From assembly GCA_046729915.1 (NCBI GenBank), contig JBKPHO010000476.1, positions 1 to 42,655 of the forward strand: a DNA stretch of 42,655 nt. Reading direction: 5' to 3'. Below are positions 1 to 42,655 of the stretch, piece by piece. The stretch comes from Actinomycetota bacterium. GTDB taxonomy: Bacteria > Actinomycetota > Thermoleophilia > Gaiellales > Gaiellaceae. Every line of letters starts with the position of its first letter. Position 1 is the stretch's first letter. The notes under the pieces were generated by a model. The model did no database searches, was not told the origin of the DNA, and saw only the letters and a list, made by a program, of their open reading frames with translations. A program made the translations under genes and the position numbers.

Positions 1-732
1 GTCGAGTTCGTGAAGAAGTTCACCGAGGGGAAGGCCAACCGGGGAGCGCTGGAGCAGTTCCTGCTCGCCTGCGCCGCCGAGAACCCGAACCGCCGCCTGC
101 GCCTGACCGCGCTCGCCGACCGCGTCTCGATGCAGGTCGACCGGGCGAGCTTCGACGACCTCGTTACGCTCGTCACCCAGGCCCCCACGTGGGAGAAGGA
201 TCGCGTCCAGGGCGTGCGCACGCTGCTCCGCGCGCTGGGCGAGTCCAAGGTCGACGCGCCCGAGCAGATCCTCGCCCGCTGGACGTGGCGGCTGGCGCGC
301 TCGACGCGGAAGGTGCAGGACCGGCGCGCGAGCGCGGAGTTCCCCGAAGCCAAGCGGCTCCTCGGCGCCCTCGCCAACTCGCGCGGGCACCGGCACGAGG
401 AGAACGCGGCCAAGCTGGTGAATGCCGCGCTCGACCAGTCGCGCGAGGTCGGGACGGCCCTGCTGGCGTCGGCCGAGGGCTACACCCCGCGTGCGAACCA
501 GTTGATCGACGCGGCGCGCGAGCGGCTGGGCACGATTCAGGAAGTGGCGAACGCGCTTGCGGACAACCTGCCGGCGCCGAAGGCGTCGAGCGGCCGCTCT
601 CGGCGGCGTCGCCGTAAGCGCAAGAAGAAGGGCCAGGCGCAGGCGCAGCAGGCCGAGCAGCAGGCTCAGCAGCAGGCGCAAGCACCGGAGCCTCAGGCGC
701 AGGAAGCCCCCGCCTCAGCCGCCGAGGCGTAA
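1..732 (+). CDS. Hypothetical protein, probably 5'-truncated by the window edge. Has a C-terminal polybasic patch (RSRRRRRKRKKKG) and a Gln/Ala-rich tail.
   Basis: Frame 1 is open from base 1 (GTC GAG TTC GTG...). The track ORF is 10..732 and its codon third positions are GC-rich. No family recognised. Confidence 0.55.
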   Translation, partial: VEFVKKFTEGKANRGALEQFLLACAAENPNRRLRLTALADRVSMQVDRASFDDLVTLVTQAPTWEKDRVQGVRTLLRALGESKVDAPEQILARWTWRLARSTRKVQDRRASAEFPEAKRLLGALANSRGHRHEENAAKLVNAALDQSREVGTALLASAEGYTPRANQLIDAARERLGTIQEVANALADNLPAPKASSGRSRRRRRKRKKKGQAQAQQAEQQAQQQAQAPEPQAQEAPASAAEA

Positions 733-762
733 CGCCGGCCGCCCGGAAAGGGACCACTCCAC

Positions 763-2385
763 GTGCTGATCTACGCGACCGCCTTCCTGGTGGGAGCGAT
801 CACGGCGATCTCGCCGTGCGCCTATCCGGTGCTGCCGATCGTCTTCGCGGGCAGCGCGAGCGGTGGCCGCCGCCGGCCACACGCGATCATCGCCGGGCTC
901 TGCCTCACCTTCTTCGCCTCGCTTCTGTTTCTCACCTGGCTGTTCGACCGGCTCCACATACCCAAGGACCTCCTGCGCGACATCTCGATCGCCCTCCTGT
1001 TCGTGATCGCCGCGACCCTGATCGTGCCCGGACTCGGGCGGATCTTCGAGCGGCCCCTCGCACGCCTCAGCAGGCGCCCCGCGGGCGACCTCGGCGGCGG
1101 GTTCGTGCTCGGCGCGAGCCTCGGGCTCGTCTACGTCCCCTGCGTCGGGCCGATCGTCGCCGCGATCGCGACGCAGAGCGCCTCCCTCGAGGGCGCGAAG
1201 CGTGTCGGCCTCGCGGCGATGTTCGTGCTCGGCACCGCGGTACCGCTCTCGCTGATCGCGCTCGCGGCGCGGCGGAGCAGCGAGCGGCTGCGCGGCTTCC
1301 GGGCCCACGTGGGGCAGCTCCGCATCGCGCTGGGCGCGGTAATCGCCGCTGCCGCGGTGCTGATCGCTTTCGGTGTGGACACGACGCTCCAGGAGAAGGT
1401 CCCCGACTACACGACCGCCCTCTCGAGAGCCGCCGGCGAGCGTGACTGCTCGACCAGGACGCAGCTCGGCCAGCGGTGCCTCGCCTCCGAGGCGGGCTCG
1501 TCGCTGCAGGACTACGGCACCGCGCCGGACTTCGAGGGGATCTCCGCCTGGATCAACAGCAAGCCGGTGACGATCGACCAGCTGCGCGGCAAGGTCGTGC
1601 TCGTCGACTTCTGGACGTACTCGTGCATCAACTGCCTGCGCACGCTCCCGCACCTGAAGGCCTGGGACGCCGCCTACCGGAGGGCCGGGCTCGTGATCGT
1701 GGGTGTCCACACGCCCGAGTTCGCCTTCGAACACGTGGTCTCGAACGTCCGCAAGGCGACGCGCGACCTCGGGGTGCGCTACCCGGTCGCGGTCGACGAC
1801 CACTACCGCACCTGGCAGGCGTACAAGAACGGCGCCTGGCCAACCGAGTACCTCGTCGACCGGAGCGGCCGCGTGCGGGAGATCAAGGAGGGCGAGGGCC
1901 GCTACGACGAGACGGAGCGCGCGATCAGGGAGCTCCTCGGCGAGAGCCCGAACGCGCGGCTCGCTTCGGTACGCGACACGACGCCGCAGCACCTCACGAC
2001 GCCCGAGTCGTACCTCGGCTGGTCGCGGCTCGATCGCTACGTGGGCTCGCAGATCGTGCCGAACCGCGAGGCCCGCTATCGGTTCCCGCACGAGATCGCG
2101 CTGAACGAGCTCGCCTACGCCGGTCGCTGGCGGGTCGAGCGCGAGCGGATCGTGGCCGGCCATGGGGCACGGCTGCGGCTGCACTTCCTGGCGCAGGACG
2201 TCTACCTGGTGTTGAGCGGGAACGGCCGCCTGGAGGTGCTCGTCGGCGGAAGGCCCGTCAAGACGATCCGCGTGAGCGGCCTGAGCCGCCTCTACACGCT
2301 CCTGCGCTATCCGGGACTGAGCGAGGGCGCGCTCGAGCTGCGCTTCACGCCCGGCATCTCCGCGTACGCTTTCACCTTCGGCTAG
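763..2385 (+). CDS. dipZ: DipZ-like cytochrome c biogenesis / thiol:disulfide interchange protein. CcdA/DsbD-type membrane domain fused to a TlpA-like thioredoxin domain and a C-terminal beta-rich domain.
   Basis: N-terminal TM region carries 'ISPCAYPVLPIVF' (CcdA Cys/Pro motif). Redoxin segment 'VVLVDFWTYSCINCLRTLPHLKAW' contains a CxxC. GTG start is preceded by GGAAAGGGA. Confidence 0.8.
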   Translation: MLIYATAFLVGAITAISPCAYPVLPIVFAGSASGGRRRPHAIIAGLCLTFFASLLFLTWLFDRLHIPKDLLRDISIALLFVIAATLIVPGLGRIFERPLARLSRRPAGDLGGGFVLGASLGLVYVPCVGPIVAAIATQSASLEGAKRVGLAAMFVLGTAVPLSLIALAARRSSERLRGFRAHVGQLRIALGAVIAAAAVLIAFGVDTTLQEKVPDYTTALSRAAGERDCSTRTQLGQRCLASEAGSSLQDYGTAPDFEGISAWINSKPVTIDQLRGKVVLVDFWTYSCINCLRTLPHLKAWDAAYRRAGLVIVGVHTPEFAFEHVVSNVRKATRDLGVRYPVAVDDHYRTWQAYKNGAWPTEYLVDRSGRVREIKEGEGRYDETERAIRELLGESPNARLASVRDTTPQHLTTPESYLGWSRLDRYVGSQIVPNREARYRFPHEIALNELAYAGRWRVERERIVAGHGARLRLHFLAQDVYLVLSGNGRLEVLVGGRPVKTIRVSGLSRLYTLLRYPGLSEGALELRFTPGISAYAFTFG

Positions 2386-2404
2386 CGATCAGAGAGGAGG
2401 GACT

Positions 2405-2773
2405 GTGGCCGGTCAGATCGTGCACATCGAGATCCCAGCGGACGACACGGAGCAGGCACGTGAGTTCTGGGGCTCACTTTTCGGGTGGCAGTTCGAGTCC
2501 TACCCGGGGCCGTCCGAGTACCACATGGCCCGGATCGCCGACCAGCAGGGCGCCGCGATCACGAACATGGAGCCCGGCAAGAAAGGGACGCGCGCCTACT
2601 TCGACGTCGACGACATCAACGCCGGGGCCGCGCGCGTGAAGGAGCTCGGCGGCAACGCCGACGACCCCATGCCCGTGCCGAACATGGGCTGGTTCTCGAC
2701 CTGCACCGACCCGCAGGGGAACGAGTTCGGCCTCTGGCAGAACGACCCGTCCGCGCAAGCTCGGGGGGAATAG
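2405..2773 (+). CDS. VOC (glyoxalase/bleomycin-resistance fold) family protein
   Basis: 'VHIEIPADDTEQAREFWGSLFGWQF...GNEFGLWQ' is typical of small VOC proteins. Strong SD (AGAGGAGGGA) lies 4 nt before the GTG. Confidence 0.8.
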   Translation: MAGQIVHIEIPADDTEQAREFWGSLFGWQFESYPGPSEYHMARIADQQGAAITNMEPGKKGTRAYFDVDDINAGAARVKELGGNADDPMPVPNMGWFSTCTDPQGNEFGLWQNDPSAQARGE

Positions 2774-2806
2774 ACGGCAGTAGAGAGGCGCGGGGCGCCG
2801 TCCAGC

Positions 2807-3697
2807 CTATTGCTCGCGGGCGGCGTCCTCGCCGCCGCCGTTCTGCTCGCGCTCGCGGAGGAAGCGCGTCAGCTCGGCCGCCAAGGCGTCGCCCGACGGA
2901 AGGTCGGACGCCTCCTCGAGCTGCTCGGCGCGCCGTTCGAGCTCCTCGACGTAGGCCGCCGTCTCCTCGTCCGAGGCAACCGCCTCGCTCACCTGCTCCT
3001 CGTAGGTGCGCGCCGCCTCCTCGAGCTCCTCCGCCTCGACCTCGACGCCGATCAGCGCGCCGAGCCGCTCGCACAGCGCGAGCGCTCCGCGCGGGCTGGG
3101 CGTCAGCGAGACGTAGTGCGGCACCGCCGCCCAGAGGCTCGCCGACGGGATCGCGCTCTGCCTGCAGGCGTCGTGGAGAACGCCGACGATCCCGGTCGGG
3201 CCCTCGTACCGCGACGCCGAGAGCCCGAGCCGCTCCACGAGCTCCTTGTCCGTCGCGCTGCCGGTCACCGGCGCCGGGCGCGTGTGCGGCACGTCGGCAA
3301 GCAGCGCCCCGAGCGTGATCATCAGCTCGACCCCGAGGTCGCTGGCGAAACCGACCACGAGCTCCGTGAACGTGCGCCAGCGGAGGTTCGGCTCGATCCC
3401 GAGGAGGAGCACGAGGTCGTGCTCGAGACCATCGGGCCGCGCCTGGTAGAAGCCGGTCTCCGGCCAGTCGATGCGCCGGGTGAGCCCCTCCTCGAGCGAC
3501 ACGTGCGGGCGGGTGGCCTGGAAGTCGAAGAAGGTCTCCGGGTCGACCTCGGCGAAGCGCTCCGCGTCCCAGGTCTTGGCGAGATAGCCGGCCGCGAGCG
3601 AGGCCGCCTGCGCACCGTCGTTCCAGCCCCGAAAGGCTGCCACCATGACCGGCCGCGTGAGCTCTGGCCGGCCGTCGATGCGGAGCTCGTCGGCCAC
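2807..3697 (-). CDS. PAC2 (proteasome assembly chaperone 2-like) family protein with an acidic C-terminal tail
   Basis: 'VMVAAFRGWNDGAQAAS...LLLGIEPNLRW...YEGPTGIVGVL' matches the actinobacterial PAC2 family pattern. Confidence 0.75.
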   Translation of the reverse strand: MADELRIDGRPELTRPVMVAAFRGWNDGAQAASLAAGYLAKTWDAERFAEVDPETFFDFQATRPHVSLEEGLTRRIDWPETGFYQARPDGLEHDLVLLLGIEPNLRWRTFTELVVGFASDLGVELMITLGALLADVPHTRPAPVTGSATDKELVERLGLSASRYEGPTGIVGVLHDACRQSAIPSASLWAAVPHYVSLTPSPRGALALCERLGALIGVEVEAEELEEAARTYEEQVSEAVASDEETAAYVEELERRAEQLEEASDLPSGDALAAELTRFLREREQNGGGEDAAREQ

Positions 3698-3801
3698 TAA
3701 TGGCCCGTCCAGTAATGCCGCCGAGCTTCTGGGTCGCGAGCACCAAGCGTGATCGCGGGCCAGAGGCCGGCATGTATTGCTGGATGGGCCACGATCTCAG
3801 T

Positions 3802-4743
3802 CTACGTGCGGCCTTGCACGAGCGCGGCCGGCGGGCGCCACAGGACCGTGACGAAGGCGACCAGCAGGCCCCAGACCGCGGCGGCCGTGCCGACGTGGAC
3901 GAGCACGAGCGGCCACGGCAGGTGCGTCCGGTACTGCACCTCGCCGAGCGCCATCTGGACGAGCAGCAGGCCGAACACGCCGAGCCCGAGGGCGAACAGC
4001 CGCGGCCAGCGCTGACGCTGCGAGGCCAGGTAGCCGAGCAGGAACACGAGCCCGATCCCGAACGCGGCCACCGCGACCGCATGGACGTAGACCAGGGGCT
4101 GCAGCCTCCAGAGCCGGTCGACGTGCTCCGCGCCGCCGCCTGAGTGGGGCCCGCCGGCGGTGGCGAGGGTGCCGGTGACGAGCAGCACGCCGGCCGCGGC
4201 GGCGACGGCGAGCGCCGCCCCGCACAGCTCTCGCGGCACCAGCCGCTCCCCCCGGCCGGAGCGCAGCGCGAGCGCCTCGAGCGCGAGCACGACCGCGCCG
4301 GCGAGAACGGCCATCGACAGCAGCAGGTGCGCGGCCACGACCGGCCAGCGGAGGTCGGTGTGCACGGCGAGGTAGCCGAGCGGAGCCTGCGCGACCGTCC
4401 CGGCAAGGATCGCGAGCGCGAGCCGGCGGCCGCGGCGCGAGAGGCCCGGCGTCAGGAACGACCCGAGAGTGGTCAGCAGCACGAGCACGATCACGACTCC
4501 GCCGAGCGCGCGGTTTCCGAACTCGATGAACGCGTGGTAGTCCTTGGCCGGCAGCGGGTGGCCGGCCTCGCAGCCGGGCCAGTGGCGGCAACCGAGGCCT
4601 GAGTCCGTTACGCGGACGGCCGCGCCCGTGAGCACGATCAGCCACAGCGCACCGAGCGAGACCAGCGTCAGCTGCAGGAAGCGCCCGGGCGAGAGCTCGA
4701 TCCGCCGAAGCCGCCCGAGCGCCGTCGACGACTCGACGTGCAC
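3802..4743 (-). CDS. ctaA: Heme A synthase (COX15/CtaA family)
   Basis: Polytopic membrane protein with 'VRVTDSGLGCRHWPGCEAGHPLP' (CtaA Cys pair) and conserved His residues in TM helices. Confidence 0.8.
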   Translation of the reverse strand: MHVESSTALGRLRRIELSPGRFLQLTLVSLGALWLIVLTGAAVRVTDSGLGCRHWPGCEAGHPLPAKDYHAFIEFGNRALGGVVIVLVLLTTLGSFLTPGLSRRGRRLALAILAGTVAQAPLGYLAVHTDLRWPVVAAHLLLSMAVLAGAVVLALEALALRSGRGERLVPRELCGAALAVAAAAGVLLVTGTLATAGGPHSGGGAEHVDRLWRLQPLVYVHAVAVAAFGIGLVFLLGYLASQRQRWPRLFALGLGVFGLLLVQMALGEVQYRTHLPWPLVLVHVGTAAAVWGLLVAFVTVLWRPPAALVQGRT

Positions 4744-4806
4744 GCCGCAAATGCTAGTGCTCCTCCCAGCAACGAGGCCGGCACTGGAAGGAGCACTAGT
4801 TGCGGC
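4744..4806. promoter_or_regulatory. Long imperfect hairpin filling the entire apgM-like/ctaA intergenic gap
   Basis: Arms pair as GCCGCAA/TTGCGGC (7 bp), CTAGTGCTCCT/AGGAGCACTAG (11 bp) and CCAG/CTGG (4 bp) around a 14-nt loop. Locally low GC. On the minus strand the 3' arm carries GGGAGGAG and ends directly at the ctaA GTG. Confidence 0.6.
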
Positions 4807-6054
4807 CTAGAGAAAGGGCTCCAGCAGGGCGGGGTAGCCGTCGGCGCCGTCGAAGGGCGTCGGGCGCGAGCCGAGGAAGAGCGGCCGGTCGGCGGCGTTC
4901 AGCAGCACCGGCATCAGGTCGGGCCCGCGGAGCTGCCCGAGGATCCCGGCGGCGCAGTCGAGCTCGCCGAAGCGCTCCACGGCGTCGGCCCGCACGCCCG
5001 GGCCGGCAAGGAGCAGCGGCACCGGGTCGCCCGAGTGGATCACGTCGGGAGACGCGGGGGTGGCGTGGTCGCCGGTGACACAGACGATGGCCGTGTCGGT
5101 CGGAAGCTCGGCGAGGGCGCCGTCGAGCCGCTCGATCGTCTCCTCCTTGATCCGCGGATCCTTGGTGTGGCCGGCCGCGTCGGTTGTCTTCTGGTGGCAG
5201 AAGACGAAGGTGTCACCCGCTTCGAGCCGCTCCCGGGCGAGCTCCACGCGCGCGCCGAGGTCGGCGACGGGATCGTCGGTCTCGGGCGCCTCGAGGGGCT
5301 CGAGCCCCAACGCCCGGCCGAGCCCGCGCAGGAAGGCCGAGTCGGCCGCGAACGCACCCGTGACACCGTGCCGCTCGAGAAACGACGGAACGCGCCTGGG
5401 GCGGCCGAACCACTTGAGCGTGATCACGTTGAAGCGCTCGCCCTCGAGCCGCCTCATCGTCTCGCGCGTCCACTCCTCGCAGGCGCGGGCCGTTCGCTCC
5501 GCTTCGGGGACGAGCGGCCGCGGGCGCAGCATCGGGTGCCATGCGCGAAAGAACGCGTCGGTGTCGGTCACACGCTCGTCCGCGTCTCCGGAGATTCGCA
5601 ACACCGCCTCGCCGCGCCAGACGTGCGTCAGCGAGAATGTGAGGCCGTCCACCTCGATCCCGTCGCACCGCTGGACCAGGCGCTCCGCCTCCTCGGCGTC
5701 GCGCTGGCGGTCCGGGCGGCCGGTCAGCCACCAGCCGTCCTCGCGCCGCTCCACAGGCCGCAGCGCCGCGTAGGCGAAAACGTGCTCCTCGCTCACCTCC
5801 TGACCGCGGCCGAGAGCCTCGAAGACGGCCCGCCCCGGGAACTCGTCCGGCCGGTAGCCGAGCAGCGACCAGTGCGCGACCTCGCTCGACGGCGCACGCC
5901 CGGGGCCGACGGCGTACAGCAACCCGCACGAGCCTCGCGCCGCCAGCGTGTCGAGGTTCGGCGTGGCCGCGGCCTCGTTCCCGGTGCGCCCGCCGAGTGC
6001 TTCGTGGGCGCGGTCGCCGAGCCCGTCGAGCAGGAAGACGACGATGGGGTACAT
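4807..6054 (-). CDS. Cofactor-independent phosphoglycerate mutase-like metalloenzyme (ApgM-like, alkaline-phosphatase superfamily)
   Basis: 'MYPIVVFLLDGLGDR...', 'TTDAAGHTKDP' and 'VCVTGDHATP' resemble archaeal-type iPGM/phosphopentomutase-superfamily metal-binding motifs. Confidence 0.65.
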   Translation of the reverse strand: MYPIVVFLLDGLGDRAHEALGGRTGNEAAATPNLDTLAARGSCGLLYAVGPGRAPSSEVAHWSLLGYRPDEFPGRAVFEALGRGQEVSEEHVFAYAALRPVERREDGWWLTGRPDRQRDAEEAERLVQRCDGIEVDGLTFSLTHVWRGEAVLRISGDADERVTDTDAFFRAWHPMLRPRPLVPEAERTARACEEWTRETMRRLEGERFNVITLKWFGRPRRVPSFLERHGVTGAFAADSAFLRGLGRALGLEPLEAPETDDPVADLGARVELARERLEAGDTFVFCHQKTTDAAGHTKDPRIKEETIERLDGALAELPTDTAIVCVTGDHATPASPDVIHSGDPVPLLLAGPGVRADAVERFGELDCAAGILGQLRGPDLMPVLLNAADRPLFLGSRPTPFDGADGYPALLEPFL

Positions 6055-6085
6055 GCGGCGCGGAGGCTATCCGCGCCGCATGTAC
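6049..6085 (-). terminator. Perfect 15-bp stem-loop 8 nt downstream of the cupredoxin-like gene stop. The stem contains the start codon of the next gene.
   Basis: GTACATGCGGCGCGG-aggctat-CCGCGCCGCATGTAC. The ATG of the ApgM-like gene (complement of 6052..6054) lies inside the stem. Confidence 0.55.
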
Positions 6086-6093
6086 CGAGAGCG

Positions 6094-6963
6094 TTACCGC
6101 TTGCGGACGACGACCGTGCGGCTGTAGCCGTCCAGGTAGCCGGCGCCGACCTGGTTCAGCGACATGAAGATCCGCAAGGCGTAGCGCCCGCGCTTGAGCG
6201 GCAGTCGGAAGAACTTGTGCGAGTAGCGGCCGAGGATCACCCGCCCGACCTTCACCCACTCGTGGAAGCGTGTGAACTTCTGCAGGTAGACCTTGCGGCC
6301 CTCCAGCGAGCGGTCGGCCTTGACGGTCACGGAGCCGAAGCGCTTCGAGGCCGAGAAAAGGACGTTAGGCCGCAGCTGCACCCCGATCGGGATGCTGACG
6401 GCGCTTCTCCAGTGGGCCTGGTAGCTCGTCAGCAGCGTCGGCTTGACGACGAAGTCCCAGACCCCGTTCGTGGTGGTCTGAAGCCTGGCGACCTCGACGT
6501 AGGAGGCCTGGCCGTAGGGCTGCGCCCATAGCGTGACAGTCTCACCCGCCTTGGCGTTCGAGATGGCGCCGGAGATGTGCGTCGACTCGCCGTACGTCAG
6601 GATCGGCAAAGCGGCGCCGATCGTCACGGCCGGCGGCGGGCCCTTCACGACGACCTTCCCGGTCAGGCTGGGGTGCAGCGCGTCGTGGTAGCGGAACGTG
6701 CCCGCTGAGTTGAACACGTGCCGGTAGGTCTTCCCCGGTGCGATCACGGCCGAGGCGAAGCTGCCGTTGTTCGCGACGATCTGGTGGTTCTTGGTGTCGC
6801 GGTTCGTCCATCGGACCGCGTCGGTGGTCGCGATCGTGACGGTCGCGGGTGAGAACCCGGTCGCCTTGATCGCGACGGCTTTGGTGGCCGTCGAGGCGGG
6901 CTGGGAGGCGCCGGTAACGGCGAGAGCCAGCACGGCGGCGGCGGCGAGAATGACGGTGCGCAT
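6094..6963 (-). CDS. Secreted cupredoxin-fold protein with a C-terminal beta-rich extension
   Basis: Signal peptide 'MRTVILAAAAVLALAVTGASQ'. Cupredoxin-like segment 'ATGFSPATVTIATTDAVRWTNRDTKNHQIV...GTFRYHDALHPSLTGKVVV'. I prefer the internal ATG at 6963 over the track start at 7002. Confidence 0.7.
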   Translation of the reverse strand: MRTVILAAAAVLALAVTGASQPASTATKAVAIKATGFSPATVTIATTDAVRWTNRDTKNHQIVANNGSFASAVIAPGKTYRHVFNSAGTFRYHDALHPSLTGKVVVKGPPPAVTIGAALPILTYGESTHISGAISNAKAGETVTLWAQPYGQASYVEVARLQTTTNGVWDFVVKPTLLTSYQAHWRSAVSIPIGVQLRPNVLFSASKRFGSVTVKADRSLEGRKVYLQKFTRFHEWVKVGRVILGRYSHKFFRLPLKRGRYALRIFMSLNQVGAGYLDGYSRTVVVRKR

Positions 6964-7029
6964 GACGGAACCCCCTGGGTCTGCGGCTTGGTATCCGTTC
7001 AAACGCCCGCGGCTGCGAAAAGTTCTGGC

Positions 7030-7071
7030 CCCTTACACGACCCTCGATCACCCCTTACACGGCCCTTACAC
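7030..7071 (-). repeat. Three direct repeats of GTGTAAGGG (minus-strand sense) spaced 11 and 22 bp apart
   Basis: CCCTTACAC occurs at 7030..7038, 7052..7060 and 7063..7071. The repeats lie 67-108 nt upstream of the cupredoxin-like ATG and overlap the stop codon of the upstream gene. Confidence 0.6.
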
Positions 7072-7581
7072 AGGCACGCGGTCGAGGCGCTTCAGCAGGA
7101 CCGCGACACCCGGCGGCACCATGGCCTCCCAGTCGCCCCCGGTGCGCAGGGCCTCTCGCACCTCGGCGCCCGAGACCTCCTTCTCGGCGCCCTCGTCGAG
7201 CACGACGACCTCGTAGCCGGCGGCGCGCAGGCGGTCGAGCTTCGTGCCGCCCCAGTCCGAGAAGAGGCGGATGTACTGGACGACGTCGTCGGGCACGTAG
7301 GCTGGCCAGAGCTTGGGCTCGTTGACCGGGAACGGGACGACGTGGACGCGCTCGGCCTCGATGCCGGCGTCGGCGGCGGCAGCCTTCACCATCAGCAGCC
7401 GCTCCACGTACGTGTACGGGTTCGATTCCGGAAGGTGCCGCAGCGGGTCGGAGGCTTCTGGCTTGATGCGCTCCCGGTCGGGGTTCGTGATCCCGACGAA
7501 GAGCTCCTCGCTGAGCGCCGCTGCGCCCTTCAGGTACTCGAGATGACCGTTGTGGAAGGGCTGGAACCGCCCATGGATCAT
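7066..7581 (-). CDS. Archaeal-type nicotinamide-nucleotide adenylyltransferase-like cytidylyltransferase-family protein (NadM-like)
   Basis: 'MIHGRFQPFHNGHLEYL' (HxGH nucleotidyltransferase motif), 'NPYTYVER' and 'VSGAEVREALRTGGDWEAMVPPGV' parallel archaeal NMNAT. The ATG lies 12 nt after the selD stop. The 542-aa track ORF is an artefactual upstream extension. Confidence 0.75.
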   Translation of the reverse strand: MIHGRFQPFHNGHLEYLKGAAALSEELFVGITNPDRERIKPEASDPLRHLPESNPYTYVERLLMVKAAAADAGIEAERVHVVPFPVNEPKLWPAYVPDDVVQYIRLFSDWGGTKLDRLRAAGYEVVVLDEGAEKEVSGAEVREALRTGGDWEAMVPPGVAVLLKRLDRVPV

Positions 7582-7592
7582 GCCTCGGGCGG

Positions 7593-8633
7593 TCACTCGA
7601 CGACGACGCCGGCGCCCTCCTCGACGCGGCCGACCCGCCGGATGAACAGCCTGCGCGCCTCGAACTCGGCCTCCAGCGCTGGGGCGCGCTCCGCCGGGAT
7701 CGAGACGAGCAGGCCGCCGGCCGTCTGCGGGTCGTAGCCGAGCGCCACGAATGTCTCGGGCACCGGGGGGCCGAGCTCCACGTGAGGACCGGCGAAGTCG
7801 CGGTTGCGCGGGTCGCCGCTCGTGCGCACGCCGTGCCGGGCGATATCGAGCGCCCCGTCGATGGCGGGGAAGCGGGACGACTCGAGCCGGAGCCGGACGC
7901 CGCTTCGCTCGGCGACCTCGTGGGCGTGGCCGAAGAGGCCGAAGCCGGTCACGTCGGTGACGGCGCTCGGCTCGAAGCTGCGCAGCACGCCGGCCGCGGC
8001 GTCGTTCAGCGTCCGCATCCAGCGGATCGCCCGCTCGAGCTGCTGCGAGCCGGCCCGGCCCAGTTTGTAGCCGGTCATGATCAGGCCGGTGCCGAGGGGC
8101 TTGGTCAGGAAGATCACGTCCCCGGGCCGCGCGCCGTTCTTCGGCCAGATGCCCTGCGGGTGCACCGTCCCGACGACCGCGAGGCCATATTTCGGCTCGG
8201 CATCGCGGATGGTGTGGCCGCCCGCGAGCAGCCCGCCCGCTGCACGCACCTGCGCGTCTGCAGCCGCGAAGATCTGGGCCAGCATCTCCATCGGCAGCTC
8301 CTCGGGGAAGGCAGCGATCGAGAGCGCGAGCAACGGCGTGCCGCCCATCGCGAAGACGTCGTTGAGCGCGTTCGTCGCAGCGATCGCGCCGTAGTCGGCG
8401 GGGTCGTCGACGACCGGTGGGAAGAAGTCGAGCGTGAAGATCAGCGCCCGTTCCTCGTCGAGCCGGTAGACCGCGGCGTCGTCGGCAGGCGCGAGGCCGA
8501 CGAGCAGGTCTTCCGCCTCGGCGGGCACGAAGCCCGCGAGCAACTGCTCGAGCCGTGCCGCCGAGTACTTCGCGGCGCAACCGCCGCAGGACGCCAGATC
8601 GGTGAGCTTGACGGTGCCGGTGTTTAGATCCAC
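7593..8633 (-). CDS. selD: Selenide, water dikinase (selenophosphate synthetase), Cys-type
   Basis: 'LTDLASCGGCAAKYS' is the glycine-rich N-terminal loop, with Cys three residues before the catalytic Lys. PurM/AIR-synthase-like fold motifs ('DDAAVY', 'TLDFFPP', 'ATNALNDVFAMGG', 'GGHTI') are present. There is no in-frame TGA. Confidence 0.9.
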   Translation of the reverse strand: MDLNTGTVKLTDLASCGGCAAKYSAARLEQLLAGFVPAEAEDLLVGLAPADDAAVYRLDEERALIFTLDFFPPVVDDPADYGAIAATNALNDVFAMGGTPLLALSIAAFPEELPMEMLAQIFAAADAQVRAAGGLLAGGHTIRDAEPKYGLAVVGTVHPQGIWPKNGARPGDVIFLTKPLGTGLIMTGYKLGRAGSQQLERAIRWMRTLNDAAAGVLRSFEPSAVTDVTGFGLFGHAHEVAERSGVRLRLESSRFPAIDGALDIARHGVRTSGDPRNRDFAGPHVELGPPVPETFVALGYDPQTAGGLLVSIPAERAPALEAEFEARRLFIRRVGRVEEGAGVVVE

Positions 8634-8825
8634 AGCGGCTTCCCCCCCGCAATTGGTCTCGGGAACTGTAGGGGTGGTTCGGGCTTTCGTCCATCTACGA
8701 CGAGGGCCCTGCCCGTATTCCCGTTGGAGGCGCGCGACGGCGGCCGGAGCCGCCGTCGCTTGGGGAGAGGAGGAGCTTTGGTGCGCCTCCCCGTTCGTGC
8801 CGATCGGCTCGATTCCTGCCGCCGG

Positions 8826-9713
8826 TCAGAGCAGCTTTGCGCGCACGGCAGCACCGAGCTCGCTCGCCGAGACCGAGCCTTCGAACTTCGCCTTGATCCG
8901 GCCGTCGCGCCCGACGAGGAACACCCACGGCTCGGTGCGAAGGCCCCACTGGCGCATCCAGCGGTTGTAGCCGCGCTGCGGGTTGTTGTCGCGGAAGACC
9001 TCGACGTGGATGAACCGGACGCCCCGCGGCGCGAAGCGCTTCCGGACCGCCTCCATCACGTCCACGACCGGCCCGCACGTGCGGCTGGTGCAGAACTTCG
9101 GCGTCGCGAACGTGACCACGAACGGCTTGTGCGCGGCCAACGAGCCCGCGATCGAATAGCGCAGCAGCGGCAGGTCGGGCGGCCGGCTCGTGGTGATGCG
9201 CGCCGCCGCCGCCGTGGCGAGCGTCGGCGTCGCCGAGCGTGGAGCCCTGGCGCCGACGGCCCGGCTACTGGCGTGCGCGGTCACGTCCAGCACGCCGACC
9301 GCCTGGATCCTGGCGCCTGCCGGCTGCGCGACGAGCCAGTAGCGGCCGGGCCGCCGAAGTTTGAGCTGCGCGACGAAGATGCGGGTCACGCCGCCGAAGG
9401 CCGCCTCGGAGCGACCGGGAATCCCGATCGGCTCGAGGCGCGCGGTCGCGCGAGCGAACGGGGTGCCCGCCCGGCTCTTGGCGACCCAGACGGAAGCCGT
9501 GGGCCGGTACACCGGCCTCGCGTCGTTTCTGATCACGAGGAACGGGTACCGAACGTCGCCGGCCACGAACTCGGAAGCACCCGCCGTGACGGCGACGTCC
9601 GGCCCGGGCCGCTTCAGGATCGATTCCAGCGTGGCGCCCCTTGACGTGGCGGACCCGCCGCAACCGGCGCAGAGAGCCGATGCCGCGAGGAGAACGGCGA
9701 AAACCCGGCCCAC
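8826..9713 (-). CDS. Lipoprotein with a C-terminal thioredoxin-fold (redoxin/SCO-like) domain
   Basis: Lipobox 'LAASALCAGCGG'. C-terminal 'FVVTFATPKFCTSRTCGPVVD...WVFLVGRDGRIKAKFEG' resembles thiol-disulfide oxidoreductase folds. Confidence 0.7.
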   Translation of the reverse strand: MGRVFAVLLAASALCAGCGGSATSRGATLESILKRPGPDVAVTAGASEFVAGDVRYPFLVIRNDARPVYRPTASVWVAKSRAGTPFARATARLEPIGIPGRSEAAFGGVTRIFVAQLKLRRPGRYWLVAQPAGARIQAVGVLDVTAHASSRAVGARAPRSATPTLATAAAARITTSRPPDLPLLRYSIAGSLAAHKPFVVTFATPKFCTSRTCGPVVDVMEAVRKRFAPRGVRFIHVEVFRDNNPQRGYNRWMRQWGLRTEPWVFLVGRDGRIKAKFEGSVSASELGAAVRAKLL

Positions 9714-9804
9714 GGGCCGAGTCTAGCTACGCCTACCTCCCTGGCTCGGGCGAAGCCGGGAACGAGAACCGCAGAGCAGGAGCGCGGCTCGACTCATGCC
9801 GACT

Positions 9805-9831
9805 GCGTTCGGAGCCCCCCGCTCCGAACGC
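9805..9831 (-). terminator. 11-bp perfect hairpin 13 nt downstream of the 41-codon ORF
   Basis: GCGTTCGGAGC-ccccc-GCTCCGAACGC. There is no U-tract, as is common for high-GC actinobacterial terminators. A mutually exclusive alternative stem CCGAAC/GTTCGG (9824..9842) also exists. Confidence 0.6.
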
Positions 9832-9843
9832 GCCTGGTTCGGT

Positions 9844-9969
9844 CTAGTGCCCGTCGAACCAGCTGCCCGGATGGCCGAGGAGGCATCCGAGGCCGTGCGC
9901 GGCGCCCTGGAGGGAGAAGGCCAGCAGGGAGAGGGAGACCGTCAGCGAGATCAGGCGTGCCTTGTTCAT
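9844..9969 (-). CDS. Unannotated 41-aa small ORF: secreted pro-peptide candidate MNKARLISLTVSLSLLAFSLQGAAHGLGCLLGHPGSWFDGH
   Basis: Hand translation of the minus strand. SD GAAGGAGGTG lies 4 nt before the ATG. About 38 of 40 codons end in G/C, matching genome coding bias. N-terminus is signal-like (n-region MNKAR, a 15-aa hydrophobic core, then an AxA-like GAAHG). It starts 19 nt after the regulator stop and is followed by a hairpin. It falls below the 60-aa cutoff of the supplied track. Confidence 0.7.
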   Translation of the reverse strand: MNKARLISLTVSLSLLAFSLQGAAHGLGCLLGHPGSWFDGH

Positions 9970-9988
9970 CGTCACCTCCTTCGTCGGC

Positions 9989-11338
9989 TTAGAAGCGGAC
10001 ATCCTGTAGGGCTTCGGCAGCCTTTCGATACAGGCGTGCCGCAGTAGCGTCCTCGCCGCGGCGGGCGGCGAGATCGCCTTGTGCCATCCACGCGGCGGCG
10101 CGATGGCTGATCGATTCCAGCTGCTCTGCGCTTGCCTCGGCGGTGCGCAGCATCTGCTGCGCCTCGTCGAGGCGACCCTGCTCCATCAAGGCGCGGCCCA
10201 GCACGAGCTGGGTCGGCGCGATGTCGAGCAGGAAGTCTTCGCGGCCCTCGAGGAGCTCGAGCGCGTGACGCGCCTCCTCTTCTGCCGACTCCACCTGGCC
10301 GGTCGCCAGGTGCACGTGTGCGAGAGACGAGACCACGTTGGCGGCCTCGGCGTCGCTGCCCTTGTCGAGCAGGACGCGGTAGGCGTTCTTCAGGTCCTCG
10401 ACCGCCCGCTCGGGCTTGCCGAGCTGGAAGTTGAGGCCACCCAGGTTGTTCAAAAGCCGGCCGACGTTTCGCTCGTCGTTCAGCTGCTCGTAGTAGGCCT
10501 TGGCGCGCTCGGCGTAACTGCGCGCGAGAACCCAGTGGCCCATTCGCTCGGAGACGAGCGAGGCCTGGAAGTAGACATTGGCCATCGTCCGGTGGTCGTC
10601 GAGCGCCTGCGCCAGCTCGAGCGCCCGCTCGACGTCCTCCCGCGCGGCCTCGAAGTCGCGCTGGCGGCGGTAGCAGCGCGAGCGCCAGCCGAGGATCTCG
10701 GAGCGCAGCAGGTCGCATGGAAGACCCGAGCCCTCCGCGAGCTTCAGCGCCTCGCTGAAGAGCGCGACAGCCGAGGCGATGCTGGAGAGGTGGTAACGGC
10801 AGACGCCCATGCGGAAGAGCACCTGCGCGCGGTCGACGTCCGAGAAGCCGGGGCCCTCGGTGATCGTGCGGCAGCGCTCCAGGAGCCGTAGGGCCGGCCG
10901 GAGCTCGCCGCGCTCCATCCGCGCCCACGCTTCCGTCTGGACCGCGCGGGCCTCGAGCTCGACCGCGCCGGTGGCCATCACGGCCGTGTGCGCGTTCTCA
11001 AGCTCCTCGATGGCTTCGTCGTACTGGTGCGCGTTGGCAAGGGCCTCCGCCCGGGCGAGCATGGCCTCGACTCTGCTGCGCTCGTCGGCGGAGACGCCGC
11101 GCTCGAGGAAGGCGGCGTCGACGCCGAGCTTGGCCGCCAGCCACTCGATCGTCTCGCGCGTGGGCCTGGTCTTCCCACGCTCGATCTGGCTGACGTACTC
11201 CTTCGAGAAGCGGTCGCCCGCGAGATCAGTCTGCGTCAGGCCTGCGGCGACGCGCAGCTGCCGGACCCGCTCGCCGAGGCGGGCGGATCCGAGGCGGCTG
11301 GTGGTGCGGGACTGGGCTGTTAGGGAGTCTTTGGGCAC
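9989..11338 (-). CDS. XRE-family HTH transcriptional regulator with a large TPR domain (PlcR/NprR-like architecture)
   Basis: N-terminal 'LGERVRQLRVAAGLTQTDLAGDRFSKEYVSQIERGKTRPTRETIEWLAAKLGV' is an HTH_XRE. The remaining ~370 aa consist of repeated 34-residue A/L/Y-rich helical pairs (e.g. 'ANVYFQASLVSERMGHWVLARSYAERAKAYYEQL', 'GRLLNNLGGLNFQLGKPERAVEDLKNAYRVL'). Confidence 0.85.
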   Translation of the reverse strand: MPKDSLTAQSRTTSRLGSARLGERVRQLRVAAGLTQTDLAGDRFSKEYVSQIERGKTRPTRETIEWLAAKLGVDAAFLERGVSADERSRVEAMLARAEALANAHQYDEAIEELENAHTAVMATGAVELEARAVQTEAWARMERGELRPALRLLERCRTITEGPGFSDVDRAQVLFRMGVCRYHLSSIASAVALFSEALKLAEGSGLPCDLLRSEILGWRSRCYRRQRDFEAAREDVERALELAQALDDHRTMANVYFQASLVSERMGHWVLARSYAERAKAYYEQLNDERNVGRLLNNLGGLNFQLGKPERAVEDLKNAYRVLLDKGSDAEAANVVSSLAHVHLATGQVESAEEEARHALELLEGREDFLLDIAPTQLVLGRALMEQGRLDEAQQMLRTAEASAEQLESISHRAAAWMAQGDLAARRGEDATAARLYRKAAEALQDVRF

Positions 11339-11351
11339 GAAACGCTCGCGG

Positions 11352-11377
11352 CGAAGTCAAACGCATACTTGACTTCG
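11352..11377. promoter_or_regulatory. Perfect 9-N8-9 palindrome CGAAGTCAA-acgcatac-TTGACTTCG, a candidate operator upstream of the XRE-TPR gene
   Basis: Read directly from the sequence. It lies 14-39 nt upstream of the regulator GTG (11338). The ACTTGAC half-site recurs at 11458..11464 and 11471..11477. Confidence 0.6.
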
Positions 11378-11472
11378 GCGCAAGTGCGGTTGGGCTATAT
11401 CCCCCAAAAAGGGCATGTCCGAGCCGCAAACAGGGTGAACTGGCCGGTCTGAAAATCACTTGACCGAGTTAC

Positions 11473-11501
11473 TTGACTCCCGCTTTGGCCACGTCTATAT
11501 T
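11473..11501 (+). promoter_or_regulatory. Near-consensus sigma-70-type promoter (TTGACT-17 nt-TATATT)
   Basis: -35 TTGACT at 11473..11478, an exact 17-nt spacer, and -10 TATATT at 11496..11501. This stands out in a very GC-rich genome. Expected TSS is near 11508. Confidence 0.65.
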
Positions 11502-11507
11502 GCGACC

Positions 11508-11684
11508 ACCTTGCACCCAGCCGGACGCCAGGCTTACGGGATGCAAGGGGCGCGCCAGAGACGGCGACACATGGCCCGGAGGTAGTGGCTGGGCCGCAGA
11601 GCCAAGGCCTCCGGGTCGTCGCCTCTCAGGAAAGGCCCGCAAAAATCACAAAGCCCCCCGAGCCGCAGCGGGGGGCTTTTCTCT
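11508..11684 (+). ncRNA. Candidate ~175-nt structured small RNA of unknown class
   Basis: Bounded by the promoter above and an intrinsic terminator. Internal helices: CCTTGCA/TGCAAGG; GGCGAC...CCCGGAGG...CCTCCGGG..GTCGCC with an inner GGCT/AGCC; then an A-rich single-stranded stretch. No plausible ORF and no downstream plus-strand gene. Confidence 0.5.
11651..11684. terminator. Rho-independent terminator, potentially bidirectional
   Basis: AAGCCCCCCG-agccgcag-CGGGGGGCTT followed by TTCTCT on the plus strand. It is preceded by GCAAAAATCACAAAG, which gives a T-rich tail on the minus strand. A second hairpin CCGGGGGAA-tccctgg-TTCCCCCGG follows at 11687..11711. Confidence 0.7.
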
Positions 11685-11865
11685 GTCCGGGGGAATCCCT
11701 GGTTCCCCCGGATGACCCCTCCTTGCCAGCGGCCCTGCAGCCCTTGCGTCCAGGAGCCGGCGCTTGGATCCGAGACTTCGTTCGTTCTTGTCGTTGTGTG
11801 CCTCCCGCCGAGCAAAGCTCGGCTCCGGCGGCCGGCCTGGGCGCCCCAAGTTGACGTTGGCTCTG

Positions 11866-12468
11866 CTAGGCCGGGCTGCCTGTCATCCACTCGCGGCGGG
11901 AAGCCACGACGTCATCGAACTCCGCGCCGACCAGGGTGCCGAGGCGGCGGTCGATTGTGGTGAGGAGGCCTAGGGAGATGAAGATCCACGCTTCGGCGTC
12001 TGGGTCTCGCTCCGGCAGGATGCCGCCGCTGTCCTGGGCGCGGCGGATGACCCCGGCGACGAAGTCGTGGACCTCGCGCACCTGTTCGCGCAGGCCCCGG
12101 CGGATCTCCGGGTCGTCCGCCGCCTCGCTCAGCGCCTGAATCCAGAGGTCGACCATGATCACGCGGTCGGCGGCACGCGCCTGGAGGTACGTCTTGCCGA
12201 GCGTCCCGAGCGAGGCGGCCGGGTCGGGCTCGCGCTCGAGCGCCTCCTCCCAGAGCCCGCGGAGCCGCTCCCAGGACGCCGCGAGGCAAGCGAGGTAGAG
12301 CTCGCGCTTGGAGGAGAAATGGCGGTAGAGCACCGGCTCGGTGACGCCCGTCTCGCGGGCGATCTGCGCGGTCGTCGAGCCGTGGTAGCTGCTCTTCGAG
12401 AAGACGCGGCTGGCGGTCTCGACCACCGCGGCCCGCCGTTCGGGACCCGACAGCCTGGTACTACTCAT
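11866..12468 (-). CDS. TetR/AcrR family transcriptional regulator
   Basis: 'AAVVETASRVFSKSSYHGSTTAQIARETGVTEPVLYRHFSSKRELY' is a TetR_N HTH. The ATG overlaps the MFS gene stop (ATGA). The 627-aa track ORF is an artefactual extension. Confidence 0.85.
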   Translation of the reverse strand: MSSTRLSGPERRAAVVETASRVFSKSSYHGSTTAQIARETGVTEPVLYRHFSSKRELYLACLAASWERLRGLWEEALEREPDPAASLGTLGKTYLQARAADRVIMVDLWIQALSEAADDPEIRRGLREQVREVHDFVAGVIRRAQDSGGILPERDPDAEAWIFISLGLLTTIDRRLGTLVGAEFDDVVASRREWMTGSPA

Positions 12469-13904
12469 GCGCCGACCTCCACCGGCTGGCCGGAGTCGGC
12501 GTGCCGGTACCTGCGCACGAGCACCGCGGCCGCGATCGCGGCGCCGAAGCAGATCGCCGCGCTCACGCGCATGCCGAAGGTGAGCCCGTCCACGAACGCC
12601 TGCGGCGGCGAAGCGCCCCCGCGGGCGGAGGCCGCGGCCCGCTCGGTGATGATCGCGCCGGTGACTGCGATGCCGAGCGCGACGCCGACCTGGCGGAAGG
12701 TGTTCAGCACGCCCGAGGCGACTCCGGCCTTTTCGACCGGCGCAGCGCCCATCGCCGCGGCCGACATGGGCGTCATCACGAACGACATCCCGAGCCCGCC
12801 GAGCACGAACGCCGGGAGCATGTGCCAGAAGGTGGAGTGCAGCGTCACGGTGGAGAGCAGGAGGCAGCAGACCGCGACCACACTCATTCCCCCGGCCATC
12901 AGCCAGCGCGAGCCGACGCGGTCGGAGAGCTTGCCGGCGATCGGGGCGAAGACGACGATCATCAGCGTCCACGGCAGCAGTGCGGCGCCGGCCTGGATCG
13001 GTGACCAGCCACGGAACGTCTGCATGTAGATCGGGAAGAACACGAAGATCCCGAACATCGCGAGCGTGACGAGGATCGCGACGAGGTTGGCCCCGGCGAA
13101 CGTCCCGCTGCGGAACAGCGAGAGGTCGAGCATCGGCAGCCGCTGGTGCAGCTCGAGCAGGATGAACGTCACCAGGGCGACCGAGCCGATCGCGAACAGG
13201 CCGAGGATGCGCGCCGACGTCCAGCCGTACTGGTTCGCCTCGATCAGCGCGTAGACGATGGCCAGCAGCCCGATCCCCGACGAGAGCAGGCCTGGCAGGT
13301 CGAGCCGCTGTTCGTGGGAGGTATCCCTCGACTCGGGAACCACCAGCAGTGCCACGACGACGCCGATCGCGCCGATCGGGACGTTGACGTAGAAGATCCA
13401 GTTCCAGGAGACGTGCTCGGTGATGATCCCGCCGAGCAGCGGCCCGATCGCGAGCGCCATCGCGGAGACCCCGGCCCAGATCCCGATCGCCATGCCGCGC
13501 TCGCGGACCGCGAAGGTTGCGGAGATGATCGAGAGCGTCGCGGGCATCATCAGCGCCGCGCCGACTCCCTGGACGGCGCGGGCGGCGATCAGCTCGGTGC
13601 CGGTCGAGGAGAGGCCGCAGAAGAGCGAGGAGGCGGTGAAGACGATCAGCCCGATCACGAAGATGAGCCGGCGGCCGAGGAGATCGCCGAGCTTGCCGCC
13701 GGTGAGCAGCAGGGAGGCGAAGGTGAGCGCGTAGGCGGCAACCGTCCACTCGAGCTCGGCGCGGCTGATGCTGAGCTCACGCTGGATTGCCGGCAGCGCG
13801 ACGTTCACCACCGTGTTGTCGAGCATGATCATGAAGAGCGCGAAACACAGCGCTCCCAGCGTCCACCACTTCCTGTTCTGCTCCGCGAAGATCCTCGCCC
13901 GCAC
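12465..13904 (-). CDS. MFS transporter, DHA2/EmrB-like (14-TMS drug:H+ antiporter family)
   Basis: 'WWTLGALCFALFMIMLDNTVVNVALPAIQRELS...' and 'LLLTGGKLGDLLGRRLIF' are characteristic of DHA2-family motifs. 479 aa and highly hydrophobic. Confidence 0.85.
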   Translation of the reverse strand: MRARIFAEQNRKWWTLGALCFALFMIMLDNTVVNVALPAIQRELSISRAELEWTVAAYALTFASLLLTGGKLGDLLGRRLIFVIGLIVFTASSLFCGLSSTGTELIAARAVQGVGAALMMPATLSIISATFAVRERGMAIGIWAGVSAMALAIGPLLGGIITEHVSWNWIFYVNVPIGAIGVVVALLVVPESRDTSHEQRLDLPGLLSSGIGLLAIVYALIEANQYGWTSARILGLFAIGSVALVTFILLELHQRLPMLDLSLFRSGTFAGANLVAILVTLAMFGIFVFFPIYMQTFRGWSPIQAGAALLPWTLMIVVFAPIAGKLSDRVGSRWLMAGGMSVVAVCCLLLSTVTLHSTFWHMLPAFVLGGLGMSFVMTPMSAAAMGAAPVEKAGVASGVLNTFRQVGVALGIAVTGAIITERAAASARGGASPPQAFVDGLTFGMRVSAAICFGAAIAAAVLVRRYRHADSGQPVEVGA

Positions 13905-13924
13905 GCCTCTCCTCCCCCGTTTCG

Positions 13925-13945
13925 GACGACGCTAAGTTAGTCGTC
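13925..13945. promoter_or_regulatory. AT-enriched imperfect inverted repeat, a candidate TetR operator
   Basis: GACGAC-gCTAAgTTAG-TCGTC lies in the 87-nt gap between the divergent MFS and acyl-CoA synthetase genes. ACTAG-containing repeats lie nearby (13946..13975). Confidence 0.3.
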
Positions 13946-13991
13946 ACTAGGTTAGGGGCCACTAGCTAAGGCGTCAAGTTACGCTTGGCCC

Positions 13992-15938
13992 ATGGAGCCG
14001 ATCTGGACGCCTTCGGAGCGGGTGCGTGAGCACTCGAACGCGTTGCGGCTCGCACGGAAGCTCGGCTTCGAGGACTACGCCTCGCTCGTGCGCTTCTCCA
14101 CGGAGGAGCCGGAGCGGTTCTGGCCGGCGGCCATCGAGGACATGGGCCTCGAGTTCTCGCAGCCTTGGCACGCAGTCCTGGACGAGTCGCGCGGGCCCGA
14201 GTGGGCGACGTGGTTCGTCGGCGGACGGCTCAACCTCGCGTGGAACTGCGTGCACCGCTGGGCGCACGGGCCGCGTGCGGACACAGCCGCCGCGCTCTGG
14301 CAGGGCGAGGACGGGGTGCGGCGGTCGCTGTCGTACCGCGAGCTGTCGACGGAGGTGACGCGGCTGGCCGAGGCGCTCGCCGCGCTAGGCGTCGAATCGG
14401 GCGACCGAGTGGCGATCTTTCTGCCGATGTCGCCGGAGGTCGCGATCGCCTCGCACGCCTGCGCGCACCTCGGCGCCATCCAGGTGCCGGTGTTCTCGGG
14501 CTTCGCGGCGCCCGCGATTGCCGCTCGGCTGCAGCATTCGGAGGCGCGGGTCGTGATCACGGCGGACGGCTCGCTGCGGCGCGGGGGCGAGGTGCCGATG
14601 AAGGAGCTCGTCGACGAGGCGCTCGCGGAGTCGCCTTCGGTCGAGCACGTCGTCGTGTGGCGGCGGCTGGGCCGCGACGTCCCGATGCGGCCGGGCCGCG
14701 ATCTCTTCTGGGACGAGGCCGTGGCCGACTCGCCGGGGGAGCTCGAGCCGCTCGAGGTCGATTCCGAGCACCCGTACCTGCTGACCTACACCTCTGGCAC
14801 GACGGGGCCGCCGAAGGGCGTGCTGCACGTACAGGCCGGCTTCCTCGTCTCGATCGCCCGCGAGGTCTGCTACCAGGCGGACACCCGGCCCGACGACGTC
14901 ATCCACTTCGTAACCGACATGGGCTGGATCATGGGCCCGTGGGAGGTCGTGGGCGGGATGGCGCTCGGTTGCACAGTCGTGTTCGCCGAGGGCGCGCCCG
15001 ACTGGCCGGCCGCCGACCGGCTGTGGGGGCTCGTGGAGAGCGAGCGCGTCTCAATTCTCGGGCTCTCGCCGACGCTGGTGCGCGCGCTGATACCGCACGG
15101 CGCGGAGCTGGTCGAGCGGCACGATCTCTCGACGTTGCGGGTGCTCGTGACGACCGGCGAGCCGTGGAACCCGGAGCCGTACCGCTGGCTGTTCGAGCAC
15201 GTCGGCGGCCGGCGCTGCCCGATCATCAACTGCTCGGGCGGCACCGAGGTCGGAGCCTGCTTCCTCTCGCCGACCGTTGCGGCACCGATCAAGTCGTGCT
15301 CGCTGGGCGGGCCTGCGCTCGGGATGGCGATGGACGTCGTCGACGCGGAGGGGCGCTCGGTGCGCGGCGAGGTCGGGGAGCTCGTCTGCCGGAAGCCGTT
15401 TCCCGGGATGACGCGGGGGTTCTGGAAGGACCCGGAGCGCTACCTGGACACGTACTGGCGCCGGCTGCCGGGGGTCTGGGTGCACGGCGACTGGGCCTCC
15501 GTCGACGCGGACGGCTACTGGTTCCTCCACGGGCGGTCCGACGACACGCTCAACATCGCGGGCAAGCGGCTCGGACCGGCGGAGCTGGAGTCGGCGGTCG
15601 TGGCACATCCGATGGTCGCCGAGGCGGCGGCGGTCGGCGTGCCTCACGAGGTGAAGGGCGAGGTCGCGTGGGTCTTCTGCGCGCTCGTGCCGGCAGCGGA
15701 GCCGAGCGAGCAACTGGCGGCGGAGCTGCGGGCGCTCGCGGCCGGTGCGCTCGGCAAGGCGTTCGCGCCCGAGCGGGTGCTGTTCGTGTCGGCGCTGCCG
15801 AAGACGCGCAGCGCGAAGATCGTGAGGCGCGCCGTCCGGGCCAAGGCGCTCGGGGCCGATCCGGGCGACCTCACGTCGCTGGAGAACCCGGAGACGCTGG
15901 ACGAGATCGCCGAGGCGGCCGGAGCAACCACGCCCTAG
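13992..15938 (+). CDS. AMP-forming acyl-CoA synthetase of the acetyl-CoA synthetase (ACS) family; substrate unknown
   Basis: ACS-type N-terminal domain ('FWPAAIEDMGLEFSQPW', 'WFVGGRLNLAWNCVHRW'). AMP-binding core 'YTSGTTGPPKGV'. C-terminal 'LPKTRSAKIVRR'. Confidence 0.85.
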   Translation: MEPIWTPSERVREHSNALRLARKLGFEDYASLVRFSTEEPERFWPAAIEDMGLEFSQPWHAVLDESRGPEWATWFVGGRLNLAWNCVHRWAHGPRADTAAALWQGEDGVRRSLSYRELSTEVTRLAEALAALGVESGDRVAIFLPMSPEVAIASHACAHLGAIQVPVFSGFAAPAIAARLQHSEARVVITADGSLRRGGEVPMKELVDEALAESPSVEHVVVWRRLGRDVPMRPGRDLFWDEAVADSPGELEPLEVDSEHPYLLTYTSGTTGPPKGVLHVQAGFLVSIAREVCYQADTRPDDVIHFVTDMGWIMGPWEVVGGMALGCTVVFAEGAPDWPAADRLWGLVESERVSILGLSPTLVRALIPHGAELVERHDLSTLRVLVTTGEPWNPEPYRWLFEHVGGRRCPIINCSGGTEVGACFLSPTVAAPIKSCSLGGPALGMAMDVVDAEGRSVRGEVGELVCRKPFPGMTRGFWKDPERYLDTYWRRLPGVWVHGDWASVDADGYWFLHGRSDDTLNIAGKRLGPAELESAVVAHPMVAEAAAVGVPHEVKGEVAWVFCALVPAAEPSEQLAAELRALAAGALGKAFAPERVLFVSALPKTRSAKIVRRAVRAKALGADPGDLTSLENPETLDEIAEAAGATTP

Positions 15939-16013
15939 TCCTGTCCCTTGCGGCCATGGCCGGGGACAGGCGGGTGGCCTGGAGCAGCTCGCGCTGACCA
16001 CTATCCTCCGCGC

Positions 16014-16784
16014 ATGCCGAACGGCGACGATCTCACCGGCCAGGTCGTGCTCGTCACCGGCGGAGGTCGCGGGATCGGTGCGGGGATCGCGCGCGAGCTC
16101 GCCGCCGCCGGTGCACGCGTCGCGGTCGCCGCCCGCACAGGGGAGCAGGTCGAAGAGGTGGCCCGCGAGATCGACGGCCTCCCGCTCGAGGTCGACGTCA
16201 CCGACCGCGCCGCAGTGGAGCACGTGGTCGCGGAGACCGAGCGCGAGCTCGGCCCGATCGACCTGCTCGCGGCGAACGCAGGAATCGGCGGCCCCGACGG
16301 CCCGACGTGGGAGGTCGATCCGGACGCCTGGTGGCAGGTGCTCGAGGTGAACGTCCTCGGCGTCCACCTCTGCTGCCGCGCCGTCATCCCCGGGATGCTC
16401 GGGCGCGGGCGCGGCCGGGTCGTGATCACGGGCAGCGGCGCGGCGTACCTCCCCGGCGCCCGCAGCACCGCGTATCCCGCGAGCAAGGCAGCCGTCTGGC
16501 GGTACGGCGAGACCCTCGCGAACGAGCTCGAAGGACGCATCCCGGTCTTCGTGATCAGCCCCGGCCTGGTACGGACCGAGATGACCGGCAGCAACTTCCC
16601 CGACGACGCGCCCTGGACGCCGCCGGAGCTCGCGCCGCGCCTCGTGCGCGTGCTGGCGTCCGGCCGCGCCGACGCGCTCGCCGGCCGCTACATCCACTCC
16701 GAGCACGACGACATCGAGGACCTGATCCGCCGCGCGGACGAGCTCCGCGAGCAAGACCTGAACACGATCCGCCTTCGACGCTAG
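16014..16784 (+). CDS. SDR family oxidoreductase
   Basis: 'VVLVTGGGRGIGAGIA' (TGxxxGxG Rossmann motif), 'NAGI' and a 'YPASKAAV' catalytic YxxxK. The internal ATG at 16014 is preferred over the track start at 15948. Confidence 0.85.
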   Translation: MPNGDDLTGQVVLVTGGGRGIGAGIARELAAAGARVAVAARTGEQVEEVAREIDGLPLEVDVTDRAAVEHVVAETERELGPIDLLAANAGIGGPDGPTWEVDPDAWWQVLEVNVLGVHLCCRAVIPGMLGRGRGRVVITGSGAAYLPGARSTAYPASKAAVWRYGETLANELEGRIPVFVISPGLVRTEMTGSNFPDDAPWTPPELAPRLVRVLASGRADALAGRYIHSEHDDIEDLIRRADELREQDLNTIRLRR

Positions 16785-16787
16785 GTA

Positions 16788-16810
16788 GTTTTCGACTGAT
16801 AGTCTAAAAC
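16788..16810. promoter_or_regulatory. AT-rich near-perfect palindrome GTTTTCGACT-gat-AGTCTAAAAC immediately upstream of nadE
   Basis: 9 of 10 arm positions are complementary. It ends 8 nt before the nadE ATG and starts 4 nt after the SDR stop. It is strongly AT-rich relative to its surroundings. Confidence 0.5.
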
Positions 16811-16817
16811 CTGACAG

Positions 16818-18533
16818 ATGAGGCTCGCGCTCGCTCAGCTCAACACCACCGTCGGCGACCTGGACGGCAACCGTGCCCGGATCCTCCAGGCGATCGACGA
16901 GGCGAAGACGGCCGGTGCGGACCTCGTCCTCGTCCCCGAGCTGGCCGTCACCGGCTACCCGCCAGAAGACCTGCTCCTGCGCCCGGGCTTCCTGCGCGCC
17001 GCAGCCGAGTCGCTGAGCGAGATCGCGAGCTCGACCCGCGACGTCGTAGCGCTCGTCGGCTTCCCCCATCTCGACCGCGACCTCTACAACGCCTGCGCCG
17101 TCTGCGCCGAGGGCGAGGTGAAGGCGGTGTACCGTAAGCGCTTCCTGCCGAACTACGGCGTGTTCGACGAGGACCGCTACTTCGCGCCGGCCCGCGACTG
17201 CATCCTGCTCGAGCTGGGCGGGACGCTCGTCGGCCCGACGATCTGCGAGGACATGTGGCAGCCGGGGCCGCCGGCGACTGACCTCGCCCTCGCCGGCGCG
17301 CAGCTGCTGACGAACATCTCGGCCTCCCCGTTCCACGTCGGCCGCGAGCGGGAGCGCGAGGAGATGTTCGCCACGCGCGCTCGGGACAACGCCTGCTTCG
17401 TCGCCTTCTGCAACGCGGTCGGCGGCCAGGACGAGCTGATCTTCGACGGCCACTCCCTCGTGCTCGACGAGGAGGGCCGCGTCATGGCCCGCGCGCCCGG
17501 ATTCGAAGAGGCGCTGCTCGTGGTCGACATCGACGCCGTCGAAGCGGTGGGCCGGAGGCTGCGCGACGTGCGCCGCCGGGCACTCGCCCGGGAGCGAGGC
17601 GAGCTGCCGGACGCGTCGCTCGTGAAGCTGGGGGCCGCGCACGAGCAGGACGCGCCGGTCGAGCCGCAGCTCGCGCAGTCCGTCGACGAGCTCGAGCAGA
17701 TGCGGCTCGCGCTCGAGCTCGGCCTCCACGACTACGTCGAGAAAAACGGCTTCCGCGAGGTCGTGATCGGCGTCTCCGGCGGGATCGACTCCGCGCTGAC
17801 GGCAGCCCTGGCGGTCGAGGCGCTTGGCGCGGACCGCGTCCACTGCGTCTCGATGCCGTCGCGCTACTCGTCCGAGGAGACGCGCCGCGACGCGCGCGTG
17901 CTCGCCGAGTCGCTCGGAACCGACTTCCGTGAGCTACCGATCGAGGGCGTCGTCAAGGCCTTCGACGAGGTGCTCGCGGAGAGCTTCGCCGGGCGCGAGC
18001 CCGACCTCGCGGAGGAGAACGTCCAGGCGCGGATCCGCGGCGTGCTGCTGATGGCCCTCTCGAACAAGTTCGGCTGGCTCGTGGTCGCGACGGGGAACAA
18101 GTCAGAGCTCTCCGTCGGGTACGCGACGCTCTACGGCGACATGGCGGGCGGCTTCGCGCTGCTCAAGGACGTCTTCAAGACCGACGTCTTCCGCCTCGCG
18201 CGGCACCTGAACGAGCGCGTGGGCAAGGAGCTCATCCCGGCGACGATCATCGAGCGCGCCCCGAGTGCCGAGCTGCGGGCCGGCCAGCTCGACCAGGACT
18301 CGCTCCCGCCCTACCCGGAGCTCGACCGGGTGCTCGAGGCGTACGTCGAGGAGGACCGCTCGCGGGAGGAGCTCTCGCAGGACGGCTTCGACCCCGACGT
18401 CGTCGACCGCGCCCTGGCGTTGATCGACCGCGCGGAGTACAAGCGCCGCCAGGCGCCACCCGGCGTGCGCCTCACGCCCAAAGCCTTCGGCCGCGACCGG
18501 CGCACGCCGATCACGAACCGCTGGCGCGGCTAG
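16818..18533 (+). CDS. nadE: Glutamine-dependent NAD+ synthetase (CN-hydrolase domain plus NAD synthetase domain)
   Basis: N-terminal nitrilase-like 'MRLALAQLNTTVGDLDGN...LVLVPELAVTGYPPEDL...ICEDMW'. C-terminal 'VIGVSGGIDSAL' (PP-loop SGGxDS) and 'GNKSELSVGYATLYGD'. Confidence 0.92.
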   Translation: MRLALAQLNTTVGDLDGNRARILQAIDEAKTAGADLVLVPELAVTGYPPEDLLLRPGFLRAAAESLSEIASSTRDVVALVGFPHLDRDLYNACAVCAEGEVKAVYRKRFLPNYGVFDEDRYFAPARDCILLELGGTLVGPTICEDMWQPGPPATDLALAGAQLLTNISASPFHVGREREREEMFATRARDNACFVAFCNAVGGQDELIFDGHSLVLDEEGRVMARAPGFEEALLVVDIDAVEAVGRRLRDVRRRALARERGELPDASLVKLGAAHEQDAPVEPQLAQSVDELEQMRLALELGLHDYVEKNGFREVVIGVSGGIDSALTAALAVEALGADRVHCVSMPSRYSSEETRRDARVLAESLGTDFRELPIEGVVKAFDEVLAESFAGREPDLAEENVQARIRGVLLMALSNKFGWLVVATGNKSELSVGYATLYGDMAGGFALLKDVFKTDVFRLARHLNERVGKELIPATIIERAPSAELRAGQLDQDSLPPYPELDRVLEAYVEEDRSREELSQDGFDPDVVDRALALIDRAEYKRRQAPPGVRLTPKAFGRDRRTPITNRWRG

Positions 18534-18600
18534 TTCGTACTCCGTTTGACCGTCGCGAGTGGCGGGCAACGAGGGAACCGGTCGAAAGGAGGCGGGAGGC

Positions 18601-19023
18601 ATGGAATGGGCTGCGCTGATTGCGTGGATCGCGACCGCGGGAGGCGGCTTCTTCTTGCTGACGATCTGGTTGTCGAGGGGCGGCATGCGCCAGCAGCGCG
18701 AGACGGGGATGAGGATCCGGCCGCCGCTGATCCTGGGGCACTTCCTGCTCGCGGCGACGGGGCTCGTGCTCTGGATCATCTACGTCGCGAGCGACAGCGA
18801 AACGCTGGCGTGGGTGGCATTTGCGCTGCTCGTCGTCGTCGCGCTCCTCGGCTTGACGATGTTCGTCATCTGGTACCAGCGCCGCGAGCGCGGTCCGGCC
18901 CGCGAGGCTGCCGGCATCCCGGCAGAGCAGCACTTCCCCGTGCCGGTGGTGGCCCTGCACGGGGTCCTCGCCGTGACGACGGTCGTGCTGGTCTTCCTGG
19001 CCGCGGTCGGGGTCGGGGACTAG
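18601..19023 (+). CDS. Hypothetical integral membrane protein (about 4 TM helices)
   Basis: Hydrophobic segments 'WAALIAWIATAGGGFFLLTIWL', 'ILGHFLLAATGLVLWIIYV', 'LAWVAFALLVVVALLGLTMFVIW' and 'VVALHGVLAVTTVVLVFLAAV'. The ATG at 18601 follows AGGAGGCGGGAGG. Confidence 0.6.
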   Translation: MEWAALIAWIATAGGGFFLLTIWLSRGGMRQQRETGMRIRPPLILGHFLLAATGLVLWIIYVASDSETLAWVAFALLVVVALLGLTMFVIWYQRRERGPAREAAGIPAEQHFPVPVVALHGVLAVTTVVLVFLAAVGVGD

Positions 19024-19026
19024 GGA

Positions 19027-20103
19027 CTAGATCCCCGCGTCCAGGGGCTCGGGCGGAGGGCCGTTAGCCAAGAGGTCGCGCAGGAGCTGCGGGAGCCGCC
19101 GCGGCACGAGCACCTCGTCGGTAGCGTCGAGCTCGTCGGCCGTCCACCAGCGGATCTCGGCGACGTGTTCCGCCGCGAGGTCGACCCTCGGCTCCGGCTC
19201 GTGCTCCTCGACACGGACGAGCCAGTTCCGCTCGCGCTGACGGTAGATGTGGCCGTCCCAGGCGAAAGTTTGCTCGCGCCTCCACAGCTCCGGGCCGAGC
19301 TCGAAGCCGGTGAGCCCGATCTCTTCCGCGAGCTCTCGCCGAAGAGCGGCCTCGACATCCTCGCCCTTGTGGATCCCGCCCCCGGGCGTCGCCCACCAGA
19401 CCTGCCCGCTCGAGTCGCGGAACTCGACGAGCAGCGTGCGGCCGCGGCGGTCTACGACGAGCGCCCGTGCCGCCGCCCGCTCGAGCGGCTCGAGCCACCT
19501 GTTCAGCTCGCGGAACCAATGCAGCCGCTCGGCATAGGGGACTGCGGCGTTGGCGGGCGACGTCGACGGAAGGACGAAGAGCCCGACATCGTCGAGCGTC
19601 CGCTTCTGCGGGCCCAGCTCTGCTCGCTCGCGAAAGGGGCCGCGGAACGCCTCCTTGCCGACGAACGCGATTGCCCGCGGGCGAAGGTCGAGCGCAAGCC
19701 GCAGGAGCCGCTCGAGCGAGCCCGCGAAGTCGCCGCTGCGTAAGTCGCCGGAGCCCCGCGTGGTCCGGTAGGCCGCGTTGGTGAGGCCGATGCCCAGCTC
19801 CGGCAGGGAGAACTGCTCCTCCGGCGCGTAGAACCTCGGCGTGAAGCCGGCGTCGGCGAGCAGCCGCCAGAAGTCGTTCCGCGGATTGGCGAAGTGCGCC
19901 CCCGCCGCCGCGGAGGCGCGGCCGGGGTTGATCCCGCAGAACGCGACCCGCAGCCCGGGCGCGAGAACATCCGGAACCGCGCCGGCGCTGAGGCGTCGCT
20001 TGCGATGCGGCTTAGGAGGCCGTGGCGGCTTTGCCGGCACGGCCGTTTCAGCGGCAGGCGTGACTGCGGCGCCGCTTCGGCGCGCAGCGCCGCTCATGCC
20101 CAA
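19027..20103 (-). CDS. Fusion protein: G/U mismatch-specific uracil-DNA glycosylase (Mug/TDG family) domain plus a C-terminal NUDIX hydrolase domain. The N-terminal leader is Pro/Lys/Arg-rich.
   Basis: 'LRVAFCGINPGRASAAAGAHFANPRNDFWRLL' closely parallels the E. coli Mug N-terminal active-site region (GINPG). The Nudix box 'GGGIHKGEDVEAALRRELAEEIG' (GX5EX7REUXEEXGU) lies in the C-terminal third. Confidence 0.8.
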   Translation of the reverse strand: MGMSGAARRSGAAVTPAAETAVPAKPPRPPKPHRKRRLSAGAVPDVLAPGLRVAFCGINPGRASAAAGAHFANPRNDFWRLLADAGFTPRFYAPEEQFSLPELGIGLTNAAYRTTRGSGDLRSGDFAGSLERLLRLALDLRPRAIAFVGKEAFRGPFRERAELGPQKRTLDDVGLFVLPSTSPANAAVPYAERLHWFRELNRWLEPLERAAARALVVDRRGRTLLVEFRDSSGQVWWATPGGGIHKGEDVEAALRRELAEEIGLTGFELGPELWRREQTFAWDGHIYRQRERNWLVRVEEHEPEPRVDLAAEHVAEIRWWTADELDATDEVLVPRRLPQLLRDLLANGPPPEPLDAGI

Positions 20104-20163
20104 GCGGACGCGGCCGCATTCGCACCATGAGGCGCCGGCGCGGCGTGCGCACCCACCGGCAGC

Positions 20164-20361
20164 TCATGCCGCGAGCCCCGGGTCACGCGAGTCCAGCCGA
20201 ACTTCGAAGAGCCGCCGCAGCTCCTCACCGGTGATGCGGAGCCCAGACCGAGTGGCGCGCGGGCGGCTCGGCTCGAGCCGCACGACCCTGATGCTCGCCT
20301 CGTCGACCCCGTAGCAGCGAAGGTAGCACTCCTCCTCGGTCAGCCGTCGCAACCGGCGCAC
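20164..20361 (-). CDS. Hypothetical small protein (65 aa)
   Basis: Track ORF with a GTG start and fairly high GC3. No recognisable motif. It lies 36 nt downstream of the ABC permease. Confidence 0.35.
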   Translation of the reverse strand: MRRLRRLTEEECYLRCYGVDEASIRVVRLEPSRPRATRSGLRITGEELRRLFEVRLDSRDPGLAA

Positions 20362-20397
20362 GGCCGGAGCCTATGCGCGGCCCCGGACGTAACCGGA

Positions 20398-22962
20398 TCA
20401 CTCGTATTGCAACGCCCGCAGGACGTTAAGCTGCGCGGCCCGGCGCGCCGGAATGATCGCAGCCAGCACGCCCACCACGATTGCCGCCAGCACGAAGTAC
20501 ACGAGCTGCAGCCACGGGATCGCGAAGACGACGCCCTGGTCGGAGAGCGCCTGCGAGACAAGCGCCGCGAGGAAGACTCCGACGACCAGGCCCAGAGCGG
20601 CGCCCATCAGCGCCGTGACGATGCTCTCGTACCGGATCATCATGCGCACCTGCCGCCTGGTCATGCCGACCGCCCGCAGCATCCCGAGCTCGCGCGTGCG
20701 CTCGTAGACCGTCAAGACGAGGGTGTTGATGATCCCGACCAGGCTGACGATCACCGAGAGCGCAAGCAGCGCGTAGAGCAGGTTGAGGATCCTCTTGATC
20801 GGCTTGATGAAGTTCGCCGTGAACTCGTCGCGCGTCTGCACCTTGGCGTCCGCGAAGCCCGAGACGTCGTCCTCGAGCGTCGCCGTGTTCGCGTCGCTGA
20901 CGCCGTCGGGCGTGTTCACCAGGACCATCTCGTCCTGCGGCCGCGGGATGTACTTGTCGAAGAGCGTCGTCGAGATGGTCGCCTCGCCGAAGGGCGAGCC
21001 GCCGTTCGGCTTCTCGTAGATCCCCTTCAACCGCAGGTTGACGCGTCTGCCGTCCGGAAACTCGAGATTGACCACGGAGCCGAGGTGCAAGTCGTGCGAC
21101 TTGGCGTAGTCGCTGTCCGTGAACCAGCCATTGGTGCCGAGTCGCCCGGGAACCGAGCTCCCGCCCGCCTTCCAGTCGATGCGAACCCCCGTCCCGATGT
21201 TGGGCTGGACCGCCGTGAGGTTGTGGTCGCCGCCGAGAAAGCGGGCTGATCCCGCGCGAATCGGAGTCACATCGCTGACCCCCGGCTTGCCGACGAGCGA
21301 CTTCCCTGCGGCGACGTCGATCGGGGTGAACGTGTTGGTCGCCGTGATCGCGTAGTCGGCGATGAAGAGCTCGTCCACGGCGTCCTCGAACGACTTGAAC
21401 ACCCCCTGGCCGAAGATCGCCACGAAGGTGACGAGCGCGAGGCCGATCATCAGCGCCGAGGCCGTCGACGCCGTCCGAGCGGGATTCCGCGTCGCGTTGT
21501 CCCGCGCGAGGATGCCCGGCGCACCGCCGATCGCCCGGGCCGGCGCGCCGAGGACGCCGGCGAGCGGCCGGACGACCCGCGCCGCGTTCATGGAGACCCC
21601 GAAGAAGAGCAGCAGCACACCCACGCCGATCAGCAGCAGGCGCGGCCCCGTCGCGATGCCGGTCCCAAGCGTCCCGAGCGCGACGAGCGCGATGGCAGCG
21701 GCGAGGATCCCGAAGGCCGTGACCGGCCCCCACTTCGCGAACCTGGAGACGGGCAGCACGGATCCCTCGCGGACAGCCGCGATCGGCGGCACGCGCGTCG
21801 CACGGCGGGCCGGGCGGACGCTGGCGAGAAGCGTGACGATCGTCCCGACGACGAGGGCGACGATCACGGTGCGGGTCGCGAACACCGTTTCGCCCTGCGG
21901 CAGGTCGATCCCCACGACGACGAAGAGCTTGTTCAGCAGCTTCGCGAGGCCGAGGCCGAGGAACAGCCCCACGACAGAACCCAGGAGCCCGATCACGAGG
22001 GCCTCCACCACGACCGACCAGAGGACCTGGCGCCGGGATGCGCCCAGCGTGCGGAGCGTCGCGAACTCGCGCATCCGCTGGGCGATCGTGATCGAGAGCG
22101 TGTTCGCGATCACGAAGGCGCCGACGAACAGGGCGATCCCTGCAAAGGCGAGCAGGATGTACTGGAAGAACGAGACGAAGTCGAACTGCTTCTTATCCTC
22201 CTTGACCTGCGCCTGCGTGTCGCGGACGGTGGCGGTAGGCGGCAGCAGCGGCTTGATCTCGGAGATCAGCTTCGACGTGTCGACCCCGGCCTTCGACTGG
22301 ATGCGGATGACGTCGAGCTGGCCCGGCTTGGCGAACACGCGCTGCGCCGTGGGCAAGTCGAAGAGGGCGAAGGTCGCGGCGCCGATCGAGCCGACGCCCG
22401 TGAGCTTCGCGATTCCGGAGATGCGGAAAGATCGCTGCGGGCCGACCGCCTGCAGCTTGATGGTGTCGCCGACGTTGAAGTCCTCTCTCGAGGCCGTCGC
22501 CTGGTCGATCGCGACCTCGTCCGGCCCGCTCGGCCACGAGCCTGCCGTCAGCTCGGTCGGATTGAACTGCTGCTCGCGCGGGTCGACGGAGAAGCCGAGC
22601 GACGGGGCTCCACCCGTGTCGATCACCTTCCCGTCCTTGCCGATCAGCTTGACGCTGTCGCTCGTCACCGAGCCTGCGGCCGCGGCCACGTCTGGAAGCT
22701 TCTTCACCTTCGTGAGCACCGACTCCGGGAAGGTCGGCGTCTCGACGCCGTTTCCGTTCTCGTTCTTGAACGCGGCCTCGCCGCTGATGACGACATCTGC
22801 GTTCTTGTACGAGTTCGTCACGATCGTGTTGAAGCCGTTGTTGATCGTGTCCGTGAGGATGTAGGTGCCGCTGATCATGGCGACCCCGAGCACGATCGCG
22901 ATCGCGGTTAGCGAGACACGGACCTTGCGGCCCGCAAGGCCCTTGAGCGCGACCGTGAGCAT
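20398..22962 (-). CDS. ABC transporter permease, FtsX/MacB-type with duplicated FtsX domains (854 aa)
   Basis: 'MLTVALKGLAGRKVRVSLTAIAIVLGVAMISG' (typical MacB/FtsX N-terminus), large extracytoplasmic domains and two C-terminal-style FtsX 4-TM blocks. The ATG overlaps the ATPase stop (ATGA). Confidence 0.85.
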   Translation of the reverse strand: MLTVALKGLAGRKVRVSLTAIAIVLGVAMISGTYILTDTINNGFNTIVTNSYKNADVVISGEAAFKNENGNGVETPTFPESVLTKVKKLPDVAAAAGSVTSDSVKLIGKDGKVIDTGGAPSLGFSVDPREQQFNPTELTAGSWPSGPDEVAIDQATASREDFNVGDTIKLQAVGPQRSFRISGIAKLTGVGSIGAATFALFDLPTAQRVFAKPGQLDVIRIQSKAGVDTSKLISEIKPLLPPTATVRDTQAQVKEDKKQFDFVSFFQYILLAFAGIALFVGAFVIANTLSITIAQRMREFATLRTLGASRRQVLWSVVVEALVIGLLGSVVGLFLGLGLAKLLNKLFVVVGIDLPQGETVFATRTVIVALVVGTIVTLLASVRPARRATRVPPIAAVREGSVLPVSRFAKWGPVTAFGILAAAIALVALGTLGTGIATGPRLLLIGVGVLLLFFGVSMNAARVVRPLAGVLGAPARAIGGAPGILARDNATRNPARTASTASALMIGLALVTFVAIFGQGVFKSFEDAVDELFIADYAITATNTFTPIDVAAGKSLVGKPGVSDVTPIRAGSARFLGGDHNLTAVQPNIGTGVRIDWKAGGSSVPGRLGTNGWFTDSDYAKSHDLHLGSVVNLEFPDGRRVNLRLKGIYEKPNGGSPFGEATISTTLFDKYIPRPQDEMVLVNTPDGVSDANTATLEDDVSGFADAKVQTRDEFTANFIKPIKRILNLLYALLALSVIVSLVGIINTLVLTVYERTRELGMLRAVGMTRRQVRMMIRYESIVTALMGAALGLVVGVFLAALVSQALSDQGVVFAIPWLQLVYFVLAAIVVGVLAAIIPARRAAQLNVLRALQYE

Positions 22963-23738
22963 CAGGCCGGTGCCTGGGTGAGCTCGTCCATCGCGGCGAT
23001 CACGGCGCCGGGATCGGCGCGCGGCATGTCGCGCACGATCAGGCCGTCCCCAAGGAAGAGGATCCGGTCGGCGATCGCGGCCGCATGCGGATCGTGCGTG
23101 ACCATCACTGTGGTCTGGCCCAGCTCCTCGACCGAGCTTCGCAGCAGCTCGAGGATCTCGCCGCTCGTCTTCGAGTCGAGGTTGCCGGTCGGCTCGTCGG
23201 CGAAGACGACGGTCGGCCTCGAGATCAGCGCCCGCGCGATCGCGACGCGCTGCTGCTGGCCGCCCGAGAGCTCGGCCGGCCGGTGGCTGCGCCGGTCGTC
23301 GAGCCCTACGGTCTTCAGGAGCTGCTCCCGCCATTCGCGCTCGGGCTTCTCACCGGCGATCGTGAGCGGCAGGACGATGTTCTCCTCTGCGTTCAGCATC
23401 GGCAGCAGGTTGAAGAACTGGAAGACGAACCCGATGTGCTTGCGCCGGAGCTTCGTGATCTCCGTGTCGTTGAGCTCCCCGAGCTTCGTGCCTGCGATCC
23501 AAACCTCGCCCGAGGTCGGCCGGTCGAGCGCGGCGAGGATGTGCATGAGCGTCGATTTGCCGGAGCCGGACGGCCCCATCACGGCCGTGAGCTTGCCCTG
23601 CTGCACGTCGAGCGTTACGCCGCGCAGGGCGTCAACGGCGGTGTCGCCCTCGCCGTAACGGCGGGTGACGTCCCGCCCCGCGACGACGGCGCTGGGCGCG
23701 CGATCGACATCCACGGCTGGTAGTGCGGCGGCTTCCAT
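22962..23738 (-). CDS. ABC transporter ATP-binding protein (MacB/LolD-like)
   Basis: Walker A 'GPSGSGKST', Q-loop, signature 'LSGGQQQRVAIARAL', Walker B 'VVFADEPTGNLD' and H-loop 'VTHD'. Start is at 'MEAAALPAV...'. Confidence 0.9.
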   Translation of the reverse strand: MEAAALPAVDVDRAPSAVVAGRDVTRRYGEGDTAVDALRGVTLDVQQGKLTAVMGPSGSGKSTLMHILAALDRPTSGEVWIAGTKLGELNDTEITKLRRKHIGFVFQFFNLLPMLNAEENIVLPLTIAGEKPEREWREQLLKTVGLDDRRSHRPAELSGGQQQRVAIARALISRPTVVFADEPTGNLDSKTSGEILELLRSSVEELGQTTVMVTHDPHAAAIADRILFLGDGLIVRDMPRADPGAVIAAMDELTQAPA

Positions 23739-23778
23739 GGCTCTCCCTCGGTTTTGAATCCCCCAGTCCCGCACCAGT

Positions 23779-24984
23779 GTGCCAACGATCGGTCCGCATG
23801 CCAAACGAGCTACCTTGCCTTTGGTGAGCGTTGTGGCGTTCGACGTCGCTGCGGTTCGCGCGAGGTTCTCGGCGCTCGACCGCCGGCTCGCGTTCTTCGA
23901 CGCGCCCGGCGGCACGCAGGTGCCGGACGAGGTGACCGACGCGATCGCGGCGTACCTGCGCGAGTCCAACGCGAACCTCGGCGGACGCTTCGAGACGAGC
24001 CGCAGGAGCGACCTGCTGGTGGAGGAGGCGAGGCGCGCGGCCGCTTCGTTCCTCGGCTGCGCCGCCGAGGAGGTCGTCTTCGGCGCGAACATGACCACGC
24101 TGAACTTCGCGCTCTCGCGGACCGTCGGCCGCGAGCTCGGGCCCGGCGACGAGATCGTGGTCACCAGGCTCGACCACGACGGCAATGTGGCGCCCTGGCT
24201 GGAGCTCGCGCAAGACCTCGGCCTCGTCGTGCGCTTCGCCGAGATCCGCGACGACACGACCCTGGACCTCGACGCCATCGCCGCGCAGCTCTCGGGGCGC
24301 ACGCGGATCGTCGCCTTCCCGTGGGCCTCGAACGCGGTCGGAACGCTGGTCGACGTCGCGCGCGTGTCGGCACTGGCACACGAGGCGGGCGCGCTCGCCT
24401 GGGTCGACGCCGTGCACTACGCGCCGCACGGGCGGATCGACGTCGCTGCTGCGGGCGTCGATGTGCTGATCTGCTCGCCGTACAAGTTCTACGGGCCGCA
24501 CCTGGGATTGGCCTTCGCTCGCGCCGAGCTGCTCGAGCGCTGGCGCCCGTACACGGTGCGGCCGCTCGCGCAGGAGCGGCTCGGGCAGCGGTTCGAGACG
24601 GGCACGCTCCCGCACGAGCTGCTCGCGGGCTTCGTCGCGGCGGTCCGCTACCTCGACTCGCTGGGCTGGGATGCGATCACGGCGCACGAGCGGGAGCTCG
24701 GCGAGCGGTTCCTGGCCGGCTTGCCGGAGTCGTGCCGGCTGCACGGGCTGCCGACGATGGACGGACGCGTGCCGACCTTTTGCTTCACCGTCCGGGGTCA
24801 GACTCCGGCCATGGCCGCGGAGCGCCTCGCCGAGCGTGGCCTGGCCGTGTGGCACGGCAACTACTACGCCGTCGAGGTGATGCAGCGGCTCGGCCTGCCC
24901 GACGGCGCCGTCCGCGCCGGCGTCGTCCATTACAACTCGGCCGACGAGGTCGACCGGCTGCTTGCAGGGCTGGCCGAGCTCTAG
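23779..24984 (+). CDS. Class V aminotransferase, cysteine desulfurase-like (SufS/CsdA-related). Selenocysteine lyase activity is possible.
   Basis: 'FFDAPGGTQVP', 'VVTRLDHDGNVAPW' and 'DVLICSPYKFYGPHLG' (PLP-Lys context). The start is uncertain; in-frame TTG/GTG alternatives occur at 23821, 23824 and 23833. Confidence 0.75.
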   Translation: MPTIGPHAKRATLPLVSVVAFDVAAVRARFSALDRRLAFFDAPGGTQVPDEVTDAIAAYLRESNANLGGRFETSRRSDLLVEEARRAAASFLGCAAEEVVFGANMTTLNFALSRTVGRELGPGDEIVVTRLDHDGNVAPWLELAQDLGLVVRFAEIRDDTTLDLDAIAAQLSGRTRIVAFPWASNAVGTLVDVARVSALAHEAGALAWVDAVHYAPHGRIDVAAAGVDVLICSPYKFYGPHLGLAFARAELLERWRPYTVRPLAQERLGQRFETGTLPHELLAGFVAAVRYLDSLGWDAITAHERELGERFLAGLPESCRLHGLPTMDGRVPTFCFTVRGQTPAMAAERLAERGLAVWHGNYYAVEVMQRLGLPDGAVRAGVVHYNSADEVDRLLAGLAEL

Positions 24985-25379
24985 AGAGCCGCGACGACGC
25001 CGAGTAGGGCGTGCCCGGCCGGGCCCAGGAGCTCAGCCAGCCGCTGCAACGACTGCACGATCGCGAGGCCGCCCCCAGCGACAGCGCCCGCGTCGTGCAG
25101 AACTTGGGTAAACCGCTCGAGGCGGCCGGCGATCCGGCCCTCATCGGGCTCGTCGCCCTCGGCCTCGACGGCCGCGGCGGCAAGCTCACGCTCGGCCTCC
25201 ACGCGATCCTCGGCGGGGAGGTCGAGCCGATCGAGCTCCTCCGCCAGCCGCGTGAGCTCGCCCCGCAGCTCGATGATCTGCGAGCCGGTCGACGAGCTGA
25301 AACCGCCGTGGACGACCATGTCGCCGCCCACGTTCTGAATTGTCGTGGCCTGCTGGTCGCGGATGTTGAAGGTGGTCAT
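24981..25379 (-). CDS. Hypothetical protein B: N-terminal 'TTIQNVGGDMVVHGG' motif followed by an acidic helical/coiled-coil region
   Basis: High GC3 in this frame from the ATG at 25379 onward. No known domain recognised. Its stop shares a CTAG with the convergent aminotransferase stop. Confidence 0.6.
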   Translation of the reverse strand: MTTFNIRDQQATTIQNVGGDMVVHGGFSSSTGSQIIELRGELTRLAEELDRLDLPAEDRVEAERELAAAAVEAEGDEPDEGRIAGRLERFTQVLHDAGAVAGGGLAIVQSLQRLAELLGPAGHALLGVVAAL

Positions 25380-25773
25380 CCCGCACCGGCCGAGCGGCCG
25401 AAGAGACGGAGAGCGAGGCGCGGCAGCACGACCCGGCGAAGATCAGGCCGAGCCCCGCCTTCCAGGGCCCGGAGACGTAGTCCGTGTACGGGGCCTGAAG
25501 CGCCTGGGTCCGCTGCGCGTCCAGCACGTTGTCCACGGTCGCCCAGACCGTGAGCGCGAGTAGGAGCACGCCGGTCCAGAAGAGCAGCAGCCCCGCGGCC
25601 GCGGCCGCGCGCTCTGCGGGCGTGAGCGGTCCCGTCGTCCCGCTCGGGAGGACGATCGACCTGCCGGGCAGGAAGATGTTCTGGTCTCCGCCGATGTTGT
25701 TGATCGTCTCGCCGCGCTGATCGCCCAGGTCGAAGCGGCTTCCGGGAGTGGTGCCGTGTCCCAATGTGCTCAT
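25186..25773 (-). CDS. Hypothetical protein A: N-terminal 'ETINNIGGDQNIFLPG' motif plus one TM helix. The 3' end is unresolved.
   Basis: The ATG at 25773 gives 'MSTLGHGTTPGSRFDLGDQRGETINNIGGDQNIF...'. TM helix 'AAAAAGLLLFWTGVLLLALTVWATV'. The coding-like GC3 signal persists only to about 25381, but the frame has no stop until 25186, which is 194 nt inside gene B. Confidence 0.5.
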   Translation of the reverse strand: MSTLGHGTTPGSRFDLGDQRGETINNIGGDQNIFLPGRSIVLPSGTTGPLTPAERAAAAAGLLLFWTGVLLLALTVWATVDNVLDAQRTQALQAPYTDYVSGPWKAGLGLIFAGSCCRASLSVSSAARPVRDDHLQHPRPAGHDNSERGRRHGRPRRFQLVDRLADHRAAGRAHAAGGGARSARPPRRGSRGGRA

Positions 25774-25849
25774 GCGTACATGACGCGCAGGGGCGCGCGT
25801 GTCTTCCCTGCCTTCGCTTCGGCGGAGCCGTCTGGTATCAACCGGCGGC

Positions 25850-26818
25850 GTGAGGCTGCTCGTTCTGGGCGGGACGAAGTTCCTCGGGCGGGCGGCCGTC
25901 GGGGAGGCGCTCGCGCGCGGGCATGAGGTGACGCTGTTCAACCGCGCCGTGACGAACCCGGAGCTCTTCCCCGAGGCCGAGAGGATCCGCGGCGACCGCA
26001 CGGTCGGCCTCGCCGAGCTGCGTGGCCGTGAATGGGACGTGGTGCTCGACCCGTCGGGTTTCGTGCCTGGGGTAGTCGGGGCCTCGACCGAGCTACTGGC
26101 AGGCGCCGCCGGGCACTACCTGTTCATCTCGAGCATCTCGGTCTACGCGAGCCTGGCCGCCGTCAACCACGAGGACAGCCCGCTGGCTCAGCTCGGCGAC
26201 ATGCCCGCAGACCGGATGCTCGAGGACTACTCGAACTACGGGCCGCTGAAGGCACTCTGCGAGCAGGCAGTCGCCGAGGCCTTCGGCGAGCGTCACGCGA
26301 TCGTGCGGCCGGGCCTGATCGTCGGAGCGCACGACCCGACCGGCCGCTTCACGTACTGGCCGCACCGCATCGCGCGCGCCGGCGAGGTGCTCGCGCCGGC
26401 GCCGCCGGAGCGCAAGGTCCAGTTCGTCGACGTCCGCGACCTCGGCTCCTGGCTGGTCGACCTCCTGGAACGGCGTGCAACCGGCGCCTACAACGCCACA
26501 CACCCGGGCCGCACGTGGGGCGAGGTCCTGGAGACATGCAGGGAGGTCGCCGGCAGCGACGCGACCTTCACTTGGGTTTCCGACAGCTTCCTGGTCGAGC
26601 GCGAGGTCGGCGAGTGGATGGAGCTGCCGATGTGGGTCCAAAGCCCGGACGAGGCCGGGATCCACGAGGCCGACGTCTCACGCGCGGTCGCGGCCGGGCT
26701 GACCTTCCGGCCGCTGGAGGAGACGGTGCGCGACACCCTCGAGCTCGCGCCAACGACCGACGACGCCGGGCTCAGCCCGGAGCGCGAGGCGGAGCTGCTC
26801 GCTGCGGCTCACGGGTAA
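25850..26818 (+). CDS. NAD-dependent epimerase/dehydratase family (extended SDR) protein
   Basis: 'VRLLVLGGTKFLGRAAVGEALARGHEVTLFNR' is a Rossmann GxxGxxG at the N-terminus. The GTG at 25850 is preferred over the track start at 25799. Confidence 0.75.
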   Translation: MRLLVLGGTKFLGRAAVGEALARGHEVTLFNRAVTNPELFPEAERIRGDRTVGLAELRGREWDVVLDPSGFVPGVVGASTELLAGAAGHYLFISSISVYASLAAVNHEDSPLAQLGDMPADRMLEDYSNYGPLKALCEQAVAEAFGERHAIVRPGLIVGAHDPTGRFTYWPHRIARAGEVLAPAPPERKVQFVDVRDLGSWLVDLLERRATGAYNATHPGRTWGEVLETCREVAGSDATFTWVSDSFLVEREVGEWMELPMWVQSPDEAGIHEADVSRAVAAGLTFRPLEETVRDTLELAPTTDDAGLSPEREAELLAAAHG

Positions 26819-27684
26819 GCCGCAGCGGCGCGCTCCCAACGCGGGTCGTCGCGGTGGATCCGGTCGGGGTCGATCCCGCGGGCCTCGGCGAGCTCCAGCG
26901 TCAGCAGCTGGAACCGGACGATGTCGACGACCGGGTGCACCGTGGGCACGAGCGTCGTCTCGCAGCCGAGCTCGCGCAGCGCGGCGACCGCGCCTGCCGC
27001 CCGCTCCGCCGCGCGGCCCTCGCCCTCGAGCACGAACGCACGCACCGACTCGTCGACCGCCGCCAGGTGCCCGTGGAGGAGCTGCTCGGTGTGGTGCGCC
27101 TCCGCGGCCACGTGGACGCCTTCGCGCAGCTTCAGCACCGCCTCCTGCGCGGTCGGCCAGTCGCGCCCCGCGCCTGCCACCAGAAATCGCTCGTGCGAGC
27201 TCACCGGCTCGCGCCGCTCCAGGGCCTCCTCGACCGCCTCCGCGAGGCCGCTTACGTCGTCGCCGTGCAGCGCCGCCAGCGCCGCAACGGCGCTCGTGTA
27301 GCTCGCTGTGTGGCACCAGCTCTGCTCGATCTCCGGCGCCGCGACGACCACCTCGTCCGCGAGCTCTCCCAGCGGGCTGTCCGCCTTGCCGGTGATCAGC
27401 CACACCGGCCCGTCGAAGGCGCGCGCGGCCTCGAGGCTCAGGAGCGTGCCGCCCTCGTGGCTGATGACGACGAGCGCGTCGGCCTCCCTCGGCGCGAGCA
27501 CGAGCTCCAGAGCCTGCTCGGCCCAGCCGTCGGTTTGCGCCGCGTGAAACGAGGTACCGCAGCCGGTGTGAAGCACCCGTCCCGCCGGCAGACGCCGGTC
27601 GGTGGGAACCGCCCTCAGCCACTCCGGCTGCGCGAAGATCGCGCGCCTCGTCTCCTCCCCGGCCACGCCCGAAGCATCTCGCAT
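26809..27684 (-). CDS. SIS (sugar isomerase) domain protein, GlmS-C/AgaS/FrlB-like
   Basis: 'IFAQPEWL...RVLHTGCGTSFHAA...ALVVISHEGGT' and a second SIS-like half 'RFLVAGAGRDWPTAQEAVLKLRE'. Start is at ATG 27684, or at 27693. Confidence 0.7.
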   Translation of the reverse strand: MRDASGVAGEETRRAIFAQPEWLRAVPTDRRLPAGRVLHTGCGTSFHAAQTDGWAEQALELVLAPREADALVVISHEGGTLLSLEAARAFDGPVWLITGKADSPLGELADEVVVAAPEIEQSWCHTASYTSAVAALAALHGDDVSGLAEAVEEALERREPVSSHERFLVAGAGRDWPTAQEAVLKLREGVHVAAEAHHTEQLLHGHLAAVDESVRAFVLEGEGRAAERAAGAVAALRELGCETTLVPTVHPVVDIVRFQLLTLELAEARGIDPDRIHRDDPRWERAAAAYP

Positions 27685-27699
27685 AGCTAGCATCGCCGC

Positions 27700-28080
27700 G
27701 TGTTCGTCCACCGGGAACGCGTTCGCTTCCGTGACCTCGATGCGATGGGCCACGTGAACAACGCGGTCTTTTTGACCTACATTGAGTCGGCCCGCGTCGC
27801 CTTTTTGCAACAACTCGGCGCGGCGACAACGCCCCAGGAGATGTCCATCATCGTCGCCCGCATCGAGATCGACTTCCGCGCCCCCGTCGGCTTCGGCGAG
27901 GAGGTCGAGATCGCGGTGCACGCGAGCCGCTTCGGCGGGAAGAGCTTCGACCTCGACTACGAGCTGCGCGTGGGCGGCACGGTCGTCGCCGAGGCCAAGA
28001 GCGTGCTGGTGGCCTACGACTACGGCAAGGGCGAGGCGATCGAGATTCCCGAGGAGTGGCGGGAGAAGCTCGCGGCATGA
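27700..28080 (+). CDS. Acyl-CoA thioesterase, 4HBT/YbgC (hotdog fold) family
   Basis: 'RVRFRDLDAMGHVNNAVFLTYIESARVAFL' is the hallmark N-terminal region of YbgC/4HBT thioesterases. Confidence 0.8.
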   Translation: MFVHRERVRFRDLDAMGHVNNAVFLTYIESARVAFLQQLGAATTPQEMSIIVARIEIDFRAPVGFGEEVEIAVHASRFGGKSFDLDYELRVGGTVVAEAKSVLVAYDYGKGEAIEIPEEWREKLAA

Positions 28081-28162
28081 GCACGCTACGCGTTCGGCAA
28101 GATCCCTTGGACTGGTCGCCATCCCGACGGAGTCGAGCCCGCACAAAGCAGGGGCGCGGCTC

Positions 28163-29443
28163 GTGAGCGTCTTCGAGCGCCACACCTTGGACAACGGCCT
28201 GCGCGTGGTCACGGCCGAGATGTCGCAGGTGCAGTCGGTTACCTGCATGATCATGCTCGCCGCCGGCTCGCGCTACGAGACCCCGGACACGAACGGGATC
28301 GCCCACTTCGCCGAGCACATGTTCTTCAAGGGCACCGAGCGGCGGCCGACCGCGCGCGAGATCGGCATGGAGGTCGACTCGCTCGGCGGCGAGTTCAACG
28401 CCTTCACCAGCAAGGAGTACACGGGCTACTACGTGAAGTGCGCCGCCGACTACCGCGACCGGGCGCTGGACGTCCTCGTCGACATGCTCCGCAACTCGAA
28501 GTTCGAGCCCGACGAGATCGAGCGCGAGAAGGGCGTGATCGTCGAGGAGATGAACATGTACTACGACACGCCGCGGGACTTCATCGGCGGCGTCTACGAC
28601 CAGCTCCTCTACGGCGACCAGCCGCTCGGCTGGGACATCATCGGCCGCAAGGAGACGGTGCGCGCGGCGATGCGAGAGACGTTCCTCGGCTACGTCGACC
28701 GCTGGTACAAGCCGGAGCGGATGGTCGTAGGGCTCGGCGGCCGGCTGGAGGGCGACCCGCTGGAGACCGTCGAGCGGCTGCTCGGCGACCTCGAGGCACA
28801 GGAGACCGGTGCCCCGGCGGCCGTGGAGCTGAACGGCGACCCCGGCCCGCGCGTGCACATCCACCACAAGGAGTCCGACCAGGCACACCTCTGCCTCGGC
28901 GTGCGCAGCTACCCGCTCGTCCACCCCGACCGCTACGCGCTGCAGCTGCTCTCGACCGTGCTCGGGACCGGGATGTCCTCACGCCTCTTCACCGAGGTGC
29001 GCGAGAGGCGCGGCCTTGCCTACTACGTGTTCGCGCACAACCAGAGCTACACCGACGCCGGCTCGCTCTACTCGCAGGCCGGCGTCGACATCGCGCGCGC
29101 GGACGAGGCAGTCGAGACGATCGCGGCCGAGTTCCGCCGGATCACGGAGGAGCCGGTGCCGTCCGAGGAGCTCGAGAAGGCTCGTGCTCTCGCGAAGGGG
29201 CGCTTCGTGCTGCGGCTCGAGAACCCGCAGGGCATGACGATGTTCGGCCTCAGCCGCGAGGTGCTCGAGGGCGCGGCGGTCGAGCCGGACGAGATCATGG
29301 CCGGGCTCGACGCCGTCACCGCGGAGGACGTCCAGCGCGTCGCCCAGGACGTCATCGCCTCGAACGGCGTCAACCTCGCCCTGATCGGCCCGTTCGAGGA
29401 TCCCGAGCGGTTCGAGGCGCTGCTCGCGCCGGCCTCGGCTTAG
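28163..29443 (+). CDS. M16 family (pitrilysin/insulinase-like) zinc metallopeptidase
   Basis: 'LDNGLRVV...GSRYETPDTNGIAHFAEHMFFKGT' contains the inverted zinc motif HxxEH. GTG start at 28163 ('VSVFERHTL'). Confidence 0.85.
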   Translation: MSVFERHTLDNGLRVVTAEMSQVQSVTCMIMLAAGSRYETPDTNGIAHFAEHMFFKGTERRPTAREIGMEVDSLGGEFNAFTSKEYTGYYVKCAADYRDRALDVLVDMLRNSKFEPDEIEREKGVIVEEMNMYYDTPRDFIGGVYDQLLYGDQPLGWDIIGRKETVRAAMRETFLGYVDRWYKPERMVVGLGGRLEGDPLETVERLLGDLEAQETGAPAAVELNGDPGPRVHIHHKESDQAHLCLGVRSYPLVHPDRYALQLLSTVLGTGMSSRLFTEVRERRGLAYYVFAHNQSYTDAGSLYSQAGVDIARADEAVETIAAEFRRITEEPVPSEELEKARALAKGRFVLRLENPQGMTMFGLSREVLEGAAVEPDEIMAGLDAVTAEDVQRVAQDVIASNGVNLALIGPFEDPERFEALLAPASA

Positions 29444-29883
29444 AGCGTCGCCAGGTCCTGCTCGAGCTGCTCCCGGTCCTCGGGATCGCCGATTTGCGCG
29501 GCGAGCTCGCCGGCCCGCGCCTCGAAGCGGGCGGCCTCGTCCTCGTCACCCGCGACCGCGTGCGCCCGCGCCAGTGCCTCGTACGCGAACGGGAGGTCCC
29601 AATCCTCGAGCTCGTCGGGGCTTGCCTCGCAGTAGGCGAGGCAGCGTCGCGCGTGGTAGAGAGCCGGCTCGGCGCGCCCGAGCGTGGAGTAGACGCGCGA
29701 GACCTGCCACTCGCCGCGCGCGACGTTGGCCGCGGTTCCGACCTCCGCCCAGTGGTGGCGCGATGCATGTGCCGCGTGGATCAGCTCGTCGTCCTGCCCC
29801 GGTGTGCGCTCGGGTAGGCGAAGCAGCGTCCAGGCGTGGTTGAAGAGATCAACCGCTACCTGGCGCTGCTCCTCCGGCGTCAG
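29440..29883 (-). CDS. Hypothetical helical (TPR-like) protein, 147 aa, with a non-canonical start (CTG) immediately after the acs TAG stop
   Basis: Hand translation gives LTPEEQRQVAVDLFNHAWTLLRLPERTPGQDDELIHAAHASRHHWAEVGTAANVARGEWQVSRVYSTLGRAEPALYHARRCLAYCEASPDELEDWDLPFAYEALARAHAVAGDEDEAARFEARAGELAAQIGDPEDREQLEQDLATL*. GC3 is high. There is no in-frame ATG, GTG or TTG. AAGGAG lies 6 nt before the CTG. Absent from the supplied ORF track. Confidence 0.7.
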   Translation of the reverse strand: MTPEEQRQVAVDLFNHAWTLLRLPERTPGQDDELIHAAHASRHHWAEVGTAANVARGEWQVSRVYSTLGRAEPALYHARRCLAYCEASPDELEDWDLPFAYEALARAHAVAGDEDEAARFEARAGELAAQIGDPEDREQLEQDLATL

Positions 29884-31838
<1,955 letters not shown>

Positions 31839-31839
<1 letters not shown>

Positions 31840-32975
31840 CAGGGCGTTAGGTCGTACGGGTACTCGGTCAGCACCTCGGGGCCCTTCTCGGTGACGAGCA
31901 CCAGGTCCTCGAGGCGGCAGCCCCCGTAGCCGTGGCGGTAGAGCCCGGGCTCGACCGCGATCACGTCGCCGGCCACGAGCTCGCCCGGGGCGCGGCCCAG
32001 CGTCGGCTCCTCGTGCACCTCGAGGCCGACCCCGTGGCCGAGCGAGTGGTAGAAGCCGTCCTGGAGCACCTCGCCCGGCTGCTTCGAGCGCAGGGTCGGG
32101 TAGCCGTGCTGCTCGAAGACGTCGCAGCTGATTCGGTGTAGCTCGCTGCCGGCGACGCCCGGCTTGACGGCCTCGACCGAGCGATCCAGCGCCTCGCGGC
32201 AGAGCCGGTGGTATTCGTTCAGCTCGTCGGAAGGCGTGCCGACGACGAAGACGCGGGTCATGTCGGCGAAGCAGCCGGACTCACGGTCGCGCGGGAAGAG
32301 GTCGAGGCACACCGGCTCTTCGGGCGCGATCGGGCCGGAGCCCATGTCGTGGCCGACGGCCGTCTGCGGCCCGTGCGAGACGATGAACTCGTCGGCGAAG
32401 GCGCCGTTCGCCGTGAACGCCTGCTCGACTGCGAGCTTGAGGCGCTCGCACGTGAGCGGCTCGCCGTCCAGCCTGAGGCTGCCGTTGTGCCGCTCGGCGG
32501 AACGCAGCAGCTCGCGCGCGGCGTCCATCGCCGCCTCGGCCGCGCGCTGGGCCCGGCGGATCCCGGCGAGCTCCGCGTCGTTCTTGACGCGGCGCCGCTG
32601 GACGAAATGCTCGCGATCCGCCCTGACGTCGATGCCGTTCGCGCGCAGGTGGTCGGCGACCTCGAGCGGGAACGTGCCCGGCACCACCGCCTGCTCGACC
32701 CCGAAGCGGCGCGCCGCGCGCAGGATCACCTCCAGCTCGATCTCGTCGCGCGAGAGGCCCTGTGCGTAGAGCTCGTCGAGGCCGAACTCCTCCAGCGGCA
32801 GCGTTTCGACGCCGGGCGCGACCTCGGCGATCCGGTCGAGCTCGAACGAGCTCGCGACCACGCGCCGCTCCCCGTCCCGCTCGGCGTAGAGGAACGGGTC
32901 GGGAACCGCGAGCGGAACCTCGTGCCGCATCTCCGGCGACCGGAGCGAGTCTGCGTAGATGAGAACGTCGGCCAC
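31839..32975 (-). CDS. M24 family Xaa-Pro aminopeptidase/dipeptidase
   Basis: Creatinase-like N-domain plus 'DMTRVFVVG', 'HSLGHGVGLEVHEEP' and 'VEPGLY' metal-ligand motifs. GTG start at 32975 ('VADVLIYADS'). Confidence 0.85.
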
Positions 32976-33009
32976 GGCGGCCCGGATCGTACATCTAGAC
33001 TCGCGAGAC

Positions 33010-34161
33010 GTGGAGGACGTGCTCGAACGGGCCCAGGGGTTGATCGCCGGGTACGACGCGGAGCTGCGGCGGGAGCTGCCCCCCGACGCGGAGATCTTTG
33101 ACGCCCATGTCCACCTCGGGCACGACATCGACGGCTTCACCGGTGTCTACGAGGACCTCGAGCGGATCAACGACCGCTACGGCATCTCGCGCTGCTTCAT
33201 CTTCTGCATGGACGAGCTCGACCGGCACCCGGCCTTCCGCGCGGCCAACGACCGCACGCTGGCGTTCGCGGAGCGGTCCGGTGGCCGGCTGATCCCGTTC
33301 GTGCGGCTCGACCTGGCCGAGGAGCCGGTCGACGAGGCGACGCGCTGTCTCGACCTCGGCGCGCGCGGGATCAAGCTCCATCCCCGGGCGCAGCGGTTCC
33401 TGCTGAACGACGAGCGGCTGGCGCCGGTCTTCGCGCTGGCGGCTGAGCGGCGCGTGCCGATCCTGATCCACGGCGGGCGGGGCCTGCCGCCGATCGCCGA
33501 CAACCTTCGCCGGCTCGTCGATCGCTACTCGGAAGCGCAGCTGATCATCGCGCACGCGGGCATCGCCGATCTCGCAGCGCTCGCGGAGTCCTTTGCGGGG
33601 AGGGCAGGCGTCTTCTTCGACACGTCGGTCTGGAGCCCGATCGACCTGCTCAGCCTCTACCACCTCGTCTCGCCCGAGCAAGTCGTCTATGCCTCGGACT
33701 ACCCCTACGGCCAGCAGCCGAGCTCGCTGCTGATCGGGATTCGCACCGCGCGGCTGGCGCAGTTCGACGACGCGCAGGTGCGCGGGATGCTCGCGGGAAA
33801 CGCGAACCGGATCGCCGACGGGGAGCCGCCGCTGGAGCCGACGTCACCGCGCGGGAGCCAGACCTTCGCGCAACCCCTCGCATTCGCGCGCATCCACCAG
33901 TACCTCTCGATGGCGACGCCCCTGCTCTGGACGCGGCAGCAGGACACGATCGGCGTACTCGGGCTCGCGCTGAACGCCTGCGCCGACCGCGACGGCCACG
34001 TCGAGGAGCGCGAGCAGATCCGGGAGCTCCTCGAAACGGCGCGGGAGCTCTGGAGGGTACTCCCGGAGCTCGACGACGAGGGCGACCAGCGCGTCGTCAG
34101 CCGGACGACGTTTCGGCTCGTGCACCTCGCGGACATCCTGGCGGTGACGTCCGGTGCGTAG
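33010..34161 (+). CDS. Amidohydrolase-2 (TIM-barrel metal-dependent hydrolase) family protein with a C-terminal helical extension
   Basis: 'IFDAHVHLGHD', 'GARGIKLHPRAQRF', 'PILIHGGRG', 'IIAHAG' and 'YASDYPY' fit PF04909-type amidohydrolases. Start is either GTG 33010 or ATG 32959. Confidence 0.7.
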   Translation: MEDVLERAQGLIAGYDAELRRELPPDAEIFDAHVHLGHDIDGFTGVYEDLERINDRYGISRCFIFCMDELDRHPAFRAANDRTLAFAERSGGRLIPFVRLDLAEEPVDEATRCLDLGARGIKLHPRAQRFLLNDERLAPVFALAAERRVPILIHGGRGLPPIADNLRRLVDRYSEAQLIIAHAGIADLAALAESFAGRAGVFFDTSVWSPIDLLSLYHLVSPEQVVYASDYPYGQQPSSLLIGIRTARLAQFDDAQVRGMLAGNANRIADGEPPLEPTSPRGSQTFAQPLAFARIHQYLSMATPLLWTRQQDTIGVLGLALNACADRDGHVEEREQIRELLETARELWRVLPELDDEGDQRVVSRTTFRLVHLADILAVTSGA

Positions 34162-34238
34162 TGGAGGCGATACGTTGCGCGAGCGCCGCAACCATGGGCT
34201 CATGACAACGATTCCTTCGGCGAAACCAAACGCGTAGC

Positions 34239-34676
34239 GTGCTTAGCTTGCTTGTGAACGGGACCGTCCTCGAAGTCGACCCGCCGGTCGGGCGGACGCT
34301 CGCGGAGACGCTGCGCGAGGACCTCGGCCTCACCGGGACGAAGGTTGCCTGCGCCGAGGGCCACTGCGGCGCTTGCACGGTTCAGCTCGACGGCGTGCCG
34401 GTGCTCTCGTGCATCACGCTCGTCCACACGGTGGGTGAGCGCGAGGTGACGACGATCGAGGGGTTGCGGGACCATCCGCTGGTTGACGCGTTCGTGCGCG
34501 CCGACGCGCTCCAGTGCGGGTTCTGCACGCCCGGGCAGATCGTCTCGGCCGCCGCACTGGTCGAGGCCGAGCCCACCCCGACGCCCGACCGCGTGCGGCA
34601 CGCGTTGGCCGGCAATCTCTGCCGCTGCGGCGCATATCCCCGGATCGAGGAGGCAGTTCTGACGTGGCAAGGCTGA
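34239..34676 (+). CDS. Molybdenum hydroxylase small subunit, (2Fe-2S)-binding
   Basis: 'CAEGHCGACTV...LSC' (plant-type 2Fe-2S) and 'QCGFCTPG...NLCRCGAY' (second 2Fe-2S cluster). Confidence 0.9.
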   Translation: MLSLLVNGTVLEVDPPVGRTLAETLREDLGLTGTKVACAEGHCGACTVQLDGVPVLSCITLVHTVGEREVTTIEGLRDHPLVDAFVRADALQCGFCTPGQIVSAAALVEAEPTPTPDRVRHALAGNLCRCGAYPRIEEAVLTWQG

Positions 34677-36922
34677 TACGTACCGAGAAAGAGGTCGAGG
34701 GCCGCTACACCGAGCAGTGGGTCGTCGTTGACGAGGACGCGGCCATCGAGCCGTGGCCTCAGGGCCCCGGCGCCGTCGTCGGCCGGCCCGCCCAGCGCAT
34801 CGACGGCCACGAGCGGGCGCGCGGCCAGGCGATCTACACGGCCGATCTCGCGCTGCCGGGGACGCTGCACGCGGCCGTCCTGCGCAGCCCTTACGCCCGC
34901 GCCCGCGTGAAGAGGCTCGACCTCGCGCCCGCGCTAGCGGCACCGGGCGTGCTCGGGGCGATCGGCCCCGACGACTGCCACGTGCTCGAGCGCGAGCCGG
35001 GTTTCCACGGCGCGCCCGTCGCGGCCGTCGCCGCGGACAACCCCCGCCGCGCCCGGGAGGCGCTGGCGCTGATCGACGTCGAGTGGGAGGAGCTCGAGCC
35101 GCTGCTCGATCCGGAGGAGGCGGTCCGGCGCAAGTCGCTGCACGAGGACCCGCGCAGGTACGAGCGCGGCGACGCCGACGCCGGGTTCGGTGCGGCCGAT
35201 GTGGTCGTCGAGGCGGAGTACCGGACGCAGACGGTGCTCCACAACGCCTTCGAGACGCACCAGTCGGTGTGCCGGTGGGAGGGCGACACGCTCGAGGTCT
35301 ACACCTCCACGCAGTACATCTGGGGCGTGCGCGACGAGGTCGCCGAGGCGCTCGACCTACCACCGGACCGCGTGCGCGTGGTGTGCAACTTCATGGGCGG
35401 CGGCTTCGGTGCGAAGAACAGTCCCGGCGCCCACACGTTCATCGCGATTGCCCTGGTCGGCAAGACCGGCCGCCCAGTCCGGTGCGCCCTCACCCGGCGC
35501 GAGGAGAACCTGGCCACCGGCAACCGGAACGCGACAATCCAGCGACTGCGCGCGGGCGCCCGCTCCGACGGCACGCTCGTCGCGCTCGAGGGCGAGTTCG
35601 TGAACGCCGTCGGGTGGGACGGCTGGTCGGGCCCGACCTACGGGCCGATGGAGATGCTCTACGCCTGCGACAATGTCCGGACGCTGACGTACGGCGCGAA
35701 GCTGAACCTCCCGCCGAACGCCGCCTTCCGCGCGCCAGGGTTCGTCGAGGGAACGTTCGGGCTCGAGTGCCTGCTGGACGAGCTCGCTGCGCGGCTCGAG
35801 CTCGACCCGCTCGAGCTGCGGCGGCGCAACCACGCCGACGCCGACCTCGTCGACGGGAGGCCGTTCTCGTCAAAGAACCTGCTCGAGTGCTACCGGCGCG
35901 CGGAGCCGCACTGGGCGCGCCGGGACGAGGTGCGAGCGCGTTCCCAAGGCGCCGTGCGCCGCGGAACGGGTCTCGCGAGCCAGATCTGGTACGGCGGCGG
36001 GGGGCCGCCCTCGTACGCCGGCGTGCGGGTCGGCTCCGACGGGTCGGCAACCGTCCTCACGGCGATGCAGGACATCGGCACAGGAACCCGCACCGCGATG
36101 GCGCAGATCGCCGCCGAAGAGCTCGGGCTCCCGCTGGAGCGGGTGCGCGTGTCGCTCGGCGATTCCGCCCGCGGGACGTACGCGTCGGTCTCGGCCGGCT
36201 CCTCCACGACGCCGTCGATGGGGCCTGCGGTCCGAGCCGCCGCGGCGGACGCGGCGCGCCAGATCATCGATATCGCCGCGCAGCGCTACCACCTCGAGGA
36301 ACGCGTGCTGTCCCTCGCGGACGGCCGCGTCGTCTCGGCCGACGGGGGCTCCTGGCCGCTCGAGGAGGTGACCGGGCTGCTCGAGGACGCGCAGATCACC
36401 GGCAAGGGCGCGCGGGGCCCGAACCCGGCCGGCATGCGCGTGCTGACCTTCGGGATCCAGGTCGCGGACGTGGCGGTCGACGTCGAGACGGGCGAGGTGC
36501 GAGTGGAGCGCATCGCGGCGATCCACGACATCGGGCGGGTGATCAACCCGCTCGGCGCTCAGAGCCAGGTCGAGGGCGGCATCATCCAGGGCGTCGGGCA
36601 CACGCTCTCCGAGGAACGGCTCGTCGACCCGCTCGAAGGGACGGTGTTGACGCAGACGCTCGACGCGTACAAGCTGCCGACGATCGCCGACGTTCCGGAG
36701 ATCGTGGTCGAGCTACTCGACATCCCGGACGAGCACCTGACGAACCTCGGCTCGAAAGGCCTCGGCGAGCCGCCGATCGTCCCGACCGCGGCGGCGATCG
36801 TGAACGCGATTCGCGACGCGACCGGCGCGGACGTGCGCTCGTTGCCGGTCTCGCGCGAGGAGATGTTGCGAGCGCTGGCCGAGGCGCGGGAGCGCGAGCG
36901 GGTTGCGGTTACTCCAGCCTGA
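34664..36922 (+). CDS. Molybdenum hydroxylase large subunit (xanthine dehydrogenase / aldehyde oxidase family, molybdopterin-binding)
   Basis: 'GRPAQRIDGHERARGQAIYTADL', 'MGGGFGAK', 'DIGTGTRT' and 'KGLGEPP' are typical of this family. The GTG start overlaps the small-subunit 3' end. Confidence 0.9.
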   Translation: MARLIRTEKEVEGRYTEQWVVVDEDAAIEPWPQGPGAVVGRPAQRIDGHERARGQAIYTADLALPGTLHAAVLRSPYARARVKRLDLAPALAAPGVLGAIGPDDCHVLEREPGFHGAPVAAVAADNPRRAREALALIDVEWEELEPLLDPEEAVRRKSLHEDPRRYERGDADAGFGAADVVVEAEYRTQTVLHNAFETHQSVCRWEGDTLEVYTSTQYIWGVRDEVAEALDLPPDRVRVVCNFMGGGFGAKNSPGAHTFIAIALVGKTGRPVRCALTRREENLATGNRNATIQRLRAGARSDGTLVALEGEFVNAVGWDGWSGPTYGPMEMLYACDNVRTLTYGAKLNLPPNAAFRAPGFVEGTFGLECLLDELAARLELDPLELRRRNHADADLVDGRPFSSKNLLECYRRAEPHWARRDEVRARSQGAVRRGTGLASQIWYGGGGPPSYAGVRVGSDGSATVLTAMQDIGTGTRTAMAQIAAEELGLPLERVRVSLGDSARGTYASVSAGSSTTPSMGPAVRAAAADAARQIIDIAAQRYHLEERVLSLADGRVVSADGGSWPLEEVTGLLEDAQITGKGARGPNPAGMRVLTFGIQVADVAVDVETGEVRVERIAAIHDIGRVINPLGAQSQVEGGIIQGVGHTLSEERLVDPLEGTVLTQTLDAYKLPTIADVPEIVVELLDIPDEHLTNLGSKGLGEPPIVPTAAAIVNAIRDATGADVRSLPVSREEMLRALAEARERERVAVTPA

Positions 36923-37745
36923 GTCGCTGGACGCCGCGACCGCGGCGCTGGGCAACGGCTCCGTCGCGCTCGGCGGCGGCACCGACCTCGTCCCGCTCCT
37001 GCGCGACGGGCTCGTCGACGCGGACACGCTCGTCGAGCTGCGTGGCGTCGTGCCGCGCGGAATCGACGGCGGCGGCGCGCGAATCGGCGCCGGGACGACG
37101 CTGGCCGAGCTCGAGGTCGATCCGGAGATCCCGCAGGCCCTGCGGGAGGCCTGCGCGCTCGCGGCCTCACCGCAGCTCCGCTCGATGGGCACGATCGGGG
37201 GCAACCTGCTGCAGGCGACGCGCTGCTGGTACTGGCGGCTGAAGTTCCCCTGCTACCTGCACGGCGGCTCGAACTGCCACGCGCGACGCGGCGCGCATCG
37301 CGAGCACGCGATCTTCGGGAACGAGCGCTGCGCCTCGGCGCATCCCTCCGATCCGGCCGCGGCGCTGCTGGCGCTCGGCGCGGCGCTGCGGACCGACCGG
37401 CGCGAGCTGTCCGTGGAGGCGCTGTACAGGCTGCCGACCGACGACAACCGCGACGTGACGGCGCTCGAGCCGGGCGAGCTGATCCTCGAGCTGGAGCTGC
37501 AGCGGCCGGACGCGAGCACGTACCTGAAGGCGATGGACCGGGCGTGGTTCTCGTTCGCGCTGGTCGGGGTGGCGGCGGCGCGGTTCGGCACGGAGGTGCA
37601 GCTCGCGCTGGCGGGGGTGGCACCGATCCCGTGGAAGCTCGACTCTCCCGACGACCTGGACAGCGCAACGCCCCTACCAGGCGCGGCGTACAAGGTCGAG
37701 CTCGCTCGGCAGCTGATCCGCCGAGCGCTCGAAGCCGTCGCGTAA
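36903..37745 (+). CDS. Molybdenum hydroxylase FAD-binding subunit, PaoB-like with a 4-Cys insertion
   Basis: 'ALGGGTDLVPLL' and 'MGTIGGNL' (FAD_binding_5 motifs). Cys cluster 'TRCWYWRLKFPCYLHGGSNCHARRG...ERCASAHPSD'. Confidence 0.85.
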   Translation: MRLLQPESLDAATAALGNGSVALGGGTDLVPLLRDGLVDADTLVELRGVVPRGIDGGGARIGAGTTLAELEVDPEIPQALREACALAASPQLRSMGTIGGNLLQATRCWYWRLKFPCYLHGGSNCHARRGAHREHAIFGNERCASAHPSDPAAALLALGAALRTDRRELSVEALYRLPTDDNRDVTALEPGELILELELQRPDASTYLKAMDRAWFSFALVGVAAARFGTEVQLALAGVAPIPWKLDSPDDLDSATPLPGAAYKVELARQLIRRALEAVA

Positions 37746-37755
37746 CGTCGCTCCC

Positions 37756-38313
37756 GTGACGGAGACGGGGGTTTGGGCGGTCGTGCTCGCCGCCGGCGCG
37801 TCGAGCCGGTTCGGGTCGCCGAAGCAACGGCTCCTGCTCGAGCCCGTGCTCGATCGAGTGAGACTCAGCGACGTGGACGACCTGGTCGTGGTGCTCGGAG
37901 CGCACGAGCTCGAGACCTCGGCCCGCACCATACAGTGCCCCGATTGGCGCAACGGCCCCGGAGCTTCCCTCCGCTGCGGGCTCGCGGCTCTCCCGCCGGA
38001 AGCCGAGGCCGCGGTCGTCGTGCTGGCCGACGGCCCCGATCTCGCGCCCGAGGCGATCGACCGCGTGATCTCACGCTGGCGAGCGGAGCCGGCGACGCCC
38101 GTGGTGGCCGCCACCTACGAGGGCACGAGGCTCCACCCGGTGCTGATCGCCCGCGAAGCCTGGCCGCTCGTGCCCGACGAAGGAGCGAAGGGGCTCGACG
38201 CCGTCCTCGTACCCTGCGACGATTTGGGACCTCCAGGAGACGTCGATTCCGCCGATGACGTACCCGACCGCCTGAAGCCGAAGCCAAAGCCTTGGAGCTC
38301 GCCAGACCCCTAA
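37756..38313 (+). CDS. MobA/MocA-like nucleotidyltransferase (molybdenum cofactor cytidylyl/guanylyltransferase)
   Basis: 'WAVVLAAGASSRFGSPKQ' matches the LAAGxSxRxGxxK NTP_transf_3 motif. Positioned directly after the hydroxylase genes. Confidence 0.75.
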   Translation: MTETGVWAVVLAAGASSRFGSPKQRLLLEPVLDRVRLSDVDDLVVVLGAHELETSARTIQCPDWRNGPGASLRCGLAALPPEAEAAVVVLADGPDLAPEAIDRVISRWRAEPATPVVAATYEGTRLHPVLIAREAWPLVPDEGAKGLDAVLVPCDDLGPPGDVDSADDVPDRLKPKPKPWSSPDP

Positions 38314-38975
38314 CCGCCGAACCCGCCGACCAGGTCTCCCCGCTGACGACCCTGCGCTTGCAGCGCAAGCTCACCGTCGAGGAGGCGGCGAAGCGCGCGG
38401 CCCTCTGGCCTGAGCAGGTCGAGTGGCTCGAGGAAGGCCGCCTCTACCGCTTCCCCGGCAACAAGGCGGCCGTCATGGCGCTCCTGCGCTACGCGACCGC
38501 GCTCGGAATCGACCACCGCGAGGCCCGCAGCCTCTCGGGGATGCCGGTCGAGCCGCCCGCTCACCGGCCGATCGGCCGCTGGGTGGCCGCGGGCGCCGTC
38601 GCCGCCGTCGCCCTGACGGCGGCCCTCGCGTTCGTACTCGGAACCGGCGGAAACGGCCCCGCGGCAGGCTCGCGCCGGGCCGCGACGCTGCCTCCGCCCT
38701 GGAAGGTCTCCGTCGACGTCCTCAACGGCAGCGGCGACATCAACTACACGCGGCGCGTCGCCAGCCACATCGGCTCGTTCGGCTACCGCATCCAGCACGT
38801 CACGAAGGCGAACCGCTTCGACTACCGCGAGACGGCGGTCTACTTCGAGCCCGGCGGATCGGCGCTCGCCCGGCGCCTCGCGGAGCAGATCGGGGTCCCG
38901 ATCCGACCGCTGCCGGCAGGCAACAACCCGCGGCGGCTCGTGGTCATCGTCGGCCCCGCGCACGCCACCGGCTGA
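38292..38975 (+). CDS. RodZ-like HTH / single-TM / LytR_C-domain protein
   Basis: N-terminal 'LRLQRKLTVEEAAKRAALWPEQVEWLEEG' (HTH). TM helix 'WVAAGAVAAVALTAALAFVLG'. C-terminal 'VSVDVLNGSGDINYTRRVASHIGSFGY...VYFEPG' (LytR_C). The TTG start is uncertain. Confidence 0.6.
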   Translation: MELARPLTAEPADQVSPLTTLRLQRKLTVEEAAKRAALWPEQVEWLEEGRLYRFPGNKAAVMALLRYATALGIDHREARSLSGMPVEPPAHRPIGRWVAAGAVAAVALTAALAFVLGTGGNGPAAGSRRAATLPPPWKVSVDVLNGSGDINYTRRVASHIGSFGYRIQHVTKANRFDYRETAVYFEPGGSALARRLAEQIGVPIRPLPAGNNPRRLVVIVGPAHATG

Positions 38976-39010
38976 GCAGTTCGGTCCCTTACAGGTAGCC
39001 TGCCGCGGTC

Positions 39011-39556
39011 GTGCTGGCCCTCCTGCTCGCGTTTGCGCTTGCGCGCGCGCCGGTCGCGCCGCCGCCCGGCCCGACGTGGTCGGCGTGGCCCGCGGACGGA
39101 ACCGTCACCTCACCCTTCGGCTACGACGGCGGCAGGCACCACCCTGGGATCGACATCGGCATCCTCCGCTCGCTCACCGTCCGCGCCGCACAGCCCGGGC
39201 GTGTGATTGCAGTCGGCACCCCGCCCGGCTTCGAGGGCTACGGCAACCTCGTCGAGGTGCAGCTCGGCGGCGGCTACGTCGCGCTCTACGGGCACCTTGC
39301 GGACTGGCGAGTGCAGGTCGGCGACCAGGTCGCGGTCGGCCAGCGGCTCGGCACCGCCGGCTGCACGGGCTGGTGCTCGGGCACGCACCTGCATTTCGAG
39401 CTGCGCTTCCGCGGCACGGCGGTCGACCCGCTCCGCTACCGGCGGGCTCAGAAGAGCGGCGTGCGCAGCCCCGCGAGCTTCTGCTTGAGGGCGGGCGTCA
39501 TCTCCTCGACCGCGGCCTGCCGGACGAACTTCCTCAGCTCGTCTTCGAACCGGTAG
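39011..39556 (+). CDS. M23 family metallopeptidase (LytM-like)
   Basis: 'HHPGIDIG', 'GYGNLVEVQLGGGYVALYGHL' and 'GTHLHFELR' (HxxxD/HxH motifs). The ORF tail beyond 'DPLRY' overlaps the convergent anti-sigma gene. Confidence 0.8.
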   Translation: MLALLLAFALARAPVAPPPGPTWSAWPADGTVTSPFGYDGGRHHPGIDIGILRSLTVRAAQPGRVIAVGTPPGFEGYGNLVEVQLGGGYVALYGHLADWRVQVGDQVAVGQRLGTAGCTGWCSGTHLHFELRFRGTAVDPLRYRRAQKSGVRSPASFCLRAGVISSTAACRTNFLSSSSNR

Positions 39557-39693
39557 CGCTTACGGCAGTACGCGCACTCGTCGAGGTGCGCCTCGGCCTC
39601 GGCCCGCTCCGCATCGGAGAGCTCGCGGTCCAAGTACGGCTGGAGCATCTCCTCGCACTTGTCGCACGGATCGACCTCGGCGCCGAATCCCAT
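39448..39693 (-). CDS. Zinc-associated anti-sigma factor (ZAS; RsrA/RshA-like)
   Basis: 81 aa. 'CDKCEEMLQPYLDRELSDAERAEAEAHLDECAYCRKRY' contains the HxxxCxxC ZAS motif. The ATG overlaps the sigma gene stop (ATGA). Confidence 0.85.
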   Translation of the reverse strand: MGFGAEVDPCDKCEEMLQPYLDRELSDAERAEAEAHLDECAYCRKRYRFEDELRKFVRQAAVEEMTPALKQKLAGLRTPLF

Positions 39694-40280
39694 CAGGCGC
39701 TCACCGCCTGGTCGGCCAGCTCCCGCTTCAGGATCCGTCGCCCGCGGTGCAGGCGCGACATGACGGTGCCGATCGGGATGTCGAGGATCTGGGCCGCCTC
39801 GGCGTAGCTGAAGTCGCCGATGTCGACGAGCACGATCACGTCGCGGAAGTCGTGCGGCACGCCCGAGAGCGCCGAGACGATGTCGTCCTGCGAGAGCCGC
39901 TCTTCCACGCGCTCCTGGTCGAGGTTCGCCTCGCGCCCTGCCTCCTCGAGCCGGTTGTAGAGGTAGTAGTCGCCTTCCTCGAGCGGCTGCAGGTCCGGCG
40001 AGCGCTGCTGCCGCCGGCCGCGATCGATGTTCAGGTTCGTGAGGATCCGCAGCAGCCACGCGCGCAGATTGGTCCCCGGCTGGTACGAGCGCCAGGCCCG
40101 GAACGCACGCGCATAGGTCTCCTGCATCAAATCCTCCGCCTCTTCACGGGTGGAAACCAGGCGCCGGGCGACCCGGTATACCTGGTCGGCCAGCTCGAGC
40201 GCTTCCTCCTCGAAGCGCACTCTGTCCCGAGCGTCCTCGGCCAGCCTGCGCGGCTCCGCTTCTGGAGTGGTCTCGCCCAT
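39693..40280 (-). CDS. ECF (sigma-70 family group 4) RNA polymerase sigma factor, SigR/SigH-like
   Basis: Region 2 'EDLMQETYARAFRAWRSYQPGTNLRAWLLRILTN' and region 4 'FSYAEAAQILDIPIGTVMSRLHRGR'. Cotranscribed with the ZAS anti-sigma factor. Confidence 0.88.
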   Translation of the reverse strand: MGETTPEAEPRRLAEDARDRVRFEEEALELADQVYRVARRLVSTREEAEDLMQETYARAFRAWRSYQPGTNLRAWLLRILTNLNIDRGRRQQRSPDLQPLEEGDYYLYNRLEEAGREANLDQERVEERLSQDDIVSALSGVPHDFRDVIVLVDIGDFSYAEAAQILDIPIGTVMSRLHRGRRILKRELADQAVSA

Positions 40281-40318
40281 AGACCGGCCACCCTAGCATC
40301 GTTGTCTCAGCGTTTAGC

Positions 40319-40344
40319 AACGCTCGCTTGCGCCCGGCAATTCC
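40319..40344 (-). promoter_or_regulatory. SigR/SigH-type promoter GGAAT-N18-GTT upstream of the ECF sigma gene (autoregulation)
   Basis: The minus strand reads GGGAAT-tgccgggcgcaagcgagc-GTTG with an exact 18-nt spacer. The -10 element lies about 38 nt upstream of the ATG at 40280. Confidence 0.6.
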
Positions 40345-40466
40345 CGTTTTCCGGCAGCCCGCGGCGCTCGTCGACGAGTCGCCGGCGGTGAGCGACGAAG
40401 GGCTTTGGACGGCCGCACCGGCAAGGCCGGCACGGCCTCTTCTGGTCGGCGTCGCAAGCGAGCGCC

Positions 40467-40685
40467 TTAGACCGGCTCGAGCGGCCTGAACCCGGCTCGC
40501 GCCAGCGCGGCGACGATCGCCTCGCGGTCGGTGACCTCGTCGTCCCAGCGGAGCTGCACCTGCCCCATCAGGTTCGCATTGGCGTACTCGAGGCCGTCGT
40601 GGCCCCGCAGAGCGCCGGCGAGTCGTCCGACGCAGCGCTCGCAGCGAATGCCGCTGACGTGGATGGTCTCCGTGCGCGTAGCCAT
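40467..40685 (-). CDS. Heavy-metal-associated (HMA, ferredoxin-like) domain protein with a CxxC motif
   Basis: 72 aa. 'TIHVSGIRCERCVGRLAGAL...' resembles a CopZ-like GMxCxxC, here as IRCERC. It starts 2 nt after the upstream ligase stop. Confidence 0.7.
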   Translation of the reverse strand: MATRTETIHVSGIRCERCVGRLAGALRGHDGLEYANANLMGQVQLRWDDEVTDREAIVAALARAGFRPLEPV

Positions 40686-40687
40686 GG

Positions 40688-41788
40688 CTACGGCGATCGT
40701 ACCGTCCGCCTGGAGACGTCCGCGGCGACCGCCTCGAGGCCACGGTCGCGGCCGACCTCGAGCTGCCGGTCGCCCTCGCAGGTTCGCGGGTCGAGGGTGC
40801 GGAGCAGCTCGACAGTCCCGAGCTCCCGCACGGCCGGCTCGACGAGCGCAAGGAGCTCGTAGGTCAGCTCCTGCACGGAGACGAGACGCTCGCCCGACGG
40901 GTGGATCAGCTCGGCGCGGGGGCCGAAGCGCAGCGCAGCCCAGCGGTTCTGGGCGTAGTCCCCGCGGTTCGCGGGCGGGGGCGGCTCGCCGTCGAGCACG
41001 GTCACGCACAGCGCCTGAAGCAGCGCCGCAAAGGCGGCGGTGAGCTCGACCGCCGTGGGCTGGTCGGGACTGCGGATCTCGAGCGTGCCGAAGTGCGGGT
41101 GGGGCCTGATGTCCCACCAGAAGCGCGTGTAGCCGTCGGCGAGGCCGAGCCGCACGAAACGCTCGACGAACGCCTCCCAGTCCCTGTACGAGGCGAAGAC
41201 CGGCGGCGCCGCCGCCCGCGGCAGGAGCGCCAGCACCTCGGCCCGGGCCGAGGCCAGGCCCGTCTCCTCGCCGGCGAGGAACGGCGAGTTCGCCGAGAGC
41301 GCGAGCACGAGAGGGAGCCAGGGCAACACGCCCTCGAGCGCGCGCATGCACTCCTCCGGGCCCGGCATACCGACGTGCACATGCAGGCCGCAGACCGCCT
41401 GGCGCCGCGCGGAGATGCCCGCGTACTCGACGAACTCGCGGTAGCGCGGGTCCGGCGCGATGTCCTGCGCGTGAGGGAGGCTGAACGGGTGCGTCCCGGC
41501 CGCGGCGATGCGCAGGCCGCTTCCCTTGGCGCCCTCGTCGGCGGCGGCCCGGAGCTCGCGCAGCGCGGCGAGCGCTTCGACGGGGCCGGCGCAGACATCG
41601 GTCGCGAGCTCGACCATCGAGGCCAGCAGCTCCATCTTCAGTACCCCGGGCAACGGCCGCCCCTCGGCCGCGGCGACGAGCGCCTCCACCCCCGGCGCGA
41701 GCGCCAGCGTTCCGGCGTCGAGGATCATGACCTCCTCCTCGATCCCGAGCGACCAGGGGGCGCTGCGGCCGAAGGAGTGCTCGATCAC
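40688..41788 (-). CDS. Carboxylate-amine ligase, glutamate-cysteine ligase family 2 (YbdK/GCS2)
   Basis: 'LGIEEEVMILD', 'ELLASMVELAT', 'GLHVHVG', 'SANSPF' and 'WWDIRPHPHFGTLEIR' are hallmarks of GCS2. Confidence 0.88.
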   Translation of the reverse strand: MIEHSFGRSAPWSLGIEEEVMILDAGTLALAPGVEALVAAAEGRPLPGVLKMELLASMVELATDVCAGPVEALAALRELRAAADEGAKGSGLRIAAAGTHPFSLPHAQDIAPDPRYREFVEYAGISARRQAVCGLHVHVGMPGPEECMRALEGVLPWLPLVLALSANSPFLAGEETGLASARAEVLALLPRAAAPPVFASYRDWEAFVERFVRLGLADGYTRFWWDIRPHPHFGTLEIRSPDQPTAVELTAAFAALLQALCVTVLDGEPPPPANRGDYAQNRWAALRFGPRAELIHPSGERLVSVQELTYELLALVEPAVRELGTVELLRTLDPRTCEGDRQLEVGRDRGLEAVAADVSRRTVRSP

Positions 41789-41831
41789 GACGGCGTACGC
41801 TAGCCCCGGGGACGGGGCGAGCAGTCGGCGG

Positions 41832-42655
41832 CTACAGGTTCCAGGAGCGGCGCCGCAGGCGCACGACGTAGACCGCCAGGCCTGCCACGCCGAGGGCGAA
41901 GAGCACCAGGAGGAAGGCCCCGAGCCACATGGGCGCGCCGTCGACGACGGGCAAGGGAAGTCGCGGCGGCTTCAGGCTGACGCCGAGCACGCCGGTCCTC
42001 TTGCGCTCGTTCGCTCCGGGCGCGCCGATGGAGAAGCTCGCTCGGGAGGCGGCGAGTGGGCCGGCCGACGCGAACACCACCGGCAGGGCCGGGGAGGTGA
42101 TCGCGACCGAGCAGTCGTTGACGAGCGGCTCGGTCCGCTGGGCCTTCGACAGGCGGCTGCCTGGCGGCACGACCTCGACGGCGATCGCTCCGAACCGCAT
42201 CTTCGTCGAGCCGCGGACGACGACCAGGTCGATCGTGTACCGGCCCGGTGCGAGCGGCTTCCCGTGCACGCGGCCGCTGAACCGAACCCGGTTCATCCCT
42301 CTCGTGCCGTGGACGCGCTTGCTCCCGACCACGGAGCAGTCCGCGCCGCGCACCACGAGCACGACGGTTCCGGGGCGGCGAAGCCGGAACGTGAGCATCG
42401 TCCCGCGCCGCGCCGCGGGGCCTCGGGTCGAGAAGCGGGTGCGCGTGGCTCGCACGGTGTGCGTGCGAGCGCTGGAAGCTGCCGGCGAGAACGTAAAGCC
42501 GGGGCCCGCACCGGCGCCCGGTGCGACACCGGGCTGGGTTGCCGGTGACGACGTCCCGGGGAGCAAGGCGCCGGGCTGGCCGGGCGCCACGGGCGAAGAG
42601 CCTGAGCCGGAACCGGAGCCGGGAACCGGCGGGGCCGGCGGCAACGGCGGCGGTG
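41832..42655 (-). CDS. Hypothetical cell-surface protein, 5' end outside the window. Pro/Gly/Ser-rich linker, beta-sandwich-like middle and a C-terminal TM anchor.
   Basis: The frame is open to the window edge. 'GSGSGSGSS' linker. 'GRYTIDLVVVRG' Ig-like segment. C-terminal 'MWLGAFLLVLFALGVAGLAVYVVRLRRR'. Confidence 0.55.
   Translation of the reverse strand, partial: PPPLPPAPPVPGSGSGSGSSPVAPGQPGALLPGTSSPATQPGVAPGAGAGPGFTFSPAASSARTHTVRATRTRFSTRGPAARRGTMLTFRLRRPGTVVLVVRGADCSVVGSKRVHGTRGMNRVRFSGRVHGKPLAPGRYTIDLVVVRGSTKMRFGAIAVEVVPPGSRLSKAQRTEPLVNDCSVAITSPALPVVFASAGPLAASRASFSIGAPGANERKRTGVLGVSLKPPRLPLPVVDGAPMWLGAFLLVLFALGVAGLAVYVVRLRRRSWNL

Follow-up and report, generated by a model that had tools for sequence, protein, structure and literature searches.

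The arbitrium system of Bacillus phages (AimR-AimP-AimX) has an HTH+TPR receptor, a pro-peptide of about 40 aa, a C-terminal hexapeptide as its signal and an adjacent non-coding RNA as its output. Quorum sensing through cytoplasmic receptors of the RRNPP/RRNPPA type is described as a trait of the Bacillota, while the Actinomycetota are said to use small-molecule signals typically (PMC10075063). The signature of an RRNPP system is a pro-peptide of 10-100 aa, export of that peptide by Sec, a receptor of 250-500 aa, TPRs in the receptor, and adjacency of the two genes within -60 to 400 bp (PMC10075063). Tandemly duplicated pheromone pro-peptides have been described for RRNPPA systems (PMC11343458, PMC9765709).

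Here we consider a two-gene locus in the window, by which we mean the whole stretch of DNA that was analyzed (42,655 nucleotides from a member of the Gaiellaceae). The Gaiellaceae are an abundant, almost uncultured family of soil actinobacteria. The locus consists of a regulator gene and a short open reading frame (sORF) directly behind it. Four of the 5 elements of the RRNPP signature (PMC10075063) are found here: the sORF product has 41 aa, the regulator has 449 aa, the regulator has TPR matches, and the gap between the two genes is 19 nt. We lean toward the view that the sORF product is the pro-peptide in a signaling cassette of two genes, receptor and peptide, and that this cassette operates in the manner of RRNPP quorum sensing. 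The literature searched contained no report of one in the Actinomycetota or the Gaiellales.

The small gene and its place behind the regulator

The sORF is on the minus strand at 9844..9969. Its ATG is at 9969-9967 and is followed by 40 more sense codons and a TAG at 9846-9844, which is the reading that the initial annotation of this DNA had given. The translation of the 41 codons is MNKARLISLTVSLSLLAFSLQGAAHGLGCLLGHPGSWFDGH. A Shine-Dalgarno sequence, GAAGGAGGTG, lies at 9973..9982 (minus), within the 19-nt gap past the regulator stop, with 3 nt (acg) between it and the ATG. The sequence AAGGAGGTG or a near variant of it precedes the sORF in nearly all loci compared. The mechanical ORF list gives a 52-aa version that begins at an upstream ATG (9844-10002). 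We reject this as the true start. It has no Shine-Dalgarno, the extension is missing from distant loci, and it merely mirrors the 3' end of the regulator and the ribosome-binding site (KEV = AAGGAGGTG).

The length of the sORF alone is unremarkable, since 8 kb here contain 76 ORFs of 30 aa or more. Since length is not significant by itself, the verdict on whether this is a gene rests on comparative data. The composition does look genic. Sense codons ending in G or C number 38 of 41, or 37 of 40 without the ATG; the initial annotation had put this at about 38 of 40, and its claim of a bias like that of the neighbors holds while the count is adjusted. The GC content at codon positions 1/2/3 is 0.66/0.49/0.93. 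This pattern matches the genuine neighboring genes (0.64-0.78, 0.44-0.59 and 0.89-0.95), and spurious ORFs of the same 71% GC DNA differ from it (e.g. 0.52/0.77/0.93).

A word-indexed search of 5.8 billion proteins recovered 59 homologous clusters (E 7e-19 to 7e-6), each of 40-55 aa, from soil metagenomes and Gaiellaceae MAGs. Where these homologues are named, JGI/NCBI already annotate them as 'hypothetical protein'. An exhaustive profile search of 1.84 billion representatives gave 21 matches, and apart from P0184 they all belong to the same small-peptide family. P0189, P0198 and P0199 are truncated or frameshifted variants. P0184 is a repetitive 548-aa protein that we reject as a chance or low-complexity match. 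Neither Pfam nor NCBIfam has a family that matches the sORF product or any of eight diverse relatives. Among 24 distinct close-clade sequences aligned by codon the pooled pN/pS is 0.33, and residues that are invariant there are written with several synonymous codons (3 for Leu8, 7 for Ser16, 4 for Gly28).

The regulator is found in more than 568 species genomes (one genome per species was scanned), and its orthologues have 446-457 aa. We compared the 80 best-scoring of these loci, with regulators 62-96% identical to the one in the window. The relatives belong to the Gaiellaceae/Gaiellales (Thermoleophilia, Actinomycetota). An intact sORF of 28-71 aa lies behind AAGGAGGTG after the regulator stop in 78 of the 80 species-level loci. 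It starts 8-43 nt past that stop, mostly 13-21 nt; in the window the distance is 19 nt and the strand is the same. The two exceptions are L044, where the contig ends inside the regulator gene, and L085, which has an apparent 1-nt frameshift. The initial annotation had called the ORF strongly supported, had proposed an alignment of relatives to look for synonymous substitution, and had named frame disruption in relatives as grounds for refuting it. The synonymous pattern is there. The homologous clusters, the pN/pS and the intact syntenic sORFs raise the sORF above chance, and on this comparative evidence it is a genuine conserved protein-coding gene under purifying selection.

The gene after the sORF differs by locus and can be a Trx-like lipoprotein, UbiB or an AIRS protein. 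Since the 3' gene is not constant, the invariant unit is the regulator plus the sORF. This unit has hairpins at both ends. On the sORF side a perfect 11-bp stem with a 5-nt loop, GCGTTCGGAGC-GGGGG-GCTCCGAACGC, lies at 9805..9831 (minus), 12 nt past the sORF stop, and it is likely the terminator that closes the regulator-sORF operon. Hairpins of other sequence follow the sORF stop in L070, L075, L077, L083, L085 and L088. On the other side a terminator-like hairpin at 11650-11679 sets the unit apart from the upstream MFS-TetR pair. The wider neighborhood is one of housekeeping genes (acetyl-CoA synthetase, NAD synthase, an AIRS-family protein, cupredoxin, phosphoglycerate mutase, CtaA, PAC2) with synteny kept in relatives. 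The regulator has no relatives in the phage collection, and its plasmid relatives come from Streptomyces and Bacillus only, at 26-30% identity. The cassette is a core, vertically inherited feature of the Gaiellaceae.

The regulator and the region upstream of it

The regulator gene (9989..11338, minus) encodes a protein of 449 aa that is a candidate cytoplasmic receptor of the peptide. An HTH_XRE domain occupies roughly residues 20-80 at the N-terminus (HTH_31, 7e-13), and a TPR superhelix of about 22 helices comes after it (TPR_12, 1.6e-26; Pfam also gives TPR_2 at 2.4e-24 and TPR_MalT at 5e-11). The AF2 model (pLDDT 86) is all-helical; after the HTH come some 20 more helices, which pack in TPR-like pairs.

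It is worth considering whether this regulator is a member of the RRNPPA family. In a profile search of PDB sequences generic TPR proteins lead (Pins, 3.4e-9). PlcR (5e-4) and ComR (1.4e-4) match via the HTH only, and RapJ matches at 2.6e-3. Foldseek of the AF2 model against the PDB has LGN/Pins on top (2e-9), i.e. generic peptide-binding TPR superhelices. The PlcR-PapR-DNA structure (3u3w) is at rank 35 (1e-6, TM 0.27-0.40) and Rap proteins are at ranks 39-50. Two PDB profile searches and Foldseek gave generic TPR/HTH similarity alone. The regulator is probably an independent assembly of an HTH_XRE and a canonical TPR domain. Since no specific homology to RRNPP receptors could be shown, we describe the cassette as working like RRNPP and do not file it as an RRNPPA family member. 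It must be noted that this also counts against the signaling model, as no closer kinship of the regulator to RRNPP receptors than to generic TPR proteins could be detected.

Across the whole family, the nucleotide sequence is conserved for about 330 bp ahead of the regulator. Just upstream of the regulator start is an inverted repeat, GAAGTCAA-N8-TTGACTTC (11345..11384, core GTSAAG..TTSAC), that is a candidate autoregulatory operator. GT[CG]AA-N8-TT[CG]AC is at the same place in 43 of 78 loci, where shuffling gives an expectation of 0.00. A direct repeat, GTCAAGT-N6-GTCAAGT (11458..11477, minus), overlaps and flanks the -35 box of a divergent promoter and is a candidate binding site for the regulator. 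In the form GTCAAGT-N6-RTCAAGT it is present in every one of the 78 loci (shuffling expectation 0.00). The promoter itself is near-consensus, TTGACT-17-TATATT (11473..11501, plus), and is directed away from the regulator gene. About 69 of 84 loci have TTGAC[TGA]-N16-18-TATAGT, with its variable spacer, in the corresponding position. No promoter was identified for the regulator gene itself.

A candidate small RNA of about 180 nt lies at 11508..11690 (plus, ends predicted). It is conserved and structured, and it ends in the hairpin at 11650-11679 and a T-run. When 37 loci are aligned, pairing extends to 98.1% of cells, and compensatory changes occur in 15 of 30 pairs. None of 500 shuffles reaches the observed values, and slid controls have 34-62% of cells paired. 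The frequent G-U pairs suggest that the plus strand is the transcribed one. Rfam has nothing in the window at its gathering threshold, and only chance-level matches in 11330-11760. This conserved, structured, divergent sRNA is a candidate regulatory target of the cassette, and it is possible that the adjacent regulator controls it.

Competing explanations for the peptide

The window peptide has an n-region MNKAR with charge +2, a 15-residue hydrophobic core LISLTVSLSLLAFSL and a c-region QGAAHG, just as the initial annotation described. A variable linker separates the core from the conserved C-terminal tail PGSWFDGH. The remaining element of the RRNPP signature, Sec/SPI export, was judged by features only. 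Across 79 relatives of 28-71 aa the net charge of the n-region is +1 to +4 in every version, and the h-region has a median of 15 residues. The window clade has AxG in place of the classical AxA site. Loci L036-L043 have a canonical signal-peptidase site (..PGLAQA|K), then a basic linker, then 2-5 tandem S[AM]FDG[GH] hexapeptides. The charge, the h-region and the site features give the sORF product a signal-peptide anatomy, which would fit export by Sec/SPI.

Of 79 peptides, 77 carry a motif x-[WFMAYH]-x-[DE]-[GN] at the C-terminus or close to it. The tails are clade-specific. The window has SWFDGH, and elsewhere there are SWSDGH, GFFDGH, SWWDG[GP], GFSDGPL, GFADGPR, GHFDGH and GFFDNW.., with a D-G core that is nearly invariant family-wide. 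The tandem repeats in L036-L043 imply that the functional unit is about a hexapeptide, the counterpart of SWFDGH in the window.

The tail also changes with the TPR domain. The HTH is the most conserved part of the regulator (76-98% identity). In L073, L087 and L008 the HTH domains are 95-97% identical to that of the window, yet the TPR domains are just 62-64% identical. These TPR domains form their own group, and the nearest other clade is 69-70% identical. The flanking genes of L073 and L087 are as close to the window as those of its nearest relatives (ACS 89%, AIRS 89%). L008 is on a short contig, where the flanks are MFS (84%) and the Trx-like lipoprotein (73%). The tails of these three loci are SSWYEG, SSWVEW and SWFEGR. 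A receptor-ligand pair would be expected to vary in just this way, with TPR domain and tail changing jointly while all else is constant. However, the sORF lies next to the TPR-coding 3' part of the regulator gene, so one recombination tract could exchange the two even if they were not functionally coupled.

The pairing with the regulator, the hexapeptide-sized motif, the tandem copies and the TPR/tail co-divergence make a signaling pro-peptide the best-supported reading, and this was the first function the initial annotation had suggested. Other points count against it. The near-invariant D-G core of the tail could reflect a processing or structural constraint, and there is no oligopeptide permease (Opp) gene within the window.

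One can imagine a scenario where the product is no diffusible signal but remains in the membrane as a small protein with a single span (N-in, C-out), modulating a membrane or envelope process or tethering or sequestering a partner. LISL..SLSLLAF is nearly invariant in the close clade, where the hydrophobic N-terminal region is conserved as much as the tail, and that is a further point against the signaling model. No classical AxA site is present in the window clade, and in several clades the hydrophobic stretch runs to 19-24 residues. However, a median h-region of 15 residues is short for a membrane span, and an anchor would have little use for an AQA|K site with repeated hexapeptides behind it. 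The N-in orientation also puts the conserved tail outside the cell, whereas the TPR regulator that co-varies with it is cytoplasmic. A small membrane protein had been offered in the initial annotation too, but given the short core and the canonical site in one clade a stable single-pass protein is disfavored and we consider it unlikely.

Another possibility is a secreted peptide with a job outside the cell, be it antimicrobial, metal-binding or surface-active, that the regulator controls but does not sense. The signal-peptide anatomy fits this too, regulated outputs are also typically co-transcribed with their regulator, and some clades have His/Gly-rich linkers (e.g. GHGHDHGGGG in L030). The metal-binding version had been suggested from the 3 His and 1 Cys of the window peptide, and it falls because the ligands are not conserved. 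Relatives have G, F, W, H, S, Q or a gap in place of Cys29, His25 is exchanged for Arg, Gln and others, and 8 different residues are found at His33. Just the terminal His41 is kept, and solely within the close clade. For an extracellular effector of any kind, the sole family-wide element is a motif of 5-6 residues, which is too small for most effector functions, and the tail and the TPR domain shift jointly against an unchanged HTH and unchanged flanking genes. We think it improbable that this is the role of the peptide. A bacterial lipoprotein was considered as well and rejected; there is no conserved lipobox with an invariant Cys at +1, and lipobox-like strings are sporadic (e.g. LGAC in L082).

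A RiPP precursor would use the conserved aromatic-x-D-G motif as a core peptide, modified by enzymes encoded elsewhere. Repeated short motifs with an aromatic residue do resemble multi-core RiPP precursors, and the regulator has a weak NCBIfam match to HaaT, the TPR protein of a cyclophane RiPP. That match (E 6.8e-10) is far below the cut-off, at 38 bits versus 1125, and comes from TPR similarity of a generic kind. Beside the pair there is no conserved gene for a radical-SAM enzyme, a cyclase, a protease or a dedicated transporter, and the neighbors (MFS transporter, TetR, Trx-like lipoprotein, UbiB, AIRS protein) vary between loci. A Sec signal peptide would also be unusual for a RiPP leader. 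With no conserved modifying enzyme as a neighbor we reject this reading as very unlikely. The weakest alternative is a chance ORF in GC-rich DNA, where this size is common, and no Pfam or NCBIfam family matches the sORF product, but it is refuted by the 59 clusters and the pN/pS, and with a Shine-Dalgarno, frame and tail conserved across regulators only 62% identical we give it practically no credence.

If the signaling cassette is the right reading, the regulator and the sORF would be co-transcribed, and the sORF would be translated 19 nt past the regulator stop from its own strong Shine-Dalgarno. We infer every step after translation. The N-terminal signal peptide would direct the 41-aa product out of the cell through Sec, and cleavage would follow ..AxG, which is AAHG|L in the window and FARG|L in most relatives. 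The released peptide would be trimmed to its C-terminal 6-8 residues or so, SWFDGH or PGSWFDGH. At high density it would be re-imported and bind the concave TPR face of the adjacent HTH_XRE regulator. Binding would alter the action of the regulator at GTCAAGT-type sites, with the front of its own gene and the divergent sRNA promoter as the putative targets.

One can go further and propose that this is peptide quorum sensing in the core genome of the Gaiellaceae, independent of the RRNPP systems of Firmicutes. A Sec-exported pro-peptide would yield an x-aromatic-x-D-G hexapeptide pheromone for an HTH+canonical-TPR receptor, the divergent structured sRNA would be the direct output in an arbitrium-like logic, and pherotypes would arise by joint replacement of TPR domain and tail. 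We offer this full version tentatively, and we doubt it somewhat more than we believe it. If the cassette is what we think, it extends RRNPP-like signaling logic to another phylum, probably by convergence. It offers a concrete candidate signal that can be synthesized, SWFDGH and its clade variants, and this would make cell-cell communication testable in a dominant and poorly understood soil lineage. At the very least, a widespread 'hypothetical' small protein now has a candidate function and a new conserved sRNA has been pointed out.

Comparison with known systems

The closest layout in the Bacillota is that of PlcR-PapR and NprR-NprX. These are also two-gene systems in which a receptor with an N-terminal HTH_XRE and C-terminal TPRs has a small ORF directly downstream. 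The 449-aa regulator is close in size to NprR. The cassette shares further traits with RRNPP/RRNPPA systems in general: a putative Sec-type signal sequence, a short C-terminal peptide as the conserved and presumably active part, tandem peptide copies in some alleles, and a putative ligand-binding domain that diverges together with the peptide. It also differs from them in several ways. The host belongs to another phylum (Actinomycetota, Thermoleophilia). The candidate receptor is of the canonical TPR_12 type, and eukaryotic LGN/Pins or kinesin light chain are at least as near to it as PlcR, Rap or ComR. As a single-copy locus with conserved synteny, the cassette belongs to the core chromosome and is not accessory or mobile. 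Many Firmicute systems have hypervariable 'codes', whereas here there is a nearly invariant D-G dipeptide.

Rap-Phr systems and other multi-peptide pro-peptides (PMC11343458, PMC9765709) are comparable to L036-L043, where 2-5 tandem hexapeptides come after the signal peptide. However, Rap receptors have no HTH and act as phosphatases or anti-activators, while the candidate receptor here would be a DNA-binding protein. The likeness to arbitrium extends to the output. Here too there is an HTH+TPR regulator, a putative pro-peptide and an adjacent sRNA with a strong promoter, and the GTCAAGT repeats sit at the -35 box of that promoter. The differences are that this cassette is chromosomal and not phage-borne, that its sRNA is upstream and divergent and not downstream, and that regulation of the sRNA is hypothetical.

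Within the same phylum the relevant comparison is with HTH+TPR regulators on Streptomyces plasmids, whose similarity runs over the full length (95% of the query, at 26% identity). The regulator in S. goshikiensis is followed by two ORFs of about 70 aa, and one of them has a clear signal peptide that ends ALA|H. This case differs in its very distant similarity, its gap of 167 nt and its peptides, which are without the x-aromatic-x-D-G tail. Since these plasmid homologues are also trailed by small ORFs, there is a hint that the arrangement of a regulator followed by a small secreted peptide may be wider in the phylum.

Variation in the putative signal unit and the regulator

The tail of the pro-peptide is not fixed among the related loci that carry the regulator and the sORF. 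Loci L036-L043 encode longer pro-peptides of 53-71 aa, each with 2-5 tandem S[A/M]FDG[G/H] units, some of them separated by short spacers (SNTS, SNIS). These sequences indicate that the putative signal unit was duplicated intragenically.

The regulators of three other loci (L073, L087 and L008) are mosaic. Compared with the window, identity is 95-97% over the HTH domain and, for L073 and L087, ~89% in the flanking genes, but it drops to 62-64% over the TPR domain. Their peptide tails are also unlike the window's: SSWYEG in L073, SSWVEW in L087 and SWFEGR in L008. One can read these mosaics as possible 'pherotype' replacement via recombination or rapid divergence.

Reading frame and start codon

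The start codon of the sORF is uncertain in the clade with GFFDNW.. tails (L070, L075, L077, L078 and L088) because there is no ATG, GTG or TTG at the normal spacing past GGAGG. The sole GTG near the start in these loci is the one that ends the AGGAGGTG/AGGGGGTG box. The conserved frame may begin at ATC/ATT or CTG instead.

It must be noted that copies of the sORF are occasionally frameshifted or truncated, as at ~5290-5400 of locus L085 and in the proteins P0189, P0198 and P0199. A 1-nt indel puts LGYADGAW and its stop out of frame in L085. Such copies are either assembly errors in long-read MAGs or rare pseudogenes.

Candidate operators and a candidate divergent small RNA

A candidate novel sRNA of ~180 nt lies divergent from the regulator gene on the plus strand (11508-11690), with a near-consensus promoter of variable spacer (11473-11501, plus strand) and a hairpin at 11650-11679. 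It is conserved across Gaiellaceae loci, and its alignment has 98% paired cells and compensatory changes in 15 of 30 pairs. Rfam holds no family that matches it. The direct repeat GTCAAGT-N6-GTCAAGT (11458-11477) sits at the -35 box of this promoter in 78 of 78 loci. An inverted repeat, GTSAAG-N-TTSAC, is found ahead of the regulator start (11345-11384) in 43 of the 78. We propose both repeats as candidate operators of the HTH regulator.

Neighbouring genes and a distant arrangement

The sORF is often, not always, adjoined downstream by a 295-aa lipoprotein gene (8826-9713, minus strand; signal LLAASALCAGC), whose product carries the C-x4-C motif FCTSRTCGP and, at its C-terminus, a weak thioredoxin-like domain. 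An AIRS-family (SelD-like) gene and an abutting cytidylyltransferase-like gene also lie on the minus strand (7066-8694 and 7593-8633). These are called as one 542-aa fusion product in the related contig L002, probably through a frameshift in that assembly.

The Streptomyces goshikiensis plasmid NZ_CP115937.1 encodes an HTH+TPR protein of distant homology (26% identity at 95% coverage), followed by two ~70-aa ORFs (locus L091, 4092-4599). In one of these the signal peptide is clear (..TPAALA|HTP..). The arrangement of a regulator with a small secreted peptide may be more widespread in Actinomycetota.

What the first reader, a model, noticed from the sequence alone, without database searches (positions are those of the whole stretch)
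11473..11684. Orphan near-consensus promoter driving a ~175-nt structured RNA that ends at a canonical terminator
The promoter TTGACT-17 nt-TATATT is exceptional in this GC-rich DNA. It is followed by a sequence that can form several strong helices, notably GGCGAC/CCCGGAGG...CCTCCGGG/GTCGCC. Next comes an A-rich single-stranded stretch, and then a 10-bp GC stem with a T tail.

No plus-strand gene follows; the next genes are on the minus strand. The internal ORFs look non-coding. I could not match the sequence by eye to SRP RNA, 6S RNA, tmRNA, RNase P RNA or a common riboswitch. It may be a trans-acting sRNA, possibly the output of the adjacent regulator.
Basis: partly seen in the sequence, partly recalled or inferred. 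Interest (0 to 1): 0.65.

Follow-up and report, generated by a model that had tools for sequence, protein, structure and literature searches.

The report
New abundant small RNA beside peptide-sensor genes
This is a real, very highly expressed, about 177-base structured non-coding RNA of uncultured soil actinobacteria (Gaiellales) that matches no catalogued RNA family, and it always sits back-to-back with a gene pair that looks like a peptide quorum-sensing receptor and its secreted signal, a kind of system so far described only in Firmicutes.

Summary
TTGACT-17-TATATT (11473-11501) is the only sigma-70-like site in the 42.6-kb window. The RNA it would drive (about 11508-11684, + strand) folds far better than shuffles.

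Eight soil, sediment and rhizosphere metatranscriptomes hold a discrete, abundant transcript there. Its flanks are empty in most of them.

The locus is present in all 79 Gaiellales genomes where that region is available. 33 of 44 base pairs show compensatory changes. There is no conserved ORF and no Rfam match.

The RNA has three covariation-supported hairpins. The central hairpin and the terminator hairpin display the same loop, RGCCGCAG. Across lineages this loop module occurs in 1 to 3 copies.

The RNA is always divergent from an HTH+TPR regulator, about 170 nt away. This held for 20 of 20 RNA-first metagenome hits.

Directly downstream of the regulator lies an unannounced small ORF with a strong ribosome-binding site. 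It has a signal-like N-terminus and a conserved, sometimes tandemly repeated, C-terminal x-Phi-Phi-D-G-x motif. This is the RRNPP receptor-propeptide layout.

Best reading (inferred): the RNA is the regulatory output of that peptide sensor and acts in trans through its repeated loops. Its target and its regulation are untested.

The parts
11452..11472 (+). Conserved block just upstream of the -35 element (AAAATCACTTGACCGAGTTAC). It holds an A-tract and a second ACTTGAC copy 13 nt upstream of the -35.
   Evidence: Nearly invariant in 73 loci. It is also kept in the divergent L070/L074 variant. ACTTGAC-N6-ACTTGAC is unique in the window.
11473..11478 (+). -35 hexamer TTGACT.
   Evidence: ACTTGAC is invariant in 74 aligned sequences.
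11496..11501 (+). -10 hexamer TATATT (family consensus TATAGT). The 17-nt spacer is free in sequence but fixed in length.
11508..11684 (+). The sRNA transcript, about 177 nt. The 5' end is inferred from promoter geometry, and the 3' end from the U-tract.
   Evidence: The covariance model matches 11508-11684 at 197 bits. Metatranscriptome contigs cover about 11510-11645 at word depths up to 2271, with adapter junctions at 11516-11522 and at 11633-11645. Variant contigs continue through the terminator hairpin.
11509..11548 (+). 5' hairpin P1 (CCUUGCA/UGCAAGG plus an inner helix). Its conserved 8-nt loop GGACGCCA lies at 11523-11530.
   Evidence: In helices 1 and 2, 8 of 10 pairs have compensatory changes and 97% of cells are paired. 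The loop is at least 90% conserved.
11549..11558 (+). Conserved linker GGCGCGCCAG (with the preceding GG it reads GGGGCGCGCCAG). It is either single-stranded or the 5' strand of a weak basal helix.
   Evidence: At least 90% conserved. The proposed partner pairs are about 90% paired but show almost no covariation (helices 3 and 4).
11563..11623 (+). Long central hairpin: P2 GGCGAC/GUCGCC, P3 CCCGGAGG/CCUCCGGG, P4 GGCU/AGCC. It is capped by the invariant 9-nt loop GGGCCGCAG (11591-11599).
   Evidence: In helices 5-7, 15 of 20 pairs have compensatory changes and 98-100% of cells are paired. The loop is invariant in 59-74 sequences.
11624..11649 (+). Variable A-rich linker. It is the site of lineage-specific insertions, including an extra RGCCGCAG hairpin in L070/L074.
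11650..11684 (+). Terminator hairpin with an 11-bp stem, the conserved 8-nt loop AGCCGCAG (11661-11668), and the U-tract UUUUCUCU.
   Evidence: In helix 8, 9 of 10 pairs have compensatory changes while the loop stays constant. The A-run before the stem and the T-run after it make it bidirectional in form.
11339..11451 (.). Shared divergent control region with three conserved blocks. B1 is at 11352-11386 (inverted repeat GAAGTCAA-N8-TTGACTTC plus GCGCAAGTG). B2 is at 11399-11416 (ATCCCCCAAAAAGGGCAT). B3 is at 11434-11441 (GGTGAACT).
   Evidence: TTSAC/GTSAA half-sites sit at fixed positions -118, -105, -38 and -13 relative to the -35 element.
9989..11338 (-). HTH(XRE)+TPR regulator, 449 aa. It is the obligate divergent neighbour of the sRNA and is receptor-like.
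   Evidence: Pfam finds HTH_31/HTH_3 plus TPR repeats. The AlphaFold2 model has pLDDT 89.9 and shows an HTH plus about 9 TPR-like helix pairs. Foldseek finds the LGN TPR domain, PlcR-PapR and Rap-Phr.
9844..9969 (-). Small ORF of 41 aa, 20 nt downstream of the regulator's stop codon: MNKARLISLTVSLSLLAFSLQGAAHGLGCLLGHPGSWFDGH. It is preceded by GAAGGAGGTGACG and is propeptide-like.
   Evidence: A counterpart with a strong ribosome-binding site was found in 76 of 79 loci. All 77 peptides kept (76 loci plus the window) have N-terminal K/R and a hydrophobic segment. 75 of 77 have a C-terminal x-Phi-Phi-D-G-x motif, and 12 have two or more copies of it.

Best explanation
The region encodes a stand-alone, abundant, structured small RNA of about 177 nt. 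It belongs to a family not in Rfam and is found in Gaiellales (class Thermoleophilia, phylum Actinomycetota).

Shown:
- It is transcribed from a conserved near-consensus sigma-A-type promoter and ends at an intrinsic terminator.
- It folds into three covariation-supported hairpins.
- The central hairpin and the terminator hairpin present the same loop, RGCCGCAG. The 5' hairpin presents GGACGCCA.
- The RGCCGCAG hairpin behaves as a module, present in 1, 2 or 3 copies in different lineages.
- The gene is always back-to-back with an HTH+TPR regulator. That regulator is followed by a small, signal-peptide-like ORF with a conserved C-terminal x-Phi-Phi-D-G-x motif.

Inferred:
- The regulator and the small ORF form an RRNPP-type receptor-propeptide pair.
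- The regulator binds the conserved TTGAC-containing repeats in the shared 170-nt intergenic region and so controls the sRNA promoter, and probably its own.
- The sRNA is the effector arm. It acts in trans through its repeated loops, either by kissing or base-pairing with CUGCGGCY sites in target RNAs or by titrating an RNA-binding protein.
- In layout and logic it resembles RNAIII at the agr locus and aimX beside aimR-aimP.
For: A real gene on the + strand:
- The promoter is unique in the window.
- The -35 and -10 elements and the spacer length are invariant while the spacer sequence is free.
- Sense covariance-model scores are 61-211 bits, against at most 34 bits antisense.
- There are 173 G.U cells against 20 A.C cells in the paired positions.

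Expression:
- In 8 metatranscriptomes, contigs cover 11510-11645 at word depths up to 574, 233, 423 and 2271.
- The flanking intergenic DNA is empty in most of these runs.
- Adapter junctions recur at the same ends.

Structure:
- 97.6% of cells are paired, and 33 of 44 pairs have changes on both sides.
- 0 of 500 shuffles reach the observed values, and slid controls give 36-58% paired.

Non-coding and not catalogued:
- No conserved ORF.
- No Rfam match at gathering score, and nothing relevant at E<=10.

Loop module:
- The loops are invariant while the stems covary.
- L070 and L074 carry three RGCCGCAG hairpins.
- Eight of the 73 aligned sequences lack a second RGCCGCAG.

Linkage:
- The RNA is found in 79 of 79 protein-ascertained loci that include the region.
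- The HTH+TPR gene is found divergently, 167-292 nt away, in 20 of 20 RNA-ascertained metagenome loci with enough flank.

Cassette:
-.
- Four of the five published RRNPP criteria are met (PMC10075063).
- That paper also notes that DNA-binding RRNPP receptors tend to regulate adjacent genes.
- The intergenic repeats are described.
Against: - No regulation, binding or target was tested.
- The promoter is near-consensus, so it should be strong without an activator. Control, if any, would more likely be by repression, or there may be none.
- RGCCGCAG is not an anti-Shine-Dalgarno motif.
- No conserved complementary site was found near the starts of the six neighbouring genes or in the receptor-propeptide operon.
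- No other hairpin-displayed RGCCGCAG exists in the window.
- The whole block ACS-MFS-TetR-RNA-regulator-orf295-SelD is largely syntenic in the family, so adjacency could partly reflect inheritance.
- Secretion of the peptide rests on simple heuristics, not on SignalP or experiment.
- The receptor matches known RRNPP proteins only by architecture and fold, not by family profile.
- One run (X32) shows the opposite adapter arrangement to the four runs with the other arrangement, and the library chemistries are not known to me.
Confidence: 0.45

Rival explanations
1. The RNA is a constitutive, housekeeping-type abundant sRNA. For example, it could be a sponge that titrates an RNA-binding protein through its repeated RGCCGCAG loops. 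Its adjacency to the HTH+TPR gene would then be inherited synteny rather than a regulatory link.
For: - The conserved promoter is near-consensus and needs no activator.
- Abundance is very high in many unrelated soil and sediment samples.
- The wider gene block is syntenic.
- No complementary target sites are seen locally.
- Copy-number variation of a loop motif is typical of sponge RNAs such as CsrB/RsmZ (established knowledge).
Against: - Adjacency held in 20 of 20 RNA-first hits and 79 of 79 protein-first loci, down to about 59% receptor identity. Meanwhile the downstream neighbour varies: TetR is absent or other genes are inserted in about 17 loci.
- The shared intergenic region carries several conserved blocks beyond the core promoter.
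- No candidate RNA-binding protein is known. CsrA, Hfq and ProQ are not typical of Actinomycetota (established knowledge).
Confidence: 0.27
2. The RNA is the lineage's abundant RNA-polymerase-binding RNA. That would make it a functional analogue, or a very diverged homologue, of 6S, Ms1 or CoRP.
For: - It is a highly abundant structured RNA with a strong sigma-A-type promoter.
- PMC11077062 proposes that each species has one abundant RNAP-associated RNA and that unknown types exist.
- Ms1 homologues are not recognisable by sequence across orders (PMC9130861).
- From my own memory, not tested here: acs lies a few genes from Ms1 in Mycobacterium and Streptomyces, and it lies two genes from this RNA.
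Against: - There is no Rfam 6S or Ms1 match even at E<=10.
- At 177 nt it is shorter than the 230-300 nt of Ms1.
- The defining HAD-IB hydrolase neighbour is absent.
- Covariation supports separate local hairpins with small internal loops, not a rod with a large central bubble closed by 5'-3' pairing.
- A repeated loop motif is not a 6S or Ms1 feature.
Confidence: 0.1
3. The element acts in cis. It could be a riboswitch or leader whose read-through makes antisense RNA against the convergent TetR/MFS genes, or merely a bidirectional terminator or insulator between convergent units.
For: - The terminator is bidirectional in form.
- TetR and MFS are convergent in most loci.
Against: - The downstream gene varies or TetR is missing in about 17 loci while the RNA is unchanged.
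- Transcript coverage stops at the terminator, with essentially none beyond it.
- The terminator stem covaries freely with no covarying anti-terminator partner.
- The terminator loop is conserved, which a plain terminator does not need.
- There is no match to any riboswitch model.
Confidence: 0.05
4. It encodes a small protein or peptide, for example the signalling peptide itself, as with shp genes divergent from rgg.
For: ORFs of 41-89 codons overlap the region. RRNPP peptides can be divergently encoded (established knowledge).
Against: - No start codon, frame, length or stop is conserved.
- Indels are not in multiples of three.
- There is no ribosome-binding site.
- Substitutions are compensatory in helices.
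- A convincing propeptide ORF lies elsewhere, at 9844-9969.
Confidence: 0.01

Closest known systems
RNAIII of the staphylococcal agr quorum-sensing locus
   Same: - A regulatory RNA transcribed divergently from the operon that encodes the peptide-signalling machinery.
- Several hairpins carry the same short loop motif, including the terminator hairpin.
- The RNA is the effector of the system (established knowledge).
   Different: - agr uses a membrane histidine kinase and a cyclic peptide, not a cytoplasmic HTH+TPR receptor.
- RNAIII is 514 nt, also encodes delta-haemolysin, and its loops are C-rich anti-Shine-Dalgarno seeds.
- There is no sequence or structural homology.
- Control of this sRNA by its neighbour is not shown.
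Arbitrium aimR-aimP-aimX, and RRNPP systems in general (PlcR-PapR, NprR-NprX, PrgX-PrgQ, Rgg-SHP)
   Same: - An HTH+TPR receptor of 250-500 aa lies directly next to a small propeptide gene with an N-terminal export signal and a C-terminal mature peptide.
- Tandemly repeated mature units occur in some members (PMC11343458).
- The regulated target lies next to the cassette, and in arbitrium that target is a short transcript (PMC10075063).
   Different: - Those systems are described only in Bacillota and their phages and plasmids. This one is chromosomal in Thermoleophilia.
- There is no match to the family profiles of known receptors, only generic TPR and HTH matches.
- aimX lies downstream of aimP rather than divergent.
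- Peptide secretion, re-import and binding are untested.
6C RNA (Rfam RF01066) of Actinomycetota
   Same: A small, abundant actinobacterial sRNA whose hairpin loops carry a repeated conserved motif thought to pair with targets without Hfq (established knowledge).
   Different: 6C loops are runs of at least six C. Here the loops are RGCCGCAG and GGACGCCA. There is no Rfam match at E<=10, and the size and architecture differ.
CsrB/RsmY/RsmZ protein-sponge RNAs
   Same: One short motif is displayed repeatedly in hairpin loops, the copy number varies between lineages, and abundance is high.
   Different: Those RNAs display GGA motifs for CsrA/RsmA, which is not expected in this phylum. Here there are only 1-3 copies, and no partner protein is known.
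Ms1, 6S and CoRP RNAs that bind RNA polymerase
   Same: An abundant, structured, promoter-proximal stand-alone RNA in an actinobacterium with no recognised 6S RNA (PMC9130861, PMC11077062).
   Different: It differs in length, neighbourhood and architecture, and it matches none of the models.

Membership tests
Any Rfam 15 family (SRP, 6S, tmRNA, RNase P, Ms1, 6C, riboswitches and others) | Covariance-model match at or above the family's gathering score. | tested here: not met
   There were 0 matches in the whole window at gathering score. At E<=10 on 11300-11900 only six chance-level hits of 12-18 bits appeared, to unrelated families. ARAGORN found no tRNA or tmRNA.
Independent sRNA gene | Its own promoter, conserved as a promoter. 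| tested here: met
   It scores 10 of 12 to the consensus and is unique in the window. The hexamers and the 17-nt spacing are conserved while the spacer sequence is free, in 74 sequences.
Independent sRNA gene | A discrete transcript of the predicted extent. | tested here: met
   Contigs from 8 metatranscriptomes are confined to about 11510-11645, with variants continuing through the terminator. Adapter junctions recur. The exact 5' and 3' ends were not mapped at nucleotide resolution.
Independent sRNA gene | Secondary structure conserved through compensatory change. | tested here: met
   33 of 44 pairs have changes on both sides, 97.6% of cells are paired, and 0 of 500 shuffles reach the observed values.
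Independent sRNA gene | Not protein-coding. | tested here: met
   No conserved ORF, start codon or frame.
Intrinsic terminator | A G+C-rich stem-loop followed by a U-tract. | tested here: met
   An 11-bp stem at 11650-11679 is followed by UUUUCUCU. The stem covaries. A subgroup (L045, L049, L054, L057, L061, L063, L071) has a different 3' hairpin without a clear U-tract.
Ms1 RNA | Flanked by a HAD-IB hydrolase ('inhibition of morphological differentiation') gene (PMC9130861, Tables 1-3). | tested here: not met
   The neighbours are an HTH+TPR regulator and TetR. No HAD hydrolase is among the genes annotated in the window.
Ms1 RNA | Length of about 230-300 nt with a 6S-like fold. | tested here: not met
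   It is 177 nt long and has three local hairpins supported by covariation.
Ms1 RNA | Binds the RNA polymerase core. | not testable with these tools
   This needs RIP or pull-down experiments.
6S RNA | A rod with a large central bubble, closed by pairing of the 5' and 3' ends. | tested here: not met
   The 5' end and the 3' end each form their own covarying hairpin. There is no RF00013 match.
6C RNA | Two hairpin loops, each with at least six C. | tested here: not met
   The loops are GGACGCCA, GGGCCGCAG and AGCCGCAG. There is no RF01066 match.
RRNPP-type quorum-sensing cassette (for the neighbouring genes; criteria from PMC10075063) | Receptor of 250-500 aa with TPR repeats. | tested here: met
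   It is 449 aa. Pfam TPR_12, TPR_2 and other TPR families match at E of 1e-26 and weaker. The AlphaFold2 model shows a TPR superhelix.
RRNPP-type quorum-sensing cassette | A small propeptide gene (10-100 aa) directly adjacent to the receptor. | tested here: met
   A 41-aa ORF lies 20 nt downstream on the same strand with a strong ribosome-binding site. It is present in 76 of 79 loci.
RRNPP-type quorum-sensing cassette | The propeptide carries a Sec-type export signal. | tested here: inconclusive
   All 77 peptides have N-terminal K/R and a hydrophobic 12-mer. SignalP was not available.
RRNPP-type quorum-sensing cassette | Sequence or profile homology to a known RRNPP receptor family. | tested here: not met
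   Only generic HTH and TPR families match. In the PDB sequence search, ComR matches at the HTH only. PlcR and Rap match by fold at E of 1e-7, behind LGN-type TPR domains.
RRNPP-type quorum-sensing cassette | The mature peptide is secreted, re-imported and bound by the receptor. | not testable with these tools
   This needs experiment.

The most novel reading that the evidence does not exclude
The sRNA would be the effector arm of the first RRNPP-type peptide quorum-sensing system outside Bacillota. The system would be chromosomally fixed across the abundant, almost uncultured soil order Gaiellales. The HTH+TPR receptor would sense x-Phi-Phi-D-G-x peptides and switch the sRNA. The sRNA's repeated RGCCGCAG loops would then reprogramme gene expression by binding target RNAs or a so far unknown RNA-binding protein.
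Probability: 0.3. Interest if true: 0.85.

Novelty: new variant of a known kind. Interest (0 to 1): 0.72.

Why it matters
Gaiellales are among the most abundant actinobacteria in soils, yet they are almost uncultured and nothing is known about how they regulate genes.

This RNA is one of their most abundant non-ribosomal transcripts in several metatranscriptomes, so it is probably central to their physiology in situ. It also gives a ready marker for their activity.

Its fixed pairing with a receptor-propeptide cassette matters for a textbook generalisation. The generalisation holds that genetically encoded peptide signalling through cytoplasmic TPR receptors is a Firmicutes trait, while actinobacteria signal with small molecules.

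The locus is compact: promoter region, receptor, peptide and RNA fit within 1.9 kb. That makes the question directly testable in a heterologous host with synthetic peptides.

The repeated RGCCGCAG loop also points to an unknown RNA-RNA or RNA-protein recognition code in a phylum that lacks Hfq, ProQ and CsrA.

Tried and rejected
1. Ms1 by synteny.
- From memory, I suspected the SCO3558/scr3559 and Rv3661/MTS2823 neighbourhood because acs is nearby.
- The papers define Ms1 by a HAD-IB hydrolase neighbour, a length of 230-300 nt and binding to the RNA polymerase core.
- The neighbours, the length and the fold here do not fit.

2. Rfam. There were no hits at gathering score, and only noise at E<=10.

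3. tRNA, tmRNA or tRNA-Sec near selD. None were found.

4. Coding potential. Rejected.

5. RNAalifold on a plain MAFFT alignment of all homologues recovered only parts of the structure because the variable stems were misaligned. This was solved by building a covariance model from the 25 closest sequences and re-aligning.

6. Pseudoknots or extra pairs. An all-against-all screen for compensatory column pairs found nothing convincing beyond the nested helices. The basal helix that involves the conserved GGCGCGCC linker is not supported by covariation.

7. Local targets.
- No conserved CUGCGGC or CUGGCGUC sites lie near the starts of XRE-TPR, TetR, MFS, ACS or SelD; orf295 carries TGCGGC in 15 of 24 loci, but at scattered positions.
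- None lie in the receptor-propeptide operon. A CTGGCG peak at +645 is explained by a conserved G-W-R coding stretch.

8. Other RGCCGCAG hairpins or other copies of the promoter-proximal repeat in the window. None were found. My search for the B1 palindrome used the wrong spacer length and is uninformative.

9. Riboswitch or antisense reading. Rejected on synteny, coverage and lack of an anti-terminator.

10. Literature. The held library has nothing on Gaiellales sRNAs or on RRNPP systems outside Bacillota.

11. Of the 80 loci listed by the metagenome pattern scan, 57 were chance matches and were discarded after covariance-model screening.
Full report
**Observation**

TTGACT (11473-11478), a 17-nt spacer and TATATT (11496-11501) form a 10-of-12 match to the sigma-70 consensus. 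In 4.5 kb around it this is the only promoter-like site, where 0.1 is expected. My own scan found no other site with at least 9 of 12 matches on either strand of the whole 71% G+C window.

The 177 nt that follow (11508-11684) fold at -99.6 kcal/mol, against -75.1 +/- 4.2 for dinucleotide shuffles (z = -5.9). The opposite strand gives z = -3.0. The fold has four parts:
- a 5' hairpin;
- an A-rich linker;
- an 11-bp G+C-rich stem followed by UUUUCUCU.

No plus-strand gene follows. TetR (about 11866-12480) and an MFS transporter (12465-13904) are convergent, and acetyl-CoA synthetase starts at 13992.

**Expression**

Sampled 31-mers of the RNA occur in many public metatranscriptomes. I laid contigs from eight RNA runs on the region. 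The runs come from soil, sediment, groundwater and rhizosphere samples in separate studies.

Contigs cover about 11510-11645 at mean word depths up to 574 (X26), 233 (X27), 423 (X33) and 2271 (X34). In most runs the promoter region, the rest of the intergenic DNA and the DNA beyond the terminator have zero depth.

Short contigs carry sequencing adapters directly at 11516-11522 on the left and at 11633-11645 on the right. This fits a small RNA whose extreme 5' end and stable 3' hairpin are poorly captured by random-primed libraries. Contigs of sequence variants continue through the terminator hairpin.

In four runs (X26, X27, X33, X34) the adapter arrangement puts read 1 on the minus strand. 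In dUTP-type libraries that means a plus-strand RNA. One run (X32) has the opposite arrangement, and I do not know the library chemistries, so this point is only supportive.

Contig depth is a rough measure. The ends are not mapped to the nucleotide.

**Organism and homologues**

The best relatives of the neighbouring regulator are from Gaiellaceae MAGs, and the DNA occurs in soil metagenomes. The lineage is Actinomycetota; Thermoleophilia; Gaiellales.

A scan of species-representative genomes with the regulator protein returned 80 loci, all Gaiellaceae, Gaiellales or unclassified Actinomycetota MAGs. Protein identity ran from 96% down to 62%.
- blastn finds the RNA region in 77 of them, at 96-65% identity, always about 135-350 nt upstream of the regulator and divergent from it.
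- A covariance model built from the 25 closest sequences finds one sense-strand hit in every locus that includes the region.
- Those hits are 73 full-length (61-211 bits), 4 cut by contig ends, and 2 divergent (L070, L074).
- Antisense scores never exceed 34 bits.

**Structure**

On the model-guided alignment of 73 sequences, 97.6% of the cells of the 44 pairs form standard pairs. 33 pairs show changes on both sides. None of 500 column shuffles reaches the observed values on any of the five measures. Sliding the 3' partners drops pairing to 36-58%.

Supported elements:
- The two-part 5' hairpin (11509-11548).
- The central hairpin: P2 GGCGAC/GUCGCC, P3 CCCGGAGG/CCUCCGGG, P4 GGCU/AGCC.
- The terminator stem.

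A proposed basal helix involving the conserved GGCGCGCC linker pairs in about 90% of cells but hardly covaries, so it is uncertain.

The paired positions hold 173 G.U cells against 20 A.C cells, which again points to the plus strand. The alignment was fitted to the model, which favours the structure somewhat. However, the same helices are visible in the unguided alignments.

**What is conserved**

In the promoter, ACTTGAC at the -35 element and TAnAGT at the -10 element are invariant. The 17-nt spacer varies freely in sequence but not in length.

In the RNA, the stems vary and the loops do not. The 5' loop is GGACGCCA, the apical loop is GGGCCGCAG, and the terminator loop is AGCCGCAG. Two different hairpins therefore display the same RGCCGCAG sequence.

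The divergent L070/L074 form keeps the promoter and the 5' hairpin but has three RGCCGCAG hairpins. Eight aligned sequences have no second RGCCGCAG; seven of them are a subgroup with a different 3' hairpin. The motif-bearing hairpin thus behaves as a module with 1-3 copies.

A conserved loop in a terminator hairpin is not needed for termination. It argues that the loops are the working parts.

**Not coding, not catalogued**

No start codon, frame, length or stop is conserved, and indels are not in threes. Rfam 15 gives no match at gathering score in the window. At E<=10 it gives only noise in the region. ARAGORN finds nothing.

**Context**

The wider block ACS-MFS-TetR-[RNA]-[regulator]-orf295-SelD is largely syntenic. 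TetR is missing in about 10 loci and other genes are inserted in about 7, while the RNA-regulator pair stays intact.

To remove the ascertainment bias, I scanned metagenome contigs for the RNA itself. 23 of the 80 pattern matches are true members by the covariance model (44-202 bits). All 20 of those with more than 200 nt of upstream flank carry the regulator gene divergently, 167-292 nt from the RNA's 5' end, down to 59% protein identity.

The regulator (9989-11338, minus strand, 449 aa) has an XRE-type HTH and TPR repeats. It models with high confidence (pLDDT 89.9) as an HTH plus a TPR superhelix. By fold it resembles peptide-binding TPR domains: LGN/Pins first, with PlcR-PapR and Rap-Phr further down the list.

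Twenty nucleotides after its stop codon lies a 41-codon ORF that I had not been told of (9844-9969). It is preceded by GAAGGAGGTGACG and encodes MNKARLISLTVSLSLLAFSLQGAAHGLGCLLGHPGSWFDGH.
- A counterpart with an AAGGAGGTGA-type ribosome-binding site exists in 76 of 79 loci.
- All 77 peptides have N-terminal K/R and a hydrophobic segment.
- 75 have a C-terminal x-Phi-Phi-D-G-x motif (SWFDGH, SMFDGG, GFFDGH, SWWDGP and others).
- In one clade the unit is repeated three to five times, for example SAFDGGSAFDGGSAFDGGSAFDGH.

This is the published signature of RRNPP receptor-propeptide pairs: a small propeptide, an export signal, a 250-500 aa TPR receptor, and direct adjacency (PMC10075063). Tandem mature units are also known in RRNPP systems (PMC11343458). 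Four of the five criteria are met. The export signal rests on heuristics only.

The receptor matches no known RRNPP family profile. I therefore call the cassette RRNPP-like, not a member. In the papers held here, RRNPP systems are described in Bacillota and their mobile elements, and actinobacterial signalling is described as small-molecule based.

**Control region**

The 170 nt between the two start points hold conserved blocks:
- An inverted repeat GAAGTCAA-N8-TTGACTTC next to the regulator's start.
- ATCCCCCAAAAGGGGCAT.
- GGTGAACT.
- AAAATCACTTGACCGAGnTACTTGAC, which overlaps the -35 element.

TTGAC-type half-sites sit at fixed positions -118 (reverse), -105, -38 (reverse) and -13. These could be operators of the HTH protein. 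That is inference.

**Mechanism**

Shown: an abundant, independently transcribed, structured non-coding RNA with repeated conserved loops, inseparable from an HTH+TPR gene and a propeptide-like ORF.

Inferred:
- The HTH+TPR protein senses the peptide and controls the sRNA promoter.
- The sRNA acts in trans through its loops, on RNAs carrying CUGCGGCY or on a protein.

The near-consensus promoter argues that any control is by repression, as with PrgX, or that the RNA is constitutive. I found no conserved complementary sites in the neighbouring genes or in the cassette mRNA. I also found no other RGCCGCAG hairpin within 42 kb. Targets, if any, lie elsewhere in the genome.

My confidence estimates:
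- About 0.95 that this is a genuine structured sRNA gene.
- About 0.5 that the neighbour regulates it.
- About 0.45 for the whole picture.

**Rivals**

- A constitutive sponge-type RNA with merely inherited synteny (0.27).
- An RNA-polymerase-binding RNA in the sense of 6S, Ms1 or CoRP (0.10). It is attractive because of the abundance and the proposal in PMC11077062, but the architecture, length and neighbourhood fail the tests.
- A cis-acting leader, antisense driver or plain terminator (0.05).
- A coding gene (0.01).

**Comparison and novelty**

In layout and logic the closest systems are agr RNAIII and arbitrium aimR-aimP-aimX. RNAIII is a divergent effector RNA with a repeated loop motif, including in its terminator hairpin. 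Among actinobacterial sRNAs the closest is 6C, which also has a repeated loop motif. This RNA is a member of none of them.

The RNA family is absent from Rfam 15 and from the literature I could search. Its pairing with an RRNPP-like cassette in Thermoleophilia is a new variant of known kinds of system.

**Limits**

- There is no cultured host and no nucleotide-resolution mapping of the ends.
- No binding or genetic data exist.
- Contig-based expression evidence is coarse.
- I could not scan whole Gaiellales genomes for 6S or Ms1, or for sRNA copies outside the cassette.

Noticed in passing
window 9844-9969 (-), with 9989-11338 (-): An unannotated 41-aa ORF with a strong ribosome-binding site lies 20 nt after the HTH+TPR gene. 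It has a signal-like N-terminus and a conserved C-terminal x-Phi-Phi-D-G-x motif, tandemly repeated in clade L026-L033. Together the two genes look like an RRNPP-type receptor-propeptide quorum-sensing pair, a type so far described only in Bacillota.
   Followed up: yes
window 11339-11451: The divergent intergenic region holds conserved blocks: the inverted repeat GAAGTCAA-N8-TTGACTTC plus GCGCAAGTG (11352-11386), ATCCCCCAAAAAGGGCAT (11399-11416), and GGTGAACT (11434-11441). TTGAC-type half-sites sit at fixed phases. These could be operators or 5'-UTR elements of the regulator mRNA. The regulator's own promoter could not be placed.
   Followed up: partly
L070:2625-2838 (-) and L074 (same region): A divergent form of the sRNA has the same promoter and 5' hairpin but three hairpins with RGCCGCAG loops. 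Other subgroups carry a 20-40-nt insertion before the terminator (L048, L050, L053, L058, L059, L060, L067). A further subgroup has a different 3' hairpin without the motif or a U-tract (L045, L049, L054, L057, L061, L063, L071).
   Followed up: partly
window 11688-11712: A perfect 9-bp palindrome, CCGGGGGAA-TCCCTGG-TTCCCCCGG, lies just 3' of the sRNA terminator. The same element (GGAAYCYCTGGTTCC core) sits at the same place in six other loci that are scattered in the family (L010, L012, L018, L022, L070, L074), and once elsewhere (L135). It is a sporadic small palindromic element of unknown role and is barely transcribed.
   Followed up: partly
window 9800-9840 (-): A strong hairpin, CGTTCGGAGC-GGGG-GCTCCGAACG, without a clear U-tract follows the propeptide ORF directly. 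It may end or punctuate the receptor-propeptide transcript.
   Followed up: no
window 8826-9713 (-): orf295 lies downstream of the cassette in most loci. It has a lipoprotein-like N-terminus (LLAASALCAGCGG) and a weak thioredoxin-like C-terminal domain, and it matches no NCBIfam model. It might belong to the same unit, for example for peptide handling, or be unrelated.
   Followed up: no
window 7593-8633 (-): A selenide, water dikinase gene (SelD, TIGR00476, E = 2e-100) lies two to three genes from the sRNA and is syntenic in many loci. No tRNA-Sec is present in the window.
   Followed up: partly
window 26802-26825: CTGCGGCT and its reverse complement AGCCGCAG form an inverted repeat 8 nt apart at the 3' end of the epimerase-like gene (25799-26818). 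It shares the 8-mer of the sRNA loops, but here in the stem, so this is probably coincidence.
   Followed up: no
window 11168-11201: In one sediment metatranscriptome (X27), contigs over the HTH-coding part of the regulator gene reach word depth 433, far above the rest of the gene. This probably reflects pile-up of many related species on the most conserved stretch.
   Followed up: no
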